DNA from: Zootoca vivipara
Lineage: Eukaryota
DNA length: 64,000 nucleotides
NCBI RefSeq assembly: GCF_963506605.1
Contig: NC_083276.1
Coordinates: forward strand, 109,306,001 to 109,370,000
Direction of reading: 5' to 3'
Program-made: the position numbers and the translations under genes
The notes under the pieces: generated by a model
Seen by the model: only the letters and a program-made list of their open reading frames with translations
Database searches by the model: none
Told to the model about the DNA's origin: nothing
In this document: positions 1 through 64,000 of the stretch, one piece after another
Layout of the letters: every line of letters begins with the position of its first letter
Numbering within the stretch: the first letter of the stretch is position 1

Positions 1-216
1 TTTTTGTTTTTAATGTTTTACCACTTTGGTGTCTGCTGCCTTGGACTTCTTTGAAAGGAAGGGCAGGACAGATATTCTGAGGAGGAGAAGGAGGAGGATT
101 TTTCACGCTCCAGTGGAAATCAATGGGACTTTGAGGTGTTGATTTTGGCTTCATCATGCCCTTAATCTTACAGATTATTCCAGAAATGATTCAGAGGAAA
201 CAACGATGCTTGTGCT

Positions 217-272
217 CATAAGAACATCAGAATAGCCTTGCTGGATCAGCTCAGTGGTTCATCTAGTCTAGC
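217..272 (-). mobile_element. CR1 LINE 3'-end fragment
   Basis: cataagaacatcagaatagccttgctggatcag...catctagtctagc is the reverse complement of a typical reptile CR1 tail. Confidence 0.6.
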
Positions 273-337
273 TTAATACTTTCCCTTAGCTTCTTTCTTC
301 ACGGAAACTGCTAACTTTGCATGCAATAAATATGCAA

Positions 338-470
338 NNNNNNNNNNNNNNNNNNNNNNNNNNNNNNNNNNNNNNNNNNNNNNNNNNNNNNNNNNNNNNN
401 NNNNNNNNNNNNNNNNNNNNNNNNNNNNNNNNNNNNNNNNNNNNNNNNNNNNNNNNNNNNNNNNNNNNNN
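338..470. other. Assembly gap (133 N)
   Basis: Run of N. Confidence 0.99.
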
Positions 471-2621
471 GCTGCTGCATAGCCTCTAGAGTACGTCTTA
501 CCATAGTACACTCCATGTGCAACTGGGAAAATAGCAAGGGAAGGAGACAAATCGGAATAACATCCAATGCAGAGTGGAACCCCTTTGAGAGCTATGGGAG
601 AAGCAGCTTCTCGACAACAAGAAAGTGTCTGTTTTCCATTGTCAGTGTAGGAAGTGGGAGCCTTTGGAGAGAATAAAAGCAATCTGAAAATCCTATGAGA
701 TCCTATTCTGTTTTTTTCAAAAAGATGGGAGTTAGGTACCCAAGCAAACTTGCCTCAGTATGCGTGTGAGACGGTGTATATACGTGCATCACACTGAACT
801 CGGAAGTGACCTAGAAACATAATAAAGATGTCACTGAAACATCACTAAAAGGGTGAAACAAGGGTGGAGCAGGGGACAGTTTGGGGTGTTCGCAGGCTTT
901 TTCAATGGGTTTCAGTTATACGCAATTTCACTGACATGTTAGGAAATGTTGCATCTAAGTACTTAGAGTTTGTCAGCTGCTATAACAGCACAATATCCCA
1001 AACCATGATGATACATACATAATTTGTGGAATCAAGGTCGTTTTGTTCTTCTCTTCAGCATGTGTCTGGAAGTGTTACCTCACGTTCAGCGAGCTGAAAC
1101 CCTTATTATATTTGTCATTAATTGACATGTTATAATGATTGATGGTTTCTTTTACGTTGACTTTAAAATGTAATAACGTTCATGCACTCAAACTGACTTT
1201 GCTGTATTGCCGTGTTACGTTTTCAAATGATTCGTTATTGGATTGTTATTGTAATGATGTATTGATCTGCATTTTTGTTCGTTATGAACTGCATATTTAT
1301 ATCCATCCTATTTATATAGGAAAGTGGCATACAAATACTGAACATATTTGTATGGGAAAGCGGCATACAAATTTAAACAAATAATAACAATAACTACCCT
1401 GCCCCCATTTTGTGGCGCCATTCCAAATGGCATTCTGGAAACAATGGAGGTGACAGAAACTGCAAAGAGCTCTGGTGAGTCACCTGACCTGAAAACTATG
1501 CACCTTTCTGAAAATGTGAAATAGAGGAGAAGGTTTCATGCACCCTAATGTGGGCCTTCATTTTGTAAACTATCAGAAGTTCAGCCCAGCCCTAGTTCAA
1601 TCAATATCCCCTTTAGATTGGACTGAGAAGTGTGGGGTTGGGAAGAAGAAAGATGACAATTATTCATGTTGTTAAAGATTTCCCCATTAGTCATCTTGTT
1701 TTCAAGAGCTGGCCGAACTAGAACTGCGTCACTGAGGGGGCACCTCTGCAAATTGCTGAGGGCAGTAGCTAAGGGCACAGCTTGCTATGGTCAAATGTTT
1801 TGCTGAGTTTCTTGTTTTGTAGAAAACTGGAGCTTGGCTGAAGACTGCAAAACCATGCAGAAAGCGGGGTGGGATTAGCTCTGCCAAGATGTGCATTTAT
1901 TTGCCATTTTCCCTCTGCATACAATAGTCTTGCGAGCGCCTCCACTGAAAAAGTACTCTAGATAAAAACAGGCATAGAGCAGATTAGAAAGGACAATCAA
2001 AGGGTGATTATTATTAGTTTATAACTTTATTAAAAATGCATTTGATTTGTATTCTCTTGCAGAGACTCAGTGCTATTTAATTTCTTTCACTGTAGGCTTC
2101 CTACTGGCAAGCGGACAGATTAATGACCGGCTTCAGGACTCCCTGCAGTACTGAATTGCATGGTTAGACTAATTATACTAGGCTTCCTCTTGGCTCACAG
2201 AAGAGTGACTATTTACTATTATTTTTTTACTATTAAAAGGAATAAAATTACAAAATTGGGATGCTAGTTTAGCTTCCCAGAAATACTGGACATTCCTTTG
2301 TGTGTCTGGGAAAGGGCGACAGACCACACAGTTCACTCCCAACCACTTAACATTCTAAATTGTTGGGTTTTGGTTTGTTTTTTTTTAAGAAAAATACCTG
2401 CCAATAAAATTAATTAAAAGCAGATTAGAACATTGCAGTTTCAGAAACTTGCTCTGAAAAATTAGGGCAGCCACATTTAAATCCACCATCACATGTCATC
2501 CATCAAGGCCTCTTTATATGAAGAAGGATATGGATTATTATTATCATAATAGCTGCATTCTTAATTCTTTTGCCTCACATCTTCTTCTGTAATCTCACTG
2601 AACCCTTTGAGCAGAGACAGG

Positions 2622-2918
2622 CAGTGGCGTAGTAATGGGGGGGGGCGGGGTGCGCCGCTCCAGGCAGCAGGCTGGGCGGGGGAGACCACCTCCGACGGCT
2701 GCTGCCGCACGACACAACCGCCGCCATGGAGGAGAAGCCCCGACGCAACCAAGGCTGCCTCACTCCATGGCTTGCTCACGGGGTTTGCCGCGGCACCGCA
2801 GTGCATGCCTCCTGTGCGCACATGACGCGCGATGCATGCGGCAATGGACACCCCGCTCCCCGGCGGGGTACCTTCGCATTTGCCACCCTGGGCAGCCAGG
2901 TGGCTAGCTACGCCGCTG
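2622..2918. mobile_element. hAT-type MITE
   Basis: TIRs CAGTGGCGTAG / CTACGCCGCTG; perfect 8-bp TSD GAGACAGG (2614-2621, 2919-2926); CpG-rich interior. Confidence 0.9.
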
Positions 2919-3055
2919 GAGACAGGTGCATGTCCACACTTACGCAGAAGTCTTGAGGCAACATCTAATGATATCCACGTGCTTGTGGAACAGGAATCCA
3001 CTTCTTCATTAGGACTTCTGTTTCTCTTCTCTTGCTCCTGGCCCCCATAAGCTCG

Positions 3056-3926
3056 CAAGATCTCTCTGTAGGGCCCTCTAACCTTGTGGAATAGATGTTG
3101 GGGGCATGCAAGGAGCTGCAGTGGGGAGGAAGGAAAGGAAGGAGAAATCCACTCCACTTCCCAGTGGGGAGGAGCTGTGGTGGACCACGTGGGCACCCAC
3201 TCCTCTCCAGGAGCGGGGGACAAAGTCCCACATCACCTGGAGGTTCCCGGCCACGTCATTTCCAGCCAGCCAATCCGCTGGCTGGGGGGACGTGACTGGG
3301 CCCCATTTGAATGGAGGCGCGACCCAGAGAGCTTCCTCTTGACTCGCCTCTTCAATCTCCTGCCCGCCCTCCCTATTTTCAGGTTTCAACATTGACCTTG
3401 CTATAGACCTCAATTGGTTGCCATTAAGGGGCCTGGCAGGAATTTTTCCACTTGGCAAATTGGCATGGGCCATTTGGTTTTCACCTACCTCATAGCAATT
3501 GCCACAACTTTGTAAGGTTTGGCGGTTAGGCATTGGTTGATCTTATGATGGGGGAGGGGAGGTGTGGCCATCACCTGCCCCTCCAAGCTTAAGGGTATTC
3601 CGTTAAAGGAATCTGGGGGTGTGGGTCTTGTCCAAAGCCCGGGGTGGGGCTAGGGCCATCCCACAACCCCGTTGGGAAACCAGGGGCAGCTCGAGTTGGT
3701 TTGCATCGACAGGGCTCCCCTTACCGGTGGTTGACCCTTACAGGACTCCCTGCATGAGATATAGCCAGATATAGTCGGGTCATTTCCATTGCTTAAGCCA
3801 ATACTTCTCACATTCTGTAACCAATAAAGTTGTGGCCTAAATTCGCCCAATAACCATTAACCTAATATCCGTGTCCTTGTGTCTCATTCATCAACGAGGG
3901 GGTGGCTTTGGGGACTCGACACACAA
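3056..3926 (+). mobile_element. Retroelement terminal repeat (solo-LTR-like or DIRS/Ngaro-like), copy 1
   Basis: Shares ordered blocks with 27123-27860(-): TTGACCTTGCTAT, GGCAGGAATTTT..CCT(A/G)CC, CACAAC..GTAAGGTT, AATAAAGTTGTGGCCTAAATTC. No clean TG..CA or TSD; boundaries approximate. Confidence 0.65.
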
Positions 3927-4594
3927 TCCCTGTTTGACTGCAATGCTACTATTTGTATTGCACAATTCTCGTTTTGTCCTCTTACTGTCATCGCCAAGCT
4001 ACTGTGGTGTTTCTTAAGCTCCAAACCTCCCAGTTCAGTTGTTCTACTTGGTGATACTCATGAAATGCTATCCTCACCAACAGCCCTTAACTCGATTCTC
4101 CAAACAGTAGGCATTTAAAAACTGATCTTTGCAGGAGGAATCTGCAAAGAAGAGCAACACATATAGCTCACCTTTTTCAAAGAAACTTGTTCCTTGCCCT
4201 TGAATTTGTTGTTTCTCTGGGAGCAACACCACAAGCTAAATATATTTTCGCATTATTTGGTCTCTTTGTGATGGTTTTCCATCCTCCCTGCTCTTTTTGC
4301 CCCCAGTGCCACCAAAGCTTATGCGTGCTCAATGCTAAACTAAAATGAAATAGAATTTTAAAAAATCTACCTTCCGATAACCCAGTTTCTGAGATACAGA
4401 AAGCTGGATTTTTTCCACCTGTATAAATTATGCAAATGCAGTAGTTGGTGTTGCATAATTTATTCTGTAATTTTTTTGCAGCTAGTAGCTTTTAAACATT
4501 TCCGGAGAATTACATGAATGTTAAGAATTGAGCAGGGAAAAAGAGCACACATACTCTGCAGCTCCAATAGGATCAAACATGGATTTACAGGTTC

Positions 4595-5106
4595 TGTGTG
4601 GTGAGGAGAATTAGGACGAAGCAAATAGGGGAATATAGTGGAAAATGAGGGTAGAGGAAGTAGATTCTCCAGCTTCTGCCCCTCCTGTGGAGCGGAGAGC
4701 CTAACTGAGGGCTGAGGGGAGCATGGATAGTTGGGGATGGCTGAGCTGGAAGTGACATGGGGTTAACAGGAGTCAGAAGGGGAGGGTGGAGCCTTATCAC
4801 CAAGGATGAGGCACCAAGTCCATAGAGATGTGAATGGACTTGCCCACCCATTCTCACAAGTCAGGAGAGTCATGCAAGTAAGCTCTCCATACCACATCTT
4901 TAATAGCTTGGCAGAAGAGCATAGACACTTGGGACATTTTTGTTGCTTCTGCTCAGTTCTGAACTTGTTGCTCAGCTCCTGAACTCTTGCTTTCTAGTGC
5001 TTTGCCTGCTGCTGAGCCTATCCTGTTACTTGCCTGAATAAAGATCTTTGTCTTAACATGCAAGAGCCTCTGTCATCGTGTTTTGGGCAGGAGTGAGGTA
5101 TGCACA
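4595..5106 (+). mobile_element. Possible old solo LTR
   Basis: TG..CA-bounded block, purine-rich 5' half, AATAAA at 5037; no TSD found. Confidence 0.35.
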
Positions 5107-5189
5107 TGAAGACTTTTTTCACTTAACTTCCGTTGTTCAAAGGTTACCTACTGCCTCTTCCCATGTGAACCAACCCAGACATTGTGATT

Positions 5190-5490
5190 GTCATCTGAGG
5201 CTCTTCTATGTGTGCCTCCTTCATGACCAGTCTGCAGGGTGGCAACATGAGAACAGGCCTTTTCTGTGGTGGCTCCCTGCCTGTGGAATGCTCTCCCCAG
5301 GGAGGCTTGCCAGGTGCCTTCATTTAGGCACCAGGAAAAACATTCTTCTTCTCCCAGGCCTTAGCCTAATTAAACAATTTATGGTTGGCGTGGAGGGTGT
5401 TATTGTTTTAGTTTGTTCCTATGTTATGCCTTTTGTGTTTTTATGTTGTTAACCACCCTGTGATCCTCAGATGAAGGGCAATATAAATGT
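5190..5490 (+). mobile_element. L2 LINE 3' end (older subfamily)
   Basis: aggccttttctgtggtggctccctgcctgtggaatgctctccc (RAFSVVAP.LWNALP motif) followed by an L2-type stem-loop tail. Confidence 0.75.
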
Positions 5491-5542
5491 AATGAGTAGT
5501 ACAATAATACTAATGATGATAATACTTTTAACTCTAATAGTA

Positions 5543-6031
5543 CAGTGGTACCTTGGTTCTCAAACGCCTTGGTACTCAAACAACTTGGAACCCAAACACT
5601 GCAAACCCGGAAGTAAGTGTTCCGGTTTGCGAACTTTTTTTGGAAGCTGAACATGCTCCATTTTGAGTGCCACACTTCTGTTTTGAGTGTTATGCTGAGG
5701 TCTGTCTGTTTTTGCTATTTATTTTGCATTTTTGTTTTTTGCGGCTCTTTTTGTTTTGTTTCTGTGACTTTGTGGAACCCAGTTCAGCTACTGATTGATT
5801 GATTGTGTGACTGCAGTACTGTACATTGTTTATTGCTTTCATTTTATGGATCAATGGTCTCGTTAGATAATAAAATTCATGTTAAGTTGCTGTTTTAGGG
5901 GTTGTTTTTAAAAGTCTGGAACGGATTAATCCATTTTACTTTCTATGGGAAAGCACGCCTTGGTTTTGGGACGCTTTGGTTTTGGAATGGACTTCCAGAA
6001 CTGATTAAGTTTGAGAACCAAGGTACCACTG
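5543..6031. mobile_element. Tc1/mariner (Tigger-like) MITE
   Basis: Perfect 23-bp TIR CAGTGGTACCTTGGTTCTCAAAC; TA on both sides. Confidence 0.92.
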
Positions 6032-7190
6032 TATGCATTGTTATGGATGAAAGTTCCTTTATGATTATGTAGACAGTGCCAAATAAGCAACCAGGTATTT
6101 CTGTCTTGTATAAAAATCAAAGTCTTATTCATTGTTCAAATCACACCCAGTTGGCAGCATCCTTGATTCCAAAAGGAAATAAAATACTAAAGCTTTATTT
6201 GTTTTGCCTCTAACTGTTCATTTAACTTTTGAATGCCATGCCCATGTGGATTGCTGGCAGGGAACTTGAACGTGCCACTGAAGTACACACAAGGAAACTT
6301 TACTAATGAAGACAGCAACTTTCTAACTGAGAGGAAAGAGTGTAAACTTCAAGCTAGCAAGGCAGCAGTTTCATTCACAGACTAGCAGAAGGAATGCTCA
6401 GGTAACCTTGGAGACCACCAGCTAGCCCGAAACCTATGCAAAACATGTAGACAAGCTCAGACACACTACTCAGGACTGTCGTTACTCCCAACAGCATGTG
6501 AGTTGATCTACATGCTACATTCATATTTGTTTGTAAACGCCAGTGCTGGTGTCTCATTGGAGGTTGAGAATGTGCATCTTTTAGCTTCTTTCTTTTCTTT
6601 ATTTCTTGAAGCTTAGTTTGTTCTTTTAATTGTATGGTGAAAACTCCAATTAAAAGAAATCAAAAGGAGAGAGAATGTACATCTGCAATCATTTCTGTTG
6701 AAGGATGATACTGAAGATTAATATCCCCCTGTTATTGCACGTCTTTCAGTAAATGATACTTCACTTTGAAATATTTTGTCTGAAGAGTAACCTTTTCGAT
6801 TTTGGCCAGTTTTATGCATCCTTGGTTATCTTCAAAAATTGTTGCCGGTTCTAGAACATTTTGTACTAGTTTTGACAACACCTGACGAATCCATGTAATG
6901 TCTTCACATGCTTGACTAGCTACTACATATTCTGCTTTAGCAGATGAAAGTGCTATAGATCTTTGCTTTCTGCTGGGTGAACGTAAACCTCGTCTTCCAT
7001 CCTGAAATAGATAGTCACCTGTTCATTTGTGATCAGATGCATCTTCGGCTGAGTCAATGTCCATGGAACCAACCAACTGATTTGGGAATATTGGAAGGTG
7101 CAACTTCTTGTGAATTGTCAGGCATCAGCCCTTTTACTGCCTTCCAGTCACTCTGTAGCTGTTCAATCAACTTTTGAACGTCATCTGTAT

Positions 7191-7506
7191 GGTGTGGTTT
7201 TAGTGGTTAAGAGCGGTAGACTCGTAATCTGGGGAACCGGGTTCGTGTCTCCGCTCCTCCACATGCAGCTGCTGGGTGACCTTGGGCTAGTCACACTTCT
7301 CTGAAGTCTCTCAGCCTCACTCACCTCACAGGGTGTCTGTTGTGGGGGAGGAGGGGAAAGGAGATTGTTAGCCACTTTGAGACTCCTTCGGGTAGTGATA
7401 AAGCGGGATATCAAATCCAAACTCTTCTTCTTCTTCTTCTTCTTCTTCTTCTTCTTCTTCTTCTTCTTCTTCTTCTTCTTCTTCTTCTTCTTCTTCTTCT
7501 TCTTCT
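7191..7506 (+). mobile_element. Squam3-like tRNA-derived SINE with (TTC)n tail
   Basis: A box tagtggttaagagc, B box ggttcgtgtctcc, body gggtgaccttgggctagtcac; pure (TTC)n at about 7424-7506. Confidence 0.85.
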
Positions 7507-8644
7507 AAATTGTGTTTCTTAATACCTCAAGGGGATTCTGTTAAAACTTTTCGGGCTGCGAAATGTAGCACTGCCTATGGTGTAGGGTTCAAGCTCGCTT
7601 CCCCCGTGGAGCCCATAACTGTATGAATCCCATTCTCCTCACCAAGCATGTCTTTCCCAGCTGGATGTGATAGAGTTCAATATTTATGCTCTTGTTGTAG
7701 GATTAAAATGCAGATGGACATAAAAGTTGTCATGCAGCCCGGGGGGGGGGAGAGAGAGAGAAAATGCCCCAAGTGGCTTTTCTCCACGTCATGGCAGTCA
7801 AATACAATTGAAATCTCTGCTTCGGAGAGTTTAGTTCCTCTGAAAACAGTGTCAGCAAAATGTGTGGAGTTCTTCCACAAGCAAGTATTTTAAACATTTT
7901 AATCAAGTTGAAATGATAATGACCTGAAGCACTGAACATTTTTTTTCTCCCCCCTTGCAGCTGCTGCAGTTGCACAAGAAGGTATATATCTCAGCCTAAA
8001 TGCGCTGAGTGAAAAAAAAATAAAGCAAGCCAGTGGGGGTTGCCTCAGGATTGCGGTTCCTGTAGTGGCATTGCCAACTAAGGCAGCTAAGGCAACTAAG
8101 GAAGGTTTGGTGCATTTGATATCCCCATAGGACTGACATTTCAAGACCTCTTGCACAGAAAGAACCCCATCACCCTTATAGAGATCACAGACATCATAAG
8201 CATTCTGCTGCCTTTGCAAAAAAATGAGATGCTCTGTGGGAAATCTCTACAATAATATTGCCTGCAGGGAGGTTTCTCGCTTTTCAGTCTTATGCGCTCT
8301 TTGAATGAACTTAGAAACATGCTAAAAGTGGTATCTTTTTGCTGAGGAGGAAGCAAAAAATGACAATCCTTAATATTGTTACATCCGGCCTGAATGGCGG
8401 AAATTGCTTCACATTTCAATTTAGTTGGACATAAACTTGTGCTCCTTGGGGATGACTCTGATTTAGTTAAGACAAGGCCGGCTCTACCATTGGGTAGAGT
8501 GAGGCTGCAACCTGTGGGGGCAGATGCTTGGAAGCAGGGGGGAAATGGATTGACCCAGTACCAAGTTTTTGACGGTACAAAACATGCAATGAGTTTGCAT
8601 GGTAACAAGCTCTTAATAAAGTTACGCTAAGGCCGCAACCCCAA

Positions 8645-9002
8645 GGGACGCAGGTGGCGCTGTGGGTTAAACCACAGAGCCTAGGGCTTGCTGATCAGAA
8701 GGTTGGCGGTTTGAATCCCTGTGATGGGGTGAGCTCCCGTTGCTCAGTCCCTGCTCCTCCCAACCTAGCAGTTTGAAAGCACATCAAAAGTGCAAGTAGA
8801 TAAATAGGTATCGCTCCAGTGGGAAGGTAAACGGCATTTCCGTGTGCTGCTCTGGTTTCCCAGAAGCGGCTTAGTCATGCTGGCTACATTACCCGGAGGC
8901 TGTATGCCGGCTCCCTCAGCCAGTAAAGCGAGATGAACACCCCAACCCCAGAGTTGTCCACAACTGGACCCTAATGGTCAGGGGTTCCTTTACCTTTACC
9001 TT
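8645..9002 (+). mobile_element. Sauria SINE (Squam1), full length
   Basis: GGGACGCAGGTGGCGCTGTGGGTTAAACC head, (ACCTTT)n tail, 16-bp TSD taaggcc(g/a)caacccca; inserted into an older small hairpin MITE running to about 9096. Confidence 0.93.
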
Positions 9003-9334
9003 TAAGGCCACAACCCCATATGGACTTATGTGGGAGCAGGTCTAGCTGAGCTCATTGGGGATTAATTCTAAGCAGACATGTATAAGACTGCACTGTACAT
9101 GTTAATGCCTTTTGGGAACTGTCTTGAATGTGTAAACCGAGCTGCAAGACTGATGTTATTTGCTTAACCGAGAAGCCCATGTGCTCTGTTTCAAGAGATG
9201 AACAGCATGAGCATCTCAGTCTAGGGACTTTCTCCAAAGTGCAGATGGAAGTTGTCACCCTGCAGACTGGGGATAAGAAGATCCCCCATCTTCCATTACT
9301 TGATTGTTCAGTATTTCATATAAGCACATACAAG

Positions 9335-9432
9335 TTTTTAATGTCTGTTGGTTTATTGTGCTTTTAATTCTGTTGGGAGCCACCCAGAATGGCTGGGGAA
9401 ACCCAGCCAGATGGGCAGGGCATAAATATTAC

Positions 9433-9474
<42 letters not shown>
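9335..9474 (+). mobile_element. L2 LINE 3' tail with (TTA)n
   Basis: gccacccagaatggctggggaaacccagccagatgggcaggg plus (TTA)n; same tail as other copies in the window. Confidence 0.85.
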
Positions 9475-9476
<2 letters not shown>

Positions 9477-10200
9477 TTCAAAAGTACTCTTGATACAACT
9501 GAGATGAGTAAAGTTCTGCAAGCAGTGTGCACAATCACATGTACCCTGGTGAAGCAGAAGGGGAGGGGAGATGAATGAACTTAAGGAACTGAACATTGCA
9601 GGAAACTGAGGCAGCTAGCACAAAGATGATTTGACAATATAATGAAAAAAATATAAAAAGCACGCTTAAGGCATTTTGGGGGGAAAATCTAAGACATTAA
9701 AAACATGTAAAAATAAAACAACCCACATACTCTCACAACTAATAATCTCACATTTCCAGGAACAGTATATTTTAGACATCAAATGCTTGGGTTTAAGAAA
9801 TATAATAATGGAAAATTCCTAGTAAGTTGTTTGTAGTTTGGGGAGAAACACCCCATGTTTCTATCAGGGTATGATGGCACTTGCCTCTCTGACTGTGTGA
9901 ACCAGCCCTTATACCTTGTGAGCATTGATTAGGGGACGAGAAATAGGAGAACAACTACCTCCTATGCAATACCAGCCCTCAATAATTCTTGTTCAAATCT
10001 CTCTATATTACACCGGATCTCCAAAACATTATTTATTACACTCAATTCCACATACAAATTCCTTGCAGCTAAATATATTGAGATTTTTCTTGCCATCCCA
10101 GAACTATTTCAGCCAAAATAACACTCTTGTGACATTTTAAAGACATCATACCTATTTATTCACACACAATTTTTTTAGTTAGAAGAAAATAATCACGATA

Positions 10201-10452
10201 TCTATATAAATAAAAATGTAAAATGCCGGATTGTGTGTGCTCAGCTTGCTCCGAAACCGCTTGACCACTTGAGTTGAAAGTTTGACACAACGTTGCAGTC
10301 CAATAGGGGAGTGTTTGTATAAACTTAGATTATACAGATGTCACACCTGTCACAGGTAAAAACAAGTTTTTTGGGGGGAAACCAGAAAACAGGAACAGGA
10401 GAGGTTGCAAAATACCGCCCTCTAACGGCGACTCCACTGGTACTGCAGCTAG
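10201..10452 (+). mobile_element. Non-autonomous Helitron (short)
   Basis: A|TCTATATAAATAAAAATGTAA 5' terminus; GC-rich subterminal segment and ...GGTACTGCAGCTAG 3' terminus; no TSD. Confidence 0.6.
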
Positions 10453-12111
10453 AAAAGCTTCCCTCTCCAAAGCAGCTCAGCTCAGGTTTTCATTCAACCC
10501 CTGCTGCATAAGAGCAAAACTGCAGGACTGCATAAGAGCAAAAGAACAATATATAAATCCTGTAACTTCATATCCCAATAGACAACCCTCCATGCTATTG
10601 ACTTCCTGGAGAATTATGGTTTGAAATGAACAGATAGTATTGGGCCCAAAGCCATACCCTTCACGCTAACAAAACTCTTCCGATACTACTAGCTCCCAGT
10701 TTTCTAGCAGCTCCAGAAATCTGTTTTCACACCTCGTATAGTGTCAATCCTTTTAGAAATTTACTTGGCAAAAATGCGACACTCCCCCAGCTCCAATAAA
10801 CTGTTTATTTTGAGCTCATAAACAAGAAAACCTGTTTTCTTGCCACATTGCTTTGATTAGATGTAGGAAAGACAGGAATCCACTTCAGGCGTTTAATTTG
10901 AATATGTGAAGTGTTAACTGGGAACGAACAGGGTGAGCCCTACTGAGCAGTGATGCACAAGCTAGACCTGCCCCCAGCTCCATTTGGGCCACACTGAGTG
11001 GGAAGGAATGAAGAGGGAAGCTTAGAACCTTCTTCACAACCAGTGTTTCCAACTGCATGGAAGAATCTGGGTATATTCCACTGAATGCTTGAGCGTCACC
11101 CCTTCCTTCTCCAGATATTTGAACATGTGAAGAAATAACTTCTAAAAAGGACCTGTATTTGTTAACCCAAGCTACAGTCTGATAACAGTTTGTTCCAGAG
11201 ATGCATAAAGACCCCTTCATTTGGCTGTGATATGATCAGGGTTTGGGGGTGTATGTGAGAGTCAACAATTGCTTTAAGTACTCACAAAAGCTTGATGTCT
11301 TTTGCATCAGATATTAGCATATTGTTTGCCTATATATCTTGCTTCCTTTGTTGGCCCTATGCATGCCAAGCTCAGCGTTTGGGTGGGTGCCATAATGCTT
11401 GAAGCAGGCATATCGGGCAGAATTGGAATTCAAGCAACCAGGACACACTCAGGCTCTGCAGGAATTCTCCAGGTGGGAGGAGCCAAAGCAAAACAGAGCA
11501 TGAATAATGACTACTCATTGAGCGAGTACAAACATGTAGAAGAAATTACTTTCTACAAAGAGGGCAGATGTGCTCCATTGTATCATAATGAAGAAGAGAA
11601 CACAATAGCTATTAAAGTCCTTGGGGGAAATTTCACAGGAATGAAGTTCTTCCTTTGTTACTAGTAAATGTTTCTTACCAGGCTCTTTGTGCCGTGCTAT
11701 CTAATTGAATGCCCTAGACATTGTTAGTTCTAAGAAAATTAACGAGGATAATTTAACAGGCATCCTTCAGTGAGGTTTAAGGTACCTGCTGAGTGGAATC
11801 CGGTAACAAGATAGGATATATGCGGATAACAGATTGGTATAGCTGAAAAGGCATCATCATGTGTGAGACAGAGGCAGACCAAATGTTATGTCCTAGCACA
11901 TGTTGCCACGAGAACATGTCCCCCTCCTCTCCATTTCTTTTGGAAGCATACATTAGCTTTCTCCATTAGCTTTGGAGAAGGAAAACTCTGGTCTTAAACC
12001 TCTGCTGCCTTGAAGCTATGCTCATTTGTGATAGTCTTTGAGAGTAAACCCCAAGGAAAAATCTGCACCCACTGTCTTGTGAGACATCTTCTGGAGAAGA
12101 TAAGGCTAAGG

Positions 12112-12247
12112 CAGGCATCCCCAAACTCAGCCCTCCAGCTGTTTTGGGACTACAACTCCCATCATCCCTGACCACTGGTCCTGTTAGCTAGGGATGATGG
12201 GAGTTGTAGTCCAAAAACAGCTGGAGGGCCGAGTTTGGGGATGCCTG
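12112..12247. mobile_element. Palindromic hAT MITE
   Basis: TIR CAGGCATCCCCAAACT; whole element folds back; TSD ggctaagg/ggctaatg. Confidence 0.92.
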
Positions 12248-12638
12248 GGCTAATGAGTAAACCCTACACAAACCCAGAGTGGAATCCCTAAGGCTGTTGG
12301 ATGGCGTTTTGTATGCCTTCTTCTGGCAACTTCTGCAGCCAAGCTGGTGCCAAACTTATTGCTCTGATTCCTTTAGCCCCCATCAACGAAGCCGAGAGGT
12401 GGGTCTTGTCATGTGGGCAGCCAAGGACCTCCATATACATTGTCCAGGCTTGTGCCTGAAAATGTATAGCCTTCCAAATGTTTGTAGAGACAAACATTTA
12501 AGATGTTACATTCTTACCTATGTATCACCAAAATAATGCAGCATCCTAAATGTCCCTACAGTGGCATGTGACTGATTAAATGTGATCTTCATTGCTTTAC
12601 AGACTTAAGAGAAGTGGCTATTGCCATCATCAACTATA

Positions 12639-12884
12639 CAGTGGTACCTCAGGTTACAAACACCTCAGGTTACAAACACTTTTGGGTTACAGACTCCGCT
12701 AACCCGGAGGTAGTACCTCAGGTTAAGAACTTTACGTCATGATGAGAAGACAAATCCCATGGCAGAGGCGCAGGAGGAGGAGGAGGAGGCCCCATTAGCT
12801 AAAGTGGTACCTCAGGTTAAGAACGGTTTCAGGTTAAGAACGGACCGCCGGAATGAATTAAGTTTGTAACCAGAGGTACTACTG
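12639..12884. mobile_element. Tigger-like MITE
   Basis: TIR CAGTGGTACCTCAGGTTACAAAC / GTTTGTAACCAGAGGTACTACTG; TA TSD; same family as 44249-44490. Confidence 0.9.
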
Positions 12885-13515
12885 TATTTTAATAGACATT
12901 CACTGTCCCACGAAATAAAATATGTCTTTTGAAATAAAATATGTGTTCTTTTAAGTGAGAATAAAGTACTATAATAATAAAACAGTTGTCTCCATTGTTG
13001 CACCACGTTCCTGCCAATAAGTATCCCACTGCATGGTTGGGTTTTTTGTTTTTGTTTTTCATTTGCAAAATTATTGGAAGGGACATTGGAACAAGGGATT
13101 TCAATCAGCTTGAACGATGCCCTAATTCAGAAGGTGTCTTCCAAGTATTTATGGTATGATATTGATGGTCCCCTACTGTGCACACATTTCTGATAATATT
13201 TTCCACCGTTCCAATTAATATGTCCATGGTCTGATGAACTCTGAATGGCTGATGGAGTTCACAGGTAGTGCAAATGGTGGCAATATGAGGAAATTCCATT
13301 TTCGGTTTCATTTGCACCTAAAATTATTCAAAGCAAAGAAATCCAGCCCTACCTAATTTCGTATTCATAACAAGCAGGCTTTATCTGTACAGCATTCACC
13401 TTCTCCTATTCTTTCTTTTCAGGAAATAATTTGTAATTTAGGGAAATATGTTGCCTACCTAGTTCACCGAATGCTAGGAGGGAAGAACTTGCAACTTGAA
13501 ACCAACAACACTATG

Positions 13516-13772
13516 TTGCAGTCATCAGCAGTCGTTAACAGCCATCTACAGGTTTACCACTCCCATCAGCCCATCACCCATTCCCACCCACCCCCACCCC
13601 CCTCTGTATATACATAAGGGTCTGACACTTCTGTTTCAAGTGTATCTGAAGAAGTGTGCATGCACACAAAAGCTCATACCAAAATAAAAACTTAGTTGGT
13701 CTTTAAGGTGCTACTGAAGGAATTTTTTTATTTTGCTTCGACTCAGACCAACACGGCTACCTACCTGTAACT
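13516..13772 (+). mobile_element. Penelope-like element 3' terminal (pLTR) fragment
   Basis: Contains a hammerhead-type motif and the tail ...gttggtctttaaggtgctact...cagaccaacacggctacc typical of reptile PLEs; 9-bp TSD AACACTATG (13507-13515, 13773-13781). Confidence 0.85.
13642..13679 (+). ncRNA. Minimal type I hammerhead ribozyme motif, core mutated (GAAA to AAAA)
   Basis: GTAT-CTGAAGA-A-GTGTGCATGCACAC-AAAA-GCTC-ATAC: stem I GTAT/ATAC, CUGANGA core, palindromic stem II, minimal stem III. Confidence 0.8.
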
Positions 13773-15032
13773 AACACTATGCTCAATACCCAGCTTTAAT
13801 ATGGACATAATATGGACCAGATTTAAAAGTAGGACAGAAACACTCTGGGTGGCTGCCAATGTAAAACACCCATGAGCCATAAGGAAGGTAGATTTTAAGT
13901 CATAGAAGAACCAGACTTCAGCCTTTTGGGGGGAAGATTTTCTCTCTCTCTCTCTCTCTTGGCTCCTTGTTCTCCAGGAGCGATGCTCTGGGTGAGGGAC
14001 CTTTTCACCTTACCCTTTGGAATGGGTTTCATTAAGAATCATTATTCATTTGAATCAATTAGGTGTGGCTGAATAAAACACCTACAAATGTCTGCTTCTT
14101 CCTGAAACACAATCCCAAAGACCGTTGTTTCAGAACCACTTCTACTGTACGTATCCAACAGATGGTCCCCAAATGTGAACAGGTGATGATGACTCTGGAT
14201 TGTCTCCTTCCAAGATAACCCACAGCATGGAGTGTTGTTTTTTACTAATGTGAAAAATGTCACCTTAATTACTTGTTTCTGATTCCCTTTGCACAGAAAT
14301 CCAGAGGAACATGTGGCAGACTGTGGAAAAAGGTCTCTTGTCACAGTGAGCTCCCTCTGCCTTCCATTAAGAAAAGAATGAAGTATCAGGGATGTTGCCG
14401 CCATGTCTTACCACTATCCTGTCAAGACCAAATGGGAGGAGGAGGAGGAAGACTCCATCGCTGCCCTAGTACCTATGAGGTCCAAGAAAAATCATTGGGT
14501 AGGAAAGAATTGCAGTGTAAAAAAGAGGGCCAGAGGCCTTCTGAGTCTGGAGCATGGGAAGTTGATAAATTTGTATAATTTGGCAGAAGATTTAGAAAAA
14601 ACATTTAATTGATATTTTTTATAATTTGTATAATTGGAAGGTGGATTAGGTTTTTAAATTGGAAAATCTAATAAAAATGTTTATGAAACAAAAAATCATT
14701 GGACTCCAACACACACAAACACACACACAGACCTTGCCAACAAGATACTGTAAATAAATAAAAATGGTACACCATCCAGGTTGCAAACACTTGACTTTTG
14801 TCCAGCTCTAAAAACTCTTCCTTTTTCTCAGAGATGTGTGTGTTTGGGAAGCAGAAGTGGATTTCCAAACCATGGTTTAACGTTCAATCTATTTCCCAAG
14901 GGGACTCTGGGAATTGTGGCCAGTGGCTTTTTTATAGGGGAAAAAATGGGTGGTTGTTACAGTACATCATGAAGTTGTTACAGTAAGTGCCACACTTTTG
15001 ATGGGGGTGGGTAGGTGCCGATACCGCACCTT

Positions 15033-15414
15033 GGGACGCGGTTGGCACTGTGGTCTAAACCACCCAGCCTCTTGGGCCTGCCGATTGTAAAGTCGGCGGT
15101 TTGAATCTGTGTGACGGGGTGAGCTCCCATTGCTCTGTTCTTGCTCCTGCCAACCTAGCAGTTTGAAAGCATACCAGCATGAGTAGATAAATAGGTACTG
15201 CTGTGGTGGGAAGGTAAACAGTGTTTCTGTGCGCTCTGGCACTCATCACGGTGTCCTGTGCACCAGAAGCGGTTTAGTCATGCTGGCCACATGACCCAGA
15301 AAGCTGTCTGCGAACAAACATCAGCTCCCTCAGCCTGAAAGCAGAGATGAGCAACGCTCCCCATAGTTTGAATCTGACTGGACTTCCAGGGGTCCTTTAC
15401 CTTTTTACCTTTTA
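15033..15414 (+). mobile_element. Sauria SINE
   Basis: GGGACGCGGTTGGCACTGTGGTCTAAACC head; ACCTTT tail. Confidence 0.9.
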
Positions 15415-15954
15415 CTGCGAACCCTTGAATACCCCCCAGAAAAAAAATCTTCTGTGAAGGGAAAAGGAATCTTCTAAGACAGGCGTGTCAAACTCAAATT
15501 CATCGGGGGCCGCATCAGCAGTTTGGTCACCCTCAAAGGGCCGGTTGTATCTGTAGGACTATGTGTCCACTCTTTATTATCATAAATTATTGTCACTGCA
15601 TTCAATTATTACTGTTTTTTGTAATAATGTAAGTAATAACTAGCTCTGAAAGCAGAAACATAGTCAGAATAGTGGCAAGTAGATATTCAAATGTACAATT
15701 ATTGTACAATTTATTGAAAAATGATTTTTGGTAACTGCACTGGGTGGTGGAGGCTCGCTAGGGTTTCATGCAGGACCTTTGCAGAGCTACTAGTACCTGG
15801 AGATGCTGGGGTCCTTCTGCATGCAGGACAGATGTTCTGCCAGTGAGCCACCACCCTTCACCAAAGGGACTGGCTGAGGTTGACTCACTGGAGCTGCTCT
15901 CCTGGTTCCAGGGTTTAAGGGCCAGAAGTATAAAGCAGCATCCTATGTTTCTGA

Positions 15955-16440
15955 GGAGAGGGAGAGGGAGGGGAGGGAGGAAGGGAGGGAGGAAGGAAGA
16001 AAAGAGGGAGTGGGAGGGAGGGAGGGAGGAAGGAAAGAGGGGAGAGAAAGAAGAGTAGGAAATAAGGAAGGGAATAAAGAAGGAAAGAAAAAGAAAGAGG
16101 GGGAGAAGAGGGAAAGGGAGAAAGAAGGAAGGAAGTAGAGGGAAAGAAAGAATAAGAATGNNNNNNNNNNNNNNNNNNNNNNNNNNNNNNNNNNNNNNNN
16201 NNNNNNNNNNNNNNNNNNNNNNNNNNNNNNNNNNNNNNNNNNNNNNNNNNNNNNNNNNNNNNNNNNNNNNNNNNNNNNNNNNNNNNNNNGAAGGAAAGAG
16301 GTGAGAGAAAGAAGAGTAAGAAAGAAGGAATAAAGAAGGAAAGAAAAAGAAAGAGGGAGAGAAGACAGAGATAAAGAAGGAAGGAAGGAGAGGGAAAGAA
16401 AGAATAAGAACGAGAGAGGGGAAGAAAGAAAGGGAAGGGG
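15955..16440 (+). repeat. Polypurine low-complexity tract with an approximately 130-bp higher-order unit
   Basis: Nearly pure G/A; block gaaggaaagagg..gagaaagaagagta..gggaaagaaagaataagaa occurs on both sides of the gap. Confidence 0.85.
16161..16289. other. Assembly gap (129 N) inside a purine-rich repeat
   Basis: Run of N. Confidence 0.99.
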
Positions 16441-17518
16441 GGGTCGCCGCCTTGATTCAGGGCCAGAAAAGAGTGCGAAGGGACCCCCCCCCCGGCCCCA
16501 GCTGTTTGTCGGCGCTTTGTCAGCACGGTGCTTCAGCAGCAAGGTCCCGCTGCTGGGTCCTGCTGGCTGGGGCGCTTGGCGGGCCACATGACGAGGTCTG
16601 GCGGGCCGGATTTGGCCCCCGGGCCTTGTGGTTGACATCCATGTTCTAAGAACTCTCAGCACCCTTAACAAACTACATTTCCCAGACTTATTTGTGGGAC
16701 AACTAAAGTGGCATCATAGCACTTTAAACGTATGGTGTGAACATGACTGCAGTCAGAAACATGGCAATTGAGTCTACCTTGTAAAAATGGACAGAGCACC
16801 CAAAATGTGGAACAGAATGTTGAGTTGTGGGTTTCTGTTGCCTATGAGAAGCCTCACCAGCTTCCAGTATAAATAACTGTAAGGCAGTGGCAATTTAAGT
16901 GAGGCTTGTTTCATACAAGCACTCTGAAGTGAATCTGGGGCTGCCTGTTAACTGTCACGAGTGGCACCACGGATGTCCTCCCTCCCACAACATCCAGCCT
17001 CTTAGAATAAAAAACCCATTACACTTTGCCTCAGTGGACCTTCTCCTAATTTGGAAACTCAAGGAATATAAATGAATCGGAAAAAGTGTTTTCCTTTTGT
17101 ACAAGGGTTTAAATATGTCCTCTGAGAGCTGTGGGCTCATTCAACACAGCAAATCACTTAATTTCAGCTGTGCGGTCTATGGAATTCATTTTTTTCTCAC
17201 ATGAAATGAGATCAGCCTCTGCTTCTCTCCTGGGCTATTGAATCTTAGACTATTTAGTCATATTTATTTAGCATAGGCATTTTATTCAAAGGATTTGAAA
17301 TTGTGTAAAACCAAACCACAAACCTCATAGGCAAAACCGATAGTTCCGGTTTTTCCTCCTCCCTCCCCAGCTACTGTTCCTTTTATGCCTTGCCCCATTA
17401 TATTGTTAGGATTTTGCTTATTACATTGTCATAGTTCACCTTTAAGTGAGAAGGGGAAGAGCCGTAGCTCAGTTGTACAGCGTCTGCTTTTCTCCCACTG
17501 GTCTCACCTGCTTGGAAT

Positions 17519-17834
17519 AAAATAATAATAATAATAATAATTTATTTGTACCCTGCCCATCCTTATTTGTACCCTGCCCATCCGCCTTCTGGCGGTTCAC
17601 TCGTTGCGAGAAGCCAAGTTGCAGGGAACTAGGCAGAGGGCCTTCTTGGTGGTGGCGCCTGCCCTGTGGAATGCCCTCCCAACAGATGTCAAAGAGGAAA
17701 ACAACTACCACTTTTAGAAGACATCTGAAGGGAGGCTTTTAATGTTTAATAGATTACTGTGTCTCATTTTTCTGTTGGAAGCCGCCCAGAGTGGCTGGGG
17801 AAACCCAGCCAGATGGGCGGGGTATAAATAATAA

Positions 17835-17884
<50 letters not shown>

Positions 17885-18060
17885 CCAGCTGGGTTTCCCC
17901 AGCCACTCTGGACAGCTTCCAACAAAGATTAAAATACATTAAAATGTCACACATTAAAAACTTCCCTAAACAGGTCTGCCTTCAGATGTTTTCTAAATGT
18001 CAGGAAGTTGTTTATCTCATTGACATCTGATGGGAGGCCATTCCACAGGGCCGGCGCCAC
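17519..18060. mobile_element. Cluster of three L2 3' fragments (-, +, -)
   Basis: Minus tail 17519-17582 with a 20-bp duplication; plus copy about 17598-17883 ending in (TTA)n; minus copy about 17884-18060. Confidence 0.85.
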
Positions 18061-19440
18061 CTATCCTACATTTGTCACCACCATGCTCACTCACAGAGAG
18101 AAAAAATAAAAGTGGTTGTGCATTTTAGAGGCAGTTGATGCCACAGAGTGACTAGGAAACTTAAGGATTCCCTGCTATGACTTGAAACACCTTGTTAATG
18201 GTGTGACTCAACATGGAAATGTTATGGAACCTTTCCAAATCACCACAATTCACCTCATAATTCAAGGTGCATCCTGAGCAGGCTATTGTTTCTCATTTTC
18301 TGAAGAAAATGATGATGATTGAGATCAAAGGTGGGGAACCGGTGGCCCTTGAGTTGTTGCTACACTACAACTCCCATCATCGCTGACAATTGAGCACACT
18401 GCCTGGAGCTGTTGGAGTACATCTGAAATGGCACAGACTCCTCATCTTTGCTGTAGCCCCAAGCTGTTCTTTATTCCTGGAAAGGGAACAGCAACCTGAG
18501 GAAATGATGCAGATAATTTATTTTATGAGGAGGGAGACCTTCACAGAACTTTAGCTGTAGATTCCCAAGGGAAGAGGCTCAAGACTATTATCTGACCGAA
18601 TCCTGCCATATTAATAAAACAAAGCTGTGTCTGGCTCTAATGAGGATGTAGGTCACAGAATTAAGGACCACAAACCTAGTCCTACATAACAGTTAATAAG
18701 CCTGCGTGGACAGTAATAGCAGCAACACAAGTTTTGCCATTATTAAAACTGGTGTACAGTAGTTTTAATGTGCAGCTAAATTCCAGAAACACCGTTTTTA
18801 AAATACTGGAAATGAACCACTGAGTGGGCCTACTTGCTATTTTACAGCCAGGAATTTGGTGGCTAGCTTTCTGGGGCATGGAAAAGGGATCTGATAGCAT
18901 CATACATGCCTCTCATCTCACTATGGAAGCAAGACGGCACAGCTTTCTTTTCCATTGCTCAATTCCTGTTCAGTTCAGGCAATGTCTGTCAGATCAAGTC
19001 GGAATGATCAAGAATGTGGCTGCCCATGCACAACTTGTCATCATCTCAGTGTGACGGACAACCGAGCTCCAACCCCCCTCCCCCAAACCCTTACATAACA
19101 ATGTACAACTCAAAATTAGGCCAGAGTTTCAGGGAGACCAACAGCAATGATGAGTTGGTGTGTTATGATGCCTGCTTATGAATTTCTCAAGGCAAAGGAG
19201 GCTAGCCTGCCCTGGATTTATGCTGTTGTGGTGGGAAGGTCCTTTGTGTGGTGAATGTCATCTTGAACAGACAGGCAATGCCTTATAGCAGCATTCTTTA
19301 ACCAGGTCTAGAGCCAGGACCCACCTGCAACATGGGAACCCTCTTTCATTTTTTTATTGATACTTAATAGTGCTAATTATGCACATTATTAATCCTAGAA
19401 GTGTTAATACGAAAGTGGCAATTGCAAGGAAGATGAGTAT

Positions 19441-19830
19441 TGTTACGTTGGCACTACTTGGGCCACGGAGGCGTTGCTGACAGCAGCTGTAGTGGCACCT
19501 CCTTCCTGACTGGACTTGGGGCTCAGAGGCCTCCCCACAGGAAGGGACTTGCAGGCATGTCTGCCATAAGCCAGAGGGGGTGGGGGAGCCCCATAACCTT
19601 TGCACAATGATCTGGAAACCTGTACAACTGATGTTATGGACCAGTGTGACAACATGGTCACACCCTTTGAGGGAAACGAAAGATCCCCACTCCTGTGCTG
19701 AGTAACATGGGAGCATTAAGTCCTGCATAGTCTTCTCCCAAATATAAAATACCGCAATTAAAGAAAGAGGAAGGGCCACATGATGTGCTCAGCCCTGTTT
19801 TTCTGCTTTGAGGCTGCTGGTCCCTATTCA
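19441..19830 (+). mobile_element. Possible solo LTR
   Basis: TG..CA bounded, flanked by GTAT on both sides, GC-richer than its flanks, ATTAAA near the 3' end; terminal inverted repeat weak. Confidence 0.3.
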
Positions 19831-20344
19831 GTATGTCCCATTGTGCCTAACTGCAAATTTTTAAATCTCAAGTAAGAAAAGTAGAGCTGTAGATACTAGA
19901 TATATGGATAGATACATGTTTATTTTTGAAGAGGCTTTGGGGGGGGGGATCATGTTCAGTTTATTTTTTACCTCAGTGAACATGACTGCTTTTTAAGCAT
20001 CAATGTTTGGGTTTTGTTTTTGCTCTAACACTCTGTGTTCCTCCAAAACACCTTTAAATATATTGGCAGTCAAAGAAACAACTAAGTTATCATCAAGATT
20101 GGCAAAGTCTTCTTTCAAAGGCGTTAGACTTAAATCTCACAGGTGAGCAACCAGCTGTGTGCATGTAAAAGAGAAGAAGAAAGAGGCACCCTTTGAAGCT
20201 TAAGAGAGAATTTTTAAAGTCACTATTCCTCAGACATACTTCTGCTGAGGATAAATTCTCCTGAGGTTAATGACAGAGGCCTTGCTGGCTGTGCTGCATG
20301 CAAGATCTGCTCCATTTATGATGGGACCTAAAAACAAATGAAAA

Positions 20345-21800
20345 TGTTTTTAAGTAAAACAAATAGGAATCAGAGCCCTGTGGGATGTGAGCAATGATCT
20401 ATCCTGGTTCTCCCCGTGGCCAACCATATTCCTCTGGAAAGCACCGCAAGAAAAGGAGGTCAACAATAACTCCTGCTACTGTTCCTAAGGAACTTTTACT
20501 GGAAGCTGAATTTAGCCTTTGCGACTAGCAGTGCCTATTGAGGGCTATGAATTTGTCTAATCCTCCTTTAAAGCCGCCTGATCTCATGGCCAGCAACACA
20601 TCTCGTGGAAGAGAGTTTCATTAAAGTTGCGGTGAAGGAAAGAGAACTTCTCCCTGTCTGTCACAACAATATAAGGACAGCCCTTCTGGAATACACACCA
20701 AAATCACTTCTAGTTCAATATCCTGCTTCCCACAGTGGTCAACCAGAAGCCTATTAAAAGCCTGCTAACAGACACGAGCAAAATAGTGTTCTCCCACTCA
20801 TGACCACCCAGAAACAGGTATGTACTGTATTCTGAAGTATGCTGCCTCTGATTTCTGGAGGGAACGTATAGGCATTGCAACTGTTGTAACCTTTCCTCAA
20901 AGGAATTGTTTCAGCTCCCTAATCATTTGGGTTGCCATTCTCTGCATGTTTCCCAGTTCTACAATAACCTTTTCAATAAATAAAATAAATAATATAATAT
21001 AATTTATTTATACCCCACCCATCTGGCTGGGTTTCCCCAGCCACTTTGGGCAGCTCCCAAAAGAATATTAAAAACACAATAAAACATCAAACATTCAAAA
21101 CTTCCCTAAACAGGGCTGCCTTTAGATGTCTTCTAAAAGTCAGATAGTTGTTTATTTCCTTGACATCTGATGAGAGGGTGTTCCACAGGGCGGGCACCAC
21201 TACCGAGAAGGCCCTCTGCCTGGTTCCCTGTAACCCCACTCCTTGCAGTGAGGGAACGGCCAGAAGGCCCTCGGAACAGGACCTCAGTGTCCGGGCTGAA
21301 CAATGGGGGTGGAAACGCTCCTTCAGGTATACTGGAGATGTGGGAACCAAAATGATACAGCATGCAGAGTATTCCAAGTGTAGTTGTGCCGTTGTTTTGT
21401 ATAAATTTGATCTGTAGAAAAGTATTGTGATGTTGGCAAGTTTTAGTTTTTGATCCCTAACCCATAACTCACCTTTTAAATAGTTGCCACACACTGGATC
21501 GAAGTTTTAGCTGAGCTATCTACCATGACCGCAAGATCTCTTTCCTAGACCCCTTAGATTGCTTTTTTTAAAAAAAGGATTGGCTTCTTTCATTGGCTTC
21601 TTTCCAGTCTTCTGATACGGAGGCCAGGCTTTGAGATACGTTACATATTTTTATTAGAAACTCAGCAATCTCACATCCGAGTTCTTCAGGAACTATTGGA
21701 TGGCTGCCATCTGGACCCAGGGATTTATTAATTTGCAGTTTGTCAATAAGGCCTAGAAATCCATATCTTGCCTCCCCTACTTGCCTCAGTCATTCAGATT
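20345..21800 (-). mobile_element. Decayed CR1 LINE fragments, interrupted by an L2 insertion
   Basis: CR1-type antisense motifs (atgaatttgtctaatcctcctttaaagcc; agagtattccaagtgt; gccatctggacccagggattta); boundaries approximate. Confidence 0.65.
20977..21333 (-). mobile_element. L2 LINE 3' end
   Basis: Encodes PVYLKERFHPHCSARTLRSCSEGLLAVP..GTRQRAFSVVVPALWNTL..FRRHLKAALF (L2 ORF2 C-terminus) plus tail. Confidence 0.9.
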
Positions 21801-22359
21801 CCCTTCCTTGCCTTTAATCTCCGGCCAATTGTTTTTACTGGAAGACTGTGCGTTCCAGTGTAGACCAGACAACAGGGAAGACCTTATACAAGCATTTCAA
21901 GGAAACTGCATTGGCTGATACCTCCCCCTCCCTGTTTTGTTAAACAATTTCTATGAACTGCTTCTGTAATTTATTTGTATCAGCTGTCAGGGAAAAATTC
22001 CTTATCAGTTACACATGGTCAGCTTTCTTCATTCTCTGTGGTATATCTGCTCACAATACATCTATAAAAATTTAAATGGTTTTGCCATTTTCCTCCACTT
22101 AATCATTTTTATTTTTGTCCCTAAATTGCTCATTCTTAGTCCTGGTGGTTTTTCATACTCTCTAATGGTTTCAGAATTTTGACAGCAATAAAAATAGCAA
22201 AATTAAAGGGCTCAGTGGAAACCATTTGTAACATCATACAGAGGCACGCATCAAAATTAAGGAGTGATTTATGTTGATCTGCGAACTTTTGTATTTAGAG
22301 GCATTCTACTGGATTTGGTGCATTTCTCAGTATTCCATGTTACAGCAAATAAAAAGAAA

Positions 22360-23230
22360 GTTTTATCTAGATCCATCTCAGTTTAGCTTCAGGCCCCAAT
22401 ACAGCATCAAAGTAACTTCGGTGGTCTTCCTGATTAATTACCATTATCAGAGGAGTGACAGGGAGAGTTCAACCTTGCAGATTATGCACAACTTCTCAGT
22501 AGCTTTTGATAATCTGGGCCATGGTGTCCTCTTGGAGACATTCAGAGTTGGAGCGCTGAATTGCAGTGGTTCCATTCCTATCTCTGTAGTTGCTTTTAAA
22601 GAGTAGCAGCTAGGAATTTCTGCTTAATTCCATAGGAGTTATTGTGTTGGGTTCTGCAAGAACCAGTCTTATCCCCCATACTCTTTAACATCTATATGAA
22701 GCAATTGGGAGACGCCATCAGGAGATTTGTAGCAAGGTGTTATCAATATGTAAATGAAACTCAGCTCTGTTTCTCTGCTCCTTCTGAATTAGGTGTCTGG
22801 AGGCAGTAATGGGCTGGCCATGGGCCAATAAAGTGAAACTGAATCCAGACAAGCTGAGGTACTGTGACTAGGGTTGCCAGACTCAATAGAGGACAGGACT
22901 TCTGTGCCTTTAATTGCCCTGCTCTCTTTTGAGTCTGAAAACCTTAAAGAGAAACCAGCAGACCCTTTGCTTGGAAATTAAACAAAGGGTCTGCTGGTTT
23001 CTCTTTAAGGGTTCCAGACTCAAAAGAGAGCAGGGCAATTAAAGGCACAGAAGTCCTGTCCTCTATTGAGTCTGGCAACCCTAACTGTGAATTGTGGGCT
23101 TTCAGGTCTGGGAACTAGGTAGATGGCCCACCCTTCATAGGGCTTTATTGTCCTTGAAAGAGCAAGTCTGTAGCCTGGGGGTGTTCCTTGATCCACCTTC
23201 ATCATTTGAAGCCCCAGTGGCTAGGAGTGG
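22360..23230 (+). mobile_element. Decayed L2 reverse transcriptase fragment
   Basis: YLDPSQFSFRP...FSVAFDNLGHGVLL, then GVPQGS-, LFNIY- and LNPDK-like relics; interrupted by a MITE. Confidence 0.8.
22869..23083. mobile_element. Fold-back hAT MITE (101-bp arms)
   Basis: TAGGGTTGCCAGACTC...GAGTCTGGCAACCCTA; two mismatches between arms; TSD actgtgac/actgtgaa. Confidence 0.92.
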
Positions 23231-24597
23231 CCCACTTTCAGCTCTCTCCTTTCATTTATGTAATAATAAACAGTGATGTTGCCACAATTTATAATTCAGT
23301 TTATGAACTTGTTCAAGTCCTAATGCAGGAATCTTGTTTTTTTCTCATTTGGCTGTTTTCTATTTTTCATCCTCTCTTGTTTGACTTGTTGTGACCCGGC
23401 CCCCAGCTGACAAAGCAAACTTTTGTTTGATTAATGTCTTTTTCTATTGGGCTCAGTTCTCTTGCATTTGGCAGAATTTCAAGAAGCTGCTGCCCTCTCC
23501 TGCCAGATCTAAAATTGATAGCCAGTGTGGTGTACCAATTACTAGACTGGGAGGACCCAGGCTTTAATCCCATAGAGCTCACCAGGGGATCCTGGGCACT
23601 CATGGATGTTTATATGATGTGGTGAGAAAAATACTGGGGAGGGGGAGAAAACCATGTGCACCAGGAGATAGGCAACTTGTGGCCTTCCAGAAGTTGTGGA
23701 CTACAACTCCCACCATTCCTGATGATTGGCCATGAGTCTTGTGTGAGGTTTAAAGGTACAAACACGCAGCTCACCCAACCCTAACAATGATATAATTTTT
23801 TATAAATTGGGGTTCCTGTGGTTATGCGTCGAGCACATGCACACATGAAAGCATCTCCCATTTCACCCTCGCTTCCATTTTCCAGTCTGGTGTTTGTTCG
23901 TCAAAGCATGTCTGGAACAGGGTAGGGAAGCCGCTGAGTACTTCTCAAATTGTCAGTAATTGCCCATCCCTTTACAAAGCGGGACCAAATTTATGGAAAT
24001 CACATTCTTGTAAGTAGATTGACTAGCCCCTCTGAGCTTTCTAAGTGCTTCTCCTTGCAGCGCTACACCTTTTGCACTTCATAAATTGCATTTAGCATTC
24101 TTAGAAGGGAAACAGTGAATGACATTCCATTCATTTGTCACAGGCAACAAGCAACATCATATGGAATGATACATCATTAACACAATGGCACTTGGAGACT
24201 CATTTTGCTGGCAAAAAAAATGGGTCAAGGAGATCAAATACACGTCAAGTGGCTACTCTAAAACCTTTTGGCTGTCGTTTATGACAAAGAGAATGCTGAT
24301 AAACAGGTTCATATTCCTGGGCACTGCAGAGGAGATCAAAACATGCAAAAGAGAAAAAATTATTTGCAACAATTTACATTCTTTAGGCTATAATTCAAAG
24401 TCATGCTTCAGAAGTTGGTTCTGATTTAGAGTCGATGGAATAAGTAGATCATGCTGTTCGTTAGAAAGTCTAATTTTAATTGCAGGAAAATGTTTGGCAT
24501 CAAGCTCTCTCTGAGTTCTTCCTCATCTTAAACATTTATTATACTTTGGGTTCCTTCTTGTCTGATTTTTCCTTCACAGGGGAAATATTTTACTATA

Positions 24598-24790
24598 CAG
24601 TCGTACCTCGGGTTATGAACTGCGCAAACCCGGAAGTATTTTCGCCGCGCGCGGTTTGCGCATGCACAAAGCGTGAAAATAGCTAAAATAGCACTTTGCG
24701 CATGCGCAAAATGGCGGTTTGGGTTACGAACTTTTCGGGTTACGAACTGCGACCCGGAACGGATCATGTTCGTAACCCGAGGTATTACTG
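24598..24790. mobile_element. Tigger-like MITE
   Basis: TIR CAGTCGTACCTCGGGTTA / TAACCCGAGGTATTACTG; TA TSD. Confidence 0.88.
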
Positions 24791-27122
24791 TATTGTGAAC
24801 AACCAGAGCTGCACACATAAGGGTGTGACATGTAAGGCTTGCCTCTTGATCTGCTAACTTCACTGGTTCAAGCCCTTACCCTGGTTGCTCAGAACTTGCA
24901 CTTCCTGAACTAATACACAAAGTGAAATGCAGGAATCCTTCCCTATTCATACTCCCCTGATGCATTTCTTCAACTCAAAACAACGTTTAGGAAAATGCAT
25001 TATATGGGGAGAAATTGCTTGCAAAAATGTAAAGCCCCATTGAAGTGATTTGGTCTCATGTAAGTGTGTGTATACAAGTGCAGCCTTTATCTCCAGTTTT
25101 GATAAGATGAGGATCACCATTTTTCTTCTTCTCTCTAGATTACAAGGGACTGGTGAATATTGATTAGTGCCGGAGACAGAGTCATCTGTTAATTTTTATA
25201 TTTTTAAAGAGGGTGCAGCATTGCTTCTTGGTTTCAATATATTTGAGTGCAGGCAGCCTTTGCATGGGGCACAAACTAACTTAACCAGCCTGTAAAGATC
25301 TAATTGCCATCTTAAGACTGTCAGCATATTGTAACCTGGACTTCTGGGTTTCCACCATGCCCTCAAACAGCTGCATCGAATACAAGGCTTTTCCACCATG
25401 TGGTTGCTTAGTCACCTGCACCACTGCCCATGTGGTGCAACATTTAACTACCATGCATTCTCCATTGTGGTGACTCTGTTCAGTGATAAAGCTTTTGCAC
25501 GTGGTGTAATTACCATCATCTGTATTACCAAACCATAGTTAGTGATGTCAAGCGATAATGGGGTTCCCACAAACCCTAGAACCTTGTGTCTATGTCCATT
25601 TAAGAGTCCATAAGTTCTGGTTGTTAGCTAGCCCACACATAAATTAAAAAGACTATACTCTTTGCCATGTACCTTTACACCAGAGATGGGGAAGACTTAT
25701 CCTCTGGTCTCCCCAGTGTTGCCAGTCTACAACTCCCACTACATCCCTAACCACTTGTCATGGTGGCTGGAGCTCCTGGCACTTGGAGTTTGGAGGACTA
25801 CAGATTTCCCATTCCTTCTATACACTCGAAGCTGTGTGGCTAGAACAGTGGCATTAAGCTAATGTATAAAACACTTCAAATACTTAAATTGTACTGCTGC
25901 TAAGAAAAGAAGAAGGATTCCGTAATACAGCATATCTCTTATCTGGTATCTGATATATGTTTGTGCCTCTCTGTGTGTTCCAGCCCTCAGCCTCCACAAA
26001 AATTGTGGGCTTTGTTCCTTTCCCAGCAGACTTTTGAAACAAAAGCTGTTGCCTCCAGCTTTTACCACCATTAAGTGTAAGGTGAGCACATCAATACAGC
26101 CCAGAGGTATGGCAACCAGTGCGCAGCTTTCCTCCAGGCCTTATTAAATAATAGATTTGCAAGACGAAGCTATAGGAGATTTGGTGTCTTGTAGCTGCTA
26201 TCAAATGTATGTCTCTCCTGCTGGCTGTTGCTTAGTTAAATGAACCGGAGAGTCAAAAACTTTTAAATTTCCCCCAGTTTTCCTTCAACAGGTGTATGAC
26301 TGCTGTGACAGAGGCACAGAAGGGGACGGTGGGCGAAAAGACCTTACAGTGGTAAGATAAGCCTATTATAAATGTGCAGCTTAATGGATTTCTGGAAATA
26401 GGTTATCCGGTGTGGTGCCTGACACTGTTCTCCTAATAAATGAGAATGAGGAGATAAAAAGGAAGTAAAATAAACAAGTGCACAGGCTGTAGTTTACTCT
26501 TCATGAATATGAATAATGCATGCATTCTTGTCCTTTCCTATTACATGAAGCAATGTGTCAATTTGCACACAAGGTGTACCGAATGCTAATTGTGAATTAG
26601 TGCCTTGGTGTGTGACACATACCGCAGAATTACAGCACCGGCTTGGTATGGGGAGAGTTAATGAGAGTCCCTTCTTTCCCACATTTTAATTCTGCTTCTT
26701 AAGAGGTATATTATTTAGCCACTTAAATTTGCACCAAGCCGAAGCATGGCATATGAAAATGCCAATCTAAAAAATGAATCTGTTTTCTGAAAACAGGATT
26801 TAAATCGTTTAATCCTTTCTTATGTCTACATTAATTAAAATGTAGTTTTCTTCTCTCTGCTCTCCCCTCCCCTCCCCACCATACTTCTTGACCTTGTTTG
26901 ATGTGACTCATGGGGGGAAGTTTTAGAAGCACAGTTTTCTATAAGTGAGCATCTAATTAATCACAGAAGGACTATAGCTTTTCAAGCCACACAGACCCAG
27001 ATGAATCAGTGGAATAAATAGATGGGGTAGGCATTGGCATTACGAAAGGGAATAAGAAAGATCTTAGCTCTGTGGGGTTTAGAGAAAAAGTCACTGTAAC
27101 GGAGAAGCTGTGGGTTCCTTCT

Positions 27123-27860
27123 TGGCGTGCTCAGACCTTTAAACCGCCCCCTTAAATAAATTCACACAAGACTCAACTTTTTGGTTGGGTTTTTGGCAGA
27201 ATTTAGGCCACAACTTTATTGATTTCAGCAAGTGAGTGGTTGCATAGGCTCTGGTTCGACTAGCTCCCTGCACCGTGGCAGGTAGTGCTGACCCAGGGCT
27301 CTACCATAGGTCAGCCTAGGGTGAACACCTGGAATGGCGGAAAGCCAGGGACGTGCTATGTCCACCACCCAGATGTCCCTGTGGACTCAGGCATGGGCAC
27401 AACCCCTCACAGGGTTGACCAAACCATTGAGTACCTGGATTCCTTTAACGGAATACCTCTTCACATAGGGATGGCAAGAGCGTTCGCCCACCCTATCACC
27501 TGAATCAGAGCCTATCCACAACCTTACAAGTTGTGACAATTTGCTGCGTGGCAGGCGAAACCCAAATGGCACCAGCCAATCAGCCAAGTGGGGAAAATTC
27601 CTGCCGTGCCCCTGTACCAATGACAGATGACACATGACGGCATAGCAAGGTCAAGCTATAGGGAGAGGTGGGGGGGTGTTCCGATGCACTGACTAAGAGA
27701 GAAAGCTCAGGGTCACGTGTCTTGGCATACATAGGTCCCTTGATCCATTTGGCTAGTGTCCCATTGGTCAGATTAAACCCAGCATCAAGGGACCTACCAA
27801 TCGGGTGTTGTGGCTATCCAATCGTACCCACCCACAAGGGTTTGGTTGACAGATCTCACC
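27123..27860 (-). mobile_element. Retroelement terminal repeat (solo-LTR-like or DIRS/Ngaro-like), copy 2
   Basis: Reverse-complement homologue of 3056-3926; AATAAA at 27215-27220(-); boundaries approximate. Confidence 0.65.
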
Positions 27861-30800
27861 GCAACATGTGCCCTCTTTGAGGGAGGACATGATTTGCATA
27901 GACACGTGTAACTAAAAAAGGAAATCAGCCACCTCCAGCTTCCAGTTTGAAAACCTACACTGGAGACAGTGAAGCAACCAGGTATGAGCTGTGAAGGAAG
28001 GCCATGGTGTCAAGGATGCATTCCTTGGTCCTGAAGTGACACTGTTTTCTGCAAAGGACTTGTATGATGCTGAAATGATGCGATTCTACTTTAAAGACCT
28101 GCATCAGGTGAGGAATTTTATTGCCCAGCTCCAAAAAAGCCATTCTGGGATGCAGAGAGTGGAGCTGGGTGAAGAGTCGCATACCACATGTCAAAAAGTG
28201 ACCATGACTTATGGCCCCGGATCCACAGAGAGACGAGTTTCTAGAAGTTTAAAAAGGAGTGACATTTTAGGCTGAGATGCTGTCTGGATGTGGACCAAGT
28301 TCAGGATTTAGCTTGTGCTCTCTGGCAGGACAAAATGAGAAAATATCAAGATTCAGGATTGGCACACAGGATACGGATCAGAGCACTGGGTCGCTCAATG
28401 TGACTGACATGGGCTTCAGTAAGGCTCTGATAATCAGCTGTGCCTACCAAAATATTCTTCGGTCTAATAGGAAATGCTCATTGGGCTGAATCAACTCATT
28501 GGGCTGCCTGTCGAGATCAGACTTACTATCCACTGCGGTAAGCCTGACTAAGATTCTGTCCCTTCTCCCAACAAGCCCCAAGCACAATTCAGTGTTGATG
28601 CTGTGCTGGATGAGATGCCATGCTGCTAATTGCATGGGCTTTTAATTCACGCAAGCTGAGGAGGAACAAAACTATTGTCTTGATATTGTATTGCTACGTA
28701 TTATTGTTATTTGTGGTCATGGGATATGATGTTGCAAGCAGTAGTTGTGTACAACTATACTCTCCTCCTTCTCCTTTGAGCAAGATGCTCTTAGTGGGCT
28801 CCTCTCCAAGTGGCTCTCATTCTCCCTGCTGTTGTCATTTGCCTCTGCCTTCAAGCACAGCCACACCACCCTTCAGATGGAGAGAACAAGGTGTGCAAGG
28901 TTTACTACTCCTTCTCCTTCCTGATTGCTTAGTCAGAGAGGGAATGGGAACAGACCAGAGCGTCAAGGACCTGGAGCAGCAGGGTCAGTAGACTCCAGGG
29001 ATTGGCAATGGGTCCCCACTAGGATATAGACCTCAGCGAGGGCCCAAGAATACCAATCCTTGGAGCTGGCCCTGAAGACCTGTATTGGATCTCTTTTATA
29101 AAGAGCATTTCCTGATTGTGAAATGGTTATGATCATAACTGTCATGGTTAGAAACAAGAATATACAAGATGGCAAATGCACTAGTAGACATTGATCTGTT
29201 TTGGAAGGGCCACAGTGTCATGAATACCAAACCAAACATGCAAGAGATATTCCCCTGAAACACTCTCCTTCTTTCTCCTTCTTGTCATTAATTGTATAGC
29301 TATGCAAATAATTCATATAAATTTGATGTGGGGCTCCACCTGACAGCTCATCCAGATTAATAGGAGATGGGATTTGAAATGCCCAAAAATGTAAATTAGT
29401 GCTTCCACGGGAAATTATGAAGAAGCTTGAGCTAACTGTATCTTCAGTAAATCGGTACATGTGCAGGGCAAGACTATGCATGTTTACTCAGAAGTAAGTC
29501 CCACTGTGTTTAATGAGATTTACTCCCAGGTAATTGTGAATAGGAGCGTGGCTTTCTTGTCCCTTTCTTGAAAGGAGGAATGGAGCAAATGAAGATGGAC
29601 AAAAGCATAAGCTGCCCTCTTTGGTTGACCCAGAGGCCAAATTTGAAAACCGCCTATGCAAATGTGCAAATAAAGACTGAAATTGTTATTGTGAGCACTT
29701 AATTAAAGAAAGCAACAGAGAAGGCCCATAGACTTGCTTGCATGTAGCAGTTTTTAGAACTGGGTTGTGAATGTTGGTGAGAAAGTCCAAAACCATGATT
29801 TAGATTTAGGCTGATGTCCAAGACTTCCTTGCCTTATATTTATTTCCTTCCAGATGCTAAGCCCTTACAAAATTTGGGAATGAATGAAAATAAATGTCAT
29901 GCCCGAATGTCAAATCTTCATCATGTAATTGAGGAAAAGTCCCCAATGATGTTGCATAATGATTTTAACAGCTAGGAGCAGATCATAGGAGTTAGAGGAT
30001 TAGAGCAGCAATCAGTGTTGATGTTTCAACAACTCTTTGCTTAATGCAAACTCCAGATCCTTTGCATATATCGTTTTTAAAATGTGGACCAGGAATTTGC
30101 TGGCAGAGCTTCACATCCAATATGTGTGTTGGAGACTGTTTTAAAATCAGGTCAAGTGCTATGGTCAAATTTATTGCTCGCGTAAGGCTTAGAGTCATAG
30201 TGAATTTGTTCTCCTGATGGATAACCATGGCTGAATGTCAGATTTATAATTGCTTCATAATTAAACCACTGAACCATATATAATTTGTGTATAAATATCG
30301 TATAATGGTGGTTGGAAGGCACACAGTTTGCAAATGCTGTTTAGTATTAACTCTAGCCGTGTCCCGCCAACCTGGGTGGACAGCTACTCCTTCACCAACC
30401 TGGACGGCATGTTGCGCCTGCCCTCCCTACCTCAAGTGACACCCCAGCAGCAATCATTACAGACCATTTCCTTTCTCTCTCACAAACAGGGAACCACCCA
30501 CTAACAGTGCCTCTGTCTTATCCGGACTGACCATCAGGTTGTTGACTCTCATCCAGTCCATTACTGAGGCAGGACAACAGTCCAGCACATCCACTGCCTC
30601 ACCTGCAGACGTAAAGGAGAAATAGAGCTGTGAGCCATCAGCATATTGCTGACAATGTACTCCAAAACCCCAGATGACCCCACTCAGCTGGGTTCCTGGC
30701 CAGCTTTTGCTCCCCCATCTCCCTCATGGCCACAGGAGCCCAGGAGACAGAGAGCCAAATAGGAGCTTCAAGGGCATGTGGAAACGCCAGTATGGCTGAG

Positions 30801-30892
30801 AACCAGAAAGGGGTAGTGTCTCCAGCTCCTAAACGAGGTTCTTGTCTGAGCTGTTTCCTTGGTTGAAACAACAGGTCCCTTAGTGCTCCAAG

Positions 30893-31259
30893 AAGGGGCG
30901 TAGGAAGATAGGTGGGGGCGGGCCTCCCTGAGCTGCAGGCTCCAAGGGGTGCCATCGCGGGCGCCCACCCCGCCCCAAAAATGCACACCCTGCCCCCGGA
31001 ATGTGTGTCACACTCCTCCAGGAGGCACGCCACAACCCTGGGAGGTGTGCCACGCCCCTCCAGGAGGCATGCCGTGCCCCTGGGAGGCGCGCCACGGCCC
31101 TGGAACGTGCGTCACACCCCTCCGGGAGGCGTACCCCGCCCACGGAATGTGAGGCCTGCCCCTCTGGGAGGTGTGCCCCTCCCCTCCCGTAGGCACGCCC
31201 CGCCCCCAGAATGGGCGCCAGCCCCGCCCCCGGTGCCGGAGCATGAAGCTCTGCCACTG
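30893..31259. mobile_element. hAT-type MITE with an internal 20/22-bp GC-rich tandem array
   Basis: TSD gctccaag/gctccaac; 3' end CTCTGCCACTG; about ten units like ggaggcacgccacaaccctg at about 30990-31235. Confidence 0.7.
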
Positions 31260-31302
31260 GCTCCAACCCCCACAAACCATAATGGACAATCAGAACTCTG
31301 GG

Positions 31303-31495
31303 TAGGGATGCCAACTTGAATAAAATATTGGGTGGGGAGCAGGTAAGCCCCATCCTACTCCATCCCACGACATGGCGCATACACACCATTTGAATGGCAA
31401 TGCCCAACAACTTTAGGGGCCCTGTCCCCCTCAAATATTTTATTGTGGGGGGGGGAGGGCAAAAGGACCACGGCCGCCAGGAGTTGGCTTCTATG
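31303..31495. mobile_element. hAT-type MITE
   Basis: TAGGGATGCCAACT / AGTTGGCTTCTATG termini; degenerate 8-bp TSD actctggg/attttggg. Confidence 0.6.
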
Positions 31496-32539
31496 ATTTT
31501 GGGTAAACAACAACCTTTGAAAACAGGATGATTTTTTGTGAATAAACAGCATATTATTCTATGGTTCGGTGGCCGTGTGAAGTCAAGATGGTTTCATTGG
31601 AGCTGATGGGACTACATCACTGGTAATGGAATATTCCCTTTAACAAAGTGTTTTGGAAACACCTGCTGATAAATATTTGACTATGTGGGTAGAGAAAGAA
31701 CAATGCCTGTCCCCACACCTCTGTTTTACTTCACCTGAACATTAAAATGCAGTGCCTCTACTTCCCCTGCAGACTGCTGTTCCAAATCCGAGGAAACACA
31801 GCATTCAGCTGTCATAATGGTCTTCTGTGGCAGAAAGCATTGATTATCTGGCATTCATTAGTTAACCCCCACCTGGAGTGATTCCCCCCCCCTAATTACA
31901 AAAGTGTTGCTGCTTCAGTCTTGATAGACAGGAGCATTGCTGCAGGCAACTTCAGAAATATGAAGTAGCCAAATGATATACTTAACTCACAAGCCAATTA
32001 GCCGATTTTCTACTGTACCAGCACATTGCCCCCTTCGGTGATTCCTGATGTATTGCCTCTCCATTAATTATAATATAATAGGTCTGGCTTAAAAGATCAG
32101 CCCTTGGGGGGCATCTGAAGAAGAAGCATTCAAAGTCTTCTGATTTCAGTGCTTTGGGGGAGGGGGTGGAAATCTCAAGTCTTTCTTCTTGGCCTTTTAG
32201 CAAAGATCATTACCCCCCTTTTTTAAATCTAGCATTGGATCAGTTCAGTAAATGACACCTCTTCTCTAGGGAACCATTGGTGTACTATCTGGAGGGCTGG
32301 GGGAGCACACAACCTGACAGCCTTAATGCTCTGCCTCCCCCCCCCCCCACAACACCCATTTTTATTAATTTAATCTGATCCTAGACAGCCCAGATAATGC
32401 AGCCATAAAGACAAGAGGGAGTTTTGTTCAGCAACGGTTTATAGCAACAGAAATGGCAGCCTAATCCCCACCCCTTTAAAATAAAAATAAAAAAATAAGT
32501 CTGTTAGGAGAAGCCAAACATTTTCAGATATGAAAAAGA

Positions 32540-32873
32540 AATCTATAAATAACTTCCTTGGGCGAGGCATGCGGTGCTCAGTGCTGAGATATCTGCAGTA
32601 GTTCTGCTGCAAACCCCCCTCCCCCATCCATTAACTTTGTCTATATGCCAAATGTGCTAAATTCAGCTGTCACAGGGACCAGTCATGATCAGCACAGTGG
32701 AAGGGAAGAAATCTGCAAAGCTGTTATCAAAGCAGAATTGGCCCTTGTTTGCTCAGTTTAGTTTGCCCTGCCTATTCCCTTGATTCATGCAATGAAATGT
32801 ATTTACACACAGCTAATTGAGAAGAGCATTTACACTCTGTATGCTTAAATAAACTAGCCCTGTCTGCCTGAAA

Positions 32874-32907
<34 letters not shown>

Positions 32908-33085
32908 ATCTCTGTTTATATAAATAGTTCACCATCCAATCAATTATGGCACTTGAGATCTCCCCGAGTCCACTGAAGTCAGAGGATTTAGTGCACAGTG
33001 AAGTTGGGCTGCTGTTGTTGTTCTAATCCCTCTAATAGCAGACTTGGGGGAGGGCTTGGAGTGTTTATCAGCTTGGAAGTGAGGT
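32540..33085 (+). promoter_or_regulatory. Candidate muscle-type promoter / non-coding first exon of XIRP2
   Basis: Perfect MEF2 consensus CTATAAATAA at 32543-32552, E-box CAGCTG at 32664, TATAAATA at 32919-32926, possible donors at 33079 (GTGAGG) and 33084 (GTGGGG). Repeat-poor block about 3.3 kb upstream of the coding exon. Confidence 0.35.
32875..32905 (+). repeat. (CA)n microsatellite
   Basis: Direct reading; sits just upstream of the TATA-like element. Confidence 0.95.
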
Positions 33086-33402
33086 GGGGCCACGCAGAAA
33101 ATTTAGGGGCTTCTATGTCCTCATGGGATTCTCAGGTCATAGAGAAATATTTTATGTTTGTAAATGGAAAGATAGAAGGGTGGAGTCTACTATCCGGGCC
33201 TCTAGCAGAAGGACCCCCACTAGCACAACAAGGCTTTCCCCACACATTCCTCCCTCCATGTGCTGCCACACCTCCTCAAAATATGCTCTGGAGGGTCAGG
33301 AGAACCCACAAGGTGACGAGAGGGAACATCATTCCATCGGGCAAGCAGAAATGCTTGGGCTGGTGGAACAATCTCCTTTGCACTATGTCCAGTTCCACGC
33401 AC

Positions 33403-33512
33403 AGGGTTGTATCCAACTCAGAGTAGACCCACTGAAATTAATGGACCTAACTTGGTCATGCTTGTTCATTTCAATGGGTCTGCTCTGAGTGATACTTTGT
33501 TGAATAATACCC
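33403..33512. mobile_element. Small hairpin MITE
   Basis: GGGTTGTATCCAAC..GTTGAATAATACCC termini with inverted ctcagagtagaccca/tgggtctgctctgag; related termini at about 60082-60326. Confidence 0.6.
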
Positions 33513-33809
33513 AGAGAGACAGACAGATTTTTGAAAAACCCAAAGGACTGGTGGCTTTACAAGATGTATGGAATGGTGAGGTGTCAGTTGGCAGGGAGAA
33601 AGAGAACAGGCCTGCTGGAGCCACTGCCAGTTTACAGTATGTTGCCTGAAGGAAAGGATTAGGGCTGAAGGAATGTGTGCTGTGAGGTGGGGTTGTTGTT
33701 GTTTTTAGTACCTCCTTGCACTTCCCAGGGACGCTTCAAGAGGAAGGAAAGACAAAACAACAACAGCACCATGTCCATTTCCCACTCTCCAGAAACAATT
33801 CCAAGATTG

Positions 33810-34189
33810 CAGCACCTGGGCTTGACGAGGCAGGTGACCCTCACCTGTTCCAAGCCTTCTCCAGCTGAGGAATCACACACCTCCTCCCAGAGATAGCAAA
33901 CTCCAACCTGGCCAGCTAGGGAGCCAGGCGATGGGCCCTTGCCTGCCTCGGCCTCCTGCAGCACTCCTATGCCTCAGAGCCCACCATGTTTGTGGAAACA
34001 GGATCCCCTCTGGTGATGGGTCCTGCTGCCTCTGGTTCCTGTGCATTGACCCCCATCCCCTTGTCATCCTCCATCACTCTGTGAGTACTTCCTTCCCCAT
34101 CCCCTGCTTGCCCCGGTGTGTCCCAGTCCCGGCTGCACTCCTTGCCGGGATCCTCTTCCTCCCCCCCATCATCCTGCCAGTTCCTGACA
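33810..34189 (-). mobile_element. Partial LTR, same family as 61842-62404
   Basis: cacctgggcttgacgaggcaggtgaccctcacctgttccaagcc... is shared in reverse complement; terminus CCTGACA at 34189. Confidence 0.75.
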
Positions 34190-35559
34190 CAGAGTTTCCT
34201 GTGAAGAGCGATTGATTGTTAAACCACTCTGAGAACTGTAGAACTGCAAGTGGAATAGGGCCCTCCTAAGAACTCCCAGCACCCTTAGCAAAGCACTGCT
34301 CCTAGGATTCTTGGGGGAGAGCCATCACTGTTTATCGTAATGGTATCATAGTGCTTTAATTGTATGGTGTGAATGTGGCCCACTAATCCTTACCCCGCAT
34401 AAGGAGCAGTATGAGCACTATCTGTCATTGTACTGTGGAGTGCTCACATCCTGGTAGGGCCCTTTTATTTGGCTGTAGTTTACCTGCTCACAGGAGGCAG
34501 AGAGCTGCAGGCAGCATGGACAAGATGAACAGTTAGCAGAAGGGAAGAAGGGACCTATTATTTACTATCAAGTCCTAATAAGTACATGTCCCTTCTGCAT
34601 CCTTCTTAGCCTGCAACATTCTTCCTGATATATGCCTTTTCTTGGATGAAAAGGCATGCATTACAGCTACAATCCTTAAGATTTTAAAGTCAGCTGCTTC
34701 TTAGTCGAGATTTCCCACCGGGCAAACATAGGTGGCAGGATATTGAAAATATTGCCCCAATAATATCGAACTGAATCAGCTCAAGATTATTTAGTTAGAT
34801 TGTGCCAGAAAAAGTCGGAGGGATGTTTATCTGCTAGTGACAACTCTAAAATAATGGTTTGTCTTTATCAACGGAATGGGAGTTAGTGGAAGAAATCAAG
34901 CACTTGCTCACTTCCTTGGGACTTTTTAGTTGCTTCTAATAAAACAATCCAAAAGTAACAGCAGTGTTGTGCATTACCCTGCTGTTACATTTGGATTTCT
35001 GTTACAAACGGGCCTTCTCAGCTACCTATAGCTTTCATCTGCACTATAGACAATTATATTTTCAGCAGATAGATTTACAGTGCAATCCTACTCCCTCTGC
35101 TGCACCTTTGACGCTCGGGGGCAGTTAGAATTCTGCATCTCTTCCTCTTGAAGAGCACCATGGTTATATTTCCTTGAGGTCTGCCATGGTAGAGGACCTA
35201 GCTACATCCAGGTGTGGGGGGACGGACAAGCTACCATCTACAGTTTTCTTGTGGAAAGTAGCTGTTTCAGGACAAGGGTCCAGCAGTTCTGTGTCTACTG
35301 GATCCGTAACTTTGCAGATCCCCTGAGGAGCCTGAACTTCAGGCCTGTCAGCTATGCTAACATGGAACTGCTGTAGCACACACACAAACCGCTTCTCCCA
35401 TGGCTCACACAAGTGCAGGAATTGAGGTGGGGTGCAGAACTGGGTATCTTTGCTCCCAGGGCAAACAACATGAAATGTGCCCCATATGCAACCCCTTAAA
35501 AATGAACAGCGGTTGTGATAAAATGATAAACAACGCATCATTTAAATATTTGTTTCAGT

Positions 35560-35800
35560 GATATACCACAGATCAAGGAAGGTACCACCAGGGCCAAGAG
35601 GATGCCTATGTGGTTAAAGAGAAGAGTCAAGGAAGGTATTAGAGGCGAGAAGGCTTCCTTTGGAAAAGGGAAGTCATCTCCAAATTGGGAGAACAAATAA
35701 GGAACATGATATTTGGCAAAGGAAGTGCAAGCTGAGAATAAAGGATGCCCCCCCCAAAGATGCCAAGGAACACATTGCTGTAGATAAAAACAACAATTTT
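35560..35800 (+). mobile_element. CR1 ORF2 internal fragment
   Basis: Relic IPQI..GTTRAKRMPMWLKRRVKEGIRG.KASF..WQRKCK..EHIA..KNN between the endonuclease and RT domains. Confidence 0.7.
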
Positions 35801-36591
35801 CAGTGAATGAAAAAAATTCTAGTGTCCCAGCTTTTTAACTCCCAACTGATATATGAATGGCACAAAAAGTTAAATTTCCAGCACCAATTAAAAATGTAAG
35901 TTTTGCCTAGGTCTTTCTTGAGGTTTAATGTCAGATTGGTTGGTTGTGCATTTGACGTGCAATTTATCTGCTTCTAATATGCTGTTTTGAAATCACTTTG
36001 CAATGAAGAGCAGGCTAAATATGTTTTAAACATACAAATATTTCAGGTTCTACAGTTTTCAGCATTTTGTGTCCCATTATTTTCTTTTTTACGGGGTGGA
36101 GAATTGCTTACGCCATTGACAGACTCACTCTGCAAGATACTCTGGCCTTACTTAAGCTCTTGTGGAATAATGGATCCAAATGATTCTAATCTCACTTTTC
36201 TTCTGAGGGCACCAAGCTGGGGCAGGTTAGCTTTAGAGATATCTCAGGGCTTCTTTCATGTGCCATGATGACTAAATCATTCAATTGCTTTTTCAGTTCA
36301 CTCTGGTGCTGCCCAAATATCTGCTTCTGAAGGCATCTTGCATGCCTCAAACGGAACTGAAGATATACAAAGGACTGGCTCCCCAAGTGTTGTGCAGTTC
36401 CACTGTAGTCCTCTGTTGCTGATGTTCACAAGATTCAGATGAGAGAAGAGTGACGGCTGACTCTTAGCTGAAATAACAGCCTTGCATAGTGGAGAAAATT
36501 GGGGACTCTGCATCATCAAAAGGAAAGCAGGAAGTGAGCATTCACAGCTGCCTTCAGGATTAAAATCACTGCTGTTGAGCCACCCAGTACC

Positions 36592-36720
36592 ATGGCCAAA
36601 AACAACCCCTCCACTGAGGTGTACAAGGAAGGACCTCCAGGCATCCGCCGCAAGATAGAGCGCTTTGATATCCCTTTGGAAGATCTGAGGAGCCGATTCG
36701 AATCACATGGAGGCAGGAAG
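36592..36720 (+). CDS. XIRP2: First coding exon (43 codons, partial CDS) of Xin actin-binding repeat-containing protein 2
   Basis: ATG in strong Kozak context (accATGg), in-frame stop upstream at 36535. Peptide MAKNNPSTEVYKEGPPGIRRKIERFDIPLEDLRSRFESHGGRK ends at phase-0 donor AAG|GTAAGA. It resembles recalled human XIRP2 N-terminal PEVLKEDSLSSRRRIERFSIALDELRSVFE...GGK, which I recall also ending an exon. Likely acceptor ttgctttttcag at 36296 (alternative ccttcag at 36557). Confidence 0.8.
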
Positions 36721-37161
36721 GTAAGAAGAAGCAACCATAGGCTAATGGGATCAGCAGGGCTTCCTATTCACACAGTTCTGCTAGGAAAATGCACCCCCCA
36801 ACTATACAGTGCTATGAGATCTGCTCAATGAACCCAGAACCAGATAGCAGAGACATCAGTTAGCGTGTTCTTCTGCTACATGACTGGCCACAATGTTATC
36901 TTTCGTTGTATCTGTGGAAAGAGGTGGAGGAAGATGTGGGGCTGTCATCTGGGCACTCCCAGACATTGCAGGTATCATGTTACAGCAGTATTGGAGTGCC
37001 TCTGTTCTCAGAGGAAGTATTGATTCCTGGCTAAGTCCTCCTCTCCTTGAATACCCAGATTGCAACCCATGCCAGCCACTGTAATGGTTGTGATGGTATC
37101 ATGTAATAGTGACACAACTGTGCTACATTTCTTGAGGGTTCTGTTGACACATAAGAAGATG

Positions 37162-37266
37162 CAGGGCCGTCTTAAGCATGTCGGGCCCCCTGGCGCCATG
37201 GTGCGAATATCCCTCCAGTGCCCCCCCGCCTCGTTTCCCAGTGTGGCTGCCGTAGGGCCGGCCCTG
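37162..37266. mobile_element. Short GC-rich hAT-like MITE
   Basis: CAGGGCCG..CGGCCCTG termini; weak TSD. Confidence 0.6.
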
Positions 37267-37455
37267 GGAAGAGCTGTCTGATAATGGAACAGGATGTCTC
37301 AGGAGTTGGTGGAAACATTTCCTTCACTGGGAGCATTTAAACAGCAGCTGGCTAGTGATTGGTCAGAGGTACCGCAGTTGTATCCCACACAATGTAGATT
37401 ATGCACCGAGAATGGGACTGAACTAGAGGACCTCCAACACTATGATTCTGTGATA
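37267..37455 (+). mobile_element. CR1 3' end
   Basis: agagctgt..aatggaacagg..tccttcactgggagcatttaaacagcagctgg..ctatgattctgtgat tail. Confidence 0.7.
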
Positions 37456-38041
37456 ATATGATGTAACATAATATAGCATATCTTATGTCATTAGAACATT
37501 GGTTGAACTGAACGGATAGTGGATTTTAATGGCAGTATAAACTCCCAACAGTAGTGCTGTAAAGAAAACTTTTGCAGGAAACTATACAGCAAGTTACATT
37601 GTTAAGTTGGCAATTTTATTTATGGACTAGAGCAGAATTTTCTTTTAAGTGGCTCCTTTGATAGTCACGGTGTCCCATAGCGCTTTGCAATAATAAGCTT
37701 AGATACAATCAGCTCAGGGACTCTGTAGTGAACACAGCAGCTGTTCTGCATTCCATGTGCTGCCTGGTTCTTCAGAGACTATTTTACTGAAGGAAGGAAC
37801 AGGGGCTATTTTAAGTGCATTTTTATTCTCTGTGGTGTTCCGTGAGTTCTGTTAATTCCCACCTGGACAGTCACAAGTCACAGATAAGGGGGGGGGGAGT
37901 TCAAGTGAAAGACAAGTCCTTTAGGAGTGCCAGCTTCTAAAAATTCAAGACTAAAAAAACCTTCCATTTTCCAGTCCAAACTCCAAAAGCAATGGCAATT
38001 TAAAAGAATTTTTATTGTATTTTTCAATAATAACTTTATTA

Positions 38042-38407
38042 AAGGTAAAGGTAAAGGGGCCCCTGACCATCAGGTCCAGTCGTGTCCGACTCTGGGGTTG
38101 CGGCACTCATCTCGCTCTATAGGCCGAGGGAGCCGGCGTTTGTCCGCAGACAGCTTCCGGGTCATGTGGCCAGCATGACAAAGCTGCTTCTGGCGAACCA
38201 GAGCAGAGCACGGAAACGCCATTTACCTTCCCGCCGGAGCGGTCCCTATTTATCTACTTGCACTTTGATGTGCTTTCGAACTGCTAGGTGGGCAGGAGCT
38301 GGGACTGAGCAACAGGAGCTCACCCCGTTGCAGGGATTCGAACCGCCGACCTTCTGATTAGCAAGCCCTAGACTCTGTGGTTTAACCCACAGCGCCACCT
38401 GGGTCCC
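38042..38407 (-). mobile_element. Sauria SINE, full length, young
   Basis: (AAAGGT)n tail to ...CAGCGCCACCTGGGTCCC; 14-bp TSD taataactttatta. Confidence 0.95.
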
Positions 38408-38499
38408 TCTAATAACTTTATTAGTCATATGCAATAAACATACTGATTTTCTTTCCTTTGGCTCTGTGTTCTCATGACTGTATATTTGTGTAGAAAGTA

Positions 38500-38681
38500 C
38501 CGTATATTCCGGCGTATAAGACGACTGGGCGTATAAGACAACCCCCAACTTTTCCAGTTAAAATATAGAGTTTGGGATATACTCGCCGTATAAGAAATAC
38601 GGCCGGGTGTATAAGCCGACCCCCGACTTTTGAGAAGATTTTCCTGGGTTAAAAAGTAGTCTTATACGCAGGAATATACAG
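38500..38681. mobile_element. Tc1/mariner (Tc2/pogo-like) MITE
   Basis: TIR CCGTATATTCCGGCGTATAAGAC / GTCTTATACGCAGGAATATACAG; TA TSD. A related single end lies at about 55485-55560. Confidence 0.88.
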
Positions 38682-38932
38682 TATAAGGAAGGGTAGAAAG
38701 GTAAAACATATGCAGACAAATAAATAAGCAATATGAGAAATTATTCAAGTGAACAACAGTGTGGAGAATTATCTCGTTTGAATTTTTTGCCACATTCTAT
38801 GGCAGTGACAGCTCCTTAACTGTAGTTAAGGAGGAGATACGGGATTGCATGCAACACTAAGCTATGGTTAACATTAACTAAAGTTTATAAACCAGCTACA
38901 AACCCTGTTTAACCAGTGATGCTTAACCCTAG

Positions 38933-39358
38933 TGTCAGGGGACCTCCACACAGGGAGCCTCCCCCCCATCATCCTGACCAACACTTCGCCCAGCGAAAGC
39001 GGCAGCAGCGGGTTGGGGAGGAAATGAGGATGGGAGCAGAGTGGAGGAGGCATGGCTCAGTGATGTATCGGAGCCCTTGCACCACTCCAGCCAACAAGTA
39101 GGGGAGGGAGCACAGCCGCTTCCGGCGCCCAAATTGAGGCATGTGCCCAAACGCAAGGTTAGAGGGAGGTGTTTCAGGGTGCCCTAGCTATTATGCTGGC
39201 CCTGGAGCAGAAGGGCGCCATTGCCGGATTCTGCAAGTGACTAGGAGGTCATGTTTTACGATATCTTTGCACTGTAAATACTATGCACAATAAAACCGTT
39301 CAAGACAGAACGGACTTGGGCGTGTTTACTCGGGAGTAGCCGCAACAATTCCCTGACA
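38933..39358 (+). mobile_element. Solo LTR
   Basis: TGTCAGGG..CCCTGACA inverted termini; AATAAA at 39289; 5-bp TSD cctag/cgtag. Confidence 0.85.
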
Positions 39359-40449
39359 CGTAGTTAATAAACCCTTGTTAAACCGCTGGACTAAGTTCAC
39401 ACATAAAACAAAGCCATGCTTTAATAAACCACAGTTTAACAAATCAGGGTTTAGTATTATATAGTGTTGTATGTTTCACTACGGTATATAATACTGTTAA
39501 TTCACAATTAGCTTAAACTGCTATTTCTTTTCATGGCCAGCATTACCAGTTTTCTTCAGATTCAGGAGTTAACGATTATATTTCACCAAAGCAAGATGAA
39601 AATTCTCTTAGTGACAGGACTGTAGCACGGTATACTGAAGAAGGCAAAGGAGTTGCTAAGGAGATTGGCCTTTGGAATAACACTGGCATGCTCCTTTGAC
39701 AGACTTTTTATAAAAAAATAAATGTTAACAGCTTAAGAAAATAAACTGAAAGGAGGCAAGTAGAAATGGGCTCTTTTCTATTAGGAAAAAGAGAAAAAGA
39801 AAAATGAGTAGAAGACAATATATTATGCAGGCCCAGTCAAGAAAACATTTGGCCAGGATTTTCAGTGCCTCCTAACTCGCATCTTCTGATAAAATCATGC
39901 ACTTACGTGTGGCTTAATAGTGTTGTTTGCTATGCTGACAGCCCTCTCACCCCCACCCCCAATCTCTCTCAAGTATATTATTAAAAAATCTAGTTTATAA
40001 GAGTTCCCAAAATCAAACACACATGGACACACAAACACACAAACTACATTTACAAGCGAGCTTCTTAACAGGAAAATATTTGCATAGCCTTTAAAACCTT
40101 TGGAGGCCGTTGCAATCTCATCTCATTTAGGCATGTCACATTGATATACAATAATTTGGAATGAAGTGTCAGCCACCAGACAAAGATGTAAGGCAGTATT
40201 GACTTGCTTTCAATTGAAAAAGCTTCTGTCAGTTTGTGCATTGGCTTTCAGCAACATAACGAGACAAGCTAGGGGCAAATCAAAATTCCCTTGACAACAT
40301 ACATGTTTTTTTTCCCCTCCTTCCTTTCTGCAGTCATGCTGAGATATAAGCATTTTAAGAGAGAGGGAAGCTTTCTCTAGAATGGGAGTAGCTTGCTTAT
40401 ATATAGCAAAGTGGGTTACTACCAGAAACACACAGCGGCTGAAATTATT

Positions 40450-40665
40450 AGGCAGTTGTGGCTTGGTGGTTAGAGTGTTGGACTAAGATCCAGGAGGATG
40501 AGGGTTCAAATCCCTACTCTTCCATGTAGCTCAACCCGGTGAATTTGAACCAGTCTCCCTTACAGAGTTAGTGTGAAATCTAAAAAGAATGGCGGAAGAA
40601 GAAGGACCATGTACCTTGAGCTCCTTGGAGGAAAGGTGGGATAGAAATGTAGCAACAAATTTTAA
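40450..40665 (+). mobile_element. Old Squam3/MIR-like tRNA SINE
   Basis: tggttagagtgttggacta..gggttcaaatccc head; ccttgagctccttggaggaaaggtgggatagaaat tail. Confidence 0.7.
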
Positions 40666-41699
40666 AATAAAAATCATTTCCCTAGAATCACTACATTTTA
40701 GTACATCAATACATCTAGTACAAAAGCTGTTCAGAAAGGGTCTGCAAGAAATGTTGTATGCGGATAATGGCTCTTAGTTTCAGGAACATGCAAAGACTGG
40801 CGAAGGAAATACAGTAGGAGCCTTTCTAAGAAGCAGAGTTGGGGTGGCATTCAACAAAATTTTACCCATAGCTTGTTGCTATCTTTGTTTTGGTAATGGA
40901 TCCATATGAAATTATGTAGATTTGCTTTCACTCCCAGCTGCACATATATTTAGTGTCCTATACCTAATTCAAGTGCACACACACAAACACAATATGCATG
41001 CATCTTTTAAAAAACATACTCATGGGGTTTTATCTCTGTATTGCTTGCACAAAGGAAAAGAAAAGGGGTGTTTGTGAAGTATTTGTGTTCCAGCTGGAAT
41101 ACAGTCAAGTTTGCAATATTATCCTCACCCGAAGATATTTTTTCTGAAATATTTAGAGCATGTGCATACTCTGAATATTTACACATGAAACATGTATAAT
41201 GGGTGCCCAGCAGCACCTCATTCCATTTTTTTGGTGTGTGTGGGGGGGGGGGGGAGAGAGCTGCAAATAGAGATTTAAAGTGAAGTCATGAACAAGAGCA
41301 AGTGCTGAGCCCTTTTTCTTAACATTTCCAAATCATTTGACTAACAGGCACCCCCATCTCTGTTCCAAAAGCTGTACTTGAAACCTTGTAAGAATATTTA
41401 TTTATTCTAAATATTGTTACGTAGATTTCAGTATCTTTCAGTTATGTATATTCCCAGGGCAGTTTGCAAAAGCTGCTGCAGGGGTAGATTTGGGATGGGA
41501 AAGTGGTGGGTGGCGAAGGGTTAAATAAAATGGTGGGCATGGAAAGGTTAAATGATCAGTTCTGCTGTTTCTCCATTCCCAATTACCACCCACCAAACTG
41601 ACTTTTTATCCCCCACCCGAAATGGCTTCTTGGTTCACCAAGTTCAATCACTGCTAGGAGCTGGTGAATCTATCAATTTTGGCTTCTCTCAGTTTCTTC

Positions 41700-42062
41700 T
41701 TTTTGCAGTCTTCAGTTCTTCACATTCCCACATCAATTTGCATTTTTTTCATGGAATTCCATCAGCATTGTAGTATGAATTTTTCTCAATGTGTTTTATG
41801 CAATTTTGCCTACAAAACACATTTTTTAAAAAAAATACTGTGCATTTTAATCTTTTATATGCATTTATATGCATTCATATACACACTTGACACTAGCATA
41901 TGCATTTTTGTTCACATCACATGGCTCAAAAAAACTGCTCTGCAAAATTCAGAGAAGCACACATTTCAAAAGTCGGCGGTGTTTCAGTTCTCGTATTGAT
42001 TCACAAGGTGCAAACTAGGGAGCTCCACTTTTATATGTGAACTGCATCACATTCCTCCCCCT
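41700..42062. mobile_element. Decayed non-autonomous DNA transposon
   Basis: tgcaaaattcagaga..tttcagttct..gtgaactg block recurs at about 49040-49410 and in reverse at about 62573-62670. Confidence 0.55.
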
Positions 42063-42321
42063 TCCGGCTTGTGAGTCAGAGATCACCCGCAGCCAAATTT
42101 CACCTTGCCCTCTGGGTCCCTTCCTGTTCATCAGAGAGTAGCTGAAAAGGATAGGGGCTTTGATGATACGGAAAGCGTACAATTGTAGCTCCTTCCTCAG
42201 CAGGAAAATGTACTGCAAGAAGATCAAAGCAGAGTGCCAAGTGTCTCTGCACAGAAGTAGACTTGGGTTCCTTACAAATATGCCAACAGAATACAGTGTT
42301 GGGGATGCAATTGAATGTTGA

Positions 42322-42521
42322 NNNNNNNNNNNNNNNNNNNNNNNNNNNNNNNNNNNNNNNNNNNNNNNNNNNNNNNNNNNNNNNNNNNNNNNNNNNNNNN
42401 NNNNNNNNNNNNNNNNNNNNNNNNNNNNNNNNNNNNNNNNNNNNNNNNNNNNNNNNNNNNNNNNNNNNNNNNNNNNNNNNNNNNNNNNNNNNNNNNNNNN
42501 NNNNNNNNNNNNNNNNNNNNN
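42322..42521. other. Assembly gap (200 N), possibly a scaffold join
   Basis: Run of exactly 200 N. Confidence 0.99.
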
Positions 42522-44248
42522 ACTAGGTAGTTCAGACCATGCGAAATTCGTTTGCAGTTTGGCTCTTCATATCTTCAAAATCACTTCTAATGAGAACATC
42601 TCATTTCCCTTAGTCTCAAATGGAATCTATAGTTGTAGAACATTAGCAGGATGCTGACTCCAGTCCTCTTTTTTCAAAAGAAACCTCCTGTTGTGAATCC
42701 ATGTAAGCCAGAAGCATTACCACTTGTTCGCAAACATTTTCAGGAGCATCAAAAGGCTATGGTTTTTCACTCATTCCTTCAAACGCACTGAAGCATAGTC
42801 CTTACTCTGAAATGACTTTCTTTGCCTTCCATGACATTGGCACAGAGGCAATTCTGATTGGCCGTGTTGTGTTGTGATGTCATCCCTTTCATTGTGTGTT
42901 CAACCTGAAGCAGTTCCCTTACATTCAGTTGGCTTCATTTGCCCTCTGTGGCATCATTACAAAGCAGCGTACGATTGGCTACCTAGTGTCTTGATGGCAT
43001 CCTGCTCGGTTTGTGATCCAAAGATGGTGTCGAAGCATCAACAGACAGGAGAAACTATAGCCGTGAAGAAGATTCTTTAGAGGGGGTGAATATGCCTACA
43101 GAAAGCTTTTTGGGAGAAACTCTTCATAGGTACTACTTCTGACCCAAAAACTGAAATGGGAGAGGGTTTGTTTCAGTCTCAGTCCCCTTTGAGAAGCAGT
43201 CACTGTATTCCCCCCTGAATATTTAAAATAATTGAAAGTTAGGTCATGAGAAGGCAGCAGTACACGGGGCTCATGATGCTCCGGGAGCCTTATTTTGCTT
43301 GACAAGTAGGCTCAATCTATCAGCCCCTGCTGCTCTGCCGTCCCCTTTCATCAAATGAATGGGGGGATGTGCTACAGCGGTCTCCAGTGGGACTGTGGGC
43401 CCACATATAACAAAAGATACCTCCAGGGAGTAGTTCGTTAACTGAACTTGCTAGCTATGCTTCATGGAAGACATTTTCAGAAGCAATTTTGCTGATATGA
43501 CATAATCAGTGAAATTTACTGCTTTTCTTTATTCATTCTTTATTGCCAAGGGTGTTTTTCAGAAAGTGGAAACTCTAAAGGAGTTCATTAGTTCCTGATC
43601 TTTATTTTCCAGCTTGAATACTAAGTTTGGTCTCCGTATCGTCCTTTTAATGAATGTTTATAGGGGAAATATTGAATAATAAGTAGGCAAGAGTAACCCT
43701 TTACCAAGGAGTACGAGCTCAGAAAGTTAATTGTGCTTATAAAGAGTGAGGGAAAGTGGAAACAGTGCCAGTCAAGAGTTCCTGGTAGATGGAATGCTTT
43801 TTTAGATATTCAAGGGGCAGTGACTGAACAGAAGAATTAATTTTGCACCATCTTATGAATGTACATATCGCAAGCAGGGTTCCTTTAGACCAGGGTTTCT
43901 CAAACTTGCATCTCTGGCTGTTGACATTACGATTGGCAAGTCCAAGAGGCTCAGTGGTTTAGACCGCAGTGCCACCCGCTTCTCCCTATTGGGATGCATA
44001 GGGTGGAAAGCTGGAGGCCCAGTAGGTGGAGCCACAGCCAATGACAGATGGAGCCAACTAATTCCTGCTCCCCACTGAGTTCTACAAGGGCAGCACTGAG
44101 GCTAAGGAGGTGGAAGATGATGGCATTATCACTCCCTGGACTTGTTATAAGTAAGAAGGCGTAATGTGGGAGCTGCCTGAGGGCAGATGAAGGTTGGTGG
44201 AGTAGTGCTCTATTTGGGGGTCAGTGTTGCAGGCTCTCTCTACAATTA

Positions 44249-44490
44249 CAGTGGTACCTCTGGTTAAGAACTTAATTCGTTCCGGAGGTCCGTTCTTAAC
44301 CTGAAACTCTTCTTAACCTGAAGCACCACTTTAGCTAATGGGGCCTCCTGCTGCCGCCGCGCCACCAGAGCACGATTTCTGTTCTCATCCTGAAGCAAAG
44401 TTCTTAACCTGAGGTACTATTTCTGGGTTAGCGGAGTTTGTAACCTGAAGCGTTTGTAACCTGAAGCGTTTGTAACCCGAGGTACCACTG
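44249..44490. mobile_element. Tigger-like MITE
   Basis: TIR CAGTGGTACCTC..GAGGTACCACTG; inverse-orientation relative of 12639-12884. Confidence 0.9.
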
Positions 44491-46509
44491 TGCTTGGGAT
44501 GATGTCTCTTTGAAACAAGTGGGACTGAGGAAACCTGTAGAGAGTCATACTGCAAGAGTCCTAAGAAAACCTTGTTGCTATAGTGCTAATATTCAGTGAA
44601 GCAAGCTTGATGTCACGAGACTTTCTGTTTACTCTTTGATTCATAGTTTCATTTGATCTATTTATAGGACTTTATTGATGTCAAGAGACATCCATTAGGT
44701 TTTCCTGGCAACCCTGCATCACAACTTATAGATTTACAATTGGATGGAACGACTTTAAAAGCTAAGGTTGTTTGGGTTGTTTGAGTGCATTATCTTCAGT
44801 AAGACTTGCATCTGAAAATGGGAAGCCATGGGATGGAGTCCCGTTTTGATCTGCCTCTTCTGCATGCCTTATACAAAAGGATATGAAATTATGATATGAA
44901 ATTAAGGTCCCTATGTGACATTCACAGCCAACAATAAGACCCAGAGATTTAACAGTATACTTGTGATAGGCTTCAATGAACAAGCACATGAAAACAGAAT
45001 AATCAATAATAAAATACAGAACAGCTAAATGATAATAAACTAGGAAACATTTGACTATATTCCTCAAAGACAATTGTTTTCTTTCTTTCCCAGGGATTTA
45101 GGACTAACTTGGACATATTTGAAAAAAGACTTATGTGTTGAAATTGATCTATAGCCAGTTGTTTCATCATCTGCTGTTGTTTACTGCCTTGTTCTCATTT
45201 GTTTGTAGGATGAAACATATTGCAAGTAGTCATACATTTGTGGGTCTTGTTGTTGGTTGGCCATATGCTATACCAAGACAATTTTCATCTTGTCTTCCTT
45301 CCACACTCTGGTGGCTATAGCATTTTGGGGTGTGTGCACATCCTGCTATATATCATCACCTAGATGTGAAAACCAGATGTGTGACGAGGGAAGTACCAAT
45401 AAGTCTAAGCATGCCATGCCACAACCTTCATTACACTATGGTGCTGCACAGGGAGACATATTATGCTAGCGATTGCTCAAGGAACAGTGCTTGTACACAT
45501 TCTCCTTCTGCTCGTAGTTCTCTGGATCCAAGCCACTGTCAGTCATTCTGACATGACCAATGTTGCTCAATGTAGCTGTGAACAAGTTGGCTTCAGAATG
45601 ATGGTCCCCCATCACAAAATGATGCTGCCACCACCAATGATTATTTTAGACTACAACTCCCATCAGCCTAAGGCAGTGTGGCTGTAGTCCCAAATATCTG
45701 AAAGCTGGGGGAAGTTTCTTTAGATCCTACACTACTACACATATTGCTATGAAACTTGAAGAGGCAAATATCACCCCATTGGTGCTTTTTCATGCATTCA
45801 CATTAATTCCTCAGTTGCCAGGAAGGTGAAAATCATGGCATGGACAGACAACATTCAACTGTCTTTCGGCCTTGGAAGGTGAGGAGCCTTAGGAGTGTTT
45901 ATGCAGTTTTTTGTTTTTAAAAAGTAGACCGTATTGATGTAAGAGCACATATTGAATGTACATCAGTGAATGAATGAAGAGAGTCGGGAGTTTGTTTTCG
46001 CAAGGTAGATTAACGCAATACATTGCTGTGAAAGCAGATGCCTTGTGACAGCATCACATAAATGCTATCTACCAGGCTATTCAGGTGTGGGAACAATCAC
46101 TGGCGAAGAAACAAATAGTTATATCTCCATCAGCTTGGGGCTAGAATTAAAGTTTTATGGGGCAGAAACCAACCTGGATTTTTATTCTGTAGCTTATGGC
46201 TCCTTGCCCTGAACAGGTTCACTGCGGATGTAAAGACAGGTTGATCCGAAAAGTGTTCTTTCTGAATTAATTACAATGCATACGTGTTTCATCATCATTG
46301 CATTTATACCCCCACCTTTCCTCAAACAAATTCAAAGTGGCATCCATGGTCTCCCCCCCCCCCAAAAAAACACCTTTATCCTCACCACAATCCTGTGATG
46401 TAGGTCAGGCTGCCCTCCTTTCTTTTACTCCACCATTTCTTTGCTTCAGTCACATCTCCTTCTGTGTATAATAGAATATAATTTTATGGATTGATTTCCA
46501 TAAATCAAT

Positions 46510-46739
46510 CCCTCGCTGCGAGAAGCCAAGTTACAGGGAACCAGGCAGAGGGCCTTCTCGGTAGTGGCACCCTCCCACCAGATGTCAAAAAGAAAAACAA
46601 CTACCAGACCTTTAGAGGACATCTGAAGGCAGCCCTGTTTAGGGAAGCTTTTAATCTTTAAGAAATTAGTGTATTTTAATATTTCTGTTGGAAGCCTCCC
46701 AGAGTGGCTGGGGAAACCCAGCCAGATGAGTGGGGTATA

Positions 46740-46787
<48 letters not shown>

Positions 46788-46788
46788 T
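46510..46788 (+). mobile_element. L2 LINE 3' end with (TAA)n
   Basis: gaagccaagttacagggaaccaggcagagggccttctcgg... plus the shared tail. Confidence 0.88.
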
Positions 46789-47662
46789 TGACAGACTTTG
46801 TAAAATGCCCAGTTGTACCACATCTCTTAGCTGTTTCCAATAGAATGCTCCTCACATGCTTGTCTCTACTTGGACCAACTCATTCCATCATATTATAAGA
46901 GGTTATGTGGGTGACAAGCCACTCACTAAGGAGTTTTTTTAAAAAAAGAAAGCAGATGCTGTGAAAAAAGACAGCCACTACGTCTTCTGAACAAATAGCC
47001 TTGGTGTACAATTCCTTCCCTTTTCAGTTTTGCTGGACCATTCCCTCTCAACAGTCTCCCATTAGCTGATGGAGCCACTTAACTTTATTAGGCCAGAGGA
47101 AGGCTCTGAAGTGGCATTTTATGTGTGCGGTCCTGCCTCCTAGATGAACGCCGCTATGCTGGCACAGAAAGCAGGATTCAAAGTAATACAAAGCGCTCTG
47201 TGGTATTTCGTGTGCAAGTTGTTTATGAAGGGAGGGGGAAATGCTGAAAATGCCATTTCTTTATGTGAACAGTAAAATGGGGGGGGGGATCTATGCAATT
47301 GAAGTTCTTTCCCTGGCGTTAAAGATTTGATATGCTGAGTAACAGGTGCCGATAAAGACAAATTTAAACCTTGATGGAGGCCATTCAGCAGTTTAAAGCA
47401 CACATTGACCTGTCAACGGTTTTATAAGGGCCTGTGGCTATTTTTTGCAGCAGTTTGGTCCAAGGATTTTTTTTTTAAAAAAATGGGGGTCACTGTCCTT
47501 CTCTCCCTGCTTTGAGGTGCAGGAAATTCAGCAAGCATGGAGCTGCAATGCATGACAAACCTGCACGACTACAGCTCCCATCATTCTTGACTATGACCAC
47601 TCTGCAAAACAGTTGTGCTCCTTCTGTGGGAGTACAATTAACCCAATAATCAACCTTTCAAC

Positions 47663-47797
47663 CAGGCATCCCCAAACTTTGGCCCTCCAGATGTTTGGAC
47701 TACAATTCCCATCATCCCTGACCACTGGTCCTCTTAGGTAGGGATCATGGGAGTTGTAGGCCAAAACATCTGGAGGGCTGCAGTTTGGGGATGCCTG
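47663..47797. mobile_element. Palindromic hAT MITE
   Basis: Same family as 12112-12247; perfect TSD CTTTCAAC. Confidence 0.93.
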
Positions 47798-47888
47798 CTT
47801 TCAACCTTCCTCCTAGTTTCCAAGTCAGTGACTTGAGTCTCTTTTGCTGGAGGTCCTCTGGTGGCCTTAAAATAACAGCTGCACATGT

Positions 47889-47889
<1 letters not shown>

Positions 47890-47941
<52 letters not shown>

Positions 47942-48133
47942 TTTATTATTTATACCCCGCCCATCTGGCTGGGTTTCTCCAGCCACTTTCGGCGGCTTCC
48001 AACAAAAGATTAAAGATACAATAAAACATCAGACATTAAAAACTTCCCTAAACAGGGCTGCCTTCAGATGTCTTCTAAAAGTCAGATAGCTGTTTATTTC
48101 CTTGACATCTGATGGGAGGGCGTTCCACAGGGT
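47890..48133 (-). mobile_element. L2 LINE 3' end
   Basis: (TAA)n then ataccccgcccatctggctgggtttc...; 5' truncated. Confidence 0.88.
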
Positions 48134-48712
48134 GGACCATTTGTCCTTTTAGGCAGGAGGAGGAGGGGGATGAAACTATTGCATGTACTATTCCTCCCCA
48201 GGCCCCCACAACTTTCTCCACTCGTTGTAGAAAGCAGCGTCCCACATAGATCCCATTTGGGAAGAAGGAGGCAAAGGGTGAGTTGCTGAGGAAGAGTACA
48301 GGAGGCACAAGAGCTGAATGCCTGAGAACACTATGAAAGGGACAGGCAGGATGCCTGGCTTACAACTCCTTTGAAGTGCAGAATTATGAGATCCTGCCCG
48401 CCTCCCTTCAACATATCTTGGGCTTTGAAAGTGTACAGTATCAAACTGGCTAGGTGCCTAGTGGCAGGGCCCAATACACATTGTTGCAGATACTGGCAAG
48501 GCCTCCCTCCATGCAGATCTTAATGTCAGGTGGCAACTCTGCAAAGGAGTCTCAGTGGGCTTACCACAGCTGACTTAGGGGGCCCACATGGAGGTGCTTT
48601 GAATTGTTCCTTCAACGAAGTCATGCTAAAATACCTCCCTCCCCCTGAACACTAAAAGCATGAATCCCCACGTGTTCCCTTGCCCTCCCTTCCCTTCAGC
48701 TAGACTTTAGAC

Positions 48713-48998
48713 CAGGCATCCCCAAGCTACAACCTGGGGTCCAGATACGGCCTGAAGGACTCATTTATCTAGCCCGCCGTGCCCCCCCCTGCCGCCCGCC
48801 ACCCGCACGGCTGCCCACTTCCAGGTTGCAGGAGCACTGGAAATAGCTTGCGCACATGCACAAGTGTCATTTCCAGGGCACTTCCAGGTCGGAGGAGGCC
48901 TGTGCGCATGCACACAAGCTATTTCTGGTGCTCCTGCAACCCGGAAGTGCACCAGAAATAGTGCACCCTCCGGCGCATGGTAAGTTTGGTGACCCCTG
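48713..48998. mobile_element. hAT MITE
   Basis: TIR CAGGCATCCCCAAGCT / AGTTTGGTGACCCCTG; perfect TSD CTTTAGAC; internal inverted cttccaggttgcaggagcac. Confidence 0.9.
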
Positions 48999-50469
48999 CT
49001 TTAGACTGTAGTGGGGATAGGGGTGGGCGAAGATAATTTACATTTTTCTCAGGTCTATAATTTTCATATCTTCAGTTCAGTCCTTCACGCTGATACATCA
49101 GTTTGACCTTTCTTAAAAATAAGTCCTCATGAATATTCACCAGCATTTTGGTGCAATTTTCTAACATGCACATTGTTTGCTTCGTGTACATATATTTGCA
49201 AAGCATTTCCCCTATGATTTTTGTTTGTTTTACTTTTACCAAGGCAAATGTGTTTATGCAGAATGGACCCTACTATATGCATCATTGCGCCCATGATTCG
49301 GCTGGGGAATTGCACTGCAAAATTCAGAGAATTTGTGAATTTCAGAGGAAGGTTGTATTTCAGTTCTTGTGCAAGTTAGGTAGATTGTTTCTGAGTGTGA
49401 ACTGAATTAATTTGTCACCATCCCTGTGTGAAAATGAAAGAGAACAGCCCAAGGAACAAGGTGCAGGGAGATGGTGGTTCATGTTTGAATTTTCAGTACA
49501 TAACCTTGATGTGTGTGTCGGCTTCATGCATGGAGATGTGTCATGGCTGAATCCTGCACTCCCTAAGAGCTTTGTGCTACTTTTGTGGCAAAAGCTACTG
49601 AAGTACACATTAAGTGCCCAACAAAATGCCACTTAACCCCTGCCTCACCCCCATTTTCAGCTTATAACGCCATGACATATAAAAATAAACACTGTTTATT
49701 AGTAAGTTAATGGTGTTAACATTCTCCCCTTTTAATATTTTCACAACAGCAGGAAGACTTCCATTGGTAATAGCCTCTACAACCTTATAACCTCTGAGCT
49801 GCTGATTCAAACTTGAACAGCAAAGGTGAAAAGAAAAAAGAGAGGGGAGGGGAGAAACACACACAATTGGTATTAACTGAACTGCCTTGTCCCAGGAAAT
49901 TAAGTCATTCATCTTTAAAGCACTTTAATGTCTACTGAAATCATTTAGACTTGTCAACATTCTCTAACTTCAACTCAAGAGCTTGAGCTTTGGTTAGAAC
50001 ACCATGACCATAAACAATTTTTGAAAGTCACCCATTAGCATTTCTCACAAATTTGATACCCAGTATATATATTTAAACAGGTTGACTCTCTGTTTGCTTC
50101 ATTTTGTATCACACTCACATCCGGTGTGACAGGTCACTCATGACTGTCTTTGGATTTCATCATTCCGACATCAGTTGCAGGCGGCATTACAGGAGGGCAG
50201 GAAAAGTAAACAACTCCTAAATTTGCCCCTCTGCTGTGGAATGCTTTCCTGAATCAGGAGCCATCAATTGCATTCATCCAAATTCAGAACCAAACAGTGC
50301 TGATTAAGGCCAATTTCTGTCCTGTCCAGATCAAATTGAAGCAGCTACAAATTGCTAATAAGCAGGTGGATCAGGTGGAACTGAAATGATTTGTAGTGAT
50401 TTGTGCCCATCTGTGGGTCAAAACAGACTTTCAGAAGCCAGCCAGTCTCCAAACTTTCTCATTCCTTAT

Positions 50470-50780
50470 ATACTCAGTCGATCACTGCAGACGAACACCT
50501 CCTGCAGGTGCCATAGTACCACACAAGGCATTTCACACAATACAGGAAGTGGGCCTTTAGTGTTTGTGGCACCTACCCTTTGGAAGCCCCTCTCCTTAAA
50601 TATTAGACAGGTACCATCTTTTGTCTTTGCAGCACCTGCTGAAGACCTTCCTCTCCCAACAAGACTTTGAAGTTGAGATCTTTCCCGGTCTGAATTGCAA
50701 TTGTTTTAAAGATGCTTTGTTATATCACCTGATTGCTGCCCTTTGGAAGGAAAGGGCAGGATGCAAATTTAATAAATAAA
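50470..50780 (+). mobile_element. Old L2 3' fragment
   Basis: RSL..LLQVP..AFSV.APTLWKPL..IR relic plus a stem-loop/AATAAA-type tail. Confidence 0.65.
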
Positions 50781-52009
50781 GAAATACACCGGCTTATAAG
50801 AATTTTGCTTAATGAGAGCTGCAAGGCTAGCCTAGAATGCCACCATTGCCAGCACTCTCCAATCACAGGAATGTCATATCGCCTCTGCCATGCTCAAACC
50901 ATACTGAGCTCTCTTCATCCTTGCCCCCACCCCCTCCTCTTGGTAACTTGCATGAGGAAGCCATCAACCACACCTGCCTGTACCAGCCTGGATTGCACCA
51001 TGGCTATTTCTTTCTCTCTCTCTTTCTCTGATATGAAGTGGAAGGTCATTGCAAATGGATGTCCAGCTGCAGAAGGCCTGTTCTTCAGCGGCAGCGCACA
51101 TAAATTACACAAGGGATCTTGGACAGAAGAACTTGGGAAGCCCTCTGCATTAGATCTTTAAGAGCTGCTGCCAGTAAGGGAAGATTAAGTTGGGCTAGTT
51201 GGACCAGTGGTCCGACTCTGCACAAGCCAGGTTCATATCTTCAGAGGAGGATGGGAAAAGAAAGGATTAGATTGATGTGTCTGGTGTCGTTCAGCTTTGG
51301 ATATGCTCCTATGTAATAAGACCCAGAAATAATGGCTTCCTATCTTGCTGAAAAAAGGAAAGTATGAAAGTGGTTGGCATGTTTGGACATTTCAATAAGA
51401 GTGAAATGATGGCCAATTAAATACAAGCTGACATTCAAACAGAGCAGTGAACTGTTCATTTTAGATTACAGTATTTTGCTGAACGGTGAATTGTCATGGA
51501 AATATAAACAACATGCCATTGATCAGCTCCAAATGTTTTGGACCGCGCACATATTGTGGTTTATTTGTGAAATGAGCTTCGTCACTCTGCAGTCTGAAGG
51601 ATCTTTGTGGTGTCACAAGTGCATTTTGCTGCTGAAGCAAGACCTAATTTTCTTCACATTATTATATGTTACTTTGCTATTAATGTCTTTAATTGTACAG
51701 AGTACTGGGAAGGGAGCAATCAATACCCTTTTATATAAGGCCAAATGAGAAAAGAGTGGTAAGTTCTGACAGTTCATAGTTAAAAATATTGATGGCAAGT
51801 AAGTTGGGTGCGTGATAGGGAACAAAAGCTGTAAAAGTTTTAATTAGTGGGAACGTAATTACAGATAAAGAGTTTAATAATAAAGGCTACACTATTAGAA
51901 AGGGTTTTTGTTCAACCACTTTTGCAGATTTAAAAAAACAGTCCTTCCCATCCACAAATAACTTCTAATGCATGGCTAACATGTTTTTTTTATTATTATT
52001 ACAAATATA

Positions 52010-52600
52010 GCATTTGGGTTGGGTTTATAAATGCAATCAGAGATTTCTGGGTGCATCAGCATCAGCTTCCAGGGTGTTAGGTAGCATCTATAAATTAGTT
52101 TCAAATTGAGTTCCCTTCTTTTGGTTGAGATGGACTTAAAGGGTAGTTTAGACCACAGTTTAGACCATTGGGTAGGGTTTATTTCATATTTACTCAAATC
52201 TAATGCACACATTTTTTGGCCAAATTGCATTGCAAAAATCAAAGTACACATTCGACGGCACGTTTACATTTGCCAGCAAATACTTTTTTGGTTTCAAGGT
52301 TCTGAAAATTGAGGGGCGCATTAGATTCGGTGGTGCAACAGACTTGAGTAAATACGGTATATCATGCTCCCATTGGTCTTTGATTGAACTTAAACATTGG
52401 TCTTTTAAAAAACTTAAACATGTTGCAGGTGTCCCCCCCAAAAAATGGACCAGAGGTCATTGTATTTCATCCAGCAGAGCTTTACTGCTACTGAAGGCAA
52501 AAGAGCATAATGGTCACAAATCCAACACATTCAGCATTGGCACAGTCCACAAGAAATCCAGTTGCAGCAGACTTAACTTAAACTTACAATAACTTATAAT
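52010..52600 (-). mobile_element. Decayed L1 ORF2 C-terminal fragment
   Basis: QWSKLWSKLPFKSISTKRRELNLKLIYRCYLTPWKL..HPEISDC resembles the vertebrate L1 region preceding the zinc knuckle. Confidence 0.7.
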
Positions 52601-52686
52601 AAGACTAAACCTTAACACTATATACAGAACACCACACTAGAAGGAAAGAGGCAAAGAGACCCAGGCTCCTCCTGAGCTATTATTAT

Positions 52687-52688
<2 letters not shown>

Positions 52689-52731
<43 letters not shown>

Positions 52732-53183
52732 TTATTATTTATACCCTGCCCATCTGGCCGGGTTCCCCCAGCCACTCTGGGTGGCTTCCAACAAAACAGA
52801 AATTCTAAAATACAGAAATCCATCAAACATTAAAAGCTTCCCTAAACAGGGCTGCCTTGAGATGCCTTCTAAAGGTCTGGTAATTGTTGTTCTCTTTGAC
52901 CTCTAGTGGGAGGGCATTCCACAGGGTGGGTGCCACTAGCAAGAAGGCCTGTAACTTGGTTCCCTGTAACTTGGCTTCTCGTAGTGAGGGAACCGCCAGA
53001 AGGCCCTCGGAGCTGGATCTCAGTGTCTGGGCAGAACGATGGGGGTGGAGACGCTCCTTCAGGTATACCGGACCGAGGCCGTTTAGGGCTTTAAAGGTCA
53101 ACACCAACACTTTGAATTGTGCTCAGAAACGTACTGGGAGCCAGTGTAGGTCTTTCAGGACCGGTGTTATGTGATCTCGGCAT
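52689..53183 (-). mobile_element. L2 LINE 3' end (longest copy in the window)
   Basis: VLTFKALNGLGPVYLKERLHPHRSAQTLRSSSEGLLAVPSL..APTLWNALP..FRRHLKAALFREAFNV plus tail and (TAA)n. Confidence 0.92.
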
Positions 53184-53771
53184 GACCGAGTCAAGCATGA
53201 CCTTGACATAAGAGAAGGTGCTTAGAAAAATGTTTACGGGTACTCTAATTTTCCTACTCGCATTGAAATACTTCCCCTCAATGTTTAGGGGTTTGCGTAC
53301 CCCTGCGTACCCACAGGGGGGAATAGCCCTGGCTGTATGCTTCTTCTCCACCTATTCTCAGTGCTGAACTTGCAGAACTCTTCAGGGAGGGAAATGGGGC
53401 AAAAGCAGAAAATAGCCATTGGCTTTGGCTCCAGCAGCTGTTGGTCTCCCTGCCTTCTACCCACCCAGTGCCACTGGGCACTTACCACCACTGATCAGAA
53501 GGAGCATAAGGAGAGCATAAGAAGGATAGCTGTACTTCGGTTTGCATAGTGCTAATTTGGTAATAAAATGCAAGCAGTATGAACGCCACAAGGAGCTGGA
53601 TTTCCAGTAATCAATAACTTGAATTCTTCTTCCTCCTCCCAACAGAACAAGAACATCAGCATTCAGTTTTGCTTCCCTTTAAAGTGGAAAGTCAGGCATT
53701 TTTGCAGATGGACTCAGCTAGATTGGTAAAGAAAAAGTGATTTATATGCGTTGTGTGTGCAACATAACACT

Positions 53772-53790
53772 GCGCCACCAGATGGCGCTG
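53772..53790 (+). promoter_or_regulatory. CTCF-binding motif
   Basis: GCGCCACCAGATGGCGCTG closely matches the CTCF core CCACCAG(G/A)(G/T)GGCGC; an upstream TGCAA resembles the upstream module; retained CpGs in non-repeat sequence. Confidence 0.6.
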
Positions 53791-56700
53791 TGGAATCCCG
53801 TTTTTCCCTACCGGATTTCTCAGTTTAAATTTACAACGCGTTTAACTGAAATGCTTCTTTGATGTGTCTAGATCCAGTCATTGTCTGAGGACTGGGAAGT
53901 CTATCAGGGTCATCTCCATGCCTCTTTTCATTAAAATTACCCTTTTGTCCTGTTACATTATCTTATTGGGAGAAATGAAGAGATTGTTCAAATCTTTTAA
54001 AAGAGAGGAGCTTTTTAAAGCAAATCACTGAGTCGGAATGATTAGAAGTAAGAAACAGCAGGAACACATCAGTCTTCTCCGATATGGCTTACAGCATTAA
54101 ACAGTGTCCTTGAGGAGCAGGAAAACAACTGGCAATTAATTCCTAGAAAGCTCAGAAGGCTTAAAATGCTATGCCCTTTGATTCTGGAACCCTGATATCA
54201 GATCTGTAGGGAAAGACATTGGTTACACTACTGAGAGCAGGGGGGAAAACTCTGCACATGTTCAGGAGTTTTCGTTTTCATCACACCTTTCCTTCTTTCA
54301 GGACTAAGCTCTAGCACTGAAATTAAGCCTTGGAAGTCTGTTACTAGGAAAATTAACCTCAGCGTGTTTTTAAAATGAAACGCACATTGTTGTGGATCTG
54401 GATTGGTTTTTCCAAGAGACTGCCAATTGCAGTAAGGTTGCATTTAACTAAATCATCTTCACTAATGTGAACATGTTGGGATTTTGCTGAAGAGCCATGT
54501 CGTTTGGAAATCTCACACTGAGCTTGAATGCTGGGTATAAAAGTTTCAGGGTTGGCACAGGAGCTTAATTTCATTCGTGTATATGAGGCTCATCGATAAC
54601 CGGTGGCCTAAATACACCACACACACTGCTTTGCCCAGCTCTGTTTCTCCTTCTGCTATACAGGATAACCCATTAGATATATAATATTATGAAGAATAAC
54701 AAAAGAAAAACATTTTAGGGCCCTGAGAAGGTTGGGAAAGGTATTATATAGCAACGGTAGCTCTTGGTAATTATTTTGGGTTATCCAAGCCTCATCTCAG
54801 TAATTCCTACAACTGAATTGTATGGCAGCCTAGTATGAGTCTCCTCTTACTGCCAACATGCCAGTCAGATGAGATCACAATTAGACTGGAACTACACTGA
54901 CCTGTTTAATGTTATTTCCCCCTATTAGAACAATGTTAGATATGTCGTTCTAAAACGTTACAGGGCATACTTGTTAATTAAAACATTTTTTTCCCTTGGT
55001 TCCCCACCGCTCCCATCAAATGCAAGTAATACCCGGCCACACCATTTCCCAAACTGCAGTTTATTTCCCTTCTGCTGGTCCCTGGTTGGTCTGCTCTACT
55101 TGTGCATCCTCAAAATCTGCTCCGGAGAGTCCATCTCTCTGGAGCAGATTCTGTGGTTGTATGAGGGACTTGCACAAGGAGAGGTCTGCTGTGCTAATGG
55201 ACAGCAGCATTGGATAAAGACCTAATCATCATCATCATCATCACCATCTATGAAATATGTTTTGGATTATGTGGATCTGGAACAGAAAATATCTGGCAGA
55301 TAAAAAATATTTTTTATTTTTTTTAAAAAAATCTACAAAAGCAGCACATTGTGGTTAAAAATAAAGTCGAGTGAGAGCTGGCAACAGTTGGGCTGGCAAA
55401 TTGTACAGCTTTGTTATTGTTTTCTACTACCGGTAGCAACATTTTAAAATGCATCATGACATTTAAAGCATCAAAATAAGCATACCGTAATTTTCGCTCC
55501 ATAAGATGCATTTTCCCCTCCTAAAAAGGAAAGGAGAATTCTGTGTGTCTTATGGAGCGAAGGCACGACTCCTCCTCCCTCCGCCACAGCCGCCAACAGT
55601 GGGAGAGGGGCGGGGGAGGGACAAGCAGCCCCACTTTCAGGCTGCTCCTCCCTCCGCCGTCCCATTGCCTCATTCCGCATGCTTGACAGTGAGCTGGGAG
55701 AAGGGACCTGCCTACTTATGTATCACATCCCACACCGATGACCCTTCTCTGCTCTGATGTAGTGCACACATTCTCTCAAGATGCAAGGAAGCAGAGCATC
55801 CAAGAAGACTCACTTGTTTGCTGAGGAAAATACCCACTTGGTTGTTGAGTGAAGAAGCATGTCCTTTTGCCAAACTAAAGGCACCCATCTTGAAAGCATA
55901 TTCTTAAATCAAACAACTGCTTTGATGACTTGAACTCGTGGCCACGTCAAGTTTTATATTCAGCAAAGGGTTGCCTTATAGGGCAGCAATTATCCCATGT
56001 TTCTCTTAAAATATGTTAAAGCATCCCAGCTGAGAGAGTGATTTTTGTGCTTGCTCTTTTAAGAACCCATTCAAAGAGCTAATTAAAACCCATCATTTAA
56101 ATAATCCCTGTATATGTTCATTAAGCTGAGCCCTCTGCAGAAGATATTTGAACTGCTGCCAAAGAGTAAATGGAAGGAACAGATGTTTAATGCAAAAGGT
56201 TATGACTCCGCTATGAGAGTTGAAACAAGCAGGAACTCTTCTCCTGTAATGTTTGTTGGAAGCATTTATTATATTAAGGTTGAAAGAAGGACTTCCTGGG
56301 TCATCTAGTCCATCAGTTCTCAAACTTGCTACCCTTAGGGAATTCATTCTTTCCACACAAGTTCATCTTCATAGATTCCTTCACAGAAGGCTGACCCTAC
56401 CGTTAGGCAGAGTGAGACATCCACCTCCCGCAGCTGTTTTTGGGTCTCCTGAAGGAGCAGAAAATTGTTAGGTGTTTTAATTTATTTTAGTTGTATTCTT
56501 ACACTAAGTGGAAGACACTTGTGTGATTTTTGCAATAAAAATAATAATAACTTGAGTAGCCTGGAGCTTGACTTGTGGGGGTGGGGCGGGCATTTACTCT
56601 TTGCAATGCCTTGTACTGGCTCTGCAAAGGATTCTGGGATGCATTCTAAGGGCATCCTGGAAAATGTCCAATGAATCCTGGAAAGTGACCAGTGCTTCTC

Positions 56701-57131
56701 TGGGGCTGCAGGAGAATATGCTAATGCTGCATAAGCGATCTTTTCAGGAAGCTTATCTGCCATTGCTGATATTCCCATCTGGGAACATTAGGTTTTCTAG
56801 GGAGAACGTTTGAAAACCACTTATATGACTTGGCCCCTGTTTTGCGGGAGAATATCTGTTACGGGTCCCTAACAAACACCTATGCAGAATTTTCCTGGAA
56901 AACTCTAAATGAAGTCACACTACATCCCTAGACAGCTTGCTCTGTATACAAGAAGAAAATATGGTTTGACTTCAGCTGCAGTCAAAAAGCATGCCAAATT
57001 ATCTGGTTTACGGTATCTAGAAGTTTTCTCTCTTCACATTTACTCAGTGAAATTCAGGGAGGTAGCTCAGTAGTAATACTCATGTATTAGAAGCAGAAGA
57101 ATCTAGGTTCAATCCCCAGCACCTACAGGTA

Positions 57132-57500
57132 AAAGGTAAAGGACCCCCATGACAGTTAAGTCCAGTCAAAGGTGACTATGGGGTTGGGGCACTCATTTCG
57201 CTTTCAGGCCGAGGGAGCCAGCGTTCGTCTACAGACAGCTTTCTGGGTCATGTGGCCAGCATGACTAAGCCGCTTCTGGTGCAGCGGAACACCGTGACAG
57301 AAACCAGAGTGCACGGAAACACCATTTACCTTCCCGCCGGAGCCGTACCTATTTATCTACTTGCACTGGTGTGCTTTCGAACTGCTAGGTTAGCAGGAGC
57401 TGGGACAGAGCAACGGGACCTCACCCCGTCACGGGGATTCGAACCGCCGACCTTCCGATCAGCAAGCCCAAGAGGCACAGTGGTTTAGACCACAGTGCCA
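57132..57500 (-). mobile_element. Sauria SINE nested in the Squam2-like SINE
   Basis: 16-bp TSD ccagcaccta(c/t)aggta. Confidence 0.92.
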
Positions 57501-57560
57501 CCAGCACCTATAGGTAGGGCTGTGAGAGACTCCAGTCTGAAACCCTGGAAAACCAGTCAA

Positions 57561-57783
57561 CTGAGGCACCTTCTTCTCAAGAAGATTGAGGGGCCCTGCT
57601 GTGATGACCGGACATCACATGCACAATGCTGTGTGATGTCCTGACGTTGCGCATACAACATTGCAAGGAGCTGTGGGGCAGAGCCGAATGTCCTCTGAAC
57701 ATTGATGGGGGGGGCTGGCCAGGAAAAAACATACATTGGGGGCCCCAAAAAAGTGCCTCAGCCCCTAGGAGCTGGCACCTATG
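57561..57783. mobile_element. hAT-type MITE nested in the Squam2-like SINE
   Basis: 3' TIR AGCTGGCACCTATG; flanks ccagtcaa/ccagtcag. Confidence 0.55.
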
Positions 57784-57892
57784 CCAGTCAGTGTATACAA
57801 CACTGAGGTAAATGGGCCATTCAGTAGAAGGCAGCTTCCTATGAGATATACCTTCCTACACACAGACAAGTCCAACTTGCACAAGGCTTTAA

Positions 57893-58224
57893 AAGGTAAA
57901 GGTAATGGGACCCCTGACCATTAGGTCCAGTCATTACCGACTCTGGGGTTGCGGCGCTCATCTCACATTATTGGCCGAGGGAGCCGGCGTACAGCTTCCA
58001 GGTCATGTGGCGAACCAGAGCAGCGCACGGAAACGCCGTTTACCTTCCCGCTGTAGCGGTACCTATTTATCTACTTGCACTTTGAGGTGCTTTCGAGCTG
58101 CTAGGTTGGCAGGAGCTGGGACCGAGCAATGGGAGCTCACCCCGTCGCAGGGATTCGAACTACCGAACTTCTGATCGGCAAGGCCTAGGCTCTGTGGTTT
58201 AACCCACAGCGCCACCTGCGTCCC
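57893..58224 (-). mobile_element. Sauria SINE
   Basis: 12-bp TSD acaaggctttaa; full head ...CAGCGCCACCTGCGTCCC. Confidence 0.93.
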
Positions 58225-59647
58225 ACAAGGCTTTAACCATCTCACAAAAGGAGCATCATTCACAAAATGGCAGTGCTCAGCCAAGTGAGCATGTGAAATG
58301 CCTCTACCATATGTGAGACTTGTTTAAAATGCTGCTTACCTCCTCCCTAATCCCCATATTCTCAGCCCAGCACATCGCTTCTGAATGGAGAACTACAAGC
58401 AGTCAGCCATTTGCATCAAACAGATCTATCACATTTTATTGGTCACACAACAAAGATCTATAAATATAACTCTCCCACTATCTTTGAATGCTATCCATGG
58501 ACATATATTCTATTAACAACTCTCTTGCTTGCTTTCAAAAGCGAGGACATGTAATGAAGGGCTGGGGAACATGCTGCATAAAACTTTTTTTTTAAAGAAA
58601 ACATGAAGGGAGAACTTAATAAACTTCCAGCTATATGTTCAATAAATTAAGTTTTACATTCTAGTCCCATACCAAGAAATGGAGTAGAAAGAAGCTTTAT
58701 ATTATTATTATTTTAACTTGCAGTTTGAGGATGTTTACTTGGCAACTGATGGGATTTATGGGTATCAGTTGCTAAGCCATGCATATAAATCTTTATGGTC
58801 ACATTTTTGAAAACTACTTACCCCTATCAATAAATATAGAAGTAAACCCTGAAATAAAGCAGGCAAAAGTACAATTGTGTCATCCATGGTGATGCTGTTT
58901 CCCCCCCCCCCCTCCACTAATAAAAACTATGACAATGCAGCTTGGAAATGAGCTTTGCGGGTTCTCAAAAGGATTAGTTTTCTTTCTCATCTATGAAGGT
59001 TGACATGTTTAGTACTGTACTTGATTTAGAAGCTTGGCCTCCCAGGAGGAAAACACTGCTTAGGAACACACCGTTTTGGCAGGGAAACAGGTCATCCATG
59101 CAACCTGAGACCATGAACTGCAGTGGCCTGTCCCGGAATCCTAAACTCATAGGCTTATTTAAGAGCATGTTGTGTGAATGACACATTATCAGAGTGATTG
59201 CTGGTTTTGCTTTTAACACGTATATGTCCGCGTATGGATGTAAAGTGAACCAGCCTTATATGGTTTGACTGTTAGGTGGCCTAAAAGGCCAATTCACTGC
59301 CCAATTATGTAGAAATACTTAAATCAATATGGGAGATCAAATCAAATCCTAGTGGTTCAAGGAAAGTTGGCAGATCTCTCTTTTACAATGTAGTAATTAA
59401 TCATTAATACTGGGTACTTACTCATGCTCTAACTACATAATAAAATATTGTTTCACCTGGAAATGTTTAAGAGGGCTTCGAAACATTATTCCTTCCTCGC
59501 TGCCTTTAGGCTACGATTTTAATGTGGACTAGGAAAATGATATTGCTGCCTGGTTTTGCTTATAGCTTTCTTACCTTTATGAGGGGCTGGTGGTTGTCCT
59601 GGTGCTGGCTATTTTTTAAGATGGTGGATTAAAGTACCTAAACGGTA

Positions 59648-59955
59648 AAAGGTAAAGGTAAAGGGGCCCCTGACCATCAGGTCCAGTCGTGTCCGACTCT
59701 GGGGTTGCGGCGCTCATCTCGCTCTATAGGCCGAGGGAGCCAGCATTTGTCCGCAGACAGCTTCCGGGTCATGTGGCCAGCATGACAAAGCCGCTTCTGG
59801 CGAACCAGAGCAGCACACGAAAACGCCGTTTACCTTCCTGCCGGAGCGGTCCCTATTTATCTACTTGCACTTTGATGTGCTTTCGAACTGCTAGGTGGGC
59901 AGGAGCTGGGACCGAGCAACAGGAGCTCACCTCGTTGCAGGGATTCGAATCGCCA
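59648..59955 (-). mobile_element. Sauria SINE, 5' truncated
   Basis: TSD acctaaa(c/t)ggta; very similar to 38042-38407. Confidence 0.93.
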
Positions 59956-60910
59956 ACCTAAATGGTATTTCATACAAATTGTTGTGTTTGTTTCGTTTTG
60001 TATTCTGGACACAGTTTGGTAGAGGAGTTTTCTCCTTAAAAGTCGGTTTAAAATTTATGAAAGGATAGTGAATATAAACCAGGGGTGTTATCCAACAAAA
60101 TAGTTCTGCTAACAGGAGGCGCTTTTAGCTGCACAATGGAACTTCCCTGCCCTTTCCTCTCATTTTGTGACCCCCACATGACCCGGAAATCTGTTCCAGA
60201 GGCTCCTCCAACCCCCCCCCCGCACCCCCAGAGCAAATTTATGGAACGTGCAGGGAGAGGAGAGGGTGGGAACGTTTCATTGCACAGCCAAAACTCCTTG
60301 CATATTGTTTTGTTGGCTACTACCCCATACTTTCATGCTGTGAAAGTATATACAATAAATCTTGAAAATTAAAATTAAGAAGCAAATGCCTTTTGAGGTG
60401 TATGTAAAAGGAGAAACCTAGCTTTGCTACCATTCTTTGAGCCCAATCAGTTGATTCGTTACATAGCAACAAGGTAGAAAGCTGCCTGACCCTGACTCCG
60501 GCAGTCAGGCCGTTGGTCTATTGAGGTCACTGTTGGTCGCTTCATCACAGAAGCTTGCCAGTTCTTTATTTCTTGACAGCATTTTAAAATAGCAAGATCA
60601 CGGAGAGACTCAAAGGCCATATACTAGTTCATCTCCCACTGAAACATCAGGACCATCTGCTCACCATACCCCCAGAGAACAACTTACGTGATGCAAACCA
60701 CATTATGCCAGTAAGAAGAGGACAGGTGTTCTGCAGAATTCTACTTACAGGGCAAAAAAAAACAGCTCTGGGCTTCATTTTACTGGAGCTTTCTCCCCAT
60801 GTAAAAGCCACTTCTAGAAATAAAGTGGAATATAGCAGCAGTTCATTCAGTTTCCCCAACATTTGGGCTGCATTCGGACAATACTTTATTCCATCTTCGC
60901 AATGTTTCCT

Positions 60911-61059
60911 TAGAATCTTAGAACTGTAGGGTTGGAAGGGACCCTGAGGATCATCTAGTCCAACCCCTTGCAAAGCAGGAATATGCAGCTGCCCCATACT
61001 GGGATCGAACCTGCAACCTTGGCATCATCAGCACCACACTCTAAACAACTGAGCTATCC
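60911..61059 (-). mobile_element. tRNA-Ile-derived SINE with CR1 3' tail
   Basis: Reverse complement ggatagctcagttgtttagagtgtggtgctgatgatgccaaggttgcaggttcgatccc (tRNA-Ile-like) joined to CR1 tail ggggttggactagatgatcctcagggtcccttccaac..gattcta. Confidence 0.85.
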
Positions 61060-61749
61060 ATGGAAAGGTGAAAACAATGAGCATTGTAAAATTTCACCTG
61101 TGAAAAAAAAGAACCTTAGGTTGCAATATTATGGCTGGAACAGGACTGTAATAATCACTAGTGGCCTTTTTCATAGCTACCATGCAGTAAGCAGAAGTAG
61201 ATTTACTGTAAGAGGGTTTTTGTAAAACCGTAGTGTGTGCTGAAACAGTGCAGTATATTTGGAATAGTGATGCTTTAACCTTGGCAGCGCAAACGTTTAT
61301 CAACTCGTAGGCATTAAAAATTATAAAGATGAAAAAGATGTCGAGTCTCATTTGGCTGAAATGTCAGGCACACCATCCCCCCCCTTTTATGGTCCCAAAA
61401 AGAAACCCTGGTATTCCTGATGATCTCATTTTGTTTTCAGTTCCCATTTCTTCCATTCAGGGTGTTAAGCTGGCATTTTACTCTGACTCTGCCAGAGGCT
61501 GCGATTTTGCAAACAGGATCTCCGGGATCATTCTTCACTGCTGCACACAGTGGCTTACGCAGCATTCCTGCCGGTTCTGAAACACAGCCTGGAAAGTTCA
61601 AGTGCATGTATCTTGGCTACATTATTGCAATGAACAAAATGCTGCATGTGCTACAAAAGAAGGGTGGGCTTGGCTGCTGAGTTCCTATTTGCTTCATATT
61701 TTACTTATATTAAAGAGCGTGCAGCTTTGACTTCCCCCACCAGGGCACG

Positions 61750-62506
61750 ATAAAGCTGCCTTATACCGAATCAGACCATTAGTCTATCAAACTCGGTACT
61801 GTCTGCACTGACTGGCAGTGGGTCTCCTGGACTTCAGAGAGTGTCAGGCAGGATGATGGGGAGGAGGAAGAGTGCTGAGAATGGTTAGGAGGGCCCTATT
61901 CCCCTTACAGTTCTCAAAATGGTTTAACAATCAGTTGTTCTCCACAGGAAACTGTGTCATGAACATAGTGGGCTCTGAGGCATAGGGAGCAGTGAGAGGG
62001 GTGCTCTAGGAGGCTGAGGCAGGCAAGGGCTCACAGCTCAGCTCCCTAGCTGGCCAGGTGGGGCCCACTAGCTCTGGGAGGAGGTATGTGATTCTTCAGC
62101 TGCAGTTGGCTTGGAACAGGTGAGGGTCACCTGCCTTGTCAAGCCCAGGTGCTGCAAATAGCATGCAAAGTATAAACGGGAAGCAGAGCTGAGGTGTTGC
62201 ATCTGCTCAACTGCCCATGTTGATGGAAGTTGGCTTGGATGCTCCTGACTGTGCTTCAGGTTTGACTCTGGACTGTATCCTGACAGACTGGACTATTAGG
62301 GTTGACCTGTGTTTCACCTTTGGGCTTTGCTTGTGTGGCTTGACCCCCTGACTTTGGACAGCACATACTGACTTGATGCCAGGTAGGCCCAGGAATTCAG
62401 GGCAGAGAGGGATCTCTTCCAGTCTTACCTGCAGATGCAAGGGATTGAACTTGGGACCTTCTGCATACAAAGCAGATGTTCTGCCACTGAGCTGTGACTC
62501 TTCCCC
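61750..62506 (-). mobile_element. Squam2-like SINE interrupted by a solo LTR
   Basis: Tail aagctgccttataccg..ctgactggcag at 61750-61841; head gggattgaacttgggaccttctgcat..cactgagctg..ttcccc at 62405-62506. Confidence 0.8.
61842..62404 (+). mobile_element. Solo LTR (Gypsy-like)
   Basis: TG..CA; perfect 5-bp TSD GAGAG; TATAAA at about 62171. Confidence 0.82.
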
Positions 62507-62872
62507 ATAACATTTATGTTGCTTATTCCCTGTTGACTATACCATGGGGCAGAGCAACCTTAACCCTCCAGTTTAGGGATGGAGGAGAAATTGATTCAGT
62601 TCACATTTTAACAAAAATAACCTACAAAATATGCACTTTCCCATTCGATACCTGAATGGAAACACAGCTAAACAACAACATTCACACACCAATCCTTAAA
62701 CTCTAAAATGTGTACATTGGCTGAGACTGTGGTGCCTGTTCTCTCAGCCTGGATGAATTGTGCCTTGTCAGCCCGCTCCAAAGTGGGCTATAAAGTCACA
62801 ACCGTTAGCAGATGCAAATGCTTCTGGGAAGCTGTTCATTTGGCATGAAAGGAGAGGGGCTGCCACTGTGGT

Positions 62873-63690
62873 TGTCAGGAGTATGGGCAGGAGTCAGACT
62901 CTGGGGCCTGTAGTGCCTTGCAGGACTGGGGCCTGCCTCAGCTTGTGCTGGGGAAGCAAGGCGTGGCCACACAGGTGAAGACCTCAGCTTGTGCTGGAGA
63001 GGCAAGGAGTAGTCACCCAGGTGAGGCCACTTGAGATCTCATTGCACCTGGTGGCAGGAGCTGGGAGGAATAAAAGCCCAGCATTTCCCTTCAGCTCTTT
63101 GCCACAGCAACGCTATCCCTGCCTGGTTGCATCTGGCCTCCTGCTCCTTGGACCCTCGCCTTGTTGACGCCTTGCTCCTCGACCCTTGGACCTTCGCCTT
63201 GCTTCTTGTTCCTTGGACCCTCGCTTTGTCGACGCCTTGCTCCTCGACCCTTGGACCTTCGCCTTGCTCCTCGACCCTTGGACCTTCGCCTTGCTCCTCG
63301 ACCCTTGGACCTTCGCCTTGCTTCTTGTTCCATGGACCTTCGCCTTGCTTCTTGTTCCTTGACCCTTCGCCTTGCTCCTTGCTCCTGGGACCCTTGCTTT
63401 GCCTTCGCCTTGCTCCTCGACCCTTGGACCTTTGCCTTGCTTCTTGTTCCTTGGACCTTTGCCTTGCTTCTTGTTCCTTGGACCTTTGCCTTGCTTCTTG
63501 TTCCTTGAGCCTTTGCCTTGCTTCTTGTTCCTTGAGCCTTCGCCTTGCTTCTTGCCCCGTGGACCTTCGTCTCTGCCTTGCTCCTTGACCCTGCAACTGC
63601 CTGCTGCTGGACCCTCAGCCCTGCTCCTGTTCCTGCTTCTTCACCACCATCTTGTCTCTGGTCCTGACACCCGCCGACCGGACCGTGACA
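62873..63690 (+). mobile_element. Solo LTR (Gypsy-like) with an internal minisatellite
   Basis: TGTCA..TGACA termini; perfect 5-bp TSD GTGGT (62868-62872, 63691-63695). Confidence 0.9.
63140..63590 (+). repeat. 27-bp minisatellite, about 16-17 units
   Basis: Units ccttgctcctcgacccttggaccttcg and ccttgcttcttgttccttggacctttg; 9-aa periodicity in the ORF track. Confidence 0.92.
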
Positions 63691-64000
63691 GTGGTGAATG
63701 GGCAGGGTTTACAGAAGGGGTTTTCAGCATATGGTGACTCTCAATATCCTGTACCATTACTGCATCAATTCCTATGTCATGTTCTTCATTGAGCATAGCT
63801 GCCACGTTTTCCCTTTTCTCGTGAGGAAGCCTATTCAGCATAAGGGAAAATCCCTTAAAAAAAGGGATAACTTGGCAGCTATGTTCATTGATTGTCTGGT
63901 AGATTTGCCCCCTTTAGTGGTAAGTCACTATGGTTTGGTATATAGACTGCTGGAGTGTATGAAGGTAGGGGTGTGTGTGTACATACAATTGATTTATTGT

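Follow-up and report, generated by a model that had tools for sequence, protein, structure and literature searches.

Lizard Ngaro-type retrotransposons carry an ENE-like fold once per element, in the spacer before the last repeat

What kind of element carries the ENE-like RNA motif noticed at this locus, and is the motif a kept structure or an accident of a decaying repeat? The locus lies in a 64,000-nt stretch of Zootoca vivipara DNA (GCF_963506605.1, NC_083276.1, positions 109,306,001-109,370,000 of the forward strand), here called the window, to which all coordinates refer. The original prediction placed a lower stem, two opposed U tracts and an upper stem at 3435-3489 (plus strand) in the terminal repeat of a retroelement, 334 nt upstream of an AATAAA. 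All pieces of this layout can be read in the letters: GGCAGG (3435-3440), AA, T5 (3443-3447) and CC (3448-3449) in the 5′ half, and GG (3476-3477), T4 (3478-3481), CA and CCTACC (3484-3489) in the 3′ half, which gives U5 and U4 tracts flanked by AA and CA steps and an upper stem opening with CC/GG. The AATAAA is present at 3823-3828. Both strands of the proposed lower stem (3435-3440/3484-3489) are there as well, but in the window copy they are interrupted by a C·A mismatch at 3437/3487; position 3437 is T in 27 of 28 aligned family copies and C in the window copy only. The apical hairpin had been drawn from the inner UGGC, and here the MFE fold and the relatives indicate that the first UGGC (3453-3456) is probably used instead, paired with GCCA at 3469-3472.

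We found that the host is not an LTR element. A search of the genome with the window unit gave 40 scored matches of ~780 bp with the same ends, which set the unit at 3145-3926 (plus strand, ~780 bp), along with 5,233 first-look candidates, a figure that is not a copy number. In 30 loci inspected by eye the units begin with an AAATCC-like start and close with a CA(C/G)CAA-like finish; neither TG..CA ends nor a target duplication was seen in these 30 loci, and we discarded the reading as an LTR retroelement or ERV solo LTR. Searching the genome with Phage_integrase returned 62 matches, and many of the 30 loci fetched from these run from a tyrosine recombinase (YR) to a further ORF to a window-like repeat, with the B part before the motif. 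Full-length relatives have the order A1-gag-RT-YR-hydrolase-B1-A2-spacer-B2; their A1 and A2 copies (210-268 bp) are 98.6-100% identical, their B1 and B2 copies (377-707 bp) 99-100% identical, and the same AAUAAA is present in both B copies. Above the Pfam cut-off we obtained RVT_1 (E 1.9e-11) and Phage_integrase (E 1.9e-7), and the last ORF matched Lipase_GDSL_2 of the GDSL/SGNH family in 5/5 cases, all below the curated cut-off (best E 3.8e-7). The gag had zero Pfam matches, and the hydrolase ORF had nothing with E < 0.08 in the PDB. We conclude that the parent of the window unit is a Ngaro-like YR retrotransposon, with split direct repeats, RT and YR, and a hydrolase ORF after the YR, and that the window unit is the solo A-spacer-B form of this layout. 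It represents an old subfamily: it is 70-71% identical to two intact families over ~470-500 nt, and the B of its subfamily sits after a hydrolase-ORF tail in two loci (L306 and L308). No full-length member of the subfamily itself was found in the genome, and tblastn found no Ngaro ORF remnants in the window.

The same architecture has been described elsewhere. In their available portions, the sources report the layout A1-ORFs-B1-A2-B2 with a hydrolase ORF after the YR for Xenopus DIRS-53_XT (PMC9210276), solo AB repeats for Cafeteria Ngaro (PMC8547959), and for SIRE of VIPER a solo A-B unit that likewise has an exclusive internal region (PMC6681497). Split direct repeats, RT, YR, hydrolase ORF and solo A-B units are thus points of likeness to these systems, whereas the lizard spacer is structured and 160-300 nt long, and those portions describe no structured spacer or ENE. 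The literature that we searched contained no account of an ENE from a Ngaro/DIRS element or a squamate transposon, although the Tycowski 2016 survey or its supplement may list one.

Within the window unit, the A repeat spans 3145-3358; A stops right before a C-rich tract in 8/8 full-length elements, and the A of one further copy (L310) matches to unit position 215. With a CCAAT at 3270-3274 and a TATA-like stretch at 3305-3311, A is the likely promoter. The unique A2-B2 spacer, which starts with the C-rich tract, occupies 3359-3519, and in full-length elements it is missing after A1 and before B1. The B repeat, closed by a helix that we call P3, covers 3520-3926, its start set by copies that begin at unit position 376. 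The motif is therefore part of the spacer, a once-per-element segment, rather than of a terminal repeat as had been thought. A second solo unit, of another subfamily, lies at 27125-27895 on the minus strand; its fold (27550-27605) has U4/U3 tracts and a compensatory C-G pair in the lower stem, with C and G at that pair in 30/30 copies of its subfamily.

Several other features of these elements deserve mention. The C-rich tract (window 3359-3373; the first 10-20 nt of the spacer) begins exactly at the end of A1/A2 identity in 8/8 elements (L277, L279-L285) and is a candidate priming or strand-transfer signal. A pyrimidine tract followed by CAG/G, resembling a 3′ splice site, precedes helix P1 at 3372-3384 and in many families, though not all. 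Three intact elements (L095, L286, L192) carry extra tandem A-spacer-B units at the 3′ end, and in six loci of the window subfamily (L304-L307, L309, L310) A meets B directly or via a hydrolase tail, with the spacer missing. Elements at L099, L172, L193 and L287 are inserted within a 146-bp tandem satellite. Elsewhere in the window we noted SINE-like repeat copies on both strands (8641-9000, 15038-15342, 38041-38408, 57200-58224 and 59648-60014), an inverted repeat at 22869-23083 (104 bp, arms 97% complementary) and a tandem array of a 27-bp unit at 63141-63567.

To what extent do the relatives keep the fold? We examined 80 hydrolase-ORF loci (L157-L196, L237-L276), hand-picked for diversity from two protein searches with 150 matches listed each; 12 of the 80 were also among the 16 sequences that built our family model, R1. 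Two B repeats are present in 40 of the 80 loci, and the fold lies between them in 40/40. It is absent from all of the remaining 40, of which 37 end at B1 and three are without a B signal. The fold ends ~25-35 nt before B2, and none was found after A1 or before B1. Lizard Ngaro-type elements carry the fold once, in the spacer before the last repeat, and on the sense strand only. As a separate observation, the 37 loci that end at B1 stop precisely there and are spacer-less, as against 40 complete 3′ ends; these B1-ending forms, together with the solo units, may reflect circle resolution at the internal B-A junction and not only host recombination.

The original prediction held that a real structure should covary in its stems and keep its U tracts better than its flanks, and at the family level both were borne out. 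Our covariation set comprised 16 representatives, 14 found by protein and two solo subfamilies, with hydrolases 34-83% identical. Across a 7-bp lower stem plus the CC/GG pairs, 98.6% of cells are paired and there are 12 double changes at four pairs, a count of sequences rather than events, the hydrolase tree suggesting a handful of independent changes; the lower-stem variants lie on separate branches of that tree. None of 500 shuffles reached the observed level, partners slid out of register were 34-66% paired, and RNAalifold recovered the same lower stem unprompted. Both U tracts are unbroken, with 3-6 U each, in 41/41 matches and 16/16 representatives, even between families with hardly alignable A and B repeats: identity between 11 families is 61% over the final 90 nt of the spacer, 35% over A and 43% over B. 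In 41/41, an invariant A and one further base stand between the lower stem and the 5′ U tract. Tandem G-C pairs (one of them G·U) cap the lower stem in 16/16, C-G pairs open the upper stem, and a 2x2 step (A-N / Y-G) lies between the lower stem and the U tracts. The upper stem is free in sequence and 15-33 nt long in the 16 representatives, all of which fold, and each of the 16 has one U loop.

We also wrote a generic ENE descriptor that contains no family sequence. Because it was written after the motif had been seen, only its misses are an independent control: it matched 12 of 13 spacers and one of 3,900 shuffled spacers, and it had no match in the elements' remaining 94,007 nt of sense sequence or in 96,450 nt of antisense sequence. 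Covariation among the relatives, the 40/40 complete 3′ ends and these controls establish that the fold is more than chance at the family level.

A chance look-alike in a dead repeat is accordingly refuted for the family and, as an overall account, scarcely tenable; it stands only for the inactivity of the window copy. On that narrower point it has evidence of its own. The isolated window 55-mer folds no better than its shuffles (z -0.37), and among solo copies any excess conservation of the U tracts was inconsistent between the two subfamilies compared (4.0% versus 8.0% in subfamily 1 and 5.2% versus 3.4% in subfamily 2). Model R1 recognizes the window copy with 86.5 bits and the second copy with 93.9, all else in the window scoring 15 or less, but the window copy fails the strict descriptor because of the C·A mismatch in its lower stem. 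This private stem break, the 9% of columns at which the copy differs from the commonest base of the family, and a predicted lower-stem probability of about 0 in context together indicate that it is probably an inactive remnant. Taken by itself, the copy is an unremarkable decayed remnant.

The fold sits within a larger predicted structure. Beneath the lower stem, the basal helix P1 pairs 3398-3405 with 3491-3498 (plus strand; 7/8 pairs in the window copy) and shows compensatory variants across families. Helix P2 is long-range: its 5′ strand (3501-3511) can pair with 3826-3836, at the poly(A) signal. In 13/13 elements the GUUGU right after the B2 hexamer pairs best with the ACAAC right after the fold (predicted p 0.39-1.0, and 1.0 in the window copy); as its sequence is invariant, P2 is without covariation support. 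P3, which closes B, is predicted in 13/13 elements with clear compensatory changes and is decayed in the window copy (~3526-3536 with 3786-3796). The plus-strand segment 3823-3849 combines the AATAAA, the 3′ strand of P2 and, at 3848-3849, the CA that is the likely cleavage site in this copy. In whole spacer+B folds the ENE lower stem dominates the ensemble in only 8/13 elements, a point that tells against a clamp, and in 2/12 other copies of the window's old subfamily. The predicted openness of AAUAAA is lower in B2 than in B1 in 10/13 elements (means 0.48 versus 0.63). Thus, folding does not explain read-through of B1, and a model in which folding hides the first poly(A) signal was set aside as unsupported.

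We then asked what RNA is made. Three raw runs of the same species label (X17, X18 and X19, which come from one study and of which we used about 6% each) and one contig set were compared with an intact sister element, L283, which lies on the minus strand; strand was assigned by the usual stranded convention. In X17, sense depth was 16 over the spacer, 28-44 over B, where many reads derive from other families, and 0.5-2.6 over A; bins lying entirely inside RT, YR or hydrolase reached 1.9 at most. Reads across the spacer-to-B joint numbered 19 sense and one antisense in X17 (11 starts), four in X18 (one start) and zero in X19. Nine X17 molecules end 17 nt past AAUAAA, 2-3 nt before a CA whose place is conserved across families. 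X18 also has antisense depth on L283. No poly(A) loose ends were listed in the X17-X19 reads over L283, and full-length RNA was not seen in these runs, with almost no depth over RT, YR and hydrolase. Reads aligned to a further locus, L092, were mostly partial reads of other families and were not used for levels; among indexed runs recorded as RNA, none contained the L092 stretch. The joint reads, together with the ends at the B signal, indicate that the sister family makes a short sense RNA that includes the fold.

One possibility is that the fold serves cleavage rather than the tail. U-rich upstream elements are known in cellular and pararetroviral RNAs, and by setting an open U-rich loop beside the B2 hexamer P2 could make the fold such an element, raising cleavage at B2 over B1 without any binding of the tail. 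Of the two identical signals, the second alone is preceded by the fold, P2 is predicted in 13/13, and the RNA ends at the B site accompany spacer-B reads and not hydrolase-B1 depth. A selector of this type, however, has no need of a pair of facing U tracts with G-C pairs above and below them, and the final 1-2 A of the hexamer are taken up by P2, with B2 predicted to be the less open signal in 10/13. We regard site selection as an unlikely full account, although it is compatible with a clamp, as the two are not mutually exclusive.

The claim that the motif has the stem, opposed U tracts and stem of an ENE is borne out by the MALAT1-type ENEs of the same genome. We found 24 mascRNA matches there, 16 of them on one contig, and in 8/8 fetched loci (L291-L298) a MALAT1-type ENE and an A-rich tract lie upstream of mascRNA. 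All eight loci share with the Ngaro fold the grammar AGG-U..CC / GG-U..CA-CCU with its 2-nt 3′ step, and in the Ngaro fold, as in the MALAT1/MEN-beta type, the third strand is predicted to enter from the lower-stem side. In contrast, the MALAT1-type U tracts are longer and C/G-interrupted while the Ngaro tracts are unbroken, and the Ngaro fold has a shorter loop and is without the genomic A-rich tract and tRNA-like element. The 5′ step of A plus one base in the Ngaro fold is lacking in the genome's MALAT1-type ENEs, which counts against the clamp. Model R1 does not match these ENEs, so no homology is shown. An Rfam scan of 2500-4500 gave chance matches only and no mascRNA; since Rfam does not match the genome's own MALAT1-type ENEs either, this negative result is uninformative for the window. 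With no mascRNA in 2500-4500 and unbroken U tracts, we rejected placement in the MALAT1/MEN-beta blunt-ended class, and with one U loop per element in 16/16 representatives, placement with the double-domain ENEs of the TWIFB1 type.

The nearer parallels are viral and transposon ENEs. In the portions available, one source gives five triples and three A-minor contacts for the KSHV PAN ENE and lists stickleback retroviruses along with plant, fungal and slime-mould transposons as carriers of ENEs (PMC7583470), and another reports that the Evade ENE depends on its U tracts and on the G-C pairs beside them and promotes transposition (PMC12501189). As far as these sources and the available part of PMC13541005 describe them, KSHV PAN and transposon ENEs such as that of Arabidopsis Evade/Copia93 resemble the Ngaro fold in several ways: a hairpin is interrupted by a U-rich internal loop with G-C pairs at its borders, which on the lower side of the Ngaro loop lie beyond the 2x2 step, and it is located on the sense strand ahead of a poly(A) signal, in the 3′-terminal part of mobile-element RNAs with few introns. 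G-C pairs next to the loop, reported to be essential in Evade, would favour a clamp; against it, only three U are present on one or both sides in one clade (L106, L237 and L242), compared with the five triples of KSHV PAN. Relative to the accounts in these portions, the Ngaro case also differs in its host, a reptile tyrosine-recombinase element, in the A-N / Y-G step below the loop, in U tracts as short as three, and in a predicted long-range helix tying the poly(A) signal to the foot of the fold. The Ngaro fold thus has the layout, 3′ position and sense strand of an ENE and, on present evidence, would work like one.

We also looked for the fold outside these elements. A similar layout is known from CR1 3′ ends of other vertebrates, and a pattern with a GGAAGG/CCTTCC lower stem and long U tracts had zero matches in this genome. 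A GGNAGG-stem pattern had 37 matches in the genome versus zero for a reversed control, and eight of the 30 fetched adjoin a hydrolase ORF. Viral contigs gave two pattern matches, neither backed by the model, and no YR relative, and metagenomes gave two distant YR loci, both without the fold.

We consider it fairly probable that the fold serves RNAs ending at B2 as an ENE-like poly(A) clamp, with tail binding as its putative activity. The U-rich loop would form U·A-U triples with the poly(A) tail of the same RNA and slow the deadenylation of that tail. P3 is predicted to fold B out and P2 to pin the bases just past the B2 AAUAAA at the foot of the fold; the tail, added ~10 nt after the P2-held bases, would then enter the clamp from the lower-stem side, as in MALAT1. 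Only RNAs ending at B2 would carry the clamp, that is, the read-through RNA and short RNAs begun in A2 or in solo units, and of these the read-through RNA alone would hold the B-A junction needed to rebuild the element ends. Restriction of the clamp to B2-ending RNAs would in this way favour the copying template over RNAs that stop at B1. The repeat-annealing model of priming has the B-A junction as a requirement.

Priming also figures in a different proposal, in which the fold and P1-P3 would be recognized by the gag or reverse transcriptase that the element itself encodes, marking full-length RNA for packaging or setting the 3′ end for priming. Such a site would be confined to RNAs extending to B2. 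The sequence of P2 and its flank does not vary even between families at 34% protein identity, a hint of sequence-specific recognition, and priming in split-repeat elements does rest on repeat annealing in the model given in the available part of PMC6681497. Yet the upper stem varies freely in sequence and in length (15-33 nt), and if synthesis primed itself at P2 or the U tract, the spacer's 3′ portion would not be copied. By inference we set aside self-priming at P2, given that 16/16 representatives keep a G·U-type partner in the spacer, one that differs from the exact complement of the putative primer. A gag or reverse transcriptase site is in our judgment improbable as the main role.

A role at the DNA level is less probable still. 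The 5′ half contains GGA(A/C)TTT(T)CC, which we take to be NF-kB/NFAT-like, and the upper loop often contains ATTGG, which we take to be a reverse CCAAT box; many representatives show the former word and ATTGG or CCAAT, and the fold lies ~100 nt downstream of the A promoter, as might suit an enhancer. Such an enhancer would account neither for the second U tract nor for the compensatory changes seen in P1, P3 and the lower stem, and the reverse-CCAAT word is absent from L091, L179 and L188.

Returning to the ENE-like clamp, we offer, as a possibility that we hold tentatively, a fuller model: a folded 3′ module, consisting of an ENE-like clamp with the A-N / Y-G step, a basal helix and two long-range helices, would form at the second of the two identical poly(A) signals but not at the first, and would pre-place the new tail in the clamp, such that the template is chosen by RNA stability, and hundreds to thousands of solo units would have spread promoter-clamp-poly(A) cassettes, some of them still making short stabilized RNAs. 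If the fold is such a clamp, poly(A)-clamping triple helices would extend to a further order of mobile elements and to amniote transposons, and these families would provide natural variation on a minimal ENE, with 3 to 6 triples and a new 2x2 step. It would also make testable an open point of Ngaro biology, namely which of the RNAs from two identical signals is copied, and why.
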